Below, one piece after another: positions 1-64,000 of a stretch of 64,000 nt of DNA. The DNA comes from Vulcanimicrobiota bacterium. GTDB taxonomy: Bacteria > Vulcanimicrobiota > Vulcanimicrobiia > Eremiobacterales > Eremiobacteraceae. The notes under the pieces are model-generated. The model was not told where the DNA came from. It made no database searches and saw nothing but the letters and a program-made list of their open reading frames with translations. The position numbers and the translations under genes were made by a program. Where the stretch lies: the NCBI GenBank assembly GCA_963812135.1, contig CAWETU010000001.1:1216001-1280000 (forward strand). Direction: 5' to 3'. The stretch's first letter is position 1, and every line of letters starts with the position of its first letter.

Positions 1-2
1 CA

Positions 3-1001
3 CTGGCCCCCGGACCGCCCCCTCCCTCGATCCCCAACGGCTTGACCAGCACGAACGATCCGGCGGTGTGCACGTCGCACGGCGGCCTTGCCGCGGGTCT
101 CGCGTGCTCGGGTGGCTTCACCACGGGCATGCTGGCGCTTATCTGGAACAGTGGCGGCGGTTGCGCCAACTGCAGTTCGGGCTATCGCGTGTATCGCGTC
201 GACGGGGGGCAGCACGCGCTCGTCGTCACACAGAGCAACGGCAAGGATGTGACGGTCGCGCTCTTAGACAAGCCGAGCGATGGCTTCAACGGCAAGTGCT
301 ACGCGGTCAGGTCGTATGAGCTCTTTGCGGAATCCGGCGACAGCGCACCCTACTGCGTCAACGGCGCCGTGGACACGGCATTCGTGCGCAACTTCATCGT
401 ACAACCGAGCAACATTCGCCACGTGGAACACCACCACCATTTCGAAGGCTTTGCACCCGGATGCGGCTTGCCCGACTGGGGCACAGGTCCGACCACGACT
501 CTCTCCGTGGGCTTCCTCCACCGCTACTCGAGCGCCGGCCCATTCGCGTGCGATCAAGACACGTGGGTGGACCAGGTCGCGATCAGTTTCGCCGAGCTGG
601 GCAGCGCGGGCATTCTCTTGCGCAATCCAAAAGCAAGCGTCAAAAAAGCGATCCTCGCGTTCAACCGAGTAAGCAAAGGCAATGCCTCATGCCTGGCCGG
701 CGTGCACCTGCCGACAGGCGACTGGTCGAACGCGCAGGACCTCATCCCGAACAAGGATTACATCAGCGGCATCCCATGGAGCGGCGGCAACGACTGGACC
801 AACACGGTGAAGATCTCAGGCCTGATCTATAATATCGACGTCTCGTCCGCGATCAACAACTTCGCAAAGGGGATTTGGCCGGACCACGGATTTGTGCTCG
901 TCGGCGGCAACGAAGACACCAGCGGATTTCACGACAACAACGAGTGCGACTCCGTATTCGGCGATTTCTCGCTCGATCTTCAAGTCATCGTCCAACCATG
1001 A
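3..1001 (+). CDS. Secreted modular protein (Cys-containing FN3-like + DNRLRE-like C-terminal domain), 5'-truncated by window edge; paralogue of 9175..10575
   Basis: Frame is open from position 3 (LAPGPPPPSIPNGLTSTNDP...). Collinear with 9175..10575 (YRVDGGQH, PSDGFNGKCY, CLAGVHLPTGDWSNAQDLIP, GGNEDTSGFHDNN). Domain names are from motif resemblance. Confidence 0.8.
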   Translation: MAPGPPPPSIPNGLTSTNDPAVCTSHGGLAAGLACSGGFTTGMLALIWNSGGGCANCSSGYRVYRVDGGQHALVVTQSNGKDVTVALLDKPSDGFNGKCYAVRSYELFAESGDSAPYCVNGAVDTAFVRNFIVQPSNIRHVEHHHHFEGFAPGCGLPDWGTGPTTTLSVGFLHRYSSAGPFACDQDTWVDQVAISFAELGSAGILLRNPKASVKKAILAFNRVSKGNASCLAGVHLPTGDWSNAQDLIPNKDYISGIPWSGGNDWTNTVKISGLIYNIDVSSAINNFAKGIWPDHGFVLVGGNEDTSGFHDNNECDSVFGDFSLDLQVIVQP

Positions 1002-1035
1002 CACAGCTGGCGCTTGTCGCCAAAGGAGGTCTCCC

Positions 1036-1425
1036 ATGAGGAGCTCTAACGCGTTGCTATCGGTCGCGATATTCGCAGTGTTGACGGCCGTGTTCGCTCT
1101 CGGCCCGATCATCGCCGATCAAAACCAGGTCCGCGCTGATCAGCCTGGCGGAAACAACATTCACATGGTGTACACTCCACCGCCAGCTCCATCGACGGCG
1201 CAACTCCAGACTGAGATCGATAGCCTGACGAAGACTGTCAAAGATCTGCAGATCGCGTATGCATCGCATTGCCACAAGATGACCGGCCTTGCGTATGTAA
1301 GCCAGACGGTTCCGCCAGACATACGGCCCGGTACCAATACAACCCAATACTATTTCGTGGCCACGCTGTCAAGCGGCGCGGGTTCCTACGGCTGGCAGAA
1401 AACCGGCGGCCCGATCTCGTGTTGA
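1036..1425 (+). CDS. Small secreted protein: coiled coil followed by HxH...TGGP motif
   Basis: AAGGAGG RBS at 1023-1029, ATG at 1036; signal peptide; heptad LQTEIDSLTKTVKDLQIAY then SHCH and C-terminal KTGGPISC. Confidence 0.75.
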   Translation: MRSSNALLSVAIFAVLTAVFALGPIIADQNQVRADQPGGNNIHMVYTPPPAPSTAQLQTEIDSLTKTVKDLQIAYASHCHKMTGLAYVSQTVPPDIRPGTNTTQYYFVATLSSGAGSYGWQKTGGPISC

Positions 1426-1438
1426 GATTCCGTCTTGA

Positions 1439-1729
1439 CTAATGAGCGCCAGCGTGTGGGGCCAGACCGAATCGCTTGATGGCGCGTGCCTTCGCCCGTG
1501 CGGCCTCCTCGTTCCGACTCTTGGGCGGTGCGTTCGTTTCGAGCGTGCGAAGCAGACGGGTCGAGGCACGGGCTATCTCATCGACGGCAGCGTCGAACGC
1601 GGCTTCGTTCGCTTTGGACGGCTTGTTGAAACCGCTGATTTTTCTGACGAACTGAAGCGAAGCCGACCGAACGTCTTCGGCGCTCACCGGCGGCTCGAAG
1701 TTGAAGAGCGTCTTGATGTTTCTGCACAT
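1439..1729 (-). CDS. DUF2277 family protein
   Basis: MCRNIKTLFNFEPP...ASLQFVRKISGF..PSKANEAAF signature; GAGG RBS upstream. Confidence 0.85.
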   Translation of the reverse strand: MCRNIKTLFNFEPPVSAEDVRSASLQFVRKISGFNKPSKANEAAFDAAVDEIARASTRLLRTLETNAPPKSRNEEAARAKARAIKRFGLAPHAGAH

Positions 1730-1744
1730 TTCCAAATACCTCGG

Positions 1745-2488
1745 TTACTTGACCGGTTGAAGCGTCCCGTCCGACCACCTCTTTACGCCGACGACGAAGA
1801 CGCGCATCGGTGGCAGGCCGTGGGCTTGTGGGTTATCGTCGTCGTTCGGGAACCAATACGACGAAGATGCGATTGGTGACTTGGGCAGATCTGCACCCCA
1901 AATTTGGCCATTTGGGAATGTGTTATAAAACATGACGTGGGCCAGATTGTGGTGATCATCGTCGGTGAGGTACGCCGACTTCGACATCATGTAGCTCATC
2001 GCGCCGGGCGCAAGCGCGGGCAATTCCTTCTTCTGGAACGCCGCCTTAAGAGCAGCCATGATAGCGGCCTCGGAGTCGCCAGCTAATGTCATTTCCGTCT
2101 TCTTGTACACGATCGGCAAAAGGGACTGCGCGGCTGGTGCATTTAGGCAAACCGGACCCAAAAGTTTAGGATTCCACAGCTCTGGCCAGTCTATAGCGCT
2201 TGTCCACCCGCGATCCACCATGCAGACGAAGCCGTTCTTACCGTTGACGGCCGTTTCGTATCCGTGTCTTCCGAGCACGAGGACTGTCGCATCGCGGGAT
2301 ATGGCCTCAGGTGCTGCGCTTCGTGCCAATGCAATTTCAGCATTACGGTCCGGAATCAGATACTGTTCGACCGGCGCCATTTTTGGGTACCGCGGTTTTG
2401 CATCCTCAGCTCTCGCCGGCATCACGACGCTCAGGAGGGCGATTACGGCGAACGCTCCCAAAACTGTGGTTCTCTTGAAGCTTCTCAT
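1745..2488 (-). CDS. Conserved secreted hypothetical protein
   Basis: Signal peptide; EIALARSAAP...GKNGFVC...P.C.N...MSYMMSK motifs of an uncharacterised family; divergent from AraC. Confidence 0.8.
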   Translation of the reverse strand: MRSFKRTTVLGAFAVIALLSVVMPARAEDAKPRYPKMAPVEQYLIPDRNAEIALARSAAPEAISRDATVLVLGRHGYETAVNGKNGFVCMVDRGWTSAIDWPELWNPKLLGPVCLNAPAAQSLLPIVYKKTEMTLAGDSEAAIMAALKAAFQKKELPALAPGAMSYMMSKSAYLTDDDHHNLAHVMFYNTFPNGQIWGADLPKSPIASSSYWFPNDDDNPQAHGLPPMRVFVVGVKRWSDGTLQPVK

Positions 2489-2735
2489 GACTGCGACTTT
2501 TTGGAAGGCCCGGTCGTTGTCATCCTTCGATCGCGGGCACTGCCTGAATTTTGCTCCGATGCCCAGGTCCGCGTCGCTGGTGCACCGTCTGATCCTGTCA
2601 TCAATCGTCCGAATGTACCGAAAAGTTCGCTGCGCGTGCCGCCAACCTCCAGCCTACAAGAATGTCCCGTTGCGATGCAAGAAGAAACGAAGAACTTCAC
2701 GGCGCCTCAAGAGTCCCGAAACGAATCGTATCGAT

Positions 2736-3605
2736 ATGCAAGAACGCGCCTGGATGCAGCTCAACGAAGGGAAAATGCAGTTTTCTCTTCGACACACAAG
2801 CCACGAGAGGTTCTGGACCGGGTTCGAGGCAGCCCTCATCGAGACGTCGGGCGGTGTCAGCCAAGCCCGGTACAACAACGCACACGGCATATCCGTGCAG
2901 GTGGGAGCGCCGATTCGCACGACTGCTCGTTGCGACGGGGCCGTGACTCGACGGTTGCAGGTCCCGGGCAGCATCGATCTGATGCCGCTAGGCTTTTCCG
3001 GAGAGTGGCAGGACGAGGGCCCAACGGCCTTCTTGTGCATCCACCTTAGCCCATCGCTCGTGCAATCGACGGCAGAGGCAATGGACGTGAATCCCGATCG
3101 CGTCTCGCTGCTGCCGCTGCTGCAGTTCATGGATCCGCAGATCGAGCACATCGGCTGGGCGCTCAAAGCCGAGTTGGAGACCCCCGAGCCCTCAGGTCGT
3201 CTCTACGCCGATGGTCTGGGACTGGCGCTGGCCGCGCACTTGCTGCGGCAGCACGCGCCGCTCGTGCCCCGCGTCACCAAAGGCTTACCGAAACGCCGGC
3301 TGCAACTCGTGATGGATTACATCCGCGACCACCTGGCGCAGGACCTCAGACTCGTCCAGCTCGCGGAAGTTGCAAGCGTTAGCCCGTCGCATTTCAAGTG
3401 TTTGTTCAAGCAATCCGTCGGCGTGCCCGTTCATCAGTACGTGCTCCGAAGCCGCGTGGACTATGCGGTCGACCTACTGGTGAAGAGCAAGCTTCCACTG
3501 AGCGATGTGGCGCTCCAGGCCGGTTTTGCAAACCAGAGCCACATGGCCCGCTGCGTGCGGCGCGCCACGGGACTGACTCCGAGCACTCTGCGCAACTTGA
3601 TCTAA
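2736..3605 (+). CDS. AraC family transcriptional regulator
   Basis: C-terminal AraC double HTH (LAEVASVSPSHF...FKQSVG...VALQAGFANQSHM); start set by alignment with paralogue 19518..20417. Confidence 0.9.
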   Translation: MQERAWMQLNEGKMQFSLRHTSHERFWTGFEAALIETSGGVSQARYNNAHGISVQVGAPIRTTARCDGAVTRRLQVPGSIDLMPLGFSGEWQDEGPTAFLCIHLSPSLVQSTAEAMDVNPDRVSLLPLLQFMDPQIEHIGWALKAELETPEPSGRLYADGLGLALAAHLLRQHAPLVPRVTKGLPKRRLQLVMDYIRDHLAQDLRLVQLAEVASVSPSHFKCLFKQSVGVPVHQYVLRSRVDYAVDLLVKSKLPLSDVALQAGFANQSHMARCVRRATGLTPSTLRNLI

Positions 3606-3819
3606 CGACCCGTCCGCCTTAAAAACGCCATTCCGTCCGTTCGTGTGCTAGACCGCCCAAACGTGAGCGACGACGGCGCCACATGCTGGTTACGCTTTCA
3701 CTTGCTGGGACGCACGGGTCTGCTTACGCCCGTGTGCGACCCGGGCTCCCAGTGTCCGTCGATCTTCGCTGGTCGGCGGACTTCATCGCTACGGGCTCTT
3801 CGAGAAGGAATGAGAGACC

Positions 3820-6800
3820 ATGAAAGGCTTGCTCAGATACGCCTTCTTGACGATCGCGGTGCTGCTTGCACAGGTAACGTGGACACTGGCAGGCGTCACC
3901 GGATCGTTGAACGGCACAGTTCTGCAGCAGCAAACGCACGCGCCGGTCGCGCAAGCGAAGGTGACGGCGTCCTCTGCTAGCCAGACAACAAGCACAACGA
4001 CCGACAATGGTGGTCACTTCGGTTTCGTCTCCTTGATCCCCGACACGTACACCGTGACGGTGGATAAAGAAAACGTCATCGAGACGTTCGTGCAGCGCGG
4101 CGTGACCGTGCTCGCGGACCAGGTCCAAAACCTCACCATCATCGCACATCCAGCGATCAAGACGCTAGCCACGGTGACGACACGCGGGTCGGCCGATCTC
4201 GTCAAACCCGGCACGACCGCGAACGTGTACTCGGTCAACGCTGCCGCGCAGGCGCGCAGCGCAGTGCTCGGCGGCGGCGGCGGCGCCAACCAAGGCTACT
4301 CCGCCATCGCAGCGCTCCCGGGCGCGTACGTTCCACCAGGCCAATCGGGCTGGTTCCAAGTCGTCAACATCCGCGGCGGCGACTACGACCAGGTCGGCTA
4401 CGAGTTCGACGGCGTACCGGTGAACCGGTCGTTCGACAATTACGCGTCGAGCAATCTGTCCGCCATCGGCCAGCAAGAGCTGCAACTGTACACCGGCGCG
4501 GCGCCTGCCACAGCCGAGGGTCAGGGCTTGGCGGGCTACATCAACCAGGTCATCAAGAGCGGCACGTATCCCGGCTATGGCAACGTCGACCTCGGGATCG
4601 GCGGCCCCAACCTGTACAACAAAGCGAGCATCGAATTCGCCGGCGCGACCCCCAACCGGAACTTCTCCTACTACGTCGGCGTTGGCCTCGCCAACCAAAG
4701 CCCGCGCTTATACGACGAGAACAACGGCGCTAGCCAGAACTCGACCTACGGGCTGGTGTATGACATGGCACCGTCGGCGACCGTCGGCGGGACCTGCGCC
4801 ACCGACGCCATGCCTTCGAACTACGTGAAGTGCTACGCCAACACCGCGAACTCGATTCTCGGCCAGCCTGTCGGGCCGGGCGGCTACTACCTCGGTTCGA
4901 TGAACATCCTCACGCCGAAGAATGTGCAAGACCATGAAAACGTCTTCAACTTCCACTTCGGGATCCCGCACAAGAACGACACCGGCAAAGACGACATCCA
5001 ACTTTTGTACGACACGTTCCAGGTATACACGAATTTCTACAACAACCCCAACGATTGGGGCGGCGGCGCCAGCTTCTTCTCGCACAACCCTGGAACGGTC
5101 GAGGGGCCGGGCCAGCCGTTGTTCTTCTCGGGCGCACAATACATGACACCTGTCGGCACGCTATTCACGTCGGCTGCGCCCGGCGAGGTCAACAACGTCG
5201 TGCCCTACGCCTACCCGAACCAAGGAAACGCGTTCCTGAACAACTCGTTCACCGGCTTGGCCATCCCGGGCAACAGTTACGAAGGGTACAGCAACGGACT
5301 GTCCATCTACAAACTCCAGTATCAGCACAACATCGGGACCTCGTCGTACCTGCGCGTGTACGGATACATCGACTACTCGTGGTGGTTCATCCAGGACCCG
5401 ATGGGGGCCTATAATCTGGACTTCTCCCTCGCCCCCGACTACGAGCTGTCGACGCATACGCGCGGCGCGTCGGTCAACTACGTCAATCAGCTCTCGCCCA
5501 AGAACCTGCTCAACATCGAAGGCACGTATTCGACAGCGAGCACGGTGCGCGACAACAACACGCAGATGTTCGACACGCTGTCCGGCGCGCGCGGCGACGC
5601 GGCACAGCTCGTCAGCGCCGCGAATCCGACGATCGGCATCTGCTACAACGTGGCGAATCCCGGCGTGCCGGCATCGTGCCTCAAGGCGAGCACCGTCGGC
5701 GGAACCGCTCCGGCGGGTTTGCTGGGTGGCAACTACCTCTCGCTTGGCAACCTCACGTGCGGTGGCAACTGTCTCGGATCGATCGGCAATTTCTTCGGTC
5801 CGGGTGTGGGCATACCGGCCCCAAGCGCCACAGCGTGTGGCGGACCCTGTGCGTGGTACGTGTCCGAGAACGGTCCATATGCAACGTTCAACACGGTCAC
5901 GCCGCGCTTCTGGGGTGCTTCAGTACAAGACACCTGGAAGCCGAACGATCGCCTGAACTTCAACATCGGCCTGCGAGATGACATCTACACCTTCGTCTAC
6001 ACGCCGACGGGTACAGGAACGCGTCCGTATTGGTTCAACGCTTGGAACGCGGTGTCGTGCGTCAATCCGCTCTTCAACGGTGGTAATCCGATCGACGAGA
6101 CGGCGCCGGGCGGAGGGCTGGTTCCTCAGCAAGCCGGCACGCCGTGTTCTGCGCTCGGCGCCGGGTTCACGCAGGCGACGCTGACCGATACGACGGCCAA
6201 CGGCGGCCAGATCACCTACAACGAACTCGAGCCGCGGTTCGGCGGAACGTACACGTTCAGCATCAACGACGTGCTGCGCTTCTCGGCGGGTCGCTACTCC
6301 GAGCCAGCCAACGCGGCGTTCCAGCAGTACGACAGCTTGGACCAAGACCTGCCCGAGCATCTGCTCGGTTCGCTGTTCTACAAGTACGGGTTCACGTCGC
6401 CCGACCATATCGTCAGCCCGTCGATTTCGTACAACTACGACCTCTCGTGGGAGCACCAGTTCGCCAACTCGCAGACGTCGTTCGTGCTGACGCCGTTCTT
6501 GCGCAAGACGAACAACCAGGTGCAGCAGATCTACATCAGCCCGCAGACGGCGTTTGTCTCCGGCCTGAACGTCGGCAACGAGACGAACCTCGGGCTCGAG
6601 TTCTTGGCAAACATGGGCAACTTCAACAACAACGGCTTCGCGGGTCAGGTGGCGTACACGTATACGCATAGCTACATTACCTACAACCCGCTGCCGACCG
6701 GACAGTCCGTGTTGGGGCAGGACAACATCGACATCCAGCACTACAACTCGTTCACCTCGGCGTGCGTCGGTGCGGTGGCGTCCTCCAGCCCCACAAGCCT

Positions 6801-7563
6801 GTGCGGCACGGATGGCGGCAACAATGCGATAGCGACCGAAGCGGGCGGCGTCGCGAATCCATACTTCAACGCGCCGGCACAAGGGTTGCTGAGCTCGACC
6901 GCACAGTACGCGCCGTACAGCATCGTTCCCGTCGGCGTGCAGCTGTCGTCGCTCAGCTACGTGGTGCCGCACGTCGCGACGCTTATCGTCCAGTACAAGA
7001 AGGACAAGTGGGCGTTCACTCCGTCCTTCCAGTTCCACGGCGGACAGAAGTACGGCGCGCCCGAGACGACGTATGGCTTCGATCCCAGCACCTGCACGGG
7101 TATCGCGGCCAGCTCGCCGACGGGCGATCCGCGCTATCCGTACGGCGGCAGCGGCTTAGCTGCTGACGCACCGACGTGCACGGGCAGTCTCGTCATGCCC
7201 GATCCGTACACCGGCAAATTCGATCAACCCGGTGCATTCACTGAACCGAACCAGTACAGCTTGCACATGGGCATCTCGTATGCCGCAACGCCTCGGGTCT
7301 CGTACCAGCTCAACCTGGCGAACATCGTCAACTACTGCAGCGGCGGATCTAAGGAGCCCTGGATCTTGAACGACAACCACTGGTGCTTGTATAGCAACAG
7401 TGCCGGGTTCTTCCCGCCGGTGGGCAACTTCTACAATCCTGGGAATACGATCCAACCGCAGTTCAAGTATCCCTACTTCGTCAACGCGACCGGCGACAAC
7501 GGCGCAACCTATGGCGTGGTCGTTCCGTTCAACGCCACCTTCAACGTCCAGATCAAGATGTGA
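3820..7563 (+). CDS. TonB-dependent receptor-like outer membrane protein with N-terminal carboxypeptidase-regulatory-like domain
   Basis: Signal peptide; G.L.GTV...PVA.AKVTA...TTD..G.F.F..L.PDTY domain; plug motifs IRGG..DQVGYEFDGVPVN and GYINQVIKSGT; barrel motif QDTWKPNDRLNFNIGLR. Confidence 0.85.
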   Translation: MKGLLRYAFLTIAVLLAQVTWTLAGVTGSLNGTVLQQQTHAPVAQAKVTASSASQTTSTTTDNGGHFGFVSLIPDTYTVTVDKENVIETFVQRGVTVLADQVQNLTIIAHPAIKTLATVTTRGSADLVKPGTTANVYSVNAAAQARSAVLGGGGGANQGYSAIAALPGAYVPPGQSGWFQVVNIRGGDYDQVGYEFDGVPVNRSFDNYASSNLSAIGQQELQLYTGAAPATAEGQGLAGYINQVIKSGTYPGYGNVDLGIGGPNLYNKASIEFAGATPNRNFSYYVGVGLANQSPRLYDENNGASQNSTYGLVYDMAPSATVGGTCATDAMPSNYVKCYANTANSILGQPVGPGGYYLGSMNILTPKNVQDHENVFNFHFGIPHKNDTGKDDIQLLYDTFQVYTNFYNNPNDWGGGASFFSHNPGTVEGPGQPLFFSGAQYMTPVGTLFTSAAPGEVNNVVPYAYPNQGNAFLNNSFTGLAIPGNSYEGYSNGLSIYKLQYQHNIGTSSYLRVYGYIDYSWWFIQDPMGAYNLDFSLAPDYELSTHTRGASVNYVNQLSPKNLLNIEGTYSTASTVRDNNTQMFDTLSGARGDAAQLVSAANPTIGICYNVANPGVPASCLKASTVGGTAPAGLLGGNYLSLGNLTCGGNCLGSIGNFFGPGVGIPAPSATACGGPCAWYVSENGPYATFNTVTPRFWGASVQDTWKPNDRLNFNIGLRDDIYTFVYTPTGTGTRPYWFNAWNAVSCVNPLFNGGNPIDETAPGGGLVPQQAGTPCSALGAGFTQATLTDTTANGGQITYNELEPRFGGTYTFSINDVLRFSAGRYSEPANAAFQQYDSLDQDLPEHLLGSLFYKYGFTSPDHIVSPSISYNYDLSWEHQFANSQTSFVLTPFLRKTNNQVQQIYISPQTAFVSGLNVGNETNLGLEFLANMGNFNNNGFAGQVAYTYTHSYITYNPLPTGQSVLGQDNIDIQHYNSFTSACVGAVASSSPTSLCGTDGGNNAIATEAGGVANPYFNAPAQGLLSSTAQYAPYSIVPVGVQLSSLSYVVPHVATLIVQYKKDKWAFTPSFQFHGGQKYGAPETTYGFDPSTCTGIAASSPTGDPRYPYGGSGLAADAPTCTGSLVMPDPYTGKFDQPGAFTEPNQYSLHMGISYAATPRVSYQLNLANIVNYCSGGSKEPWILNDNHWCLYSNSAGFFPPVGNFYNPGNTIQPQFKYPYFVNATGDNGATYGVVVPFNATFNVQIKM

Positions 7564-7587
7564 CGCGTCGCTGATCTGAACGTCCAC

Positions 7588-7622
7588 GAGGCCGGCGGCT
7601 CAGATGCCGCCGGCCTCTTTTT
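7588..7622 (+). terminator. Intrinsic terminator between convergent genes
   Basis: 12-bp perfect stem GAGGCCGGCGGC/GCCGCCGGCCTC, 6-nt loop, TTTTT tail. Confidence 0.85.
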
Positions 7623-8977
7623 CATGAATGCACGACGGTCAGCGTGGCGGCGCCGAGCTCGGTACGGCACTCGGTCGACTCCGCGACAAGATTCTCGTTG
7701 CTGCCGCGCAACACGAACCCGTAATTGGGCATGCCGCCGGCCACCCAGGCTCGGACGATGCTGGTGACGTCCAGGCCTCCTGCCAGCGACCCGCCCGGCG
7801 CGAGGAAATTGCCGCCGATGTACGTGTTTGGGACTTGCGTCCAATCGGTGTCTGCCGCTGCGAGCGCGGAGAAGCAGTTGAGGCTGCCACCGATCGGTAT
7901 CACCGTGAGCGTCGCGCTCGCGATGTAGTGACCTTGGATGGAGTTCAAACCGTCGAAACGATAGTAGGCGCGGACATTGTCGGCGTACCACCAGATCGGA
8001 ATGATGTTCGGTGCGATGATCGACGACTGGTCGTGGTGCCATCCGACGCACATCGCAGTGTTGCAATCGGCGCGGAATGGCACGCCGCCGTATTGGCTGG
8101 CTTCGCTTCGTATGGTTGAGGCGGTCGGCTGGTACGAATCGGTGACGTTGCCGACGGTGCCGTTGCCCAGACACACCACATTGCTTCGGCCCGATTCCCG
8201 CTTGTCGCTCATCACCGCAGTGACGGCATAGCACTGATTCGCGAACCCGCCTGGCGGCGGGCTCACGGAGCCTGCGGTAGGAAGATTACCGCCGTTGTCG
8301 GGATTGACGTTATCAACAACGACGTGCTTGCCGTTGTCGACCTCATAGACGTTGAAAGCTTTGATGTTCTGCGACGTCGATGCGGGGTTGCAGCCGGCGG
8401 GCTGCCAGCACCAAACCAACACCAGATATCCGTTCGACATCGCGATCGGGCAGCCAAAACCGAAGCCGTGCGCGCCGCACTCTTGTTCGTTGGTGGTCTG
8501 CTTCACGTTCGTCGGCGCGTTCGGCGGTGCGAGTTGGTAGACCAGGGGATTGTTGAACTTGAAGCCGGGTGACGGCGACGGCGTCGGCGGCGCAACGCAG
8601 GTGACCGAAAAGTTCAGCTTGGTCGAATATTGGTCGGGCTGAAAGGTGCTGATCTTTTGCACGATGAGCTGGTCCTGGGAGCTGCTGCTCGACGACGTGA
8701 ACGTCATGCTGTCGCTAATCGTGGGGATCGAGCCGCTCCCCGCGCCGGTCGAAAAGAGATTCGGCTGCTGCACGCCGTTGGGGAAGTGGATGAAGCCATA
8801 CGTGTAGCTGGTGTTGACTGAAGCGGTGATCGACCCGGTGAACGTGATGGTCACCGGGCACGGACCCACGTAGCTCGTGTTCTTCGTCGTGATGGTCACC
8901 ATCGTGACGTTTGCGAACGCCGGGCCCGCGACGATCAATGCAACAATGGAAGCACAGATGCTGACGAGAAACCGCAT
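7622..8977 (-). CDS. Secreted modular protein (Ig-like + FN3-like + DNRLRE-like), divergent family member
   Basis: Signal peptide; Y.GPCPVTITFTGSI module; PNAPTN...C..HG.G.GC module; LDVTSIVRAWVAGGMPNYGFVLRG C-terminus; GGAGG RBS. Confidence 0.8.
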   Translation of the reverse strand: MRFLVSICASIVALIVAGPAFANVTMVTITTKNTSYVGPCPVTITFTGSITASVNTSYTYGFIHFPNGVQQPNLFSTGAGSGSIPTISDSMTFTSSSSSSQDQLIVQKISTFQPDQYSTKLNFSVTCVAPPTPSPSPGFKFNNPLVYQLAPPNAPTNVKQTTNEQECGAHGFGFGCPIAMSNGYLVLVWCWQPAGCNPASTSQNIKAFNVYEVDNGKHVVVDNVNPDNGGNLPTAGSVSPPPGGFANQCYAVTAVMSDKRESGRSNVVCLGNGTVGNVTDSYQPTASTIRSEASQYGGVPFRADCNTAMCVGWHHDQSSIIAPNIIPIWWYADNVRAYYRFDGLNSIQGHYIASATLTVIPIGGSLNCFSALAAADTDWTQVPNTYIGGNFLAPGGSLAGGLDVTSIVRAWVAGGMPNYGFVLRGSNENLVAESTECRTELGAATLTVVHS

Positions 8978-9174
8978 GGCGACGATCCTCCTGCTTAGTT
9001 GTCAAGGGAACGCACCGTCGGACGATTTTGTTCCTCTTGGTCCCCAAACAAAACGCCTCCTATTGAGATCGAGACGAAGGTTTCCGCAACGCGGTAATGC
9101 ACAAGCGTAACAGAATCGGCTGAAATGGAGTTATAGGGTTTGATACATCCATTTGCTATACGGGGGCATTTGAC

Positions 9175-10575
9175 ATGAAGAGATGGATATTTGCGGGCTT
9201 TGCGTTTTGTTTGCTGATCGCGCAGCCACGACTTGCCAATGCGGCGGTGAGCGCATCGCTGTCGATCGTCGGGCCGAGCACGTACAACGGCTGCCCGGCC
9301 ACCGTCAAGTTCACCGGTACCATCAACGGCGCCGCCGGTACCAAACTCACGTATAGCTTCAACCGCTTCATCAACGGCACGCAACAAGTCGTCGCCGGCG
9401 CGACCATGACGCTGCCGGCTACTGGCTCGATCAGCGTCAATGACTCCATCACACTATCATCATCGGCGACCGGCAACACGTTCGACCAGCTATGGGTGCA
9501 CGGCATCTCCAGCGGTCAACCCGACGTGTACTCTAATGAAGCGCATTTCACAGTCAACTGCATCGTCGCAACGCCGACACCAGGTCCGACGCCGCCCCCA
9601 GCGCCCAATTCCTTGAGCAGCACCAACGATCCGCAGGTCTGTACTGCGCACGGTGGTTTTGGCGCCGGCCTCGCCTGTTCAGCCGGATTCCACAATGGCT
9701 GGCTCGCGCTCATCTGGAACGCGCCCAACGCGTGCGGGAATTGCATCGATGGCTATAACGTCTACCGCGTCGACGGCGGACAGCACACCTTTGTCTACAA
9801 GCAGAACAACGGCAAAGACGTGACCGTCGCGCTGGTGACCACGCCGAGCGACGGTTTCAACGGCAAGTGCTATTCGGTCACGGCGTACACCGGCAATCGG
9901 GAGTCAAATGACACCGGACCGTTCTGCGTGAGCGGCCCGATCGACACACCAGTCGTGCGCAGCTTCAACGTCACGCCGAACGCCTCGCGCTACGTGTATC
10001 ATCACTACACCTACACCGGTTTTGGGCCGGGCTGCGGCCTGAGCACGACGGGCACGAAACCGCCGAACGGACTTCCCGTGGGCTTCCAGCACGACTACGG
10101 AAGCTCGGTCGGCATCACGTGCTACGAAGACACGTTCGTGTATCAGAGCGCGGTGAGCTTCGATCTCGGCAGCGCGGGCATTCTCTTGCGCAACTCGAAG
10201 GCCAGCGTCAAGAACGCCACCATGACGTTCCAACGAGTCGACGGCGACGGCAGCTGCCTCGCCGGTGTGCATCTGCCGACGGGTGACTGGTCCAACGCGC
10301 AAGATCTGATCCCGAACACCGACTTCATCAGCGGTATTCCGTGGAGCAGCAACCCGATCAGCGTCAGCATGCCTGGAGTGAAGATCTCATCGGGTGGGAG
10401 CTATTCCATCGACGTGACCTCGGCGATCAACAACTTCGCGAAGGGGAATTGGGCGGATCACGGATTCTTGCTCATCGGCGGCAATGAAGACACGAGCGGA
10501 TTCCACGACAATAACTCGTGCGAAACAGGGTATGGGAACTTCTCGCTCAACGTGCAGGTGATCATCCAGCCCTGA
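9175..10575 (+). CDS. Secreted modular protein (Ig-like + FN3-like + DNRLRE-like)
   Basis: Signal peptide; YNGCPATVKFTGTI; Pro/Thr linker; IDVTSAINNFAKGNWADHGFLL. Confidence 0.85.
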   Translation: MKRWIFAGFAFCLLIAQPRLANAAVSASLSIVGPSTYNGCPATVKFTGTINGAAGTKLTYSFNRFINGTQQVVAGATMTLPATGSISVNDSITLSSSATGNTFDQLWVHGISSGQPDVYSNEAHFTVNCIVATPTPGPTPPPAPNSLSSTNDPQVCTAHGGFGAGLACSAGFHNGWLALIWNAPNACGNCIDGYNVYRVDGGQHTFVYKQNNGKDVTVALVTTPSDGFNGKCYSVTAYTGNRESNDTGPFCVSGPIDTPVVRSFNVTPNASRYVYHHYTYTGFGPGCGLSTTGTKPPNGLPVGFQHDYGSSVGITCYEDTFVYQSAVSFDLGSAGILLRNSKASVKNATMTFQRVDGDGSCLAGVHLPTGDWSNAQDLIPNTDFISGIPWSSNPISVSMPGVKISSGGSYSIDVTSAINNFAKGNWADHGFLLIGGNEDTSGFHDNNSCETGYGNFSLNVQVIIQP

Positions 10576-10617
10576 GCTGGGCTGCTGGGGCGCGATCAAT
10601 ACGGAAAGGCGGCTTTT

Positions 10618-11130
10618 ATGCGATGCTTCGCACTACTGACCGGTTCAGTGTTGGCTCTGGTGCTCGCTTTGCCAGCTTCGGCTCGGGCGGACTATGCTGG
10701 GGAAGCGCAAACTAAAAGACTCTTGCCCCTGCTTGGAACTTGGACGTGCACCAACAACGGTATACTACCGGCTCAACGGAACCCCGAAGTTTGGACGGTC
10801 ACGCAAGAAGGCGGTTGGGTCGTTGCGAGCATCACCGGCGACAACCCAGGCATGAACTACAAGCGATTTGATCTTGTCTTGCAAAAGTACATTCAGGTCG
10901 ACATACGTTTCGACATCGGCCAGGGGGGCTTGGCGTCCACTTCTGAAACGAGCGATATTGATCCGCTCAACGCGACCTGGAGACGGTCAAACCCCTTTAG
11001 CTATCCCAGTAGTTATTATGATCCGTCTCCGGAGAAGGAGACGTTTTCGGGGAACACGCTCACGTTGGTTGGGCAATACACTCATGGAGGAAAAGCCACT
11101 CCGTATAAAACGGTCTGTACCAAGTCATAG
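10618..11130 (+). CDS. Secreted beta-rich protein (L..L.GTW.C family, DUF1579-like)
   Basis: Signal peptide; LLPLLGTWTC and C-terminal VCTK shared with 36121..36663 and 50388..50957. Confidence 0.7.
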   Translation: MRCFALLTGSVLALVLALPASARADYAGEAQTKRLLPLLGTWTCTNNGILPAQRNPEVWTVTQEGGWVVASITGDNPGMNYKRFDLVLQKYIQVDIRFDIGQGGLASTSETSDIDPLNATWRRSNPFSYPSSYYDPSPEKETFSGNTLTLVGQYTHGGKATPYKTVCTKS

Positions 11131-11133
11131 GCG

Positions 11134-11922
11134 TCAGCGCTCGCGCGCTTGCTGATCGTCGCGCTGGACCGCCCAATGCAGATAATTCGGTACGCCGGTC
11201 GGTCCGCTCGTGAAGCGCACGACGGCGATGCCGACAAATAGAGCGGCGAGCGCTGCCGCAGAGATGCCCAGCGCGCGTCGTGTTCGCGCAGGTCGCAGTT
11301 CGATCGTCCCGGTGATCATCGAGAGCACCGTTGGGATGCCGGCGCGCATGACCTGTACAAGATGGATCGCGATGAAGATCAGAAAGAGCGTGGCGATCGC
11401 GACGTGCGCCGCCAGAACCACGTGCTGGCCGCCCAGGGAACCGATAAGCCACGGGAGCTGGCGTCTGAACCAGAGCGCGAGACCGGTGACTATCATCAGC
11501 GCGCCGAGCGTGAGGACACCGGTGTAGGCGACCTTCTGCGCCGCGTTGTACTCAGCTCGGTGCATCGTCTTCGCGGGATTGCGCAGTTCCGCGATGGTCG
11601 CGCGTATGGCGTCCCCGAGCCAGGTTTTTGCGTTGGGTACAAGGCGTCGCCACGACGCCGTTCGCAGCGCGACGACACCGTACCAGAGCGCATTTGCGAT
11701 CATCACAAGCGCGAACCCCAGATGCCATGCGCGGCCCGCGGTTGCGTCTGCACGCAACTGCAACGCGGAGAAGAGCCAGCCCGGTAGCGCGTGGACGATC
11801 GTCGCGAAGTGGCGGTCGCTCGCGAACATCGCGAAACCGCTCCACAGCAAGACGAATATGGTCAGCGCGTTGATCCAGTGGCCGATCCGCACGTGTAGTG
11901 GGCGCGTTTGCTCATGTGACAT
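11134..11922 (-). CDS. Cytochrome b/b6 domain membrane protein (Ni/Fe-hydrogenase cyt b / YdhU-like)
   Basis: VRIGHWINA, RAWH, YNAAQKVAY, H...H heme ligands in TM helices; start at MSHEQ. Confidence 0.85.
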   Translation of the reverse strand: MSHEQTRPLHVRIGHWINALTIFVLLWSGFAMFASDRHFATIVHALPGWLFSALQLRADATAGRAWHLGFALVMIANALWYGVVALRTASWRRLVPNAKTWLGDAIRATIAELRNPAKTMHRAEYNAAQKVAYTGVLTLGALMIVTGLALWFRRQLPWLIGSLGGQHVVLAAHVAIATLFLIFIAIHLVQVMRAGIPTVLSMITGTIELRPARTRRALGISAAALAALFVGIAVVRFTSGPTGVPNYLHWAVQRDDQQARER

Positions 11923-12045
11923 AGGTTTACAGTAGCCTCGCCGGCTGAGAACGTGCCATGAGTCAGTCAGAATCTCACCTGGCATTCATCCTCGGGAACG
12001 GCTTAGAAGCGCTTGCTTGTACGGGCCCCGTTCTTGGCCCAAGGC

Positions 12046-12080
12046 CGGGGACGCGCTGGCAACGCCAGGTGTGTTAGCGT
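12046..12080 (+). promoter_or_regulatory. Putative SARP-activated promoter 1 (two 11-bp-spaced repeats + extended -10)
   Basis: cGGGGACGC-gct-GGCAACGC-caggtg-TGT-TAGCGT; 24/35 identical and ungapped to 15806..15840; ends 7 nt before ATG 12088. Confidence 0.6.
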
Positions 12081-12087
12081 GGCGCTA

Positions 12088-12279
12088 ATGGACAAGCGGC
12101 GGCACCTCGCCTTCGTGGTGAAGCTTTGGCTCGAACCGAGCGACGCAGCGGATGCGCGCTGGCGTGGCGTCGTGCAATCGCTGGACGACCAGCGCCGACG
12201 CTATTTCTCCGACCTCTCGGATGCGGTCGAGTTCTTGCGCGCGGCGATGAAGGTGGAAAGCTCCGCGCCGCCGCCGTAG
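12088..12279 (+). CDS. Small 63-aa protein (FVVKLW.E...WRG.V......RRYF..L...EFL family) upstream of BTAD-STAND regulator
   Basis: ATG 12088; motif pattern resembles small uncharacterised proteins I recall beside BTAD/ATPase regulators. Confidence 0.75.
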   Translation: MDKRRHLAFVVKLWLEPSDAADARWRGVVQSLDDQRRRYFSDLSDAVEFLRAAMKVESSAPPP

Positions 12280-12324
12280 GCCAGACCGGGCGGGCTTCCG
12301 CGCGCGCCTCCTGAACCTTCCGTC

Positions 12325-15300
12325 ATGCCCGAGACAGTCACGGTTAGACTTCGGCTTCGTCTGCTCGGTCCACCGCAGATCGTCGACGACGCCGATCCGG
12401 GATGGCGGTTTCTCCCCAAACGCAAGAGCCTCGAACTCTTAGCGTATTTGGCGCTGCACGCGGAAAGCCAGCTCGGGCGAGACACGGTCGCATTCGCGCT
12501 TTGGCCGGACGCCAATGAGGAGGACGCCCGCGCCAACCTACGGCGCAACCTGCACGTGTTGGTCCCGTTGCTGCCGGCCGCCGCGACGTGGATCTTGGTG
12601 CAGCCCGAAACCTTGCAGTGGAACGTAGAGGCGCCGGCGTGGTGCGATGTCGCCGCCTTCCGCGCTGCCGTCGAGCAGCGTGATTTCGCCGAGGCGGCGC
12701 GGCTGTATCGCGGGGAACTGCTGGCCGGCTTCTATGACGAGTGGATTCTCGAAGAGCGCGAGCGGCTGGTCCGCGCTCATCACGATGCGTTGACGCAGCT
12801 CGTGCGCGAGCACCGCACGCGGCGCGACTTCGCCGCGGCCGCCGGCTACGCGCAGCAACTGCTCGATAGCGATCCGTGGCGTGAAGACGCAGTGCGCCAC
12901 TTGATCGCGATTCGCTACGAAGCCGGGGATCGGGCCGCGGCCCTCCGATGTTACGACTCGTTCGCCGAACGCCTGCGCGCAGAGATGAACGTCGAACCGA
13001 TGCCGGAGACCCAAGCCCTGCGCGACGCAATCCTACATTCGCGCTCGACCGGCGACGTGCGCGGCGCAGCGGCGACGATCGCATCGGTGGCGCCGAGTCA
13101 AGCCGAGCCGGCGTGGACGCTGCCCTTCGTGGGCCGAGAGCGGGAGCTCGACACGCTGCGCGCGTGGTGGAACCGCGCCGCGACCGGCGCCGGGGCGGCG
13201 GTCTTCGTCGGCGGCGAAGCCGGGATCGGCAAGAGCAGCCTGGTGCGAGCCTTCGCCGCGCAGGTCGGTGACGAGGGCGGGCGCGTGTTGTATGGTGGCA
13301 CGTCGAGCCCCGAGCGCTTTCCCTATCAGGCGGTGCTCGACGCGCTGGCAGGAGCATCATCGTTGATCGCCGCCTCTGGGGTGGAGTCGACCTGGTTGCG
13401 CGAGCTGGGTGAACTGCTGCCAGAGCTCAAGATGCTACGAACGGCAGCCGAGGCGCGCCGCGCGCCGCCGAGCGAGCTTGACCCCGAGCGCAGGAGGATG
13501 CGTCTATTCGAGGCCATGGCTCGGGTGATAGAGACGCTGGCCGAATCGCGCCCATTGGTGCTCGTCGTGGAAGACGTCCACTGGGCCGGCCCCGCGACGC
13601 TCGAGCTCTTGGGTTATCTCGTATCGCGTCTTGCGGAAAGCCATGTTCTGATCGTCGCGACGTATCGCGCTGACGAGCTGACTAGCGGCCACAAGCTTAC
13701 GGACTTACGCCGGGATTTGATCGCCCGCTCGCGCGCCGCAAATGTCCAGCTCGGGGCGCTCTCGCGCGAAGAAGTCCAAGTCGTGGTGCAAAGCGTTTGG
13801 AAGTCGGATAGCGCCGCGCCCTCAGGGGTCCAGTGGCACGAGCGCAGCGCCGGCAATCCGCTGTTCCTGAGCGAGCTGTTACGCGACGCGATCGAGGCCG
13901 GCTCGACCGACGCGCTGCCGGCTCACATCAAAGACGCCATCGCTGCACGCCTCGACCGACTATCGGACACCGCGCGCGCGACGATCAACCTCGCGTCGGT
14001 CGTCGGTGAGGCGGTCGACTTCGAAGTGATCGGCGCAGCATCGGGTTGGGACGAGAACAGGATTGCGGACGCGCTGGCAGAGTTGCTCGAACGCCGTATG
14101 CTGCGGGAGACGTTCGATCGGGCGAGGCTGCGCTACGCCTTCACGCATGACCTCGTGCGCCAATCCGCATACGCATCGATTCAACCCGACCGCCGCCGGA
14201 CGAATCATCGCATGGTGGCGCGGGCGCTGGAACGGACGTTCTCGGGTCGCCTAGATGAGTACGCGTTCGAGATCGCGTCGCACTACGACGCCGGCGCGCA
14301 ACCTACGGCCGCCGTGCCGTGGTACCTGAGAGCATCGCGCGCCGCCTTGGCCAGCTTCGCGAATGCCGAAGCTGCGGAATATGCGTCGCGCGGTTTGGCG
14401 CATGCGGACGAATCGGCGCAAGCGCAGCTGTTCCTGATCCGCGCAACCGCGCGCGGTCGCCTGGGTGAACAAGAACGTGAGATGGCCGATCTGCAGATGC
14501 TGGAGCGGCTGGCGCAGCAGCGGCCGGATCGCGCGCTTGGCCTGGAGGTGCTCGAACGCCTCATCGGCCGCCATCTCGACGCTGGACGTCTTGAAAGCGC
14601 GACCGCCGAACTCGCAAAAATGCGCGCGCTGCTCGCCAAAGATAGCGGACTCGGCACCGCGCTCGCGGACGAGCTCGAGGCCCGCATCGCCTATGAACAG
14701 GGGCGCTACGACGTTGCTGATGCGCTTTTCGAACGGACGTCGCGCGCGTACCGCCTTGCCGCCGATGCGCGCGAGACGCGAGCCGCAGGATACCATGCGG
14801 TTGCGCTGCGTCGGCAGGGCAGGTTCGACGATGCCGCGGCGATTCTGGAGCACGCGGCCGAGTCGCTCGCAACGGTCGACGATCCCGTTCGGCGCATCCA
14901 GCACTTCCAGGCGCGGATCTTGGTGGCGAGCGCCAAGCAAGAACACGCTGCGAGCAAAGCAGATGCCGACGAGATGCTGAGCCTCGCCAAGCAGATCGGC
15001 GATCGGCGCGCCGAAGCCGACGCGCGGCACTACCTGGGGATCGCGTTGGGCAAGCTTGAGCAGTTCGACGCCGCCGAGGAGCACTTCGCGGCGGCCATCG
15101 CGATCAACAAGCTGATCGGCCAACGCGCGGCCAATGCGGCGGTGCTGCGCAACTACGCGGCGATGCAAATGGATCGCTATCGCTACCGCCGCTGTTTGGA
15201 GCTCACGCGCGAAGCGGAGGAGCTTTCCGATCAGACGTTTCACCTCGCCATCTGCGCCTACAATGAGATGGTAGCCCTGCGCCATCTCGACGAATTCGAG

Positions 15301-15792
15301 GCTGCCCTCGCGCAGGGCAAGCGCGCCGCTCAACTCGCGGTGGCCGAATCACATGCGGCGCTGCGCGGAGCGGCCTTGACCTGCATCGGACGCTGCCTTT
15401 TGGCGCTCGGTCAGCCTGACGAGGCACGGCGCAGCGTTGATGAGGGCGTCGGACTGCTGCGCGGCGCAGGCATCAGCGCGCATCTCGGAATCGCGCTCGC
15501 TGATTCGATCGAGGTCTCGTTGGCGGCCGGAGCCGTCGGCAAGGCCGAGGCGTCCGCTCGAGAGATTCTCGCGCTGCGCGATGGGGGTACGGCGTTGCTT
15601 GAGCGGGCGAGCGTTCTGGAAGCCGCCGCGCGGGCATTGCAGGCCAGCGGGGACACGAACGCCGCGTCCGGCGCGCAGCGGGATGCCCTGCAGGCGCTGG
15701 AAGCCACCCTGATCGCGGTCGGGTCGGACTCGCCAGAGGCGATGTGGCTGCGTGGGCAGCCGTGGTGCCGGCGGTTGCTTATCAGCGCTTGA
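12325..15792 (+). CDS. SARP-type winged HTH + BTAD + STAND ATPase + TPR transcriptional regulator (AfsR-like)
   Basis: LRLLGPP...LLAYLAL...LWP...ARANLR; BTAD LYRGELLAG..DEW...DPWRED; Walker A GEAGIGKS; Walker B LVVEDVHWA; GNPLFL; YAFTHDLVR; TPR tail. Confidence 0.92.
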   Translation: MPETVTVRLRLRLLGPPQIVDDADPGWRFLPKRKSLELLAYLALHAESQLGRDTVAFALWPDANEEDARANLRRNLHVLVPLLPAAATWILVQPETLQWNVEAPAWCDVAAFRAAVEQRDFAEAARLYRGELLAGFYDEWILEERERLVRAHHDALTQLVREHRTRRDFAAAAGYAQQLLDSDPWREDAVRHLIAIRYEAGDRAAALRCYDSFAERLRAEMNVEPMPETQALRDAILHSRSTGDVRGAAATIASVAPSQAEPAWTLPFVGRERELDTLRAWWNRAATGAGAAVFVGGEAGIGKSSLVRAFAAQVGDEGGRVLYGGTSSPERFPYQAVLDALAGASSLIAASGVESTWLRELGELLPELKMLRTAAEARRAPPSELDPERRRMRLFEAMARVIETLAESRPLVLVVEDVHWAGPATLELLGYLVSRLAESHVLIVATYRADELTSGHKLTDLRRDLIARSRAANVQLGALSREEVQVVVQSVWKSDSAAPSGVQWHERSAGNPLFLSELLRDAIEAGSTDALPAHIKDAIAARLDRLSDTARATINLASVVGEAVDFEVIGAASGWDENRIADALAELLERRMLRETFDRARLRYAFTHDLVRQSAYASIQPDRRRTNHRMVARALERTFSGRLDEYAFEIASHYDAGAQPTAAVPWYLRASRAALASFANAEAAEYASRGLAHADESAQAQLFLIRATARGRLGEQEREMADLQMLERLAQQRPDRALGLEVLERLIGRHLDAGRLESATAELAKMRALLAKDSGLGTALADELEARIAYEQGRYDVADALFERTSRAYRLAADARETRAAGYHAVALRRQGRFDDAAAILEHAAESLATVDDPVRRIQHFQARILVASAKQEHAASKADADEMLSLAKQIGDRRAEADARHYLGIALGKLEQFDAAEEHFAAAIAINKLIGQRAANAAVLRNYAAMQMDRYRYRRCLELTREAEELSDQTFHLAICAYNEMVALRHLDEFEAALAQGKRAAQLAVAESHAALRGAALTCIGRCLLALGQPDEARRSVDEGVGLLRGAGISAHLGIALADSIEVSLAAGAVGKAEASAREILALRDGGTALLERASVLEAAARALQASGDTNAASGAQRDALQALEATLIAVGSDSPEAMWLRGQPWCRRLLISA

Positions 15793-15805
15793 CGCCCTCG
15801 CGCCT

Positions 15806-15840
15806 CGGGGACGCAGCGGGGACACCCGGTTTGTTACGCT
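15806..15840 (+). promoter_or_regulatory. Putative SARP-activated promoter 2
   Basis: cGGGGACGC-agc-GGGGACAC-ccggtt-TGT-TACGCT; same spacing as 12046..12080; precedes the 15900/16968 operon. Confidence 0.6.
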
Positions 15841-15899
15841 TCCTCCCGACATGCAGCCGCCCAGCTTGAAACGCTGGGGCGGTGCTGTGGAGGATGGTC

Positions 15900-16949
15900 A
15901 TGAGACCCTGGCTTCTCGTCGTGTTCTTCATCGCGCTCGCCATGGCGACGGCGCGGCCCGCGTTGGCCAACATCACCGGGGCATCGATAGCCGGCGCGCC
16001 GTCGTTCACAGGGCTGTGCCCGGATTCCATGACGTTCAGCGGAACCGTCACGGGGACACCCGGCACGACTTTCAGCTATGCGCTCAACCGCTTCATCAAC
16101 GGGGTGCAGCAGATCGCCGATCAGGGCGCGCACCAGATGCCGGCTTCCGGTCAGTTTCCGGTAAGCGACGCCATCACGATCAACGCCACCACATCGGGCG
16201 CCACCTTCGATCAGATCTGGGTGCACGGCATCGCCGGCGGCCAGATGGACGTGTATAGCAACAAGCAGCCTTTTGCGGTCAACTGCCGAGTGGCGTATCC
16301 CATCGGCATCGGCCCGGGCGTCACCAGCGCGATCGAAACAACGGTGGCACTCGCCCCCTCGAACATGCTGAACACGTACGCGTACCGCGAGACGCAGATG
16401 GCGGGCGGCGGCACACTAGGGTTCGACGTTTGCACCTATTTCGCCCAAAGCAATGGCTCGTATCGAGAGGATGCATGGGCGGGCAAAGAGATCGTCGTCG
16501 GATACGAGCAGCAGCAAGGTTCATCGTGCGACTTCCATGGCAACTACGTCTATCGCGGGGCAGTGAAATTCGATCTTTCAAGCCTGGCGGGTAAGACCGT
16601 CCAAAAAGCGATCTTGACGTTCCACATCAGAGGCAGTCACCAACCGTTGCAGGTCTTTGTTCCGCTTAATTGCGCCGCCGGAGTTTTCATGGGCACGACG
16701 GACTGGACCGTCGGACCTTACCCTGAGAGCTGGGAAGTGCCGGTCGGTGATCTCGTCGGTCCTGTGAGTCAGATCGGCTGGAACGTGAGTCCGATCGACG
16801 TCACCAGTCGCGTCAGCTCGTGGGTGCACGGCGACGTGGCGAACGATGGGTTCACGATGAAGGGCAAGATGGAGAACCTCCATGCGACCGGCGTGGATAT
16901 CTGCTCGACGTACTACAACCAATTCAAGCTGACCGTAACGTACATCTAA
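15900..16949 (+). CDS. Secreted modular protein (Ig-like + DNRLRE-like; lacks middle module)
   Basis: GGAGG RBS 15889-15893; N-terminal module close to 9175 (NRFING.QQ, TFDQ.WVHGI..GQ.DVYSN); YRGAVKFDLS...IDVTSRVSSWVHG...NDGF. Confidence 0.85.
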   Translation: MRPWLLVVFFIALAMATARPALANITGASIAGAPSFTGLCPDSMTFSGTVTGTPGTTFSYALNRFINGVQQIADQGAHQMPASGQFPVSDAITINATTSGATFDQIWVHGIAGGQMDVYSNKQPFAVNCRVAYPIGIGPGVTSAIETTVALAPSNMLNTYAYRETQMAGGGTLGFDVCTYFAQSNGSYREDAWAGKEIVVGYEQQQGSSCDFHGNYVYRGAVKFDLSSLAGKTVQKAILTFHIRGSHQPLQVFVPLNCAAGVFMGTTDWTVGPYPESWEVPVGDLVGPVSQIGWNVSPIDVTSRVSSWVHGDVANDGFTMKGKMENLHATGVDICSTYYNQFKLTVTYI

Positions 16950-16967
16950 ATCTAAAAGGAGAATAAA

Positions 16968-17918
16968 ATGGCTGGATCCATTCGCAGAGTGATATTCATC
17001 ATCGTCGGGCTGGCGCTCGTGGGCTGCAGCTCGGCGTCGACGTTCAACGGCGGGCCGTCACCGACGCCGACACCGTCGTTGACGCGCCTGTATGTCGGCC
17101 TCTCACCGTCCGGCGGACCTGGAACAGTTCCGATCTTCGTGCCGCCGCTGAGCAATGCCAGCACGGCATCGGTCACGGTTCCATTGGCCGGCGCCGGCAG
17201 CCGCGTCTTCGGCATCGCATTCGACTCCTCCAAGACGATGTATGTAGCGGACTACGGCGACGCCAACATCCAGCTGTTCGCGCCGCCGCTGTCAAACGCG
17301 AGCACTCCGACGCTGACCATGGCCAACGGGAGCCTGATTCTCCCCACCGGACTAGCGTTTGACGGCACCGGCAGGCTCTTCGTGGTGGACGGCTTCAACG
17401 AGAACGTCCAAATCTACACGCCGCCGTTCACCGCAGCGGAAACGCCGGCGGTGACGTTCGGAACCGCCACCAATCCGTACAAACTCGCCTTCGACGCGGC
17501 CGGCAAGCTCTACGTGGCGAACTTTACCTCAGCTAACGTCCAGATCTTCACGCCGCCGTTCAGCAATGCGACCACAGCGTCGACGACGATAACGATCGCC
17601 GGCGCCCAACCCGAAGGAGTCGCCTTGGATGCGGCGGGCAATCTCTACGTCTCGGACTACACCAACAGCAAGATCTTTATCTTCAATCCGCCCTTTACCA
17701 ATGCGAGCACGCCTACAACCACGATCAGCGGCGGCACGAGCGGCCTCGCCCACCCGTCGGCGCTGACGTTCGACTCCGCTGGGAATCTCTACGCCGCGAA
17801 CGAGGCCGGGCCGACAGTGACCGTCTACAGCCCGCCCTTCACCGCGTCAAGCGCGCCGGTGACGACGATAACGACTGCCGCTGGAAGCGAGCCGTTCGCC
17901 ATCACCTGGGGCCCGTGA
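16968..17918 (+). CDS. NHL-repeat beta-propeller lipoprotein
   Basis: Lipobox LVGC; repeated P.GLAFD..G.LYVA units; AAGGAG RBS. Confidence 0.88.
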   Translation: MAGSIRRVIFIIVGLALVGCSSASTFNGGPSPTPTPSLTRLYVGLSPSGGPGTVPIFVPPLSNASTASVTVPLAGAGSRVFGIAFDSSKTMYVADYGDANIQLFAPPLSNASTPTLTMANGSLILPTGLAFDGTGRLFVVDGFNENVQIYTPPFTAAETPAVTFGTATNPYKLAFDAAGKLYVANFTSANVQIFTPPFSNATTASTTITIAGAQPEGVALDAAGNLYVSDYTNSKIFIFNPPFTNASTPTTTISGGTSGLAHPSALTFDSAGNLYAANEAGPTVTVYSPPFTASSAPVTTITTAAGSEPFAITWGP

Positions 17919-17987
17919 CGAGTCGGGGGCATTTCGGCGGAGGTCTCGATAAAGGTACCTGGCCATTCTTGGCAATACCATCGCAGC

Positions 17988-18023
17988 ACGCAAAACAGCG
18001 CAACCGCTTGCGCTGTTTTGCGT
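17988..18023. terminator. 16-bp perfect hairpin, probable terminator
   Basis: ACGCAAAACAGCGCAA-ccgc-TTGCGCTGTTTTGCGT downstream of the NHL gene. Confidence 0.55.
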
Positions 18024-18263
18024 TGTGAGATCAAATGGTTGGTAAGCATGTGGTCAGCTATCTCTAAAAAGCATGCAGCAAGTCTCGCGAGCGCTGCTGA
18101 TACACTAACGGCCGATTGCATAAACCTCTAGGGCGTGCCCCATGTGTCGCGTTTGAGCGGGAATGCCTTGCGGGATGCCTAACCGTCCCGGCAATCTTTG
18201 AACAGCGCGACAGGTCATGTTGTGTCGTCCGCTGTTTTCGATTTCCGAGATGGAGGAAACTCT

Positions 18264-19502
18264 GTGACCACTCCGCCTCTTAACATCGGCAACACAGGAT
18301 TCATGCTCATCTGCGCGAGCCTCGTCATGCTCATGACGCCTGGCCTCGCGTTCTTCTACGGCGGTTTGGTGCAGCGCAAGAATGTGCTGACCATCATGAT
18401 GCAGAGCTTCGTGTCGCTCGGCTGGACGACGGTTATCTGGTTCGCCTTCGGGTACTCTGAGAGCTTCGGGCCTGATTGGCATGGCATCGTGGGCGATCCA
18501 ACCCACTATGCATTTCTGAGGGGAATCACCCTGCAGACTATGTTCACCGGCAACAACGCCGGCATTCCGCTTGTCGTGCATGTGGCCTATCAGATGATGT
18601 TTGCGATCATCACCCCGGCCTTGATCACCGGGGCATTCGCGAACCGCGTTACCTTCAAGGCGTATTTCTTATTCCTTACGGCCTGGCTCGTGCTCGTCTA
18701 CTTTCCGTTTGTGCATATGCTTTGGAGTCCCGACGGCATTCTTGCCAAGTGGGGCGCACTCGACTTTGCCGGCGGTATTGTGGTGCACGCCTCCGCTGGA
18801 TTTGCGGCGCTGGCTTCGGTCCTCTACATAGGGCGCCGCCACGTAGTGGACAACAAACCACACAACGTTCCACTGATCGCGCTTGGCACGGGACTGCTTT
18901 GGTTCGGCTGGTATGGATTCAACGCGGGTTCGGAGTTGCAAGTCGACTCCGTGACGGCCTCCGCTTTCCTGAACACCGACATTGCGGCGTCCTTCGCGGC
19001 TATCACGTGGCTATTGGTCGAATGGTTCCGCGGTAGTCAGCCTAAGTTCGTCGGTCTTCTGACCGGCGCGGTGGCGGGACTTGCGACGATCACGCCTGCT
19101 GCAGGTTACGTTTCGCCGACCACGGCGGTAATATTCGGCATTTGCTCGGGATTGATCTGCTACTTCGCCGTTGCGCTGAAAAACCGTCAGGGTTGGGATG
19201 ACGCGCTTGACGTCTGGGGCGTGCACGGAGTGGGCGGCTTCCTTGGCATCGTTCTGTTGGGCGTGTTCGCCTCCAAGGCATGGAATCCGAATGGCGCTGA
19301 CGGGTTGCTTCTCGGCGGCACAGCATTTTTCGCCAAGCAGTTCATAGCCGCGTTGGTCTGCAGCACTTGGGCATTTTGCTTCACGTACGGCATGCTGTGG
19401 TTGATCAATCGTATCACGCCCGCGAAGGTCGATCCCGTCGCCGAGGAGCGCGGTTTAGATGCCGAGCTCCACGGTGAGGAGGCTTACCCGGTAGCCATGT
19501 AG
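18264..19502 (+). CDS. amt: Ammonium transporter
   Basis: LVMLMTPGLAFFYGG, QMMFAIITPALI, DFAGGIVVH, LWFGWYGFNAGS, DDALDVWGVHG; GGAGG RBS then GTG at 18264. Confidence 0.95.
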   Translation: MTTPPLNIGNTGFMLICASLVMLMTPGLAFFYGGLVQRKNVLTIMMQSFVSLGWTTVIWFAFGYSESFGPDWHGIVGDPTHYAFLRGITLQTMFTGNNAGIPLVVHVAYQMMFAIITPALITGAFANRVTFKAYFLFLTAWLVLVYFPFVHMLWSPDGILAKWGALDFAGGIVVHASAGFAALASVLYIGRRHVVDNKPHNVPLIALGTGLLWFGWYGFNAGSELQVDSVTASAFLNTDIAASFAAITWLLVEWFRGSQPKFVGLLTGAVAGLATITPAAGYVSPTTAVIFGICSGLICYFAVALKNRQGWDDALDVWGVHGVGGFLGIVLLGVFASKAWNPNGADGLLLGGTAFFAKQFIAALVCSTWAFCFTYGMLWLINRITPAKVDPVAEERGLDAELHGEEAYPVAM

Positions 19503-19517
19503 GCTGGCGACCGCAAA

Positions 19518-20417
19518 CTAGGTAAAGTCGCGCAAATTGCCTGGAGTCAGACCGGTGGCGCGCCGCACGCAACGAGCCATGTGGCTCTGGTTCGCAAAAC
19601 CGGCCTGAAGGGCCACATCGATCAATGGAAGCTTGCCGTTTAGGAGCAAATCGATCGCATATTCCACGCGGAGCCGGATGACATACTGATGAACCGGCGC
19701 GCCCACGGATCGCTTGAACAGCGCCTTGAAGTGCGAGGGGCTTAGGCTTGCGACTTCAGCGAGTTCGGCCAAGCGGAGGTCATGCGATAGGTGGTCGCGG
19801 ATGTAGTCAACCACACGTTGCAGTCGCCGCTTGGGCAAGCCATTGGGGATGCGCGACTCGACCGGTGCGTGGTGCGACAGCAGGCGCGTCGCCAGCGCCA
19901 ATCCGAGACTATCTGCGTACAGCCGACCGGTAGGCTCGCTCGCTTCCAATTCGGCCTTGATCGCCCAGCCGACGTGCTCGATTTGCGGATCCCTGAACTG
20001 CAGCTGCGGCGGCATCGAAACCCGATCTGGGTTCACATCCATTCCTTCGGCCGCCGTCTGCACGAGCGACGGGCTTAGACGGATGCACACGAAGGAGGTC
20101 GGGCCTTCGTCCTCCCATGCTCCGGAAGAGCCCAGGGGGATGACATCAATGTCACCCGCGATTTGCAAACGACGAGATACGGTCCCGTCGCGACGACATG
20201 TCGTCCGGATAGGCGGTCCTACTTGCATGCCGACCGTGAGTTGTTTCATGCACGGCACTTGGCTCACGCCGCCAGACGTGTCGTAGATGGTCGCTTCGAA
20301 CCCGGTCCAGAAGCGCTCGCGGCTGGTTTGCCGCGGCGAGAATTGCATTTCGCCTTCGTCGAGCGGAGTGTACTGCATTTTTCCGTAGCTCAGCCGAGCC
20401 GAAGATGTGTCTTTCAT
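19518..20417 (-). CDS. AraC family transcriptional regulator (paralogue of 2736..3605)
   Basis: AraC HTH motifs; ERFWTGFEA, GRLYAD.LGLALA, GLPKRRLQ shared with paralogue. Confidence 0.9.
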   Translation of the reverse strand: MKDTSSARLSYGKMQYTPLDEGEMQFSPRQTSRERFWTGFEATIYDTSGGVSQVPCMKQLTVGMQVGPPIRTTCRRDGTVSRRLQIAGDIDVIPLGSSGAWEDEGPTSFVCIRLSPSLVQTAAEGMDVNPDRVSMPPQLQFRDPQIEHVGWAIKAELEASEPTGRLYADSLGLALATRLLSHHAPVESRIPNGLPKRRLQRVVDYIRDHLSHDLRLAELAEVASLSPSHFKALFKRSVGAPVHQYVIRLRVEYAIDLLLNGKLPLIDVALQAGFANQSHMARCVRRATGLTPGNLRDFT

Positions 20418-20555
20418 ATCGATCGCGTTCGCGTTTGGAATCCGTAGCCGCCGTGACGGTGTCTATTTCGGCTTTCGGCACAGCGCGACATTTTCCCATC
20501 CGGCGTGACCTGAACACGTTCTGACTATTTAGAATAGAAATAGACGACGCGATCC

Positions 20556-21239
20556 CTAAATCACATCAACCTCAAATACAGCTAGAGTTGTGAAGAATTC
20601 TTGAGGCGAAAGTGCCCGTTCGCCCGGATTCGGGGCGACAAGGATGCCGAAAGTCGGCATTGGACCGCTATGGGGATATGGATCCCGAACCACGGCTCCG
20701 GCGACTTTCAACGGCTTACCGGCCGCATCAGCGTAGTAATAGACCGCGGTTAGCACCATTGCGTGCGACGGTACTAGGATCAGCAGTGGATTGTCGTTTG
20801 CCAACGCCGCGACGACCCTTGGCAGGTTCCCACTGAGCGATGTGCCGCTCGTCGTCACTGTCGAACCATCAGCACCGCTGGTGTACGTATGGTTAAGGTA
20901 TTTCGGAATGGCTTGCGTCGGAAGAGCCACAGGTATGGCCGCGCCAAAGAGGTCCTTGACGATGTCGTTTTGGGAAACAGTCCCGCCATGGTATGCGATA
21001 ATCATCGCCATCGATGCTGCGTAGCACCAAACTGGAGTTGTTTGAAACCGAAACGCGGGGTTCATCGAAACAGACGTGATTCCAGCGCCACATATTCGGG
21101 CGCCGGGGGATACTGGGTGACATGGAATCGTCGCCGCCAAGGCAGGCGCTCGATTCGTAGACTCAACGATCGCAAACACCAAGCTAAGGTGAAGCACGAT
21201 CAGAAAAACGAACCGTCTATTCACAAGAAAGTAACTCAC
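20556..21239 (-). CDS. Secreted papain-like cysteine protease (C39-like/C70 type)
   Basis: Q...WCYAAS..M, SHAMVL, VRDPYP give Q/C/H/D catalytic pattern; N-terminal hydrophobic segment. Confidence 0.75.
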   Translation of the reverse strand: MSYFLVNRRFVFLIVLHLSLVFAIVESTNRAPALAATIPCHPVSPGARICGAGITSVSMNPAFRFQTTPVWCYAASMAMIIAYHGGTVSQNDIVKDLFGAAIPVALPTQAIPKYLNHTYTSGADGSTVTTSGTSLSGNLPRVVAALANDNPLLILVPSHAMVLTAVYYYADAAGKPLKVAGAVVRDPYPHSGPMPTFGILVAPNPGERALSPQEFFTTLAVFEVDVI

Positions 21240-21375
21240 TATCAGGAATCACCGGCGATAAGCGAGACCGGCACAAGCTGGCGTTCTGTGCGTTGGTTTC
21301 AGGAGCCTGTCTGAATGTTCCGCGGCATCGTCATCGCGTTGTTTATCTTGTTGTTCGCCGTTGCGTCGCATTGTA

Positions 21376-21421
21376 ATGGTGGGCGCGAGAGGTCTCGAAC
21401 CTCTGACCCCTACAGTGTCAA
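21376..21421 (-). repeat. att-like direct repeat: 46-bp duplicate of the tRNA-Val(GAC) 3' half
   Basis: ATGGTGGGCGCGAGAGGTCTCGAACCTCTGACCCCTACAGTGTCAA identical to 24300..24345; identity ends at the edge of the anticodon loop. Confidence 0.95.
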
Positions 21422-21504
21422 AGAGCGAATGAAGTGCCAGCCTGAGAAGTTACGGTGCTTCTGGTGCCAGCCGGTATCAACGAATCGCCGCCCGTACCAG
21501 GTAG

Positions 21505-21525
21505 TTGGTCAGCATTTGGTCAGCA
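21505..21525 (+). repeat. Tandem TTGGTCAGCA x2, putative integrase arm-type sites (left)
   Basis: TTGGTCAGCA-t-TTGGTCAGCA, about 84 bp inside the left att. Confidence 0.7.
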
Positions 21526-21632
21526 ATTTGAAGCGCGGCTGACAAGCCCCCTCGACCCCTTGCTGGCCCTGAAAATGGAACTTGATCGTCGGGTGCGCAG
21601 TTCCAAAATGTTTCAAGAACTTTTCGCCGACT

Positions 21633-24074
21633 TCAGATCTTCAGCGCTTCTTCGATCGCCTGATCTTCTGACCAGGCAGCGCCTTCCGACATCAACTGCT
21701 CGAGGTACTTCTTGCCGAGATGCTCGACCAATGGCTGTTGAATCCAATCGACGCTTTCTTCTGTGAACATGTCTTCGAGCCAGCGCCATGATACCGGGCC
21801 TGCTCGCCCGCAGCCAAGCAACCGAGCCGCGCTTTCGAACTCGCCGCGCTGCATCGCAACGCCGGCGAGCGCTCGAAATGCGACTGAGAGCCCAAAGCCG
21901 ACGAATTCTTGGCGTGCGTGCGTCACTGCGTTGTGGGCGGTAGTCCTCGCCTCAGCCACCTTGTCTGCTCGTACTTCGTAGTACGCTCTGCTGCTTTGGG
22001 CCAACAGCGCCAAGCCCCGATCGCCCATCTCTTCCGCGATGTGTTGTACTTGTTCGATAAACTCTATCGCTCGGCGGGTATCGCCTGTCTGCTGCTCCAA
22101 CGTCGCGCGGTCAATCAACGCGAGCGCATAATTGCGGTTTACGGGAGAATCCTTATGCAACCCAAGTGCCTCATCAGAGAGCTTGCGCGCAGCATTGAGG
22201 TCCCCACGCTTGCGGTTCAGTTGCGCTAGCACTCCAAGCGCAGACGCGGCACGAAAGGGATTCGCGAGCTTGCGCGCTAGCGCGAGATTCTCGGATAAGA
22301 TGGATTCGGCTTCATCGAAACGATTCTTGTAAACGAGAGACTCGCCGTGATATTGCAACGCCCGAAGAAGCAGACGTTCGTCTTGTACGGCGCGTGCTGT
22401 TTGTAGCACTCGTTCGGAGGCGGCGACAGCGTCTTGCGGAGCGGTAAACACGATCATGCGTTGGGTGGCAAGCGCAAGACCAAGGGCAAGCAACGGGTGT
22501 CGCTCCGCGTCTATGAGCAGGAGCGCCGTCTCCGTCCAACGCCGCCCTTCGCGGAAATCCCGATCCATCCAATAGGAGAAAAGGACTTGCGCCATGTCAG
22601 CGCCGACCTTGGGGTCATTGCGTTGTGCGAGGCACCAGTCGAGCGCCGCGCGGATGTTGTCGATCTCCTGATCGATGGCCGCAAGATATACACTTTCAGC
22701 AACGGCAGAAGTGTCGTTAAGCACGCGCTTCACGTACTTGTGGTAGCACTGCGCATGCCGTTGTGCGATCGCGTCGAAGACGCCGGAACGTGCGAGAATT
22801 TCAGCGCCATATTGACGCAGCGACTCCAACAACCGATAGCGCTGCGACTCGCCACTAAACTCTACGACGACGAGCGATTTGTCGACGAGCGACGAGAGGT
22901 AGTCTAGAATCGCGAGCTCGTCGAGCGTTTCGCTTGCGCACACATCGCTCGCGGCCTGGAGCGTCCAACCGCCCTGAAAGATTGACAGGCGGTCGAATAG
23001 CGTTCGCTCGTCTTCGGTCAGCAGTTCGTAGCTCCAATCAATCGTGGCTCGCATCGTCTGCTGGCGCCGCAGGGCCGTACGGTCGCCTCCGGTGAGCAGA
23101 CGGAGGCGCTCTCCTAACCGCTGAGCCAGCTGGCTGGCGCTCAGGATCGTGATGCGCGCGGCCGCCAATTCGATGGCCAACGCGATGCCGTCCAAATGGC
23201 GGCAGATGTCGGCGACGATCGCCGATTTGCTCTCGTCAAACTCAAAGCGCGCATCGGCGGCGCTGGCCCGCGCGACAAACAACGCTACCGCACCGTAACC
23301 CAAGGCCTCTGCCGGGGACAGCGTCGCGTGGTCGGGCGGCACAGCAAGCGAAGGCACGCGATACACATGCTCGCCACTCACGTTGAGCCGTTCGCGGCTT
23401 GTCGCGAGAATCTTTACGTCGGGGCAACCCTTTAGGATGGCGGCTACGAACCGCGACGCTTCAGCCACAACGTGTTCGCAGTTGTCGAGGATCAGCAGCA
23501 GCCGTTTGCTCTTGAGGTACTGACGCAGCTGATCCAACGGCGCCCGCTCTCCTTGGAGTCGGATTTCGAGCGCCGTCGCGATCTCAGGGAGCACGAAGTC
23601 AGCCCCAGTCACGTGCGCGAGATCGACGAACCAGACGCCGTCGTCCAAGTCGTTGAGCAGGTCCGCCCCGGTTTGCAGAGCGAGGCGTGTCTTGCCCACG
23701 CCGCCGGTACCGACGAGCGTGAAGAACCGCGCGTTTGCAAGCTGAGCCTTCACCTCGTCCAGTTCTGCGTCACGTCCGATGAAGGTCGTCTGCTGAATCG
23801 GGAGATTGTTCAGAGGAACATGAGGCTGGCTCGAAGGTGCAGCCCGGGCAAACCCACTCCGAAGAACGGCCGCGGCGAGATCAACCCGCGAATGCACGTC
23901 CAACTTGCTGAAAATCGAGCTGACATGACTTTCGACCGTCCGCTCGCTTAGGTAGAGCACGTCGGCGATCGCACGATTCGACTTCCCGTGAGCGACCAAT
24001 TCAGCAACTTCGCGCTCGCGAGCGGATAGAAGGTTCGTCTGCACTACGTCATTTGGCGTCGTGTCGTTGTCCAT
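21633..24074 (-). CDS. LuxR-HTH + STAND ATPase + TPR transcriptional regulator
   Basis: N-terminal [26 protein letters not shown]...FIGR; Walker [36 protein letters not shown] tail. Confidence 0.92.
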
Positions 24075-24208
24075 AAGAAGGCGATGGTATCGTGACCATC
24101 AGTGAGACAGTAGTTAAGTTGGGATCCGGTCCGAGCTCTGTTCGCCGAGGTTCGCCGCGAACTCTGCCGCCGGCAAGTTTGCCAAGGGCCGACGGATCGC
24201 CGCACCAC

Positions 24209-24228
24209 TTGGTCAGCATTGGTCAGCA
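24209..24228 (+). repeat. Tandem TTGGTCAGCA x2, putative integrase arm-type sites (right)
   Basis: TTGGTCAGCATTGGTCAGCA, about 72 bp inside the right att. Confidence 0.7.
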
Positions 24229-24300
24229 TTTTTGGAGAGTACCACAAGCGCTGAAGCGGTTGAAGAAGCCACAGGGGGCCTGTGGCATCAAGGTTTCCGA

Positions 24301-24375
24301 TGGTGGGCGCGAGAGGTCTCGAACCTCTGACCCCTACAGTGTCAATGTAGTGCTCTACCCCTGAGCTACGCGCCC
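24301..24375 (-). tRNA. tRNA-Val(GAC)
   Basis: GGGCGCGTAGCTCAGGGGTAGAGCACTACA-TTGACAC-TGTAGGGGTCAGAGGTTCGAGACCTCTCGCGCCCACCA; cloverleaf, encoded CCA. Confidence 0.97.
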
Positions 24376-24477
24376 GAGACACGTGCTTTTCTCGCCTACC
24401 GACAAACCGCCCTCCGCGCAACGCCATCTGCTGTGTCGGAAAGGGAGCTCTCACCATGAGGCGCTAACAGGGCTGTC

Positions 24478-25047
24478 TTGGGACTCGTGATATCCGCGGA
24501 ATACTTAACCGCGGCCGCTTCCATTGGAACGTTCATCGTGATCGCCGCAACGGCGATCGCCGCAATCGTGCAGTTGCGTCACATGCGCGCTAACAATCAA
24601 TTGACCGGCTTGCTCAACGTGCTGGCGCGCATTGAAGATCCAACCTTCAACGAATGGGCCGACATGGCACGAGAACAAATCGCCGAAAAGCTATCGGATC
24701 CGACGTATCGGCGTGCGCTCGAAGATGGGTCGTTCCCCCGTCGGAACAACGCCTGGCTCAATCTGTGTAATTCCTACGAGTGGGTCGGCAGTCTCATCAA
24801 ACACGACCTGATCCCGGAGGAACCATTCATGGATGTCTACTCCGCGCGGGTCTTGTCCACGTGGGCCGTGATCGAGGAAGTCGTCGCGATCAGGCGACGC
24901 AGCGGTGACTCGTCGTCATGGGAGAACTTCGAATACCTCGTCGTTCGTGCGCGAGAATGGGAACGTCAGTTTCCCAACGGCTCGTATCCCAAGTCGTCGC
25001 CGCGTTTGCAGCTCAAGGACAAGTGGCTGCCGCACGATCGCAAATAG
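24478..25047 (+). CDS. Membrane-anchored hypothetical protein (DUF4760-like); start uncertain
   Basis: N-terminal TM ending AIVQLRH; N.YE.VG.LIK...I and WENFEYL motifs. Confidence 0.7.
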   Translation: MGLVISAEYLTAAASIGTFIVIAATAIAAIVQLRHMRANNQLTGLLNVLARIEDPTFNEWADMAREQIAEKLSDPTYRRALEDGSFPRRNNAWLNLCNSYEWVGSLIKHDLIPEEPFMDVYSARVLSTWAVIEEVVAIRRRSGDSSSWENFEYLVVRAREWERQFPNGSYPKSSPRLQLKDKWLPHDRK

Positions 25048-25052
25048 ACGGC

Positions 25053-25634
25053 TCAATCCGAAGCGCTGCTAAGGACCTTCGACACGAATGCCGCGCGTGA
25101 CGGCGCACGCGCCTTCGTCAGCACGCGCTTGATGTGGCTCTCCACAGTATTCTGGCTGACCTGCAAGCGTTCAGCGATCGCCCGATTCCCCAAGCCGTCG
25201 AGAACGAGCTCAGCAACCTCAGATTCGCGGTGCGTCAGTCGATAGGCGGCGAGACTGTGCCGCGGGCGGCGACGGGCGATCGGTTCAAAAGAGATCAGCA
25301 AATAATCGCCGGCCTCGCTCTGCATAAGCTCGCCGCGGCAACACAGATCCGGGGTCACCGCTGAAACGGGCGGCTCCCCCGAGGCGAGCGCTTTGCGTAG
25401 CGCGCGCACATGCCGGCGAAAAATCTCGGGGATGACGGCGAAATCATCAGCGCGTCCAGCTAGCCCGAACTGTTCCCGCATCAGCTCGACCGCGCGCGAG
25501 CTCGCCATCGCAAGGGCGTCATCCGGCGCGATCAACGCCACCTGGAACGCTTGGCGATGCTTCGCGGCCGCAAGCGAGTCCGATCCGTCAAACTCCGAGA
25601 TCTCGACCAGGTCGACAGGCGCGTGCTCGGACAT
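25053..25634 (-). CDS. LuxR C-terminal HTH regulator
   Basis: LTHRESEVAELVLDGLGNRAIAERLQVSQNTVESHIKRVLTK. Confidence 0.8.
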   Translation of the reverse strand: MSEHAPVDLVEISEFDGSDSLAAAKHRQAFQVALIAPDDALAMASSRAVELMREQFGLAGRADDFAVIPEIFRRHVRALRKALASGEPPVSAVTPDLCCRGELMQSEAGDYLLISFEPIARRRPRHSLAAYRLTHRESEVAELVLDGLGNRAIAERLQVSQNTVESHIKRVLTKARAPSRAAFVSKVLSSASD

Positions 25635-25715
25635 CTCACTAACTCTTGTACCCAGCGGCCTGCGTCCGGGAACGCCCACGAAGGTCCTTTCGGCCTCGGA
25701 TTGAAGCGGCAATGC

Positions 25716-26324
25716 ATGCGAGCCTTACGCCCCGCATCGGAGTTCACGTTGAGCGAGCTGCGCAAATTGCGTAGCTTGCGCACGCCCGCCGGCGTCCAGA
25801 AGTTCATCAATCAGATGACCTATCATGACGCCGACACGGCCTGGTCGCCGCGGCGCGTGCTGCGCGAGCGCACGGCGCACTGCCTCGAAGGCGCCATCTT
25901 CGCGGCCGCGGCATTGCGCGTGATCGGCTTTCCGCCGCTCGTCCTCGACCTCGAGGCCGAGCACGACACCGACCATGTCATCGCGCCGTTCAAGATCGGT
26001 TCGGCGTGGGGCGCGGTCGCGGCGTCGAACTTCACCGGCGTCAGAGGCCGCGAGCCGGTCTACCGCACGCTACGCGAACTCGCCATGAGCTACTTCAACG
26101 ACTATTTCAATCTGATGGGTGAGCGGTCGCTGCGGCGCTATTCGCGCCCGGTCAACCTCGCGCGGTTCGACAATCTCCATTGGATGACCACTGAGAAATC
26201 GGTCTGGTTCATCGCCGAGCGGCTGGTCGACGTGCCGCACATCAAACTGCTGACGCCGCCGATGATCAAGCGGCTGACGAGGGTGGACAAGCGCGGCGTC
26301 GGCGCCGGCATCTTCGGGCGCTGA
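25716..26324 (+). CDS. Conserved hypothetical protein, transglutaminase-like Cys/His fold
   Basis: SPRRVL....AHCLEGA.FAAA, D.DHVIA, WGAVA.SNF, REPVYRTLREL. Confidence 0.75.
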   Translation: MRALRPASEFTLSELRKLRSLRTPAGVQKFINQMTYHDADTAWSPRRVLRERTAHCLEGAIFAAAALRVIGFPPLVLDLEAEHDTDHVIAPFKIGSAWGAVAASNFTGVRGREPVYRTLRELAMSYFNDYFNLMGERSLRRYSRPVNLARFDNLHWMTTEKSVWFIAERLVDVPHIKLLTPPMIKRLTRVDKRGVGAGIFGR

Positions 26325-26367
26325 CCCGCAAAGAGGACCGTGCTCGAGCGACGGGCTAACACAAGGC

Positions 26368-27129
26368 ATGGCTGAAAACGGCACACCGCTGTTGTCGACC
26401 CGTGGTCTGGTCAAAGAGTTCGCGGGCTTTCGAGCGGTCGACGGCGTCGATCTGCGCGTGCCCGAAGGCCAGACACTGGCCATCATCGGCCCCAACGGCG
26501 CCGGCAAGACGACGCTTTTCAATCTACTCTCGGGCTTCATGCTGCCCACCGCCGGCCACATCGAGTTCCGCGGCCAGGATATCACCAAGCTCGATGCGGC
26601 GAGCGTCGCGCGACTCGGCATCGTGCGCAGCTTCCAGATCAGCAGCATCTTCGCGCATCTGACCGTGCGCGACAACGTCAAGGTGGCGCTGCTCGCCAAA
26701 CACCCCGCCGCTCAACGCTTCTGGGTCCCGGGCTCGACGATCGACGAACTCGATGCACCCGCTGATGCGCTGCTCGCACAGCTGCGCCTCACGGACGAAG
26801 CTTCGCGGCTCGCCGCCGTGCTGCCGTACGGCAAGAAACGCGCGCTCGAACTCGCGATCACGCTCGCGCTCGACCCCGTGCTGCTGCTCTTGGACGAACC
26901 GACGAGCGGGCTCGGCACTGAAGACGTCGACCCGATCATCGAGCTGGTCATCGGCGCATCGCGCGGACGGACCGTGGTGCTGGTCGAGCACAACATGAAC
27001 GTCGTCGAACGACTCGCGCAACGCGTCGTCGTCCTCCAGTACGGCAAGATCATCTGCGAAGGCCCGTATGCGACCGTCCACGAGGAGCCGCGCGTGGTGG
27101 AGGCTTACCTCGGTGGCATCGATGCTTGA
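26368..27129 (+). CDS. livG: Branched-chain amino acid-type ABC transporter ATP-binding protein
   Basis: GPNGAGKTT, LPYG, LLLDEP, EHNM, VVEAYLG. Confidence 0.9.
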   Translation: MAENGTPLLSTRGLVKEFAGFRAVDGVDLRVPEGQTLAIIGPNGAGKTTLFNLLSGFMLPTAGHIEFRGQDITKLDAASVARLGIVRSFQISSIFAHLTVRDNVKVALLAKHPAAQRFWVPGSTIDELDAPADALLAQLRLTDEASRLAAVLPYGKKRALELAITLALDPVLLLLDEPTSGLGTEDVDPIIELVIGASRGRTVVLVEHNMNVVERLAQRVVVLQYGKIICEGPYATVHEEPRVVEAYLGGIDA

Positions 27130-27814
27130 GATCCGCGATCTCAACGCGTGGTACGACGAGAGCCATGTGCTTCACGGCGTGAGCCTCTCGGTGAAGCGCG
27201 GCGAAGTCGTGACGCTGGTCGGGCGCAACGGTGCCGGCAAGACGACCACGCTGAAGTCGATCATCGGGATCATCAATAAGAAGAAGGGCGAGATCGAGTT
27301 CGACGGCTCCCCGATCCAAGGCATGCAATCGCACCGGATCGCCCGGCGAGGCATCGCGCTGGTACCCGAGGATCGCGGGATCTACGCCCAGCTCTCGGTC
27401 CTGGAGAACCTCATGATGCCGCCGGTCGTGCGGCCCACTACTTGGACGGTCGAGCGTGTCTTCACCCTGTTCCCGCGGTTGCGCGAGCGCCAGCGCGCTC
27501 CCGGCACCACGCTCTCCGGCGGGGAACAACAGATGTTGGCCATCGCCCGCGCCCTGCGGACCGGAGCGCAGCTCTTGCTGCTCGATGAGCCGACCGAGGG
27601 CTTGGCGCCCTCCATCGTAAAGGCCATTCGCGACCTGATTCTCGAAATCAAGCGCGACGGGATCACCGTGCTCCTGGTGTCGCAAAACGTGCGTTTCGCT
27701 ACCAAGGTCTCGGATCGTCATTACTTGATGGTCAATGGGAAGATCGTGGAGTCGCTCGCGAACGCGCAGGTCATCGACCGGGAGCATGAGCTCTTGGACT
27801 ACCTCGGCGTCTGA
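27122..27814 (+). CDS. livF: Branched-chain amino acid-type ABC transporter ATP-binding protein
   Basis: GRNGAGKTT, LSGGEQQMLAIARAL, DEPTEGLAP; overlaps livG stop. Confidence 0.9.
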   Translation: MLEIRDLNAWYDESHVLHGVSLSVKRGEVVTLVGRNGAGKTTTLKSIIGIINKKKGEIEFDGSPIQGMQSHRIARRGIALVPEDRGIYAQLSVLENLMMPPVVRPTTWTVERVFTLFPRLRERQRAPGTTLSGGEQQMLAIARALRTGAQLLLLDEPTEGLAPSIVKAIRDLILEIKRDGITVLLVSQNVRFATKVSDRHYLMVNGKIVESLANAQVIDREHELLDYLGV

Positions 27815-27835
27815 TATGATGGGGATTGAAACGAG

Positions 27836-29053
27836 ATGAGACAGCACATCCGAGCCTTATGTTTTGCCGCCGGCGCAGTGGCGCTGGGGCTCATGCTCCA
27901 GCTTGGCACGCCTGCACCGGCGAGTGCGGAGAATCCGATCTTCATCGCGGTGTTGAACGACCAATCCAAGATCTACACCGATCTCTCGGGCCAGGGAACG
28001 GTTTCCGCGGTGCGCATGGCGGTGCAAGACTACGGCGGCGCGGTGCTCGGCCGCGAGATCAAAGTCCTGTCGGTCGACCACCAAAATGATCCGGCGCTCG
28101 GTTCGACCAAAGCGCACGAGCTTTACGAACAAGACCACGTCGATGCGATCTTCGACGTGCCCACCTCGTCGGTCGCGCTCGCCGTCGCCGGCGTCGCGGC
28201 ACAGGACCACAAGGTCTTGTTCGTCACGACCGGCGGCACGGACGCGCTCAACATGGCGCAGTGCAACAAATACACGTTCCACTACGGCTACGACACCTAC
28301 GCGCTGGCGCAGAATACGGGCCGGATCATCACGGAGAACGGCGGCAAGCACTGGTACATGCTCACCGCCAACTACGCGTTCGGCCAGTCGATGCTGTCAA
28401 ATTTCACGGCGGCCATCAAGTCCGCCGGCGGCGACGTGATCCATAACGATTTCGTGCCGTTCCCGAACACGGACTTCTCATCGTACCTCATCAATGCGCA
28501 GTCGATGCGACCGGATGTCATCGGGCTGATGAACGCCGGCGATGATACGGTCAACGCGATGAAGCAGATCAACGAGTTCGGCATAAAGAAACGCACGCAG
28601 ATCGGCATCGGCCTGTTGTTCGAGAGCGATATCGCTGCGCTCGGCCCTGATTATTGGTCGGGTAGCACGATCACCGTCGGTTCGTATTGGAACCTTGACG
28701 ACAAGACGCGTGCGTGGGCCGCGCGCTACAAGAAACGTACCGGTAAGATGCCGACCTGGGTCATGCTCGGCAATTATTCAGCGGTGACGCAGTATCTCGA
28801 CGCCGTCGCGCGCGCCAAGACCGACGATGCCGACGCGGTGATCAAGCAGCTCGAAGGGTATCACTTCGAAGACGTCTTCGCGCGGCATGCGTACATCCGT
28901 GCCCAGGACCATCTGTTGATCCACGACATGTACGTCGCCAAGATCAAGCCGGCCTCGGAGGTCAAAGAGCCGTACGACTTCCTACAGATCGTCAAGACGG
29001 TACCCGGCGATCAATCGTATCGGCCGCTGTCGCAATCGACGTGCCATCTGTGA
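27836..29053 (+). CDS. ABC transporter substrate-binding protein (LivJ/LivK family; substrate unknown)
   Basis: Signal peptide; GG.VLGR.I....DHQN, DAIFDVPTSSVALAV, DFSSYL. Confidence 0.9.
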   Translation: MRQHIRALCFAAGAVALGLMLQLGTPAPASAENPIFIAVLNDQSKIYTDLSGQGTVSAVRMAVQDYGGAVLGREIKVLSVDHQNDPALGSTKAHELYEQDHVDAIFDVPTSSVALAVAGVAAQDHKVLFVTTGGTDALNMAQCNKYTFHYGYDTYALAQNTGRIITENGGKHWYMLTANYAFGQSMLSNFTAAIKSAGGDVIHNDFVPFPNTDFSSYLINAQSMRPDVIGLMNAGDDTVNAMKQINEFGIKKRTQIGIGLLFESDIAALGPDYWSGSTITVGSYWNLDDKTRAWAARYKKRTGKMPTWVMLGNYSAVTQYLDAVARAKTDDADAVIKQLEGYHFEDVFARHAYIRAQDHLLIHDMYVAKIKPASEVKEPYDFLQIVKTVPGDQSYRPLSQSTCHL

Positions 29054-29093
29054 CGGTCGAATAAATTCGACGGTCGAGTAAACTCGACCGCTA
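29052..29093 (-). repeat. Two overlapping REP-like palindromes
   Basis: GACGGTCGAATAAATTC + GACGGTCGAGTAAACTCGACCGCTA, overlapping the stop of the binding-protein gene. Confidence 0.85.
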
Positions 29094-29105
29094 TATTAGG
29101 CGGGT

Positions 29106-29987
29106 ATGGAGCTTAGCTACCTCGCGCTGCAGATCTTCAACGGGCTGGTCAGCGGCGCGTACTACGCGCTGCTGAGTCTAGGCCTAGCGATCATCTTCGG
29201 GATGATGCGCATCGTCAACTTCGCGCACGGCGCGATGTACATGCTGGGCGCGTTCGGCGCCTATCTCGCCGCCAAGTACCTGGGCCTGCCGTTCTGGTGG
29301 GCCCTCGTGCTTGCACCCCTGGCGGTCGGCGCGCTCGGCATGCTGTTCGAGCGCTCCCTCATCCGGCGGCTCATGCCGCTCGATCCCCTCTACAATCTGT
29401 TGCTCACGTTCGGTCTCGCGCTGGTCATCGAAGACTTCATGAAGCTGTTCTTCGGTACGCAGGGCACGCCGTACGCGATACCCGCCAGCCTCACCGGAAT
29501 GGTCGATTTCGGCATCATCGGCTATCCCAAGTACAGGCTGGTGGTCATCGCCATCTCGGCGCTGGTTTGCGTGGTCGTCTGGATCGCGATCGAGAAGACG
29601 CCGCTCGGTGCGAAGATCCGCGCGGCGACGGAGAATCCGAGCTTGACGCAAGCGTTCGGCATCGACGTCTCGCTGCTGACGACGCTCGTGTTCGGCTTCG
29701 GCGTCGCCCTCGCCGCGCTCGCGGGCGTGCTCGCCGCGCCGACGACCAACGTCACGCCGCTCATGGGCTCGGACATCATCATCACGACATTCGCGGTGGT
29801 GGTCATCGGCGGCATGGGGTCCATCAAGGGGTCGATCCTGACCGGGTTCATCGTCGGCATCGTCGCCGCGCTTGGCGCCGTGCTCTATCCGCCGATCGCC
29901 AACACGCTGATCTTCCTGATCATGGCGTTGATCCTGCTGGTCCGGCCCGCCGGTTTGTTCGGCGCACCTGAGACGGGCGCACGGTGA
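29106..29987 (+). CDS. livH: Branched-chain amino acid-type ABC permease
   Basis: YALLSLGLAIIFG..RIVNFAHG; VVVIGGMGSI; RPAGLFG. Confidence 0.9.
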   Translation: MELSYLALQIFNGLVSGAYYALLSLGLAIIFGMMRIVNFAHGAMYMLGAFGAYLAAKYLGLPFWWALVLAPLAVGALGMLFERSLIRRLMPLDPLYNLLLTFGLALVIEDFMKLFFGTQGTPYAIPASLTGMVDFGIIGYPKYRLVVIAISALVCVVVWIAIEKTPLGAKIRAATENPSLTQAFGIDVSLLTTLVFGFGVALAALAGVLAAPTTNVTPLMGSDIIITTFAVVVIGGMGSIKGSILTGFIVGIVAALGAVLYPPIANTLIFLIMALILLVRPAGLFGAPETGAR

Positions 29988-30967
29988 TCGCCCGCGTCGC
30001 CGGCGCGCCGGGGCGCACCGCGCTTTGGCTCAGCCTGGCCGCGATCGCCGCCGGCTTCATCCTGCCGCACGTCGTCTACATCGGTTTGGCAACCGACATC
30101 GTCATCTGGGCGCTCTTCGCGGCAGCCTTTGATCTGCTGCTCGGTTACGCCGGCTTGCTGTCGTTCGGACACGCGATGTTCTTCGGCGGCGCGTCATACG
30201 TCGCGGGTCTGCTGATCTTGCGCTCGCACTGGTCGTTTATCCCGGCGGTGCTTGCGGCGGTCGCCAGTGCGGCGCTGCTCGCCGCGGTCGTCGGATTGGT
30301 CTCCATCCGCCGTCAAGGCATCTATTTCGCGATGATCACGCTCGCCTTCGGTCAGATGATGTACTTCCTCGCAAACCAGTTGGGAGATCTCACGGGCGGT
30401 CAGGACGGTCTGCAGAACGTCCCTCGCCCGGCGCTGCTCGGCTCTGTCCGGCTCGACGATGACCGCGTGCTGTACTATCTGACGCTCGCGCTGGCGGTGG
30501 TCGCGATCGCGTGCATGCTGCGCGTCGTCAATTCGCCGTTCGGCCGGGTCCTGGGCGCCATCCGAGAAAACGAACAGCGCGCCACCAGCCTCGGGTATCG
30601 GACCAACGTCTATAAGTTCGTCGCTTTCGTGATCTCCGCCGCGTTGTCGGGATTGGCAGGCGCGCTGTTCGTCATCGCGCATCGCTTCACGTCGCTTGAC
30701 ACGCTCGATTGGCATACATCGGGTGAGGTCGTGATCATGACCGTGCTCGGCGGCATGGGGACGATCTTCGGGCCGCTGTTCGGCGCTCCGTTCTATCTCA
30801 TCATCAACGACAAGCTCTCGACGCTGACCACGTCGCCTGGGCTCGTGCTCGGTATTATCTTCATAATCGTGGTCAGCGTGTTCCGCCGCGGCATCGTAGG
30901 TGAGGTGCTTCGAATGCTCCAACGCTCAAAAACCGAGCCTACGCAGCGTCCCTTGCCGCAGCACTAA
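29984..30967 (+). CDS. livM: Branched-chain amino acid-type ABC permease
   Basis: GYAGLLSFGHA; GIYFAMITLAF; SPFGRVL.AIRENE; LGGMGTIFGP. Confidence 0.9.
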   Translation: MIARVAGAPGRTALWLSLAAIAAGFILPHVVYIGLATDIVIWALFAAAFDLLLGYAGLLSFGHAMFFGGASYVAGLLILRSHWSFIPAVLAAVASAALLAAVVGLVSIRRQGIYFAMITLAFGQMMYFLANQLGDLTGGQDGLQNVPRPALLGSVRLDDDRVLYYLTLALAVVAIACMLRVVNSPFGRVLGAIRENEQRATSLGYRTNVYKFVAFVISAALSGLAGALFVIAHRFTSLDTLDWHTSGEVVIMTVLGGMGTIFGPLFGAPFYLIINDKLSTLTTSPGLVLGIIFIIVVSVFRRGIVGEVLRMLQRSKTEPTQRPLPQH

Positions 30968-31029
30968 GGCCAACCGTAGAAAAGCCTGGGAAAGAAAGCG
31001 CGGCCGGATGCGGAAGAAGCATCCCATCC

Positions 31030-33120
31030 ATGCAGGCCCATAACCGCCTCCTCACGCGCATCCTCGCCGTGACGCTGCTCGCAACGCTCGCCGTCCAGTC
31101 CGGCGCTCTGCCGGCGCTGGCCATGAGCACGCAGACCGAGATCGCCCAAGGCACCACGGAAAACGCGGAGATCGACGCCAGCAGCGTCGTGATCAGCGAC
31201 CCGTTTCTCGTGAGCTGGACGAATCAGATCGGCGCGAAGCTCGCCGCGCACCGCAAGCGGCAAGACATCACGTATCGCTTCACCGTGCTCGACGACCCGA
31301 GCATCAACGCGTTCGCGATCAAGGGCGGCTATGTCCACGTCAACGTCGGGCTGCTGAACTTCGCCTCATCGGACGACGAGTTGGCGAGCGTCATGGGTCA
31401 CGAGATGGGGCACGTCGAGATGCGCCACGTCGTCAAGTCGTCGAACATCAACACCGTGATCGGCATCTTGACCGCAATCGTCTCGATCCTCTCGCCGGTC
31501 GCATCGGTGCTCGGTGCGCTCGGCGGCGAACTCGCGAACGACAAGTACAGCCGCACCGACGAGCTGCAAGCCGACCACTACGGCCTGTCGCTGATGTCCC
31601 AAGCGGGATACGATCCCAACGCGATGATCGACATGATGACCAAACTCGGGCAAATGGACCCCGGCCCTGATTCGCGCGCGGACAAAGCGTTCTTGGACCA
31701 CCCGAACCCGAGCGATCGCGTCGCCCATCTGCTCGGCTACCCTGAGCTCGACAAGCCGACGAGCCAGTCGCTGTTCGCTGACGTGATCCACAATCAGACA
31801 GAAGGCCGCTACAGCTATGCGCGCGCCGAGCTCACGTCGCTCTCCACGGCGCAAGATCCGCAGATCGACGCGCACGTCGTCCAGCTGAACTATGCGCTGC
31901 GCGAGTCCGGCCCGAAAGCCGCGCCCGACGGGCGCGTGTTCGTCACCGTCGTCGAACGCAACGACCCCGCGCGCGTATCAGCGGTCAAAGCGATCACGGC
32001 CGGCCAGGCGATGTCGGCGCAAGCGACCAACGACGCCAAGGTGCTCGCGCGGAAAGGTTTCGGGGAGCTGCAGCTGACCGAGCATCATCTCAATAATTTG
32101 GAAAATGGCGGGCCGTCATTCCGCTTCACAGCCGGCGGTACAGCATATTGGGCGCCTAACGGGTCAGTCGCCGACGCCGGCGCGACGCCCAGTGCAACTC
32201 CTGCGACGAGCGGCGCAACCGCCGCGCCAAGCCCGACGCCGACGAGCGGACCGCCCGGGCCGGGCCAGCCGCCAGGACCTGGCGGACCGCCGCCCAGCGG
32301 TCAGACGCGAACCACCGAGACCGGGATGGCCACGTTGAACAAAGTCATCACCGGAACGATCAACCCCATCGCCGACGTGCTCAGCACGGCACCGGGCCTC
32401 ACCGTCGGCAACACGGACGCGTTTCGAGAGATGCTCGATCCGTTGACCGAGGACGCGCCGCTCACGCCGAAATTCCAAGCGCTGCTCGTACACTACCCGT
32501 CGATGATCTCGGACCTCGACGGATCGACAAAGGGATTGCTCGCGAGCATCGAGCTCGCGCGCGCGGCGATCGCGCAGGCCGACATCGCCGTCCAGGCGAC
32601 GCAGGCCGCGCTCTACGTGCCGCCGGTCCCGCAAAACCCGAACGGTCTGGCGACCCCGGGGCCGCGCCCGCCGCCCAACCTGCGCAGCGCGATCGCCGCG
32701 TGGAACACCGCCATGCAGACCGCGAAGAGAGCATCGAACGTGATGTACGCCGCACAGGCGGCGACGCTCTCGTCGGAGATCACATTGCTCGACCTGATGT
32801 CCTCGCCAGGGCGCTACGCCGCCTACCGCGATGCGCTGGCCGTGCGCTTCCCCGGCGTCGCGATTCCGGACTACCAGGCCGCGCGAACGCTCGCCGTCGG
32901 GTCAGGCGAGATCGCGTGCGCCGCGTGGATGTCGTTCGAAACCAAAAAGGATGTCGCGGCGATCTTGACCAGCGTCAAGGATAGCGGCAGATCCTGCGAA
33001 GCGCAAGCGCTTGATCAGGCGCTAATGGCGGAGTCGATGGAGATCGCCCTCGGGCTGGTCTACGAAGATTACATCGACGAACCGCAGCGGCACGCCGTGT
33101 CGGCAAAAGCGACGAACTAG
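31030..33120 (+). CDS. M48 family zinc metalloprotease with long Pro-rich/helical C-terminal extension
   Basis: Signal peptide; INAFA..GG.V.V..GL; HEMGH; YSRTDELQAD; DHP...DR. Confidence 0.88.
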   Translation: MQAHNRLLTRILAVTLLATLAVQSGALPALAMSTQTEIAQGTTENAEIDASSVVISDPFLVSWTNQIGAKLAAHRKRQDITYRFTVLDDPSINAFAIKGGYVHVNVGLLNFASSDDELASVMGHEMGHVEMRHVVKSSNINTVIGILTAIVSILSPVASVLGALGGELANDKYSRTDELQADHYGLSLMSQAGYDPNAMIDMMTKLGQMDPGPDSRADKAFLDHPNPSDRVAHLLGYPELDKPTSQSLFADVIHNQTEGRYSYARAELTSLSTAQDPQIDAHVVQLNYALRESGPKAAPDGRVFVTVVERNDPARVSAVKAITAGQAMSAQATNDAKVLARKGFGELQLTEHHLNNLENGGPSFRFTAGGTAYWAPNGSVADAGATPSATPATSGATAAPSPTPTSGPPGPGQPPGPGGPPPSGQTRTTETGMATLNKVITGTINPIADVLSTAPGLTVGNTDAFREMLDPLTEDAPLTPKFQALLVHYPSMISDLDGSTKGLLASIELARAAIAQADIAVQATQAALYVPPVPQNPNGLATPGPRPPPNLRSAIAAWNTAMQTAKRASNVMYAAQAATLSSEITLLDLMSSPGRYAAYRDALAVRFPGVAIPDYQAARTLAVGSGEIACAAWMSFETKKDVAAILTSVKDSGRSCEAQALDQALMAESMEIALGLVYEDYIDEPQRHAVSAKATN

Positions 33121-33122
33121 GA

Positions 33123-33728
33123 CTAGCCCGTCCAGAAGCGGTGCGGGCCGGTGTCCAAGTGCACCCAACCGCCGCCGTAGTATCCGACGCCGCCCGAGCG
33201 TGGGCACGACCAGCACAGGTCAGCTAGATCTGACGTCGCCACCCCGGGCACGTCGAAATCGACCGCGCGCCCGTACATATGCAATGAATTGTACGCGGCG
33301 CCTTCGGTCACCGCGTTCGTCTCCGGCGTCCGGTAGCCGCTATGCACGACGATGGGCGCACGCACGCCTTGCGCGAACAGCGCTTGCTGGACGCCCCACA
33401 GCAGCTCGATCAACGTGATGGAGATGTAGACGTCGCCGCGCGCGGGCGCGACGTGCGCGTCGCGCAGCGTCTCGCATAGGTGGTAGTAGCCGGGGTTGTA
33501 GACCGAGCGGCCGTCGAGCGAGAACGTATCGGCCACCTGCTCGCCGGTATCCGCTCGCTCCAGCCAGAGGACGTACTCGCCGCTTCGCGATCTCGGCGGC
33601 CCTGCCGCAAGCACGCTTAACGGGAAGGCAAGCGCTCCAGCGGCGGCAGCCACCCCCGCCGTGGCGCGGACGATGAACCGCCCGCGCGACGTCGGTTTCT
33701 CACCGGAAAGAAAGCACTTCCCGCACAT
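33123..33728 (-). CDS. YcbK/DUF882 family peptidase M15 (MepK-like)
   Basis: SGYRTPETN, SLHMYGRAVD, GGVGYY...WVHLDTG..R.W; Tat-like leader (SRGRF). Confidence 0.88.
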   Translation of the reverse strand: MCGKCFLSGEKPTSRGRFIVRATAGVAAAAGALAFPLSVLAAGPPRSRSGEYVLWLERADTGEQVADTFSLDGRSVYNPGYYHLCETLRDAHVAPARGDVYISITLIELLWGVQQALFAQGVRAPIVVHSGYRTPETNAVTEGAAYNSLHMYGRAVDFDVPGVATSDLADLCWSCPRSGGVGYYGGGWVHLDTGPHRFWTG

Positions 33729-33780
33729 ACTCTCATCATCGGCACGAGAGAACCGATGGTCAAGAGGGAATGACCACAAT

Positions 33781-34809
33781 ATGAAGGCTCTCATCCTGGG
33801 CGGGGGCGGCGCCCGCGGTGCGTACGAGGCTGGGGTCGCCATGACCCTGGTCCGGGAAGAGCGTTTTGACATCATCTGCGGCGTGTCGATCGGCGCCATC
33901 AACGGCGCCTTCATCGCGCAAGATGACGCCGCCGAACTCGAGCGCATCTGGCGCTCGATGGCTTCGCTGCGCGTCATCCGGCTCGCGCCCGAGGTCGAAT
34001 CGCTCACCAAGATGGCGGCGGGTTTGCGCCGGCTCAGCCATGATCCGCTCGCGCAGCGCCCCGGCGCGCTCGTGGATCTCTGGCGTGAATACGCGGCATT
34101 GAGCGCCGGCCGCGAGCTGGCCCTCATTCAGGGAGCGCTGCTCACCCAACCGATCGCTGAAATACTCGAGCCGCGTCTTAAACTGGGCTGGCTCAAGCAC
34201 ACGCTGATCGTCAACGCGACCAATCTCAACCGTGGCAGGCCGGAGCCGTTCTATCATTTCGCCGGGCTCAACGCGGCGGAGTTCGAGCGGCTGTTCCAAA
34301 CCCGAGAGCCCCACGGGCACACGCTGACCGACGAGAACTATCTCTCCGCCATCTGCGCGTCATCGGCGATGCCGGGAGCCTTCCAACCAGTCTCAATCAA
34401 GGACGACGACGGCGTAACCGATCGATTCGTCGACGGCGGCATCACGGGCAATGCACCGATCCGCCAGGCGATCGATGCAGGCGCGAACGAGGTGACGGTC
34501 GTGCACATGGACCGCGCCGACTTGCGGCCCCGCGAGCAAGATCCCGCCTCGATCACGGACATCGCGATCGCGATCCAAGACATCCGCCATCAGCACATGC
34601 TCGAGCTGGACCTCAAACACGCGGCCAGCGTGAATAAAGCGGTGCTCGCAGGCACCGCGCCGGACAAACGCTTCGTGCGGATTCGCGTGATCACACCGCA
34701 GGCGCCGCTCGCGGTCTCGATTATGGCCTTCGATGATCAGGCGGCGATCGATGCCGCGCTCGAACACGGCCAGCGCGACGGCGAACGCTTCGCCGCCCGC
34801 GCGGGTTAG
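33781..34809 (+). CDS. Patatin-like phospholipase
   Basis: GGGGARG, GVSIG, ASSAMP, DGG. Confidence 0.92.
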   Translation: MKALILGGGGARGAYEAGVAMTLVREERFDIICGVSIGAINGAFIAQDDAAELERIWRSMASLRVIRLAPEVESLTKMAAGLRRLSHDPLAQRPGALVDLWREYAALSAGRELALIQGALLTQPIAEILEPRLKLGWLKHTLIVNATNLNRGRPEPFYHFAGLNAAEFERLFQTREPHGHTLTDENYLSAICASSAMPGAFQPVSIKDDDGVTDRFVDGGITGNAPIRQAIDAGANEVTVVHMDRADLRPREQDPASITDIAIAIQDIRHQHMLELDLKHAASVNKAVLAGTAPDKRFVRIRVITPQAPLAVSIMAFDDQAAIDAALEHGQRDGERFAARAG

Positions 34810-35324
34810 AGCGGCGCGGCCGCCGGCGGCGGTTCGGGTTGGGCTGCTTGGAGCGCCTGCAGCTCTTCGGGCGTGATCTTCTGGAACGAGTAGTGATACC
34901 CGAAGTAGATCGCGATGCCGTAGAAGAGCAAGTCGATGATGCTGAACCCGTCGGTGAGAACGCGCCATGCGACGTCTGGCGTCAACCGCGCGAGGATAGA
35001 CATGACCGGGATATGCTGGTGGACGGAGACAGCGATGACCGTGGCTAGAATATTGCCGAGCACGCAGCCGGCGAGCGAAAGCACGGCGCCCATGTAACCG
35101 AAGATCCGGTCCATGCCATGCCCGAGCATGCGTACGCCGAAACCGACGAGGAACCCGACGCCGATCGCCATGAAGCCGATCTGAAAACTCGTGAGGGCGG
35201 TGATCGCTCCCCACAGCAACGCGCCAAGGAGCGCGCCGATGACGCCGCCCAGAAAACCCATTCCAAGATTCTGCGCAGCACGGCGCCGGGCCAGATAATC
35301 CGCGAGCTTGGCCTGGTCGATCAT
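34806..35324 (-). CDS. Hypothetical membrane protein
   Basis: Gly-rich TM helices; convergent 4-bp overlap with patatin. Confidence 0.75.
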   Translation of the reverse strand: MIDQAKLADYLARRRAAQNLGMGFLGGVIGALLGALLWGAITALTSFQIGFMAIGVGFLVGFGVRMLGHGMDRIFGYMGAVLSLAGCVLGNILATVIAVSVHQHIPVMSILARLTPDVAWRVLTDGFSIIDLLFYGIAIYFGYHYSFQKITPEELQALQAAQPEPPPAAAPL

Positions 35325-35381
35325 GTCGGTTCAGTGTAACATTTCGAGGAAACCATCGTCAATCGACAGTATGAGTAGGCA

Positions 35382-35999
35382 ATGGATCGCATCATCAACA
35401 TCTGGTCCGACGTCATTTGACCGTTTTGCTACCTCGGCTCAGTTTGGGCCGAAGAAGCGGCGCGAGAATTGCAAGCTCATCTACGTTGGCTTCCCTTCGA
35501 GATTCATCCGGGGACGCCGGCCGAAGGGGCACCGAAGCCATTTCCTCCAGAGGCGTGGCCGCAGGTTCGAGCGAGGCTCGAGCGCTTAGGTCGAGAGGTC
35601 GGACTTCCAATCGACCCGCCAAAACGCAACGTGAATTCGCGTTTCGCACTTGAAACAGCCGAGCTGGTGCGCGCCCAAAAGGACGACGACGCAGCCGGCG
35701 CGTTCTATCACGCCGTTGCGCGCGCATTCTTCACCGATCAGGCCGATATCTCGAAACGCGAGGTCGTCGTCCCGATCGCTGAACGTTTCGGCATCCCCGC
35801 TTCAGACGTGGAGGCCGCCTGGCGCGAGCGCCGGTTTTCTCCAGCCGTTGACGCGTTCATCGAAGAGGCGCACGCGGCCGGCGTTGCCGGCGTTCCAGCA
35901 ATGGGGTGGCCGCATCGACGCGCGATCGTCGGGATGATGCCGGCGGCCGATCTTGTGGCTCGACTTCGAAACGAGGCGCCCGGGGCAGGTCGGCACTAA
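35382..35999 (+). CDS. DsbA/FrnE family thiol oxidoreductase, probable selenoprotein (U13-P-F-C)
   Basis: ATG 35382: MDRIINIWSDVI-TGA(35418)-PFCYLG, in frame with W.PFEIHP...GV.GVP; TGA occupies the first Cys of the CPxC active site. Confidence 0.88.
35434..35452 (+). promoter_or_regulatory. Putative bacterial SECIS hairpin
   Basis: TCGGCTC-AGTTT-GGGCCGA; apical loop begins 20 nt after the UGA and has G in the second position. Confidence 0.65.
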
Positions 36000-36026
36000 A
36001 AAAACGTTGTAAAAACCGAGGGTCCC

Positions 36027-36101
<75 letters not shown>

Positions 36102-36120
36102 TTTCGTAAGGAGGATCTCA

Positions 36121-36663
36121 GTGCGTAAGGCTATTGTCGTAGCTGCTTTTTCCATGTTCGCGGTCGCAGCGTATGCGACCACTGCTTTGTCGGCGCCGAA
36201 GCCGGCCCCGGCGCTTACCGGCCCGATCACCAAGCTCCAATATCTGATCGGCACGTGGAGCTGCGCCACCAAGGTCGCGGCGTCGCCCACGATGGCCGCC
36301 TCCACCCACCAGGGCACGATCATGTTCTCTGTGGAGCCGAGCAATACGGTCGGCTACTACCTTCGGTCCGACATGTATTCGTCAGGCGGCTATATCGGCT
36401 GGATGGATTCCAAGAAGATGTGGTGGAGTTCGAGCGCCGACAATTTCGGCGGCGTGACCAACGAGTCGGGACCTGACAACGCCGGCGCGGGTTCCACGAT
36501 GACTGGAACCACGATCTATCAGGGCCAGTCCATGAGCTCGCGCGACACCATCACCAAGATCAGCAACACGAAGTATCGCGACCTCTACGAGACCCAAAAG
36601 GGCGGCGCGTGGTCGATGGGCGCAGATTCGAGCTGCACCAAGACGTCTGACAAGAGCATGTGA
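36121..36663 (+). CDS. Secreted beta-rich protein (L..L.GTW.C family, DUF1579-like)
   Basis: AAGGAGG RBS, GTG start, signal peptide, LQYLIGTWSC...SCTK. Confidence 0.8.
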   Translation: MRKAIVVAAFSMFAVAAYATTALSAPKPAPALTGPITKLQYLIGTWSCATKVAASPTMAASTHQGTIMFSVEPSNTVGYYLRSDMYSSGGYIGWMDSKKMWWSSSADNFGGVTNESGPDNAGAGSTMTGTTIYQGQSMSSRDTITKISNTKYRDLYETQKGGAWSMGADSSCTKTSDKSM

Positions 36664-36676
36664 CGCGCTTGGCGCG

Positions 36677-39600
36677 CTAGATCTTGAACTCGACATCCAT
36701 GTACATGTTGAACGGTTGCGCCGAGATCGCCGCGCCGTACGGATAGCGCACGATCGGTTGGATCGGGTCGGTGGGATTGTGGATGTTGCCCGCCGGCGGG
36801 ACGTGCCCTTGTAGGAAATCATAGCCGCACGTGTAGCCGTTCGACGTAACCCACGGCTCCGCCGACCCGCCCGAGCATTTCGTGTAGATGTTGGTCATCG
36901 TCAAACGCAAGCTGGTCTTGCTCGACAGCTCGTATCCTAGCTGCGCGTGGATCGCGAACAGATTCGGTTCGCGGAAGGCGCCCGGCGTGTCGAAGTTGCC
37001 GGTGTACTGATCCGGGATCACCATCGTGCCCGTGCACGTCGTCGCATCATAGCCCGTGCCCGTGCCGCCGAACGGATAGCGGTTGTCGCTCGAGACCGGC
37101 GGCGCTCCCGCAAGCGTTCCGCATGTCGTCGGATCCACGCCGATCTGCTGTTGCGGCGCGCCATATTGGCTGCCCTGGATGAACTGGAAGAGCGGCGCGA
37201 TCGTGAAACGCTGGTGCTTGTAGCTGAGCGCCAACGCGAGGAAGCTCGGCACACCGTAGCTCGCGCTCGACAGCTGCGTGCCGGTCGGCACGACGAAGTA
37301 CGTCGGGTACGCGGCGTTCGGATCGAGCAGCGGACGGATCGGCGCGTTGAAGTACGGATTGGCGACGCCGCTGAGCTCGGTGGCGACCGCGTTCGATCCG
37401 CCGAAGACGCCGCAGGGCGCCGTCGGATTCTGTGAGGGCAAAGCGCCGGCGCACGCGGATGTGAACGAGTTGTATTGTTGGATCGACGCGTTCACCGGCG
37501 AGAGTAGCGTCGAGCCGTTCGGCAGCGGCGCATACGTGATGCTGCTATGCGTGTACGTGTACGAGAGCTGCAGCGACAAACCGTCGTGCGTGAAGTCGCC
37601 CTTTTGCAGCTGGAACTCGACGCCTGAGCTGGTCTGCTTGCCGGCGTTAACGCCGTCGAGCGTGCCCGTCGTCGGGTTGATGAAGAAGCGCTGGATCTGA
37701 TCGCGCGTCACACGATGAAAGGGCGTGACCTTCATGCTCGTGTCCGCATCGTTGAAGCGGTGCTCGTACGACAGGTCGTAGTTGTAGGAGACCTGCGGAC
37801 GGACGGCGTGCAGCGGCGTCGTGTCGCCGAGCGCGAAGAACAGCGGTCCGATGTACGCCGGTAGATTCTGCTGCAGCGTGTCGTTGTATTGGAACTGCGA
37901 GGGCGGCGGTTGCGCGTAGACGCCATACGAGAAGCGCAGCACGTCGAAGGTGTCGAGCGTGTACGTGCCGCCGATGCGCGGCTCGAGGATGTTGTAGTTC
38001 GTTGTCGTGCCGTTGGCCGTGCCGTTGGTCAGCGTAGCCTGCGCGAAGTTCGCCTGGTGCAGCCAAGCCCACGGTCGGGTCATACACCGTTGCGCAAGGT
38101 GTGCCGGGCGCCCAGGGCATGGAAGTTCCCGGATTGGTCAGCAGTGTCTCGTCGATTGGGTTGCCGCCATTGACGCCTTGATCGAAGCACATGACGTTGT
38201 TCCACGCGTTGAACCAGAACGCGCGAGCTGTGCCGCCGGCGGTCGACGGGTATGTCGTACTCGAACCGATCCCAGCGCAGGCCCATGTTGATGTGCAGCC
38301 GGGACGAGGGCACCCACTGGTCTTCGATCGACAGGGCGGCGAATTTGGGCGTGGCGGCGTTGACGGTGCCGGTCGGGCCGCTTTCAAGCGACAGCCACTC
38401 GCACGCCGATGCGCCGCCGCAACCGCCCGGCGGAGCAGGGAAGAACGGACCCGCGAACGTCAAGAACTTCTGATTGATGAAGCCGGAGTTCGGTCCCGGC
38501 AACGGCGTGATCGGCTCGCACGAAGTCGCCGTCGGTGCGCCGGGCGGTCCGGGCGGGAGGGGGAAACTGAGGTAGTAGCAAGTTCCGTTCGTCGGATTCG
38601 TCGCGCTCACAAGTGCGGCGAACGCCGTTTGCGGCGCAGGGAACCACGGCGGGCCCATCTGCGACGTGCTCGGCTGGTCGTTCTCCACGGAAACGTCGTG
38701 TCCGTACGTGTACGATCCCTGGATCTTGAGCAGGTGGTGCGTGCTCAGCTGGCCGTTGTAGTCGGCGGAGAATCCGCGCTCGTGGTTAGAGAACTCGCGA
38801 TCGGCCGGCAAGCTGACGTAGAGCTGCGACTGGCCATTCGGGCTGTAGGTGAACCAGTTCGCATACGACGTGAAGCCGTACACGCGAAGATACGCCGCGG
38901 GGCTGAAGAAGTGTGTGTACTGCACCTTGGTGACCGCGAGTGCGTTGGATTGCGAGTCTTCTTGATTCGCCGGGATCGGCGAACCGCCGCCATACTGGCC
39001 TGCGCTTGGGAAGAAGTACGGGGCTACGCCGGTGATCGGACCGCCTAGCATGCCCGCGACCGGTTGCAGCAACGATCCGGTGTACTGAAAACCGGGCACG
39101 AATAACGGATGCTGGTTCGAATGGAAGCCGGGCGTCATGCTGTAGCCGTTCCAGAACGGCGCGCCGCCCCAATCGTTGTACGACGAGTATTCGTACGTGT
39201 ACAGCTGCGACACGTAGTAAAGCAGCTGCACGTCGTCGTCGGCGTTCGCGCCGCCGCGTGGGATCCGGAAATGGAAGTTGCCGATGTTCTCGCGATCGTT
39301 GACGCGGGAATTCTTGCCGGTCGCATACGGGCCGATGACGTAGCCGCCCGGACCGGCCGGCAGCGCGCGGAAGAAGCCCGTGTTCGCGTAGCAGCCGGTG
39401 TAGTTCGATCCGTTGGGCAGGCCGCAACCCGGCGGTCCGTTGTTGACGGGGCCGAGCACGACGTTTTGGAGATCGAACGGCTGCCCGAAATCGGTCGAGA
39501 ACGACGCGCCATTGAACTGATCGACGAAGCGAAATGCCTGATCGTAACCGCCGACCGTCACGAAGTACGTGAACCTTCGATTCGGTTCCGAGCCGCCGGC

Positions 39601-40419
39601 TTCGAGATCGAACTTGTTGTACAGCGCGGGCGAACCGACCCCGAGCGTCAGATCCGTGAACCCGGGATACGTGCCGGTGCGCACGACTTGGTTCACGTAA
39701 CCCGAGAGCCCGTGCGACTCCGCGTCCGCAGGCGCCGCGCCGGTGTAGACCTGCAGCGACTGCTGACCCATGGTCGAGAGCGTCGTCAGCGGGGCATTAT
39801 CGTACGTGCGGTTGACGGGGATGCCGTCGAATTCATAGCCGACCTCATCGAACGCGCCGCCGCGGATGAAGATCGGTTGGTTCCAGCCCTGCTGCGCAGG
39901 CGCCACGAACGCCCCCGGCACCGCGGTGATCGCGGAATAATCGTTGTCGATGCCGCCGCCGCCGTTGAGGCCGACCAGCGTCTTCTGCACCGGCCGGGTG
40001 ACCGAATACACGTCGACCGTCGTGCCGGCGCTGACGAGTCCGCCTCGGCTCACGAGGACCGTGCCGAGCGTCTTGACGGTTTGCAGCACGAATTGAACCG
40101 TGCGCGTGTTGTCGGCCACGATATCGATACCGGTAAGCGTCACGGTCTGGAATCCGGTCTTAGACGCGGTGACCGCGTACGTATCGGGGATGAGCGCGAC
40201 GAACGTGAACCTGCCACGGGCGTCGGTCATGGTAGTCGCATCCTGCGACGGCGAGGTCGCGCTGATCTTGGCTTCCGCGACGGGTACGCCCACAGCCGTC
40301 TGCGTGAAGCCCGAGAGGGTGCCGGTCGTGCCCGCGCTCGCTGGTCCGGTCATGAAGGCGAACAGTCCGGCGCACCAGGCGCCACAAAGCGCGGCACGCC
40401 ACGTCATCGAGATTGGCAT
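36677..40419 (-). CDS. TonB-dependent receptor-like protein, paralogue of 3820..7563, split over three frames (two +1 frameshifts)
   Basis: Homology runs through ORF frames 38080..40419, 37647..38387 and 36677..38083; removing one base at GGG 38248-38250 and one near CC 38053-38054 restores one ORF. Confidence 0.8.
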
Positions 40420-40461
40420 GTGTGGTCCTCCGACGGAAAGGGGGTGCGACCGTCCGGCAGC

Positions 40462-41640
40462 CTATCCCTCCCTGCCGGAAAAAACTTGCCACGCTCCCTG
40501 CGACTCCTCGAAAAATGCCGCTTGATGAGCCACGATGTCAGCTGCATTCGGAAACCGCGGATCGGTGCGCTTGCCGGTGAGCGTGTAGCCGTCAGACGCT
40601 CTTGCGATGATATTCAAGCGCTGCAACCCATCGAGCGCGGCTCGCGTCATGCGCTGCGGTGACGCTTTCAGCTCCGGTTCGACCCAGGCGAGCGACGGCA
40701 GCGCGCCGAGCCGATCGCTGACCGCCTCGAGGGCGTCCTCATACGTGAATGCGGTTCCGGGTTCTTGATGGGTTGTGATCAACCAGTCCGCCATCAATTG
40801 GCTCACCGTCACCGGGCGCGGCGCCTTCATCGAATTGACCAAATCGTTGCGGTCGATCGCCGGCAGCACCCGGAAGAGCATCGACAGCCGCCTGCCGACG
40901 AACACGTCGTAGCTGATCGCGATCGTGTAGACGTTTTCAGCGAGCGGCGCGAGCCGCCAGAGCGCGGTGCGCATCGGGCTCATGCGGCCGTTCTTCGTAA
41001 ACCGGCCCTCGGGCGTGAGCCAGAACGTCGCGCCGGCCTTCAGCCGGTCCTCGAGCAATTGCAGATCTTTTTCCATGTCCGCGTGCATGTGCTCGAAGAG
41101 CTCGCTGCGATAGGGCTCGAGAATCGATTTGATCGGCAATTCCGTGCGGCGTGCTTTCATAAAGGACTTCGCCTTGAATGCGTATGACAGGCGCTCGTCG
41201 CGCGCTTCTGGGCCGATGGCGTCAAGCGCGCTTTGCCGAAAGACCTGCGCGAGCGGCAGATCGCCATGGCGCGTGTAGACGGCCCGCGCGAAGCCAAGGA
41301 ACGGGCGCGTCCGGATCTCGTTCTCTATCGGCAGCATGCCGACCGCATAGAAGAGCGGCGCCGTTTCGACGTCGCGCATGATCGGCTCGAGCCAGGGGAC
41401 CGTCCACCCCATGGCGCCTCGCTCGAACAAACGCTTACCGCTCACCGCGTAGATCGTCTTATCCCACGGCCCTGCGCGCTCCATGTACGAGATCGTGATC
41501 TTATCGTCGAGGTCGTGTTGGTGGTTGGCGATGCACAGCGTCGGACCGCGCGGATTAGGCAGGCGGCCCCATCCCCGAATGCGGTACGCGCTCCAGAAGT
41601 ATGGCCAAATCGCAAAACATGCGACTGCTTGGAATGTCAA
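40462..41640 (-). CDS. PlsC-like glycerolipid acyltransferase domain protein; start uncertain
   Basis: ANHQHDLD (HX4D) and LTPEGR motifs; same frame as upstream MFS. Confidence 0.8.
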   Translation of the reverse strand: MTFQAVACFAIWPYFWSAYRIRGWGRLPNPRGPTLCIANHQHDLDDKITISYMERAGPWDKTIYAVSGKRLFERGAMGWTVPWLEPIMRDVETAPLFYAVGMLPIENEIRTRPFLGFARAVYTRHGDLPLAQVFRQSALDAIGPEARDERLSYAFKAKSFMKARRTELPIKSILEPYRSELFEHMHADMEKDLQLLEDRLKAGATFWLTPEGRFTKNGRMSPMRTALWRLAPLAENVYTIAISYDVFVGRRLSMLFRVLPAIDRNDLVNSMKAPRPVTVSQLMADWLITTHQEPGTAFTYEDALEAVSDRLGALPSLAWVEPELKASPQRMTRAALDGLQRLNIIARASDGYTLTGKRTDPRFPNAADIVAHQAAFFEESQGAWQVFSGREG

Positions 41641-41646
41641 TGCGCG

Positions 41647-42864
41647 TTACGGGGACGGTCGAGTAAACTCGACCGCTACATTGGTGGTGGGGGCGGGGCG
41701 CGGCTTGACGGCCAGCACCACCACCGACCCGAGAATGAACATCAGCCCGGCGAGCAGGAACAGCGTCTGGTAGCCGGCGAGCGGACTGAGATAGCGCGCG
41801 AGCAGCCACGCGCCGACGATCGGCGCGACCACGTTGGGCAGGCCTGAGGCAAGACCCCAGATGCCGAGGTCGCGCGCGACGTCGCGCATCTGCGGCACCG
41901 TGTCGATGGCGAGCGCCCAGCCGACCGCCAAGAACGCGCCATAGCCGAGCCCGAAGCACAGAGCGTAGGCGATCAGGTATTGCTGCTGCGGCGCGATGGC
42001 AAAACCAAGACCCGCGATCGCCATCGGGATGCCCGCGGCCGCGAGGACGTACTTGCGGGGGAACCGGTCCGAGAGCGTCCCCGTCCAAAACGCGGTGACC
42101 ATCGCGCCGGCGAGTGCGAGGATGCCGAAGAGCCCGGTGCTGACCGACGGGTTGTCGACCTTTTCGACGTCGCGGAAGAAATACAGCACGAACGTGCCGA
42201 GCAGCGTCAGCCCGGTGTTCGTCAAGAAGCGCGACGCGAACACGACGCCGAAATTGCGCCAGTCGCTGACGTGGACGTGTTCGGGCTCGACCCACTTGCC
42301 TTCGGGCGTGAGCGCGACCGTCACGCCGCCGAGACCGACGACGAGCGCGGTCCATAAGAACGTCGCTTCGGGCGTCGCGATGCTGGCGACCGCGAGGCCG
42401 CCGACCGCACCGACGATCGATGCGACGCCTTGATAGCCGGCCGAGGCGCCCCAATCTTCGCGCGGCACCACTTCCGGGATGAGCGCCTGGTAGGCAGCGG
42501 TGCTAAAGCTCTGCCCGAGCACGCCGACGAACAGCGCGAGAGCAAAAGTCCAGAGGGAACCCGTGTACGCGAGCCAGATCAACGCGGCGACGTTGAGCGC
42601 CGCGCCGAGCAAGATGAACGGGCGGCGGTGGCCGCCGCGTCTGCGCAGATAGTCAGAGATCGCGCCGATCGGAGGCGGCACGAAGATCGAGATGGCGGCC
42701 GCAACGCTCACGAGAACCGCGAGCTGTTGGGTGTGGCCGGCGGCGGTCTGGAACTTGAGGAGCGCGGCCGGAACCGCGATAGCCAAGAGCGCCGAACCTT
42801 GGAAGTTCAGCGGGATCCAGTACGCGTTGAGCAGCGATTGGTCGCGGACGCCGCGAGAGAGCAT
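41647..42864 (-). CDS. MFS transporter
   Basis: About 12 TM; GAISD....GHRRPF and GTLSDRFPRK loop motifs. Confidence 0.9.
   Translation of the reverse strand: MLSRGVRDQSLLNAYWIPLNFQGSALLAIAVPAALLKFQTAAGHTQQLAVLVSVAAAISIFVPPPIGAISDYLRRRGGHRRPFILLGAALNVAALIWLAYTGSLWTFALALFVGVLGQSFSTAAYQALIPEVVPREDWGASAGYQGVASIVGAVGGLAVASIATPEATFLWTALVVGLGGVTVALTPEGKWVEPEHVHVSDWRNFGVVFASRFLTNTGLTLLGTFVLYFFRDVEKVDNPSVSTGLFGILALAGAMVTAFWTGTLSDRFPRKYVLAAAGIPMAIAGLGFAIAPQQQYLIAYALCFGLGYGAFLAVGWALAIDTVPQMRDVARDLGIWGLASGLPNVVAPIVGAWLLARYLSPLAGYQTLFLLAGLMFILGSVVVLAVKPRPAPTTNVAVEFTRPSP
41654..41679 (-). repeat. GTAG-family REP-like palindrome inside the MFS 3' end
   Basis: GACGGTCGAGTAAACTCGACCGCTAC. Confidence 0.88.
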
Positions 42865-42882
42865 GCGGTGCTGTTGGACGGC

Positions 42883-45800
42883 TTAGCGGGGGGAGCCTGT
42901 GCCGGCGGCGCCGTCGCGGTCCTCGTCGTCCACGGCGCGCAAGGCAGCCGCGACGCGCGCGCTGCGGGCCTTGATCTCCTTGGGGCTGATCCATAGGTAC
43001 GCGACAGGGATAAGCACGAGCGTCAGCAGCAGCGAGCTGATCAGGCCGCCGATGACCACGACGCCGAGCGAACTGCGCGACGCCACCGCGTGATCCAAGC
43101 CGAGCGCCAGCGGCAACATGCCGAAGATCATGGCGACGGTGGTCATGACGATCGGGCGGAAGCGCAACCGCGCGCTCTCGCGGATGGCGCTGAGGCGGTC
43201 CATGCCGCGCATGCGCAGCTGGTTGGCGAAGTCCACGAGCAAGATGCCGTTCTTGCTCACCAGGCCGATGAGGAGCACGCCGCCGATAAAGGAGAAGGCA
43301 TTGAGCGTCTCATGCGTCAGCGCCAGCGCACCGATCGCGCCGACGACCGCAAGCGGCACGGACACCATGATGATCAGCGGCGTGATGTAGCTGTTGTACA
43401 GCGCGACCATCAGCAAGAACACGAGCACGACGCCGAGCACAAGGGCGAGCACCATGCCGTTGATCGTGTCGCTTAAGTTTTGCTGATTGCCGGCGCTGCT
43501 CGGAGCCACGTGCACGCTGAGCGGCAGGCTCAGATCGGCAAGCCGCCTGCTGAACGCGGTGTCGACGTTCGACAGCGCGGTGCCCGGCGCGACGTTGGCG
43601 CTCACATGCACGACCGTCTGGCGATCGACTCGATCGATGCTGCGCGGGCCGTTGTTCGCGCTCAAGCGCACGAAGTCGCCGACGCGCACGACCTCGCCGG
43701 TGTTCGAACGGATCGGCAATTCAAGCAGCTGCTGCTTGTCACGCTGATATGCGCTTGGATAGATGACCTCGACGTCCTTGAGTCCGTCCGCGCCTTCGAA
43801 CTGTGTGGCGCGCACGCCCTCGAACGCGGCGCGAATGGCAGCTGCAGCCGCGACGAGACTGACGTTGTGTCCGCGCGCCAGCGCGCGATCGAACGTCACG
43901 TCGAGCTGCGGCGCGAGGCTGCTGGCCGAGCTGTAGACGTTGACTGCGCCCGGCGTGTCGCGCAACAGCTGATAGACGCGCTGCGCGTACTTGGAGGGAT
44001 CGCCGCTTGCGTCGGTGACCAGGTAATCGAGCGGCTGCGCATTGCCTTCGCGTGTGTTGGTCACGGGGATGACGACTGGCGATGCGGCGGGCGCGACGCG
44101 CTGGGCGATCTCGCGCAGGCGGCTGACCCAATACTCGGTGGGGTGGCGCCGCCTGTCTTTGAGATGGATGTCCACCATGCCGACCGCGCCATCGACGAGG
44201 TAGCCGCCGACCGGTGACTCCGCGACGCCGGCAAGGGTCGACTCCGAGCGCACGTCGTCGATCGCGTCGACCTCGCGCTCGATGGCGAGCGCCGCCGCGC
44301 GCGTGGTCTGCAGCGGCGTGCCGCTCGGGAAGCTCAGCTGGATGAAGATCTCGCCGTTGTCTTGCGCCGGGTCGAAATCGAACCCGACGACGCCGAACGG
44401 CAGGAGCGCGATCGCCGCGAGAAATGAGACGACAGCGATGACGGCGACCGTCGAGCCGTGTTGCAGGCCCCACGGCAAGAGGCGCTCGGCGTACCATGTC
44501 CGCAGCCGCTCGAACGCTTGCGCGAACGGCTGCGTGAAGGCGATGAAGCGACCTTTGGAGAGCAGCGCCCAATTGCCAGCCAGCGCCGGCGTCACGGTGA
44601 ACGAGACGACCAGCGAAGCCAGCGTTGCGACGACGACGACCAGTGCGAATTCGGATAAGAACCGTCCGACGATGCCCGGCAAGAACGCGATAGGCAGGAA
44701 GACGACGACGTCGACGAGCGTGATGACGATGGCGGCCAGGCTGATCTCGAGCCGGCCGTTGATCGCCGCCAACAGCGGCGACTCGCCCATCTCGTAATGG
44801 CGCTGGATGTTCTCCAATACGACGATCGAGTCGTCCACGAGGATGCCGGTGATGAGCGTCATGGCGAGCAGCGACACCGTGTCGAGCGTGAAGTGGCCGA
44901 GCTGCATGACCATGAGCGTTGCGAACAGCGAGGTCGGGATCGCGATGAGCACGGCTGTGGCGTTGCGCCACGAGCGTAAGAAGAAGATCATGACGATCGC
45001 GACGAGGATGATCCCCTCGAGCAGCGTGCGCAACACGCCCTGCACCTGACGGCCCGTCTGATTCGATTGATCGTTGATGACGGTGAACACGACATCGGGG
45101 AACTGCCGCGCCAAGGCGGGCAATGACGCGATAACCCCTCGCGCCGCGTCGATCTCGCTCGCGTCGGTCGCCTTTTTGATGTTGAGCAGCAAGGTGGGCT
45201 TGCCGTTGACGTACGCGTAGATGCGCTGCGGCTCGTTTGCGTCGGTCACTTTGGTGACGTCGCCGACGGTGTAGAACTTCGGCGACGGCGTGTTCGGGTT
45301 GAGCAGCGCTCGGAACGCGCTGTCGGACAGCGGGGCGCTGCCGATCGGCAGCGATTTGACCGAATCGACGCCCGTGATGTCGCCGCGGATGTTGATGCCG
45401 GTCTCATACCGGTCGCCGAAGAGGATGCCACCGGGTGCGCGCACGTTGTTGCCTTGCACCGCGCCGACGACATCGTTGATCGCCAAGCCGGCCTGCTGCA
45501 ATTTCTTTGGATCGATTTCGACTTGGATCGACGGCGTGACGATGCCATACGAGCGCACCATGCCGACGCCGTTGACCTGCTCGATCGCCGGTATGATCTT
45601 GGCGTTGATCAGAGAGGACAGTGCGCCGGGCGAGAGCGTGTCGGAGGCCACTGAGAGCGAAACGATGTCGGATTCGCCCGGATCGAACGTCTCGATGACC
45701 GGTGCGACGAGGTCAGGCGGCAGCTGCGATTGGGCGGCCTGCAAGCGGCGCTGCACTTCGACCAGCGCGTCGGTCTTCTTCGAGTGCAGGCTGAACTGGG

Positions 45801-46074
45801 CTTGGACGGTCGCAAAGCCTTGCTGGATGCGCGACTGGATGTGCTCGAGTCCGGGCGCGCCCGCCATCGAATCCTCGATGGGGCGCACGATGCCGTCCTG
45901 CATCTCCGCGGGCGATGCGCCCGGGTAGAAGAGGATGACGACGATGTTCGGCACGTCGACGTTGGGGAGATCCTGCGTCCGCAGGCTCGTCGCCGCAAGA
46001 AAGCCGCCGATCGTGATGAGCGCGACCAGGACGGCCGCCAGCGTGGGCCGGGAGACGAAAAGCTTGGTAATCAC
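42883..46074 (-). CDS. RND efflux permease (AcrB/AcrD/AcrF family)
   Basis: YPGASP, GILVDDSIVV.ENI, KNGILLVDFA, RFRPIVMT. Confidence 0.93.
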   Translation of the reverse strand: MITKLFVSRPTLAAVLVALITIGGFLAATSLRTQDLPNVDVPNIVVILFYPGASPAEMQDGIVRPIEDSMAGAPGLEHIQSRIQQGFATVQAQFSLHSKKTDALVEVQRRLQAAQSQLPPDLVAPVIETFDPGESDIVSLSVASDTLSPGALSSLINAKIIPAIEQVNGVGMVRSYGIVTPSIQVEIDPKKLQQAGLAINDVVGAVQGNNVRAPGGILFGDRYETGINIRGDITGVDSVKSLPIGSAPLSDSAFRALLNPNTPSPKFYTVGDVTKVTDANEPQRIYAYVNGKPTLLLNIKKATDASEIDAARGVIASLPALARQFPDVVFTVINDQSNQTGRQVQGVLRTLLEGIILVAIVMIFFLRSWRNATAVLIAIPTSLFATLMVMQLGHFTLDTVSLLAMTLITGILVDDSIVVLENIQRHYEMGESPLLAAINGRLEISLAAIVITLVDVVVFLPIAFLPGIVGRFLSEFALVVVVATLASLVVSFTVTPALAGNWALLSKGRFIAFTQPFAQAFERLRTWYAERLLPWGLQHGSTVAVIAVVSFLAAIALLPFGVVGFDFDPAQDNGEIFIQLSFPSGTPLQTTRAAALAIEREVDAIDDVRSESTLAGVAESPVGGYLVDGAVGMVDIHLKDRRRHPTEYWVSRLREIAQRVAPAASPVVIPVTNTREGNAQPLDYLVTDASGDPSKYAQRVYQLLRDTPGAVNVYSSASSLAPQLDVTFDRALARGHNVSLVAAAAAIRAAFEGVRATQFEGADGLKDVEVIYPSAYQRDKQQLLELPIRSNTGEVVRVGDFVRLSANNGPRSIDRVDRQTVVHVSANVAPGTALSNVDTAFSRRLADLSLPLSVHVAPSSAGNQQNLSDTINGMVLALVLGVVLVFLLMVALYNSYITPLIIMVSVPLAVVGAIGALALTHETLNAFSFIGGVLLIGLVSKNGILLVDFANQLRMRGMDRLSAIRESARLRFRPIVMTTVAMIFGMLPLALGLDHAVASRSSLGVVVIGGLISSLLLTLVLIPVAYLWISPKEIKARSARVAAALRAVDDEDRDGAAGTGSPR

Positions 46075-46142
46075 TCTCTGTTACTTATTTCGGCAGGTGC
46101 GCCGAGGAACCCCCACGTCGGTGCCACGAAACCCGCAGCTTC

Positions 46143-47126
46143 ATGCGTGCGATGCAGCTCGACCAAGCGCGCCGGCCGCTCCGCGCGGCGCAACTCTCGG
46201 ATCCGTCGCCGGGTCCGGGCCAGCTCCGCGTTCGCGTCGGCGCGTGTGGCGTGTGCCGGACCGACTTGCACATCATCGACGGCGACTTGGACAAGCCGAA
46301 ACTGCCGCTCGTCTTGGGGCACGAGATCGTCGGGGTGGTGGATGCATGCGGCGAAGGCACACAGCGGTTCTCGCCTGGTGACCGCGTCGGCGTAGCTTGG
46401 CTGGGATGGACGGACGATGTGTGCCGGTACTGCCGCGCAGGTCGCGAGAATCTATGCGATCACGCTCGGTTCACCGGCTACGACATCGACGGCGGCTACG
46501 CGGAGCTGACTGTCGCGAACGAAGCGTATTGTTTCGCGCTATCCGCGTCGTATTCAGATGCCGAAGCCGCGCCGCTGATGTGCGCCGGACTCATCGGTTA
46601 CCGGTCGTTATCCATGGCGGGCGATGCGCAGCGGATCGGCATCTATGGGTTCGGCGCCGCGGCGCATATCATCGCGCAAGTCGCCATCCATCGCGGCCAG
46701 CGCGTCTTCGCATTCACAAGACCAGGCGATCTCGCGACGCAAACATTCGCTCGCGAGCTCGGCGCGGTGTGGACGGGCGGGTCCGACGAGCGTCCGCCCG
46801 AAGAGCTGGACGCTGCGATCATCTTCGCGCCCGCGGGTGAGCTCGTGCCGGCGGCGCTACGCACGCTCGCCAAAGGCGGCATCGTGGTCTGCGCCGGCAT
46901 TCACATGAGCGACATCCCATCGTTTCCGTACGACCTGCTATGGGGCGAGCGGCAAGTGCGCTCGGTCGCCAACCTCACGCGCCGCGACGGCGAAGAATTT
47001 TTGGCGCTCGCGCCCACGGTGCCGGTGCGCACTCTAGTGACGCCCTATCCACTCGAGCGCGCGAACGAAGCGCTCGCTGATTTTCGAGCGGGCAAGCTCC
47101 ACGGCGCCGCCGTTCTCGTGATGTAG
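46143..47126 (+). CDS. Zinc-dependent alcohol dehydrogenase
   Basis: CGVCRTDLH, GHEIVG, C..C......C, CAGLIGY, GIYGFG. Confidence 0.93.
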   Translation: MRAMQLDQARRPLRAAQLSDPSPGPGQLRVRVGACGVCRTDLHIIDGDLDKPKLPLVLGHEIVGVVDACGEGTQRFSPGDRVGVAWLGWTDDVCRYCRAGRENLCDHARFTGYDIDGGYAELTVANEAYCFALSASYSDAEAAPLMCAGLIGYRSLSMAGDAQRIGIYGFGAAAHIIAQVAIHRGQRVFAFTRPGDLATQTFARELGAVWTGGSDERPPEELDAAIIFAPAGELVPAALRTLAKGGIVVCAGIHMSDIPSFPYDLLWGERQVRSVANLTRRDGEEFLALAPTVPVRTLVTPYPLERANEALADFRAGKLHGAAVLVM

Positions 47127-47148
47127 CGGCCGGATTTATTTGACCGTT
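47123..47148 (+). repeat. Degenerate REP copy between convergent genes
   Basis: GTAGCGGCCGGATTTATTTGACCGTT, 4 mismatches to consensus; its TAG is the ADH stop. Confidence 0.75.
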
Positions 47149-48095
47149 TACTCGGTCCCCAAGCCGCTCGGCATATTCAGATTTGGCCCGGTGACGGTGT
47201 AGCCTGGGGCCACGTTTCCGTTGCTGCCAAGCGGGAAGGCCAACAGATCGTTTGCGCCGGCGTTCGCCACGACGAGGTTGCCTGCCACGATGTCGATGTC
47301 CCCGGGGAGGTTGAACGTCGTGTTCGGACCCGCGATGGTGGCCGACGGTGCCTGGTTTCCGCTCGAGTTCGGCGGATAGACCGTGACGGCGTCAGGCGAA
47401 GTATTCGTGACGTAGATGTTGCCGGTCGAATCCAGAACGATGCCGCTCGGATTGGTCAGTCCTGTCAGTGCGCCGGAGATGGTCGCGAATGGAGCCACGT
47501 CTCCCGAGATCGATGTGAACACATCTGCTGAGCGGTAGATCGTGACGCTATTGCCGGCGTTGTTCACCACATAGATGTTGCCCGAGCTGTCATGGTGGAG
47601 CGCGACCGGATAATTCAACGCGGTCGTGGGCCCGACGATCGAGGCGAGAGGGATCGCATTGCCGGAGGCGTTCGGCGCGAAGACGCGCACGCTGTTGCCG
47701 GCGCTGTTGCCGACGTACACGCGTCCAGAGCTGTCCACATCGATATCGGTCGGATGATCAAGGCCTGTGTTCACGCCGGAGATCGTCGTGATGGGAGCGG
47801 CGTTGCCGTTCGCGTTCGCCGCGTAGACGGTGACCGTATCAGCGTGATTGTTCGCGACGAAGATCGTGCCGTTGCTGAAGCCGACGCCGGTCGGGTAGTT
47901 GAGCCCCGTGTTCGCCCCAGCGATGGTCTGCACGTTGGTCGCGGTTCCGCCCACCACATTGAACACCAGCACGGAGTTGCCGGAGCTGTTCACCACCAGC
48001 AGCACGCGCGACGGGGGGATGGGAACCGATGTGCTGTATTCGGAACATCCGGACAGCAGGCACGCCAACGCGATGACGGCCGCAATGCGCTTCAT
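47148..48095 (-). CDS. NHL-repeat lipoprotein
   Basis: Lipobox LSGC; repeats I.G.NTGL..P.G..D..G..YV.N. Confidence 0.88.
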   Translation of the reverse strand: MKRIAAVIALACLLSGCSEYSTSVPIPPSRVLLVVNSSGNSVLVFNVVGGTATNVQTIAGANTGLNYPTGVGFSNGTIFVANNHADTVTVYAANANGNAAPITTISGVNTGLDHPTDIDVDSSGRVYVGNSAGNSVRVFAPNASGNAIPLASIVGPTTALNYPVALHHDSSGNIYVVNNAGNSVTIYRSADVFTSISGDVAPFATISGALTGLTNPSGIVLDSTGNIYVTNTSPDAVTVYPPNSSGNQAPSATIAGPNTTFNLPGDIDIVAGNLVVANAGANDLLAFPLGSNGNVAPGYTVTGPNLNMPSGLGTE

Positions 48096-48106
48096 GTCGC
48101 CGGACG

Positions 48107-48847
48107 TTAGGACCTTACGGCGCCGTCTCCTAGGCGAGCGAGCGACGCACGAAGGGCTTTCCGGAAGTTCTGCGCCGATTCGGTCATCGGCCAGTGGCCC
48201 GCCTTGGCGAAGCACACAGTCTCGAGGCCTTGGCTTTCTAGCCAACGGACCGTCGCGGGCGAGAGTCCGTTCGCGGCGCTTCCATAGTAGTAGGTCCTTG
48301 GCACCTTCACGCCCGCGTACATCTTGGCCATGGCGTCGAAGCGCGTGAGCGCCACGATGTCGCGCGCGCAGGCGAGGAACGTCGCCGCGTCGGCTTCATC
48401 GACGCTCTTGGCATAGTGGGCAGGCGCGCCGCTCTCGGGAGACTGCATAGCGCGGCGGAATCGACGGAACCAGCGCGCGAAGTTAGTGGCACGACTCGCT
48501 TGCAGGCTGGTATCTCCGTCGATCGACGTGAGCGGTCCTTCGATGTTCACGAAGCCCGCCACAATCGATGGATGCTGCGCGGCGACCAACGTGCTGATCA
48601 TTCCGCCCATCGAGTGGCCGACGAGCAGCACGCGCCGGCCGCGCGACCGGCTCACGATCTGCGCCGCAAGCCAATCGGCCATCCCGTGAATACCGCGACG
48701 GCCTCTCGCAAGCGGCGCCGTTCCGCCAAGGCCCGGCAGCGTCGGAGCGATCAACCGGTATCGCTTGAATGCCGCATCCGCTCGGACGCCGCGCCAGACG
48801 CGCGGCGCATCGCCAAGGCCGTGGATCAGCCAGACGTCGGCCTTCAT
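48107..48847 (-). CDS. Alpha/beta hydrolase
   Basis: LIHGLG, GHSMGG, AGHWPM. Confidence 0.9.
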   Translation of the reverse strand: MKADVWLIHGLGDAPRVWRGVRADAAFKRYRLIAPTLPGLGGTAPLARGRRGIHGMADWLAAQIVSRSRGRRVLLVGHSMGGMISTLVAAQHPSIVAGFVNIEGPLTSIDGDTSLQASRATNFARWFRRFRRAMQSPESGAPAHYAKSVDEADAATFLACARDIVALTRFDAMAKMYAGVKVPRTYYYGSAANGLSPATVRWLESQGLETVCFAKAGHWPMTESAQNFRKALRASLARLGDGAVRS

Positions 48848-48911
48848 TAGATACCTCCAAATGGGGCGGCCAAGGTTAGTGCGACATCCGCCAGAACCCT
48901 AGCGCACGCAC

Positions 48912-49742
48912 ATGCCTCCGGAGCCGAAGCCCGCATTTATCAGCGAGCGAATCACGCCCGAGCCAGGTTCGTCAGACGTGGGCGCCATGTCCCGTGGTGA
49001 GCCCGGCGTGCCGAAAGCTTTCGTGTGGCGCGGCGAGCGCTTCGAGACGGGTCGCTTGCTCTCAACGCGCCGCGACATGGGAACGGATCGCGGCGACGCC
49101 TACGTCCGGAGGCATTACTACGAAGTCGAGACGATGGATCAGCTGCGTATGGTGATCTACTTCGAACGCAATCCTTCGGATCGGTCCAAACGCAAAGCGT
49201 GGTGGCTGTACACGCTTGCGTTTCCCGAACCGGTCATCGTGACGGCGCGGCTCACATTGCGGCGCTGGACCTATGCGGACCGCGATGCCTTCCGAGCAAT
49301 GGTGGCTGATCCGGACACGATGATCCATCTCCACGACAGCGTGCCGCTCACAAGCGCGCAAGCCGATGACGCGTTGCGCGACACGATCGAACATTACGCC
49401 GCTGGCTATGGGGACTGGGCGATCGTGGCGCGTGACGGCAGCGCCATCATAGGCGAAAGCGGCTTGACCAAGCTGCGCGAGAAAGGCGAAGTCGAGCTCG
49501 GCTACATGCTGCGCCGGCCATACTGGGGACGCGGCTACGCATTCGAGGCTGCGGCGGCGGTCAAAGCGTACGCGTTCGACGAGCTGCGGCTCGAACGACT
49601 CGTCGCGTTGAGCCGCCCCGAAAACGCCGCTTCGATCAGGATCTTAAACAAGCTGGGTATGAAGCCGCTCGGCCACGCGATGCACCGCGGCCACGACATG
49701 GTCAAATATGAGGCGTGTTCGCCACACGCGCTTCCCGCATAA
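48912..49742 (+). CDS. DUF6504-like domain fused to RimJ/RimL-type GNAT acetyltransferase
   Basis: N-term GEPG.P..F.WRG...RRHYYEV...IYFER...WWLY; C-term TARLTLR, ELGY......WGRGYA.EAA, N.AS...L.KLGM. Confidence 0.78.
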   Translation: MPPEPKPAFISERITPEPGSSDVGAMSRGEPGVPKAFVWRGERFETGRLLSTRRDMGTDRGDAYVRRHYYEVETMDQLRMVIYFERNPSDRSKRKAWWLYTLAFPEPVIVTARLTLRRWTYADRDAFRAMVADPDTMIHLHDSVPLTSAQADDALRDTIEHYAAGYGDWAIVARDGSAIIGESGLTKLREKGEVELGYMLRRPYWGRGYAFEAAAAVKAYAFDELRLERLVALSRPENAASIRILNKLGMKPLGHAMHRGHDMVKYEACSPHALPA

Positions 49743-49744
49743 GC

Positions 49745-50365
49745 ATGGCACTGCTGCTCGTGGCCGTCGCGCTCATCGGCATCTTGCACACGCTGGCGCC
49801 TGACCATTGGGCGCCGATCGCGGTGCTCGCGCGCCAACAGCGATGGACGCGCCGGCAAACCGTGTGGACGGCTGCAGGCGCAGGGTTAGGTCACACGCTC
49901 TCGACGCTGCTCATCGGCGCGATCGCGTGGTTCGTCGGCATCGCCGTCGCCCAGCGCTACGGCCATTACGTCAACATCGCATCGGGCGTCGCTTTGATCG
50001 CATTCGGGTTATGGATCGCGCTCAGCGCACTGCGCGAAGCGCGCGAGCCGGAGGCGGAGCTCGAGTCGGAGGTGGCAGCCGAAGCGAAGAAGATCGCGAC
50101 GCGCACTTCGATCATGCTCGTCGTCGGATCGTCGCCAAGCGTGGAAGCCCTGCCGACTTTCTTCGCTGCGGCGAAATACGGCGTCTCTGCGGAACTTGCG
50201 CTTGCAGTCGTATTCGCGGCGACCACGATCGGCACGTACGTCGTGACGTGTGTGTTGTCGGCGGCGGGCCTCGAGCGCCTGCGGATCGGGCCGCTGGAAC
50301 GTTACGGCGAAGTGATCAGCGGCACGGTGGTGGCGCTCGTCGGCGCGGTATTCCTTTTCCTCTAG
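49745..50365 (+). CDS. Nickel/cobalt transporter-like membrane protein (RcnA/UreH-like)
   Basis: GILHTLAPDHW and GLGHTLS motifs; multiple TMs. Confidence 0.75.
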   Translation: MALLLVAVALIGILHTLAPDHWAPIAVLARQQRWTRRQTVWTAAGAGLGHTLSTLLIGAIAWFVGIAVAQRYGHYVNIASGVALIAFGLWIALSALREAREPEAELESEVAAEAKKIATRTSIMLVVGSSPSVEALPTFFAAAKYGVSAELALAVVFAATTIGTYVVTCVLSAAGLERLRIGPLERYGEVISGTVVALVGAVFLFL

Positions 50366-50391
50366 GACGGTCGAATAAATTCGACCGCTAC
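50366..50391 (-). repeat. GTAG-family REP-like palindrome
   Basis: GACGGTCGAATAAATTCGACCGCTAC; abuts upstream TAG; its GTAG supplies the stop of 50388..50957. Confidence 0.9.
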
Positions 50392-50957
50392 GGTTTCTTC
50401 GTGCAAACGGCGTCCACGGCGACCATGCGACCCGATTTTTCTTTGAACCCGGTGTGAGACGTCTGTTTCGCGTCGCTGGCTTTGGTCACAGTGAATGGTG
50501 AGTTCGCGACGATGTTTGGACCGGGAGTGAACAGCGGGTCTTTCCAGACCATCGTGTTGCCGCTCCACCCGGGCGAGAATGTGGTGCCATAGCCGCCTTG
50601 GTCGTCGGTATAGACGTCGACCCAGCGATGTTGGTCTGGGTCGTAGGTTATTTGGTCGACGGAATTGATGGCGGCCGCCCACGAGAGCTTGGGCGTGGTG
50701 CTCTTCTGGATCATCCAGTAGCCGGTCGGATCCATGGTCGTGACGATTGTCGTGGGGAACGGGCCAGGCCGTCGAGAGCTTTGCGTGCTGCACTCCCATG
50801 TTCCGACCAAGAACTTCATGGACGACCAGTCAGGTTTTTGCGTCAAGGGAATGGGCGTGGTTTCCGCGCCCGGTGTCGCGGCTGCGAAGCAGCTCGCGCC
50901 GAGCGCAAGTGATGCGACGAGAAGGCCAAGGAAGAACCGAACGGGTCCGATGCGCAC
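50388..50957 (-). CDS. Secreted beta-rich protein (L..L.GTW.C family, DUF1579-like)
   Basis: AAGGAGG RBS, GTG at 50957, signal peptide, MKFLVGTWEC...VCTK. Confidence 0.82.
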   Translation of the reverse strand: MRIGPVRFFLGLLVASLALGASCFAAATPGAETTPIPLTQKPDWSSMKFLVGTWECSTQSSRRPGPFPTTIVTTMDPTGYWMIQKSTTPKLSWAAAINSVDQITYDPDQHRWVDVYTDDQGGYGTTFSPGWSGNTMVWKDPLFTPGPNIVANSPFTVTKASDAKQTSHTGFKEKSGRMVAVDAVCTKKP

Positions 50958-50970
50958 AGACGCCTCCTTC

Positions 50971-50996
50971 GACGGTCGAATAAATTCGACCGCTAC
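50971..50996 (-). repeat. GTAG-family REP-like palindrome
   Basis: Identical to 50366..50391, same orientation. Confidence 0.9.
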
Positions 50997-51098
50997 GATG
51001 TAGCAGACCGTTACGATGGCGGACCGAGGTTCCGAGGCGCTCACACTATCTCCTTCGGAACGGGTGAACCGCGTCGCCGACGCGAAGCCCGCACTCGG

Positions 51099-52574
51099 AT
51101 GAAGAGCGCCGTTATCATAATCCATGGCATCGGTCCGCTTGACCGTTACCAGATCCAGGATCAATTCGCCGCAGAACTGCGCGACGCGCTCAACACCGAA
51201 ACGGACGATGAGCGGCGTGAGCGCTTTGGCGGAGAAGCGCCACCGCGCCAGGGCCAATGGCACGCCGACGTCATCTGGCCGCCGGTGCAGCGCAACGAGC
51301 AGCTCGAAGGCGTGCGCCCGAGCGCCGTGCGCGTGCATTGCGACATCAACGGCGTCGACGTGCTCCAAGAGCCGTCGGTCGACGTCTTCGAAGGCTACTG
51401 GAGTCCCGTCGACAAACGCCAGACGAACGCGTTCAGCGTCCTCTCCTGGTTGTTGCGTTCCATCTTCTCACCGATCGCCGACACTCGGATCGCGGCGCCC
51501 GGCAGCAAAACGACGTACGACATCGCCGTCATCGTGGCCGTCGCGCTGCTGGTCCCGGTGCTCACGGTCCTTTCGCTGACCAGTGGCTACCGCGCATATA
51601 TCGGATTACCCACCAGCGGGCCGGTGCCCGCATGGGTCGCGCTGCTCGTCGGGTTGGCAGGCGGTTATCTCGTCGCGCAAGGTCTCTCGCGGTTGGTGCC
51701 GCTACTCTTCGTGGCGCGCGCGGGCCGAAGCGTGAGGCGTCCGATCTTTCTCGTCATCCTCGGTCTCATCATCGTCGCGGTCACCTCGTACTTCGCCGGA
51801 GGAGAATACTTCGACATGTTCGGCAGGCTCGGGTGGCTGCTCGTGACCACCACTTCCGCGCGCTTGTTGCTCAGCCTCATGATCGATTTCTTAGTCGATC
51901 GAGTGGGCGACATCCAGATCTACGCGACGCACAACGAGAACGAGCGCTACTATCTGCTACGCGAGAAGATCCTCCAAGTCGTCGGCGACACGGCGCTGTC
52001 GGTCCTGCGCACGAAAGACGGCTTGCTCGCCAAACCGCTCTACGACCGCGTGTACTTGGTGGGGCACAGCCTCGGCTCGAGCATCTTGATGGATGTCATC
52101 ATCGAGCTGCACCGGCTGTTGATGGAAGGCGGCTTGGACGAGTCTTCGTGGAATCGGCTGCGCTGCTTCGTCAGTTACGGCAGCTCGCTCGAGAAGACGC
52201 ATTATCTATTGGGCTGCGCCCGCCCGGTCGCGCCGCAACAGGTCAGCGAGTTCAAAGCCGATCTGTATTCCCGTTTGTTCAGCGCGGACCCGGCGGCGCT
52301 TCGGCCGGCGCAGGCCGCGACGCGCCCGCCGATGTTCTGGATCAACTATTGGTATTTCTCCGACGTCGTCGCGAATGCGATCGCGTCGTACGGGCGCGCT
52401 CGAAGCGTTGGCGATCCGTCGCCGGAGCCAGGCGTACATTATACGAGCCTTAACGCGCGGTTGCCATCGCCGCCCGGCGTCATCTGGTCGCATGACCATT
52501 ATCTGAACGACCGCCGCCTGTGGCACTCGCAAGAGGGGCGGCGTGGGCTCGCGACAATCGTCGCTTCAGCCTAA
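51099..52574 (+). CDS. Membrane-inserted alpha/beta-hydrolase-like protein
   Basis: IIHGIG, internal TM block, GHSLGS, W.N.....D.V, H..Y. Confidence 0.7.
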   Translation: MKSAVIIIHGIGPLDRYQIQDQFAAELRDALNTETDDERRERFGGEAPPRQGQWHADVIWPPVQRNEQLEGVRPSAVRVHCDINGVDVLQEPSVDVFEGYWSPVDKRQTNAFSVLSWLLRSIFSPIADTRIAAPGSKTTYDIAVIVAVALLVPVLTVLSLTSGYRAYIGLPTSGPVPAWVALLVGLAGGYLVAQGLSRLVPLLFVARAGRSVRRPIFLVILGLIIVAVTSYFAGGEYFDMFGRLGWLLVTTTSARLLLSLMIDFLVDRVGDIQIYATHNENERYYLLREKILQVVGDTALSVLRTKDGLLAKPLYDRVYLVGHSLGSSILMDVIIELHRLLMEGGLDESSWNRLRCFVSYGSSLEKTHYLLGCARPVAPQQVSEFKADLYSRLFSADPAALRPAQAATRPPMFWINYWYFSDVVANAIASYGRARSVGDPSPEPGVHYTSLNARLPSPPGVIWSHDHYLNDRRLWHSQEGRRGLATIVASA

Positions 52575-52635
52575 GCAGTCCGACCCCAGGGCTTTGTGTT
52601 GAAACACCGAACCCGCATACGCGAGTAATGCTGTC

Positions 52636-55600
52636 ATGTGGTTGACCCGCTTCACCCTCCGCCAACCGATCATCGCCACCCTGTTCTTCCTGGCCGTCGC
52701 GGTCTTTGGGTTGATCGCCTATTTCTCGATGGGCGAGAACATCATCCCGAACGTGAACTTCCCGATCGTGTCGGTGACCGCGGTCTACCCCGGCGCCAGC
52801 CCCGACGAGATGGAACGCCTCATCGTCAAACCGATCGAGGACCAGATCCAAGGCCTGCCGCACCTCGACAAGGTCAGCGCGACCGCACAAGAGGGCACGG
52901 CCAGCATCACCGTGCAGTTCAAGCTGGGCACCGATGTGAATTTTTCGGCGACGGACGTGCAGCACGCCGTCGACGCCGCGCGCCTCTATCTCCCCAACGA
53001 CTTGGATCCGCCGCTCGTCGAGAAATTCGACGTCTCCGCGCAGCCCGTTCTGACCGAAGCAATCACGTCGACCGTGCTTTCGCCGGTCGACCTGTCGAAC
53101 GTCATCACAAACGAGATCGTACCTGCGCTCCGCGGTGTGAAAGGCGTCGGCGCCGTCGTGGTCGGCGGCAAGTACACGCGCCAGATCACGGTGCAACCCG
53201 ACCTCGCGCGGCTGCGCAGCGTCGGCCTGACGCTCTCCGACGTCAATAATTCGCTTGCCGCCGGCAACGTCAGCATGCCGGGCGGCAGGCTCGATGAGCC
53301 GTTCGCTGAGTCGACCGTCGGCGTGCGGGCCGACCTCACCAACGCCTCGCAGATCGCGCACCTGCCCCTCATGAATCCGTTTGCCCTCACGGCAGGCACG
53401 CCGGCGGGTTCGACCGGCCAACCGCTTCGCATCGGCGACGTGGCCACCGTGGTCGACGGCTATGCCGACCATCGCGTCATCTCGACCGTCAACCACGTGA
53501 CGGCCAACGTCGTGACGATCTCGCGCGACGCGACATCCGATACCGTCAAGACGACCGAGGCGGTGCGCAGCGCGTTCAAAGACCTCCAGGCGCGCTTCCC
53601 GCAGATCAAATTCTCCGAGATCGACGCCGACCTGTATTTCACGCGCGATTCGATCAACGGCGTCCTCGAGAACCTCTTCGAGGGCATCCTGCTGACCGCG
53701 CTCGTGCTGCTGCTGTTCCTACACGTGTGGCGCAGCGCGCTGGTGGTGATGATCGCCATTCCGGCATCGCTGCTCGCCACGTTCTTCGTGATGTGGATGT
53801 TGGGCTTCACGGTGAACGTGCTGTCGCTGATGGGACTTTCGCTCACCATCGGCATTCTGGTCGACGATTCGATCGTCGTCATCGAGAACATCACTCGCCA
53901 TCGAGAGATGGGCCAGCCGCCGGACGATGCCGCCATCACCGGCCGGTCCGAGATCGGCGGGGCGGCCATCGCCATCACGCTCGTCGACGTCGTCGTGTTC
54001 GCGCCGATCGCGTTCATGTCGGGCATCATCGGCCAGTACATGCGCGAATTCGGACTCGTCGTGGTGTGCGCCACGCTGTTCTCGCTGCTCGTGTCATTCA
54101 CGCTGACGCCGTTGCTCGCCGCGCACTGGGCGCTCGTGCGCAAACCGCGTCCGCCGGCGGGCATCTTCAAGGCGTTCGCAGACTGGTTCGAGAGCGTGCG
54201 CCACGCATACCACGACCGCTGGCTGCCGGCGGCGATGGCGCATCCGTACATCACGTTCTTTGGATCACTTGGCTTGGTCTTGGGATCTATCGTGCTCGCG
54301 GGCATCCTCATGGGTTCCGGCATCCTGCCGGGTGAGTTCCAGCCCTACACCGAGTGGGGCTACGCGAGCATCGATCTGAACTACCCGCCGGGCACGCCGA
54401 TCGATGTCACCGCTGCAGGCGCCGCGCGGATCGGCTTGGCGCTGGAGAAGATGAAGGGCGTCAAGAACGTCTCCGTGACGGTCGGCCGCGCTGAGAACGG
54501 CGCGACCGAGATCGTCGGCGGCAATGTGGCGCACATCTGGGCGTTCCTGTATCAGGATCAACGCCACGAGGAGCGCGGCATCGTCTCCAAAGTCGCAACG
54601 CTCGGCGCGCTTGCGCCAGGAGCCCGTATCTCCGCGGCCGGCGCGGCGAATGCCGGCCAACCGCCGATCTCCTTCACGTTGACCGGTCCGGCGGAAGAGC
54701 TCGACGCGGCCAGCAAGAAGCTCGTCAACTTCATCGCGAAGCAGCCAAACGCGACGGACGTCACCTCGAGCACCGCGATCGTCGGCCCCCGTCTGGAGAT
54801 CAACATCGATCGCGATCGCGCCGCCGTGCTCGGCGTGAGCCCGCAAGACGCGGCGCTCGCCGCGCGCGCGGCTATCGGCGGCGTCATCTCGACGCGGGTG
54901 CGCCAACGAGAAGGGCTCATCGACGCGGTGGTACAGCTGCCGCCCGCGACCCGTAACGATCCATCGCAGCTGCGCACGGTCGACGTGCGTTCGCTGACGA
55001 CCGGTCAGCTCGTGCCGCTCGAGGACGTTGCGGCGTTCACGAAGACGACCGAGCCGCCGTATATCGAGCGGCAAGACCGCGAACGCATCGTCAGCGTCAC
55101 GGCGAACACCGCCAACGGCGTGCCGATCGGGCCGATCGTCGACAAGGTCAACCAAGCGCTGAACACGCCGGGGTTCCTGCCGCCAGGCGTGCACTCCAAG
55201 ACTGAAGGCGACACCCAGCTGTTCGGCGACGCGATGACCAAGATCGGCCTGGCGCTGCTCACGTCTTTCATCCTTATCTATATGCTGCTGGTGGTGCTGT
55301 ATCGGAGCTATCTGACCCCGCTGGTCATCATGATGAGCGTGCCGGCTGCGATCGTCGGCGTCATCGGGTTCTTGATCGTGCTCAACTTGTTCAACGTCGC
55401 GTTCCCGGATTTTCATATCCAGCTCGGACGGTTCTATCTGCGGCCGTTCGCGGGACAAACGTTTAATCTGTTCTCTATGCTCGGCATCGTGATGCTCACC
55501 GGCCTCGTCGCGAAGAATGGGATCTTGCTGGTAGACTATGCCAACACGATGCGGACGCGTGGTCTCGCGCTCGCCGATGCCATGCGCGAGTCGGCCACGA

Positions 55601-55884
55601 TCCGGTTCCGGCCGATCGTCATGACCACCGCTGCGATGATCGCTGGCATGACGCCGCTTGCGCTCGGGCTGACCGAAGGCGCGGAGTTCCGCAAGTCGAT
55701 CGGCACCGTGATCATCGGCGGGCTGACGAGCTCGCTCTTCCTCACGTTGTTCCTCGTGCCGGTCGTCTACGTGGCAATGGTCGGGTTCTTCGACCGGGTC
55801 GCGCAACGCAAGCTGGCTCGCCAGCTGAAAGTTGCCAAAGATGACCAGGACGGTGTCACAGGCACGGCACTCGACGCGGGTTAA
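52636..55884 (+). CDS. RND efflux permease (AcrB family)
   Basis: YPGASP, GILVDDSIVVIENI, KNGILLVDYA, RFRPIVMT. Confidence 0.93.
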   Translation: MWLTRFTLRQPIIATLFFLAVAVFGLIAYFSMGENIIPNVNFPIVSVTAVYPGASPDEMERLIVKPIEDQIQGLPHLDKVSATAQEGTASITVQFKLGTDVNFSATDVQHAVDAARLYLPNDLDPPLVEKFDVSAQPVLTEAITSTVLSPVDLSNVITNEIVPALRGVKGVGAVVVGGKYTRQITVQPDLARLRSVGLTLSDVNNSLAAGNVSMPGGRLDEPFAESTVGVRADLTNASQIAHLPLMNPFALTAGTPAGSTGQPLRIGDVATVVDGYADHRVISTVNHVTANVVTISRDATSDTVKTTEAVRSAFKDLQARFPQIKFSEIDADLYFTRDSINGVLENLFEGILLTALVLLLFLHVWRSALVVMIAIPASLLATFFVMWMLGFTVNVLSLMGLSLTIGILVDDSIVVIENITRHREMGQPPDDAAITGRSEIGGAAIAITLVDVVVFAPIAFMSGIIGQYMREFGLVVVCATLFSLLVSFTLTPLLAAHWALVRKPRPPAGIFKAFADWFESVRHAYHDRWLPAAMAHPYITFFGSLGLVLGSIVLAGILMGSGILPGEFQPYTEWGYASIDLNYPPGTPIDVTAAGAARIGLALEKMKGVKNVSVTVGRAENGATEIVGGNVAHIWAFLYQDQRHEERGIVSKVATLGALAPGARISAAGAANAGQPPISFTLTGPAEELDAASKKLVNFIAKQPNATDVTSSTAIVGPRLEINIDRDRAAVLGVSPQDAALAARAAIGGVISTRVRQREGLIDAVVQLPPATRNDPSQLRTVDVRSLTTGQLVPLEDVAAFTKTTEPPYIERQDRERIVSVTANTANGVPIGPIVDKVNQALNTPGFLPPGVHSKTEGDTQLFGDAMTKIGLALLTSFILIYMLLVVLYRSYLTPLVIMMSVPAAIVGVIGFLIVLNLFNVAFPDFHIQLGRFYLRPFAGQTFNLFSMLGIVMLTGLVAKNGILLVDYANTMRTRGLALADAMRESATIRFRPIVMTTAAMIAGMTPLALGLTEGAEFRKSIGTVIIGGLTSSLFLTLFLVPVVYVAMVGFFDRVAQRKLARQLKVAKDDQDGVTGTALDAG

Positions 55885-55965
55885 CCTGAAAAATCTCGCC
55901 TTCTCGGACAGAAATCGACGGCCCAGGGGCGAAACATCCGAAGCGGCACGGCGGTAGGGGTTCAC

Positions 55966-58900
55966 ATGTGGCTGACACGTTTTGCCATTCGGCAACCGAC
56001 GATCATAACGTTATTCTTCTTGGCCGTGGCGCTGTTCGGCGTCATCGGCTTTTTCCAGATGGGCGTCAACGTCAATCCGCCGGTCACGTTCCCGGCAGTG
56101 GCGGTGTTCGCGAGCTACCCGGGCGCAAGTCCGCAGGAGATCGAGCGGCTCGTCGTCCGCCCGATCGAAGACCAGCTGCAGAACGTGCGCCACGTGGAGA
56201 AGATCTTCGCACGCTCCCAAGAGGGGTCCGGCACGATCTTCGTCCAGCTCAAGCTCGGCACAAGCGTGGACTTCGCCGCCACCGATGTGCAGCAAGCTGT
56301 TGATGCGGCTCGGATCAACCTGCCCACCGATCTCGACCCGCCGATCGTCACGAAAGAAGATCCGAACGCGCAGCCGATCCTGACCGAGTATCTCACGTCG
56401 ACGAAGCTCTCACCCGTGGAGTTGTCGAATCTCGCCGAAAACGAGATAATCCCAGCGCTCAAAGGTGTCCATGGCGTCGGCTTTGTCAATGTGAGCGGCG
56501 AGTTCATACGTCAGGTGAATATCAACCCGGATCTCGCGCGCCTACAGATGCTGGGTGCGACGCCGCTCGACGTCGTCAACTCCGTGGGTCAAGGCAACGT
56601 GAGCATGCCGGGCGGCCGCCTTGACGAGGCCTTCCGCGAAGCCACAGTGGGCGTTCGGGCGGACATCACGGATCCGGCGCAGATCGCCCAGCTACCGCTG
56701 GTCGTGCCGAACGCATCGCCGAATCAGATCAAGATCAGCGATGTCGCCAATGTGGTCGATACCTACCAGGACCACCGATTGTCATCGGATGTCAATGGAC
56801 AGCCCGCCATCGTGCTCAACGTCGCGCACGACTCGGACGCCGATACGCAGCGGACGACGCAAGCGATTCGCTCCGAGTTCAAGCTCCTCGCGGCCAAGTA
56901 TCCTGATGCGCGTTTCAACGAGCTATCCGCCGATGAGGATTTCCTCCACGAAGCCGTTGACGGCGTGATGTCCAACCTGTTTGAAGGCGTGTTGCTCACC
57001 GCGCTCGTGCTGCTGCTCTTCCTCCACGTGTTGCGCAGCGCCGTCGTCGTCATGATCGCCATCCCGACCTCCATCCTCGCGACGTTCCTCGTCATGTGGA
57101 TGCTCGGGTTCTCGATCGATCTGCTATCCCTGATGGGGCTGTCACTGACGATCGGCATCCTTGTCGATGACTCGATTGTCGTCATAGAAAATATCACCCG
57201 ACATCGGGAGATGGGCAAGCCGGCTGAAGAGGCGGCTATCACTGGCCGCACCGAGATCGGCAATGCCGCTATCGCGATCACGCTCGTCGATGTCGTCGTG
57301 TTCGCACCGATCGCGTTCATGGGCGGCATCGTCGGCCAATTCCTGCGCGAATACGGCTTGGTCATCGTGACCGCCACGCTGTTCTCGCTGCTGGTCTCCT
57401 TCACGCTGACACCGCTGCTCTCAGCGCATTGGGCGCTGGCGCGCAAGCCCAAGCAGACCGTCCTTTCAGGGCGAGCCATCACTATTACGCTGGCGATCGT
57501 CGGGGCGATCTCGTTGCTCGGCATTCTCGCGCGTATCGGCGGCGTGATCGGCGATCCGCTGCTCGTCGCGCTGCTCATGCTCACCGGTGGCACCGCGTTC
57601 CTCGTGCTCGTGTACAACCAGTTCAACGATTGGTTCGACAATCTGCGCCGCTGGTACCACGACAAGCTCTTACCGATCGCGTTGCGCCATCCGTATGCGG
57701 TGGGGTTCGGCTGCTTCGCACTTGTGATCGCAAGCGTCGTCATCGGATTCATCGTGGTTCCGACCGAGTTCCAGCCGGATACAGAGTACGGTTCCGCGTC
57801 CGCGAGCATCACCTATCCCGTCGGCACGCCGATAGGCGTCACGACGGCGGGCGCCGAGCGCATCGCGACAGAGCTGCGCAAGCGCGACGACATCCGCGAG
57901 GTCGTCGTCAACGTCGGTGCGGACACGAACGACGTGACCGGCGGCTACGTGGCAAACGTCCAGGTCAATCTCAAACCCGACCGGCGGCACGACCAGCACC
58001 TTGTGGTGGACCAGATGCGCCATATGGGCTACCTGGTGCCGGGTGCGTACATCAACGCGGGCGGCGAGGGCGGCGCCCAGATGATCTACACCTTGCTCGG
58101 CAACCCGGATCAGCTCTACCCGGCTGCCGACAAGCTCGTCGCGTACATAAAGAAGATACCGAACACTATCGACGTCGTCGCCACCAGCGAGATCGTCGGG
58201 CCGCGCCTGGAGATCGACATCGACCGGGCCAAAGCAGCGGCGCTCGGCGTCTCGCCCCAAGCCGCGGCGATGACCGCGCGTGCAGCGGTCGGCGGAGTTA
58301 TCGCGACGAAGTTGCGCATGACCGAGGGACTGGTGAACGCGATCGTTCAGCTGCCGCCCGGCACGCGCAACGATTATCGCAATCTCACCTACGTGCCCGT
58401 CCGCGCACAAGACGGCGTCACACTCGTGCCGCTGGCTGACGTCGCGACCTTCCGATGGGTCACCGAGCCGCCGACGCTGCGCCGGCAAGACCGCCAGCGC
58501 ATCGTGCGCGTGTTCGCCGATCCGGTCGCCGGCGCGCCGATCGGTCCGATCGACAACAAGGTGCAAGAGGCGCTACGCCAACCCGGCTTCCTGCCATCTG
58601 GCGTTCAAGTGCAAACAGAAGGCGACACGCAATTCCTCGGCGACACGATCACGAAGATCTTCATCGCGCTGGGAACGTCGTTCGTCCTCATCTACATGCT
58701 GCTCGTGATCCTCTATCGCAGCTACCTCGAGCCGTTCATCATTATGCTCAGCATTCCGGTAGCGCTCATCGGCGCATTCGGGATCCTGACCGTCTCGAAC
58801 GTCATCCACATGGTGCTGCCGGATCTGCGCTGGTTCGCTGGCCAGACGCTCAACATATTCTCGATGCTCGGCATCGTCATGCTCATGGGACTGGTCGCCA

Positions 58901-59271
58901 AGAACGGCATCCTGCTCGTTGACTACGCCAATACGCTGCATGCGCGCGGCCTCTCACTGCTCGATGCCGTGAAGGAATCCGCGATCGTGCGATTCCGTCC
59001 GATCATGATGACGACGGCAGCCATGATCGTCGGCATGGCGCCGCTCGCGCTCGGATTCACCGAGGGCGCAGAGTTCCGCAAGTCGATGGGCACCGTGATC
59101 ATCGGCGGGTTGACGAGCTCGCTGCTGCTGACGCTCTTCCTGGTCCCGGTGATGTACGTGGTGATCGTGGGCGCGGCGGAGCGATATGCGCAGCGCCGCC
59201 TTTCGCGCCGGCTCGTGCTCGCCGCCGACGAGGACGAAGCGGTCGGCTCGACGATCCCAAACCCGTCCTGA
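55966..59271 (+). CDS. RND efflux permease (AcrB family), tandem paralogue
   Basis: Same motifs; collinear with 52636..55884 apart from an extra hydrophobic insert. Confidence 0.93.
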   Translation: MWLTRFAIRQPTIITLFFLAVALFGVIGFFQMGVNVNPPVTFPAVAVFASYPGASPQEIERLVVRPIEDQLQNVRHVEKIFARSQEGSGTIFVQLKLGTSVDFAATDVQQAVDAARINLPTDLDPPIVTKEDPNAQPILTEYLTSTKLSPVELSNLAENEIIPALKGVHGVGFVNVSGEFIRQVNINPDLARLQMLGATPLDVVNSVGQGNVSMPGGRLDEAFREATVGVRADITDPAQIAQLPLVVPNASPNQIKISDVANVVDTYQDHRLSSDVNGQPAIVLNVAHDSDADTQRTTQAIRSEFKLLAAKYPDARFNELSADEDFLHEAVDGVMSNLFEGVLLTALVLLLFLHVLRSAVVVMIAIPTSILATFLVMWMLGFSIDLLSLMGLSLTIGILVDDSIVVIENITRHREMGKPAEEAAITGRTEIGNAAIAITLVDVVVFAPIAFMGGIVGQFLREYGLVIVTATLFSLLVSFTLTPLLSAHWALARKPKQTVLSGRAITITLAIVGAISLLGILARIGGVIGDPLLVALLMLTGGTAFLVLVYNQFNDWFDNLRRWYHDKLLPIALRHPYAVGFGCFALVIASVVIGFIVVPTEFQPDTEYGSASASITYPVGTPIGVTTAGAERIATELRKRDDIREVVVNVGADTNDVTGGYVANVQVNLKPDRRHDQHLVVDQMRHMGYLVPGAYINAGGEGGAQMIYTLLGNPDQLYPAADKLVAYIKKIPNTIDVVATSEIVGPRLEIDIDRAKAAALGVSPQAAAMTARAAVGGVIATKLRMTEGLVNAIVQLPPGTRNDYRNLTYVPVRAQDGVTLVPLADVATFRWVTEPPTLRRQDRQRIVRVFADPVAGAPIGPIDNKVQEALRQPGFLPSGVQVQTEGDTQFLGDTITKIFIALGTSFVLIYMLLVILYRSYLEPFIIMLSIPVALIGAFGILTVSNVIHMVLPDLRWFAGQTLNIFSMLGIVMLMGLVAKNGILLVDYANTLHARGLSLLDAVKESAIVRFRPIMMTTAAMIVGMAPLALGFTEGAEFRKSMGTVIIGGLTSSLLLTLFLVPVMYVVIVGAAERYAQRRLSRRLVLAADEDEAVGSTIPNPS

Positions 59272-59324
59272 GCGTGTAAGCGCGGTCACGAAGCAGGCCC
59301 GCGCCAGTTGCCGAAGACTAAAAG

Positions 59325-60347
59325 GTGAGCATCTGGCGTTGCGCCCTCCTCTGCCTTACCCTCGCCGCCTGTGGCGGGGCGGGAAGCCCCGGCTCTAGTC
59401 CGGGCTCGGGCCCGCCGGGCATCGTCGTCGGGCCGACGGCGACACCCGCACCCACCGCGACACCAGGTCCGACTCCCACGCCTCCACCCGGCCAGGTCGC
59501 CTCGATCGGCGGTTGCCAGGTCTTTCCATCGGACAATCCGTGGAACCAAGACATCTCGGGCTTGCCGGTCGATCCGAACTCCGCGAACTATCTCGCGCAC
59601 ATGAACGCCGGCACGAAGAACCTGCATCCCGATTTCGGCTCGAACCTGACCTATGGCATTCCGTATGTCACGGTGCGCGGCAAGACGCAGCCATTCGTGG
59701 CGATCAATTTCACGCTGTACGGATCCGAGAGCGATCCCGGCCCGTATCCGGTGCCGTCAAACGCGCCGGTCGAAGGCGGCTCTGGTTCGACGGGCGATCG
59801 TCACGTGCTCGTCGTCGACATCGACAATTGCATCGACTACGAGATGTATTACGCGTTTTATGTCGGGCCGGGGTGGAACGCGGGGTCGGGTGCGATCTGG
59901 CATTTCAACTCAAACGCTTTGCGGCCGTATCACTGGACATCCGCCGACGCTGCGGGTCTGCCCATCGTTGCCGGGCTTGCCCGCTACGACGAGACGGTGC
60001 AGACGGGCGCGATTTATCACGCGCTACGCTTCACGGTGCATCAGACCCAGGAGGGCTTCATCTTACCGGCGACGCACTGGGCGAGCACGTCGACGGATCC
60101 GAACGATCCGCCGATGGGCTTGCGTGTCCGGCTCAAAGCGAGCTACGACATCAGCAAGTTCACCGGCGCGTCGCTCGTCATCTTGAAGGCGCTGAAGAAG
60201 TACGGTATGATGATCGCCGACAATGGTTCGGACTGGTTCATCAGCGGGTCGACCGATGCGCGCTGGGACGACACCGATCTGGATCAGCTCAAGACGGTCC
60301 CCGCGAGCGCTTTCGAAGTGGTCCAAACCGGGTCGATCATACACTAG
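59325..60347 (+). CDS. Conserved hypothetical lipoprotein
   Basis: Lipobox LAAC, Pro/Thr linker, FP.DNPWN.DIS..PVDPNS, GDRHVLV, SADAAGLP, ALKKYGM..ADNG. Confidence 0.8.
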   Translation: MSIWRCALLCLTLAACGGAGSPGSSPGSGPPGIVVGPTATPAPTATPGPTPTPPPGQVASIGGCQVFPSDNPWNQDISGLPVDPNSANYLAHMNAGTKNLHPDFGSNLTYGIPYVTVRGKTQPFVAINFTLYGSESDPGPYPVPSNAPVEGGSGSTGDRHVLVVDIDNCIDYEMYYAFYVGPGWNAGSGAIWHFNSNALRPYHWTSADAAGLPIVAGLARYDETVQTGAIYHALRFTVHQTQEGFILPATHWASTSTDPNDPPMGLRVRLKASYDISKFTGASLVILKALKKYGMMIADNGSDWFISGSTDARWDDTDLDQLKTVPASAFEVVQTGSIIH

Positions 60348-60379
60348 ATCTAGCTTCACTTCTTCGAAGAGAGGTGTGC

Positions 60380-61570
60380 ATGCATAGGTTGCTTGCCACG
60401 CTTGCTGTCGCTTCATTCGGGTTGCTACTCGCAGGCGCAGCCACTCCGGCACCCGTGCCGGCGGCAAGTCCCGCACCAACGCCGACGGCCGCGCCGACGG
60501 CCACCTCTGCACCCACGCCGGCCGGTCCGTCGGCTGGCACCGTGACCGCGGTGGTCGATCCAAGCCTGTTCACGCACGGTCGCAACGTCCTCCACGGCAT
60601 CGCGCGCGATCCGAAGACGGGCAATCTGTATGTCGGCGTTTCGAATTCTCTCGCGCACTGGAATCCTATCACGGGCATGTCGTCCTCGAACGACGATTCG
60701 CTTCGAGTGATCTCATCCTCGGGAAACGTCACCCGGCTGACGAGCTTTCCCTATCCCAACGGCATCTTGATCAACCCGCGTGACGGCATGGTCTACGTGG
60801 CCACGGGCGCGATCCGTTGCAATGAGCAAGTGGGAGGATACACCGTTTCAAGGCATTGTCCAGGGACCAACGGCCTCGTGGCCGTGGATCCGGCAACCGG
60901 AAATCACCACGATTATGTCGGCGCCGGACCTGGCCGCACGGACGCGGTCGGGACGAACGCCCGCTTCACCGCCGTGGCGGAAGTCGCGTTCGATCCGGAC
61001 AACGGCAACATGTATGTCACCGACAACGAGAATCATCTGATCCGCCAAATAGCGCCCGATGCGACTGTCACGACACTCGCCGGAGTTGGGACTCGCAGTA
61101 GCGCAGACGGTGTTGGGCCGGCGGCCGGTTTCAGCGGACCGCGCGGCATCGCGTATTGCGCAAAAGATAAGAGTCTCTACGTCGCAGATCGCGACAACAA
61201 CGAGATCCGCAAGATCACCATGGACGGCACCGTGTCAACGGTCGCCGGCAGCACGAGCGTGGGCTATGTGGATGGTCCCATTGCCAACGCGCGTTTCGAC
61301 CATCCCCAGGGAGTCGCGTGCGATGCGGCTGGCGACATATTCGTCGCCGACACCGATAACAACACGATCCGAGTGATATCGGCAAGCGGTTCGGTCAGCA
61401 CGCTCGCCGGTGCCAAGGCGATGGGTACCGTCAACGGGGTTGGATCAGCGGCACGCTTCGCGAACCCGAGCGACTTGTGGTTCGATCCGAGCGACGGAAG
61501 CCTCTACGTGATCGACGAAGGCGCGAACAACATCCGCAAGGTGACGACGGGCGTCGGGTCTGGGGGCTAG
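60380..61570 (+). CDS. Secreted NHL-repeat protein
   Basis: GAGG RBS, ATG 60380; ARF..P.G.A.D..G..YVAD..N..IR repeats. Confidence 0.88.
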   Translation: MHRLLATLAVASFGLLLAGAATPAPVPAASPAPTPTAAPTATSAPTPAGPSAGTVTAVVDPSLFTHGRNVLHGIARDPKTGNLYVGVSNSLAHWNPITGMSSSNDDSLRVISSSGNVTRLTSFPYPNGILINPRDGMVYVATGAIRCNEQVGGYTVSRHCPGTNGLVAVDPATGNHHDYVGAGPGRTDAVGTNARFTAVAEVAFDPDNGNMYVTDNENHLIRQIAPDATVTTLAGVGTRSSADGVGPAAGFSGPRGIAYCAKDKSLYVADRDNNEIRKITMDGTVSTVAGSTSVGYVDGPIANARFDHPQGVACDAAGDIFVADTDNNTIRVISASGSVSTLAGAKAMGTVNGVGSAARFANPSDLWFDPSDGSLYVIDEGANNIRKVTTGVGSGG

Positions 61571-61590
61571 ATCCTCGGGGTCGGTTGCGC

Positions 61591-64000
61591 CTATGGCTTG
61601 CGCGGCGGGAGTTTCGGCGGCGCGAGATTCGGGCGCCGGTCGAATGTCGGCAGCTTCACCGGATTCTTTTTGAGCGCGTCGAGCACGAGTTCCAGCGCCT
61701 TGTCCATCTGCGGATCCTTGCCGTCACGGTAGTCGTGCGGCGCGACGTCGATGTCGTAGTCCGGATCCGTGCCGTGATTCTCGACCTTCCAGCCGACGTC
61801 AGTGAACCAGAAAGAGAACTCCGGCTGCGTCGTTACCGTGCCATCCACGAGCGGGTGCTGTGGCCAAATGCCGATGACGCCACCCCACGTGCGCTTGCCG
61901 ACCAGCGGGCCGAGTTTGTACAGCTTGAAGCAGTGGCTGAAGATGTCGCCGTCCGATCCCGCGAATTGGTTGGTCAAACCGACCAAGGGTCCGGCGACCG
62001 ATTCGTCAGGATAGGGCCGGGGCAGCCCGTGGCGCGGCACATCGTAGCCGACGCGCTTACGCGAAAGCTTCTCGAGCAGCAAGGCAGAGACGTGGCCACC
62101 GCGGTTGTAGCGCGCGTCGACCACCAACGCTTCGCGGTTGAACTCCGCCAGAAATCCGCGATGGAACTCGGCGAACCCAGCTGGTCCCATGTCGGGGATA
62201 TGCACGTACCCGACGCGTCCGCCCGTGTGCTCGTGCACGAGCCGCCTGTTGCTCTCGACCCAATCGCGATAGCGCAGCGAGCGCTCCTCGCGGAGCGTCT
62301 TGACGATGACACGCCGGCGCACGCCCTCGAGATCGAGCATCGTCAGCGCGACCTCGCGGCCGGCATAATTGACCAGCAATGCTTCGACCGACATGGCACG
62401 GCCCACCGCGTGGCCGCCCACGCCGACGATGATCTCGCCTTCACGGACCCGCAAGCCCGGTTCGGCGAGCGGAGAGTCGGTTTCGCGATTCCACGAATCG
62501 CCGCGCAAGATGCGAACGATCTTGTAGCCGCCGCTGCGTTCGTCAAACACGAGGTCCGCGCCGAGCAAGCCGACTTTGTAGACCGGCGGCCGGCGGTAGT
62601 CGCCGAAATATTCGTACGCATGCGACGTGCCCAGTTCGCCCTGCATCTCCCAAAACAGGTCCGAGAGCTCGCCTCGCGTGCGCACGCGCGGCAGCAGCTT
62701 CGCATAGCGGTCGCGTACAACGCTCCAATCGACCTGCGACATCGCCTCATCCCAGAAATGCTCACGCTGCAAGCGCCACGCCTCGTGATACATCTGCTCC
62801 CATTCGTCGCGCGGTTCGACGAGCACGGACACGCGACCGATGTCGACCCAACCCGATCGGCGGTTGGGCTCCTCGGGGACGGGCGGTCGCGCGTCGCCTT
62901 CGCCCAGTGGTTCAAGCGCATCGATGGCCCGCAGCCGGAAGCCCGAACGGTACACAAGGGTGTGGTGATCCGCGGCCAAGCGGATCTCGCCGACCTGGGC
63001 AGCGATGGTGCCGCTGCGCTGCTCGGTGAAATCGTAGGTCAGCAGCGTGCCGTCGTCGTGCGAATCTTCCTTTAGAAAGGAGTGCCCGAGGCTGCCGCGG
63101 ACAGGGAATTGCGTGAACAGGGCGCGCCCAGGCGCGCCGACGATCTGCTCGTAGCGCCCTTCATCGACAGGGAAGCCGATGATGCGCCCGTTGATCCCCT
63201 CGAAGTCGATGTCGATGTTGGGCGGCGGTTTCGGCGATTCGCTCGGTGCGGCATGGATCTGGTCTACCTGGCTGGCTTCTCGAGCTTCGTCGCATTCTGC
63301 GCGCGCGCCGCGACCGAAGGCCCACGGTCGGATTCACGCCGATGCTCAGGGGCGCGCGATTGCATATCCTTACGAGATTGCGAGTCCTCGTTCCGGGATT
63401 GCATCTCGTCCTCGTGCGGTGCCGGCGTCTTGGGCGCGCCGTTGAAGGCGCGCGCCTTGGGCACGAACGGCGACGCGACGTCGGCGCGCAGCGTCACCAA
63501 GAACGGTCGCATGGCGAATGGGAAGCTCAGGTCGAATTGCAGCGCATCGTAGACCGGGATTGAAGTCGCGCGTCGAGAGGAAATAGAGATACTTGCCGTC
63601 GGGATCCCATGCCGGCGCTCGATCGATGCGCAGCGGCGCGGTGACGTCGCGCGCCGTGCCCTCGCCGACGTCGACCACGCGGATCGTCGATTGATCGCTT
63701 TGCGCCGAATACGCGTACGCGACCCAGCGCCCGTCGGGCGACCACGCGAGATCGCGGACGCGCAATCCAGGGCTGCGATCGACGATGCGGGCCTTTCCCG
63801 TGGCCAGGTCGACGATGACCAGCTCGTGCCGATGGTTGGCGAGCGCGACCACATCTGCGACCGGCGAGACGACCAGCTCAGAGATGCGTCCGAGGTCGCC
63901 CTCGCTGGCAGTCGTCGATTGCTGGCTGTCATCCGCCCAATAGATCTCGAGATGCTCGGTGCCGCCTTCATCCGTCACGGCGACGAAGCGCAAGCCGTCG
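61591..64000 (-). CDS. Tricorn protease (S41 family), 5'-truncated and frameshifted in this assembly
   Basis: Propeller WSPDGRW / WDPDGKYLYF; ELGTSH; GYVHIPDM; DARYNRGG; AGSDGD; GKRTWGG; DPQMDKA; frame breaks near 63557 and 63264-63330. Confidence 0.88.

Follow-up and report, generated by a model that had tools for sequence, protein, structure and literature searches.

Integrase-less elements that persist beside tRNA genes have been described in several bacterial groups. CIMEs, together with tandem accretion at tRNA genes, were defined in Streptococcus thermophilus, for elements related to ICESt1 (Pavlovic 2004 and Bellanger 2011, as reported in PMC5704250). According to that account, CIMEs have lost their integration genes and kept attL and attR at the 3' end of a tRNA gene, and tandem rows, such as those found in relatives of the locus studied here, arise from repeated integration at the regenerated target. 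At the ssrA gene of Dehalococcoides, 15 integrase-less islands in tandem arrays have been proposed to be CIMEs (PMC3146451). They are described there as lined up behind a single small-RNA gene, with a copy of its 3' end bordering each island, and as having an integrase ORF that enters the 3' end of the target gene. In the Islander collection, 2083 of 3919 islands belong to the anticodon-centred site class and only 4 tandems of at least three islands are listed; because, by the account in that paper, an integrase gene is required for each island, integrase-less units are excluded by design (PMC4383910). In the tycheposons of Prochlorococcus, as presented in the preprint (bioRxiv 10.1101/2020.12.28.424599), successive integrations at one tRNA gene push older elements inward and leave fragmented integrases and extra partial tRNAs, with cargo that is adaptive and not viral.

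Here we analyse a 2924-bp unit at a tRNA-Val(GAC) gene in a 64,000-nucleotide stretch of an Eremiobacterota genome (the window). Together with its relatives it shares the above traits of CIMEs, ssrA islands and tycheposons, and its ends are marked, like those of Islander islands (as characterised in PMC4383910), by an intact tDNA on one side and, in direct orientation, a displaced 3' fragment on the other. Its kind is thus already known from CIMEs, Dehalococcoides ssrA islands and tycheposon remnants. The family differs from CIMEs in that a conjugative parent is not known and the 59 array ORFs scanned include no conjugation gene, in its host phylum (Eremiobacterota, not Firmicutes), in its unit size of 0.8-13 kb and in that mobilisation is only proposed. 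Whereas the ssrA islands are described with the serine recombinase DsiB, a 20-bp repeat and a tmRNA target (PMC3146451), this family has a tyrosine integrase, a 46-bp repeat starting in the anticodon loop and arm-type repeats. Tycheposons, as described in the preprint, have other integrases and hosts and carry replication modules, none of which was seen in the window's family.

Attachment cores at tRNA-Val(GAC)

A perfect direct repeat of 46 bp was found at 21376-21421 and 24300-24345, with a spacing of 2924 bp. It occurs twice in the window (0 expected) and twice in the whole 2.79-Mb genome. The repeat corresponds to positions 31-75 of tRNA-Val(GAC) plus one base, starting at nucleotide 1 of the 7-nt anticodon loop (TTGACAC) and running through CCA. 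ARAGORN placed the intact tRNA gene, the integration target, at 24301-24375 on the minus strand. The inner, attR-like core (24300-24345, minus) supplies positions 31-75 of this gene and one base, while the outer, attL-like core (21376-21421, minus) is a displaced 3' fragment and a perfect copy of the inner one. The insert therefore bears the Islander signature, an intact tRNA gene at one end and a directly oriented, displaced 3' fragment at the other, but the integrase gene that Islander expects within the island is missing and a 26-codon tail remnant alone remains. The identity block, which opens with the first anticodon-loop base and extends to the 3' end of the tRNA, fits the anticodon-loop class as it is defined in PMC4383910. 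An identity of 46/46 between the cores is too short to tell recent insertion from selection, and the island shows no GC contrast with its surroundings.

Arm-type sites and hairpin

The 10-mer TTGGTCAGCA starts at 21505, 21516, 24209 and 24219, forming a tandem pair inside each island end, and the window holds 5 copies where 0.08 are expected. The two copies are separated by 1 nt in the outer pair and directly abut in the inner pair. The putative outer (P') arm (21422-21528, no strand assigned) consists of a spacer of 82 nt, in which GTGCCA and GTATCA recur, followed by the pair GTTGGTCAGCATTTGGTCAGCA (21504-21525). The inner (P) arm-type pair, TTGGTCAGCA twice (24209-24228, likewise strandless), codes for the GQHWSAF motif of an integrase tail. 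A further repeat, GTGCCAGCC, lies at 21434 and 21464; its 3 copies in the window, against 0.65 expected, were reached in 3 of 100 shuffles and are weak evidence when taken alone.

The core and arm were compared over 24 distinct copies, in which column identity in the outer arm ranges over 0.4-0.99 as far as the arm pair and drops to 0.3-0.5 just beyond it, and mean identity of the outer-arm spacers is 66%. Copies in genome collections and metagenomes were found by searching with the 22-mer arm pair, so the perfect conservation of the pair in those copies is partly ascertainment. Among the ten copies found independently of this 22-mer by BLAST (including the window's), seven have perfect arm pairs, two have a 1-nt insertion, in one case with a mismatch, and one is degenerate. 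The exact 22-mer also occurs in three contigs, L032, L035 and L064, labelled Actinomycetota, Desulfarculaceae and unnamed, which have neither the tRNA core nor outer-arm similarity and were treated as unrelated. Besides the window's own, inner-arm-like pairs stand at the equivalent position in 5 of the 49 P-side flanks compared (L016 twice, L053, L059 and L066), with degenerate versions at the fourth element of L016 and at L045 and an inverted pair at two G251 junctions. In the window both attL and attR are retained: the cores agree at 46/46 positions and both arm pairs fit the family consensus.

These observations bear out much of the original prediction. The perfect 46-bp repeat, the identical tandem 10-mers inside both ends and the doubled GTGCCAGCC, the last with the low count given above, are all present. 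The proposal that the tandem 10-mers are arm-type sites agrees with their fixed distance from the core in the 24 distinct copies and the sharp drop in conservation just beyond; in this they behave like genuine arm-type sites. That the insertion is site-specific and lies at the anticodon-loop position of tRNA-Val is borne out by the congeners G005 and G006, which represent the empty site: there the tRNA gene leads directly into its native terminator and flank, without arms.

Directly after the tRNA 3' end, the element supplies a predicted tRNA terminator hairpin with a weak U-tract (24265-24289, minus). Its fold energy is -19 kcal/mol (z -2.85), and 0 of 200 shuffles folded as well; a terminator scan that needs at least 5 T in 8 bases did not call it. 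A hairpin and T-run stand at the equivalent position in the P-arm junctions of G011, one of which was folded (L016:2901-2956) and gave a z of just -1.37, a result equalled in 19 of 200 shuffles. For the outer arm, z was -0.6 and 0.0, and RNA structure was rejected there.

Integrase remnant and cognate integrases

The inner arm pair lies within a 26-codon remnant of an integrase gene end (24196-24273, plus), reading IAAPLGQHWSAFLESTTSAEAVEEAT, which in a pairwise BLASTP comparison matches residues 373-398 of the intact 427-aa integrase P0003 with 14 of 26 identical residues (E 7e-6). No remnant of an integrase catalytic domain was detected by tblastn with four integrase sequences. Larger C-terminal remnants were found in elements 1 and 2 of G011, at the place where the window has its inner arm. 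They read HPKVVADRLGHS...LDVYSHV...KFGQHLSAF and match PF00589 at positions 119-168 (E 7e-11) and 135-168 (E 2e-4). Intact cognate integrases from metagenomes (P0003-P0009, 405-451 aa) share 74-87% identity with the G011 fragment across the region searched and belong to a type of about 430 aa, a tyrosine integrase with Phage_int_SAM_3 and Phage_integrase domains. Of five of these integrases whose tails were compared, four read ...FGQH(W/L)... and P0008 reads ...IGQHP..., and all five then enter the translated tRNA core; the TTGGTCAGCA arms of P0003-P0009 are deduced from these peptide tails only. The inner arm that is an integrase tail, the remnants in sister elements and the intact cognates together point to an integrase-bearing ancestor with equal att sites.

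In the source genome, the single PF00589 gene is XerC/D-like, and searches gave no serine recombinase (PF00239) and no homologue of P0005 at E<=1e-30. The Xer-like recombinase was rejected as an integron integrase (128.6 bits against a model cut-off of 265). An integron gene cassette was likewise rejected, the junctions being tRNA fragments and arm-type repeats, not attC, and the sole tyrosine recombinase being Xer-like. Among the 32 family genomes searched, no intact cognate integrase exceeded 56% identity, the nearest being that of G014, at tRNA-Val(TAC). G012 and G020 have intact integrases of 444-451 aa adjoining tRNA-Val(GAC), but these are 44-45% identical and lack TTGGTCAGCA arms, and both genomes were rejected as helper sources.

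The original prediction had described the island as free of any integrase remnant, which stands for the catalytic domain and fails for the 26 tail codons. The cognate integrase that it called for exists, intact, in metagenomes and is absent from the source genome. A cassette that never owned an integrase is contradicted by the inner arm, which is an integrase 3' tail, and by the larger remnants kept there by sister elements; integrase remnants in relatives, which the prediction had itself named as evidence against its reading, are what the G011 elements carry.

Cargo gene

The sole cargo ORF, as had been predicted, is a regulator of 813 aa (21633-24074, minus), and the island holds no integration or transfer gene. 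Pfam matches give the order LuxR/GerE HTH at the N-terminus (GerE, 5.6e-19, residues 15-67), STAND NTPase (AAA_22/NB-ARC/nSTAND1, 95-235) and MalT-like TPR region (TPR_12/TPR_MalT, 511-722). MalT/LAL and AfsR-type STAND regulators likewise combine a P-loop STAND NTPase, a TPR sensor region and a LuxR-type HTH. Unlike MalT/LAL, which have an N-terminal ATPase and a C-terminal LuxR HTH, the cargo has its HTH (15-67) ahead of the NTPase (95-235). It was rejected as MalT (NCBIfam, 31.9 bits against a cut-off of 537, with the HTH N-terminal and not C-terminal) and as AfsR (52 bits against 1430); by domain order and model scores, the predicted regulator belongs to neither named family. PADLOC gave just a CARF-model match confined to the HTH and a weak mad8 match on the NTPase, and a defence role was rejected. 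Many paralogs with 64-69% DNA identity occur in the source genome and its relatives; because the best copy elsewhere is only 69% identical, recent transfer of the cargo is not shown.

Related loci

The same ends surround different cargo at many loci, as had been anticipated. The core and outer arm recur in G011 (5 core copies, 4 elements), G251 (7 copies, 6 elements), G008, G017, G022 and G005, and in 32 metagenome loci; all copies considered, 24 core-plus-arm copies are distinct and share the sharp conservation boundary. Rows of up to six islands with unrelated cargo stand in tandem at tRNA-Val. Outer arms within single arrays differ, with 48-83% spacer identity, and the arrays therefore grew by separate integrations and not by duplication. 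On the metagenome contig L045, the 841-bp fourth element of G011 stands directly beside the tRNA gene, with the junction within the core, which shows that array content varies among close strains.

Units range from 0.8 to 13 kb, the smallest being 841-957 bp, and 42 of the 49 distinct core sites have no integrase on their inner side (four of these flanks are shorter than 400 bases). Of 66 ORFs predicted in the arrays, 59 were scanned and 7 fell outside the scan; 0 of the 59 belong to phage, conjugation or integrase families. Cargo orientation is mixed, and the cargo of the window and its relatives covers regulators, RHS toxin genes, oxidase operons and hydrolases. The COX1/COX2 cargo common to element 4 of G251 and an element of G017 is just 68-69% identical, at which level recent transfer is unsupported. 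The near-universal absence of integrases might also indicate that the family normally propagates as integrase-free units and that these are not products of decay.

Host flank and reads

Outside the displaced tRNA fragment lies the start of a signal-peptide gene (21315-21375, plus; about 20 codons, MFRGIVIA...), truncated at the fragment. Over the 92 bases of 21277-21368 the window shares 89-92% identity with G005 and G006, where this gene continues; in G005 it lies about 6.3 kb from the tRNA site. The native tRNA terminator and flank are missing at the window's outer end, and comparison with the congeners indicates that the native flank beyond the outer repeat is lost by a later deletion.

A run search found seven soil runs, the best containing 0.44 of the words, and four were used. 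In these four, with contigs of 150-570 nt at a depth of 2-6, we detected no circle junction, no empty site and no joint across the 2924 bp. One contig in X1 ends loosely at 24299 with 3 differences and resembles the tRNA-Val context of another organism. A contig from another study (X3) spans 24249-24420, and one in X1 covers 21417-21572.

Discussion

The observation itself is real, and we consider it probable, at roughly three in four, that the 2924-bp unit is an integrase-deleted (CIME-type) derivative of an Eremiobacterota tRNA-Val(GAC) island family. An integrase-bearing ancestor would have recombined with the tRNA gene, with crossover within the 46-bp identity block and most likely in the anticodon loop. 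The inserted element restores the 3' part of the tRNA and supplies the hairpin after it. The integrase gene would later have been deleted as far as the arm sites, leaving the LuxR-STAND regulator 135 bp from the arm, and a further deletion would have taken the native flank outside the displaced tRNA fragment. In its present state the element would be immobile by itself, with no cognate integrase in the genome. A related integrase-bearing island arriving at the same tRNA could excise the 2924-bp circle or co-carry it (accretion, with cis or trans mobilisation), excision or co-transfer being possible because the core and arms are intact. That the sites are still usable by such an integrase is a tentative proposal, to which we give slightly less than even odds. 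Since the core and arms have the look of sequences under selection, an incoming cognate integrase could plausibly mobilise the element. Trans-mobilisation is offered as a possibility and not as a finding, because the genome has no cognate integrase, the host flank is lost and the low-depth contigs contain no circle or empty site.

The same integrase-deleted origin could also have left an inert relic whose sites are no longer used and look intact through a young insertion or the shortness of the repeat. The missing helper in the source genome, the 56% ceiling in the 32 family genomes, the deleted outer host flank, the lack of excision products in the low-depth soil-run contigs and the divergence of the outer-arm spacers to 66% mean identity would all agree with such a relic. 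However, different genera share the arm pair and some stretches of the outer arm but have unrelated cargo and unrelated sequence past the arm, and array content at the core varies among close strains. Moreover, in at least three integrase-less elements (the window's and the third and fourth of G011) integrase-derived sequence ends about 0-20 nt from the arm pair, as if deletions removing the arms were not tolerated. An inert relic is possible but doubtful on this balance. An origin without any integrase, by local duplication of the tRNA 3' part or by misassembly at the repeat, would account for a left junction that is not a clean attB flank. It is nevertheless highly improbable, since the core with an outer arm of about 106 bp and an inner arm of about 95 bp is common to many loci in other genomes and metagenomes, a contig from X3 bridges 24249-24420 and one from X1 covers 21417-21572, and an assembly of 6 contigs would not be misled by a repeat as short as 46 bp.

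The original prediction saw a dedicated non-autonomous cassette; on this reading integrase-free units would be the normal form, captured and shuffled at tRNA-Val by a rare helper integrase, much as IntI moves integron cassettes. In its favour, 42 of 49 core sites show no trace of an integrase inward of the core, tandem rows of 4 and 6 units have no intact integrase, units can be as small as 841-957 bp, and the 59 scanned array ORFs include no phage, conjugation or integrase gene. But the coding sequence of an integrase makes up the inner arm, a sign of descent from integrase-bearing elements, and integrase remnants of varied length exist; cargo orientation is mixed, giving no sign of a common promoter as in integrons, and no helper was seen beside such a row. 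We regard this reading as rather improbable. In a bolder version, which we also think unlikely, tRNA-Val(GAC) in Eremiobacterota, together with tRNA-Asp in the same genome, would serve as a platform that captures cassettes in the manner of an integron, with integrase-free cassettes of 0.8-13 kb as the units that normally propagate. Each would keep a selected attP-like junction of about 250 bp, with the inner arm as a fossil integrase tail, and rare, transient helper islands of the P0003/P0005 type would stack, shuffle and exchange the cassettes.

No new mechanism is revealed by the tRNA-Val mini-island. The defined cis sites (46-bp core and TTGGTCAGCA arm pairs), with the candidate cognate integrases, make the system testable and perhaps usable as an integration tool. 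The family adds one more lineage to the growing list of those in which integrase-less units outnumber autonomous islands, and it shows accessory genes parked at tRNA genes in a poorly known soil phylum without cultured genetic models.

Anatomy of the element and its cargo gene

The element is bounded by a perfect 46-bp direct repeat (the core), found at 21376-21421 and 24300-24345 with a spacing of 2924 bp. No third copy occurs in the window (0 expected from shuffles), nor does the organism's own genome (2.79 Mb in 6 contigs, 98% complete) contain any copy besides these two. ARAGORN located a tRNA-Val(GAC) gene at 24301-24375 on the minus strand. On that strand the repeat starts at the first base of the anticodon loop (TTGACAC), runs through the terminal CCA (tRNA positions 31-75) and includes one more base. 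Exact motif occurrences placed tandem pairs of TTGGTCAGCA (the arm pairs) at 21505/21516, on the side of the displaced tRNA fragment (outer arm), and at 24209/24219, on the side of the intact tRNA (inner arm); the window holds five copies versus 0.08 expected. GTGCCAGCC, present at 21434 and 21464, is weak alone (3 in the window versus 0.65 expected, a number reached by 3 of 100 shuffles), and the GC content of the island matches that of its surroundings. The repeat, the TTGGTCAGCA pairs, the GTGCCAGCC copies and the single cargo ORF were thus all confirmed as originally described, and the interpretation as an att-bounded insertion was correct and well delimited. The element has decayed and falls into a class already known; it is not a new type of satellite.

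The sole long ORF inside the element (21633-24074, minus strand) encodes 813 aa, with a LuxR/GerE helix-turn-helix at the N-terminus (residues 15-67, E 5.6e-19), a STAND-type P-loop NTPase in the middle (AAA_22, NB-ARC and nSTAND1, residues 95-235) and MalT-like TPR repeats in the C-terminal part (residues 511-722), a domain order opposite to that of MalT/LAL regulators. It reached no named NCBIfam family (MalT, 31.9 bits versus 537; AfsR, 52 versus 1430), and PADLOC returned a CARF-model match limited to the HTH and a weak mad8 match on the NTPase. It has a large family of paralogues, as BLASTN detected many copies at 64-69% identity in the own genome and in relatives, and none above 69%.

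A family of stacked islands at tRNA-Val(GAC)

We searched 40 relatives by BLASTN with window 20400-25800 and found the tRNA fragment, together with ~100 bases next to it, in several copies per genome. In the relative G011, the tRNA and four more core copies delimit four tandem elements of 5588, 4206, 5029 and 841 bp; in G251, a MAG found through the arm motif, the tRNA and six copies delimit elements of 1388, 957, 13399, 8566, 2984 and 4232 bp. Two or three core copies each were present in G008, G017, G022 and G005. An exact search with the 22-base arm pair recovered 6 loci in the genome collection and 32 in metagenomes, which gave 24 distinct copies of core plus arm pair after de-duplication (up to 3 mismatches allowed in the last 31 bases of the core). 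In their alignment, the stretch bounded by the core and GTTGGTCAGCATTTGGTCAGCAATTT, both included, has column identities of 0.4-0.99; just beyond it they fall to 0.3-0.5. The spacer between core and arm pair showed a mean identity of 66%, and of 48-83% inside one array, so each array was built up by separate integrations of diverged elements rather than by recent duplication. Perfection of the arm pair in the collection copies is partly ascertainment, as the pair was the search key; among 10 independently found copies (the window and the BLAST loci), 7 were perfect, 2 had a 1-nt insertion, one of them with a mismatch too, and 1 was degenerate. Two GTGCCA positions in the family consensus match the two GTGCCAGCC copies of the window; conservation is higher in the block around the second (0.6-0.9) than in that around the first (0.4-0.9).

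Several tRNA-Val elements have a tRNA-Asp 3' fragment in opposite orientation no more than ~30 bases beyond the outer arm pair (CTGTCACG...GGTTCGAGTCC; G251:C2:305202-305232 and 297305-297335, also the loci L030, L031, L043 and L058), so that tRNA-Val and tRNA-Asp fragments lie back to back around the arm sites; window 21529-21560 holds at most a degenerate trace of it.

Prediction in four arrays yielded 66 ORFs of at least 90 aa, of which 59 were scanned; the other seven overlap cores or known integrase fragments, cross a locus boundary or lie outside the array. Among these 59, no match to an integrase, phage or conjugation family reached E<=0.001. Matches included RHS-repeat proteins, COX1/COX2, Mrp/NADH-dehydrogenase-like subunits, a sulfatase and hydrolases, as well as TetR with a short-chain dehydrogenase, a solute-binding protein, PRiA4_ORF3, small HTH proteins and DUF4760. 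The COX cargo common to G251 element 4 and one G017 element is only 68-69% identical and gives no sign of recent exchange. RHS-repeat proteins occur in three of the four stacked elements of G011 (L016, or G011:C18, 3123-17381), where core/tip regions are followed by small, unassigned ORFs, like orphan toxin-immunity modules. Two units are near-empty and contain little beyond two arms: that of 841 bp (L016 17725-18519), with one 148-aa ORF weakly matching cupin, and that of 957 bp (G251:C2 ~282488-283398), with a 143-aa HTH protein.

Traces of a lost integrase

Next to the tRNA, the window and four G011 junctions have the same order of features: arm repeats, a hairpin ~25 bases further on, ATCAAGGTTTCCGA and the core. 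On the tRNA strand, the hairpin directly follows the tRNA 3' end. That of the window folds at -19 kcal/mol (z -2.85), has a weak U-tract and was not called by a terminator scan; the only G011 hairpin folded gave z -1.37. Just inside the arms, G011 elements 1 and 2 encode a tyrosine recombinase C-terminus (...HPKVVADRLGHSTTRMTLDVYSHV...KFGQHLSAF...), and their arm repeats lie within this coding tail. The fragments match PF00589 at positions 119-168 (E 7e-11) and 135-168 (E 2e-4). Intact integrases of 405-451 aa with PF14659 and PF00589 are 74-87% identical to the G011 fragment. The five whose tails were examined end in ...KFGQHWSAFSG..., ...KFGQHLVSNLVSI... and similar sequences, and all five ORFs continue through the translated tRNA core, two of them into the translated tRNA 5' half. 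Translation of window 24196-24273 gives IAAPLGQHWSAFLESTTSAEAVEEAT, which matches residues 373-398 of P0003, an intact metagenomic integrase of 427 aa (14/26 identical, pairwise E 7e-6). No remnant of the catalytic domain was detected in the window by tblastn with four integrase queries, and only 135 bp separate the regulator start codon from the arm pair. This tail match, the missing catalytic domain and the short gap show that the ancestor of the element was an island with its own integrase, the gene for which would have been deleted up to the arm sites.

We searched the inner-side 1.6 kb of 49 distinct core sites, across all loci, with P0005, another intact integrase of this group. A match over most of its length (residues 1-374) was found in G020, partial matches in G012 (where the flank ends at the locus edge) and in the unpublished genome G013, and short remnants at two G011 and two G251 junctions; the remaining 42 sites, four of them with flanks below 400 bases, showed no trace. 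The integrases of G012 and G020 abut tRNA-Val(GAC), are only 44-45% identical to P0005 and lack TTGGTCAGCA arms. Among 32 family genomes, the closest intact relative, at 56% identity, is located at tRNA-Val(TAC). The own genome contains no helper integrase: its single PF00589 gene is XerC/D-like (XerC 288 bits for a cut-off of 335, XerD 265 bits), and neither a PF00239 recombinase nor a P0005 homologue at E<=1e-30 was found.

The host site and its rearrangements

In the congeners G005 and G006, the tRNA has its own hairpin terminator directly behind it, then an unrelated flank without arms. Compared with these genomes, the 2.9 kb are therefore inserted DNA. Instead of the native tRNA flank, the start of a signal-peptide gene (MFRGIVIA..., ~20 codons) lies left of the outer repeat; 92 bases (21277-21368) are 89-92% identical to both congeners, where this gene continues. 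In G005 the gene and the displaced tRNA fragment share a contig, ~6.3 kb apart. Homology to the gene of the congeners ends within ~10 bases of the outer edge of the repeat, which shows that the original downstream flank was lost in the window's genome after integration. The region is otherwise rearranged too, 3.4 kb of G006 being missing between 21215 and 21277. The 92 bases comprise the upstream region and signal peptide of the truncated gene and are unusually conserved, the neighbouring genes being ~74-78% identical.

On the 5' side of the tRNA, ~1.36 kb (24376-25739) are absent at that position in both congeners, whose homology resumes at 25740 (74% identity). This stretch carries a DUF4760 gene (24478-25047), a type of cargo also seen in G251 element 3, and a LuxR-type gene (25053-25712, minus strand). 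In G005, ~410 bases following the intact tRNA at the end of contig C3 (L022) recur after the displaced core and arm at the start of C5 (L017); the match is 95.8% identical along 426 bases, and 18 additional bases separate flank from core. Either two strains, with an empty and an occupied site, or a real duplication could explain this. The second valine tRNA, tRNA-Val(CAC) (36027-36101), lies 11.7 kb from tRNA-Val(GAC), compared with 0.6 kb in G011 and 6.3 kb in G012, which suggests insertions between the two genes in the window's genome.

A second integrase-less stack lies 11-22 kb past the window end, at tRNA-Asp(GTC) (G000:C1:1291033-1302173 of the own genome). Beyond the tRNA are three copies of its 3' part (1295641, 1300080 and 1302143), each with a hairpin and an arm repeat (TTGACACCAA) different from that of the tRNA-Val family, and the region includes a paralogue of the window's STAND-LuxR regulator (1291546-1291968, minus strand).

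Mobility of the element

In the metagenome contig L045, the 841-bp fourth element of G011 adjoins the intact tRNA, with an inner arm of the same type right up to the core, whereas in G011 three other elements lie between them. Close strains therefore differ in the make-up of their arrays, the junction falling inside the core, which is what site-specific gain or loss predicts. For the window itself, contigs from public soil read runs support the assembly at two places only, an X3 contig bridging 24249-24420 and an X1 contig covering 21417-21572.

The element may, alternatively, now be an inert relic: no helper integrase lies nearby, and the short, low-depth public-run contigs contained no joint, circle or other excision product of it. 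Two observations argue that the cis sites have been under selection: conservation ends sharply at the arm pair, and in three elements (that of the window, and elements 3 and 4 of G011) integrase-derived sequence stops ~0-20 bases from the arms.

Comparable elements are described in the literature. CIMEs (cis-mobilizable elements) have lost integration and transfer genes, keep attL and attR, and undergo accretion with an incoming element (PMC5704250). The ssrA islands of Dehalococcoides are stacked in tandem; 15 of them lack an integrase and were proposed as CIMEs, and the integrase ORF of these islands extends into the 3' end of the target (PMC3146451). Tycheposon islands bear the marks of successive integrations, with integrases in fragments and additional partial tRNAs (bioRxiv 10.1101/2020.12.28.424599). 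Islander, as its authors present it, defines the tDNA-plus-fragment signature and an anticodon-centred class and by design covers only islands carrying their own integrase (PMC4383910). Among the titles listed in literature searches by subject (cis-mobilizable elements with integrase and tRNA, sublocation, tycheposons) and not by phylum name, none deals with Eremiobacterota. With its target, cores and arms established, the element is best read as an integrase-deleted, CIME-type member of the tRNA-Val(GAC) island family. Crossover probably took place in the anticodon loop, and the arrival of a cognate integrase might still lead to excision of the element as a circle of 2924 bp.
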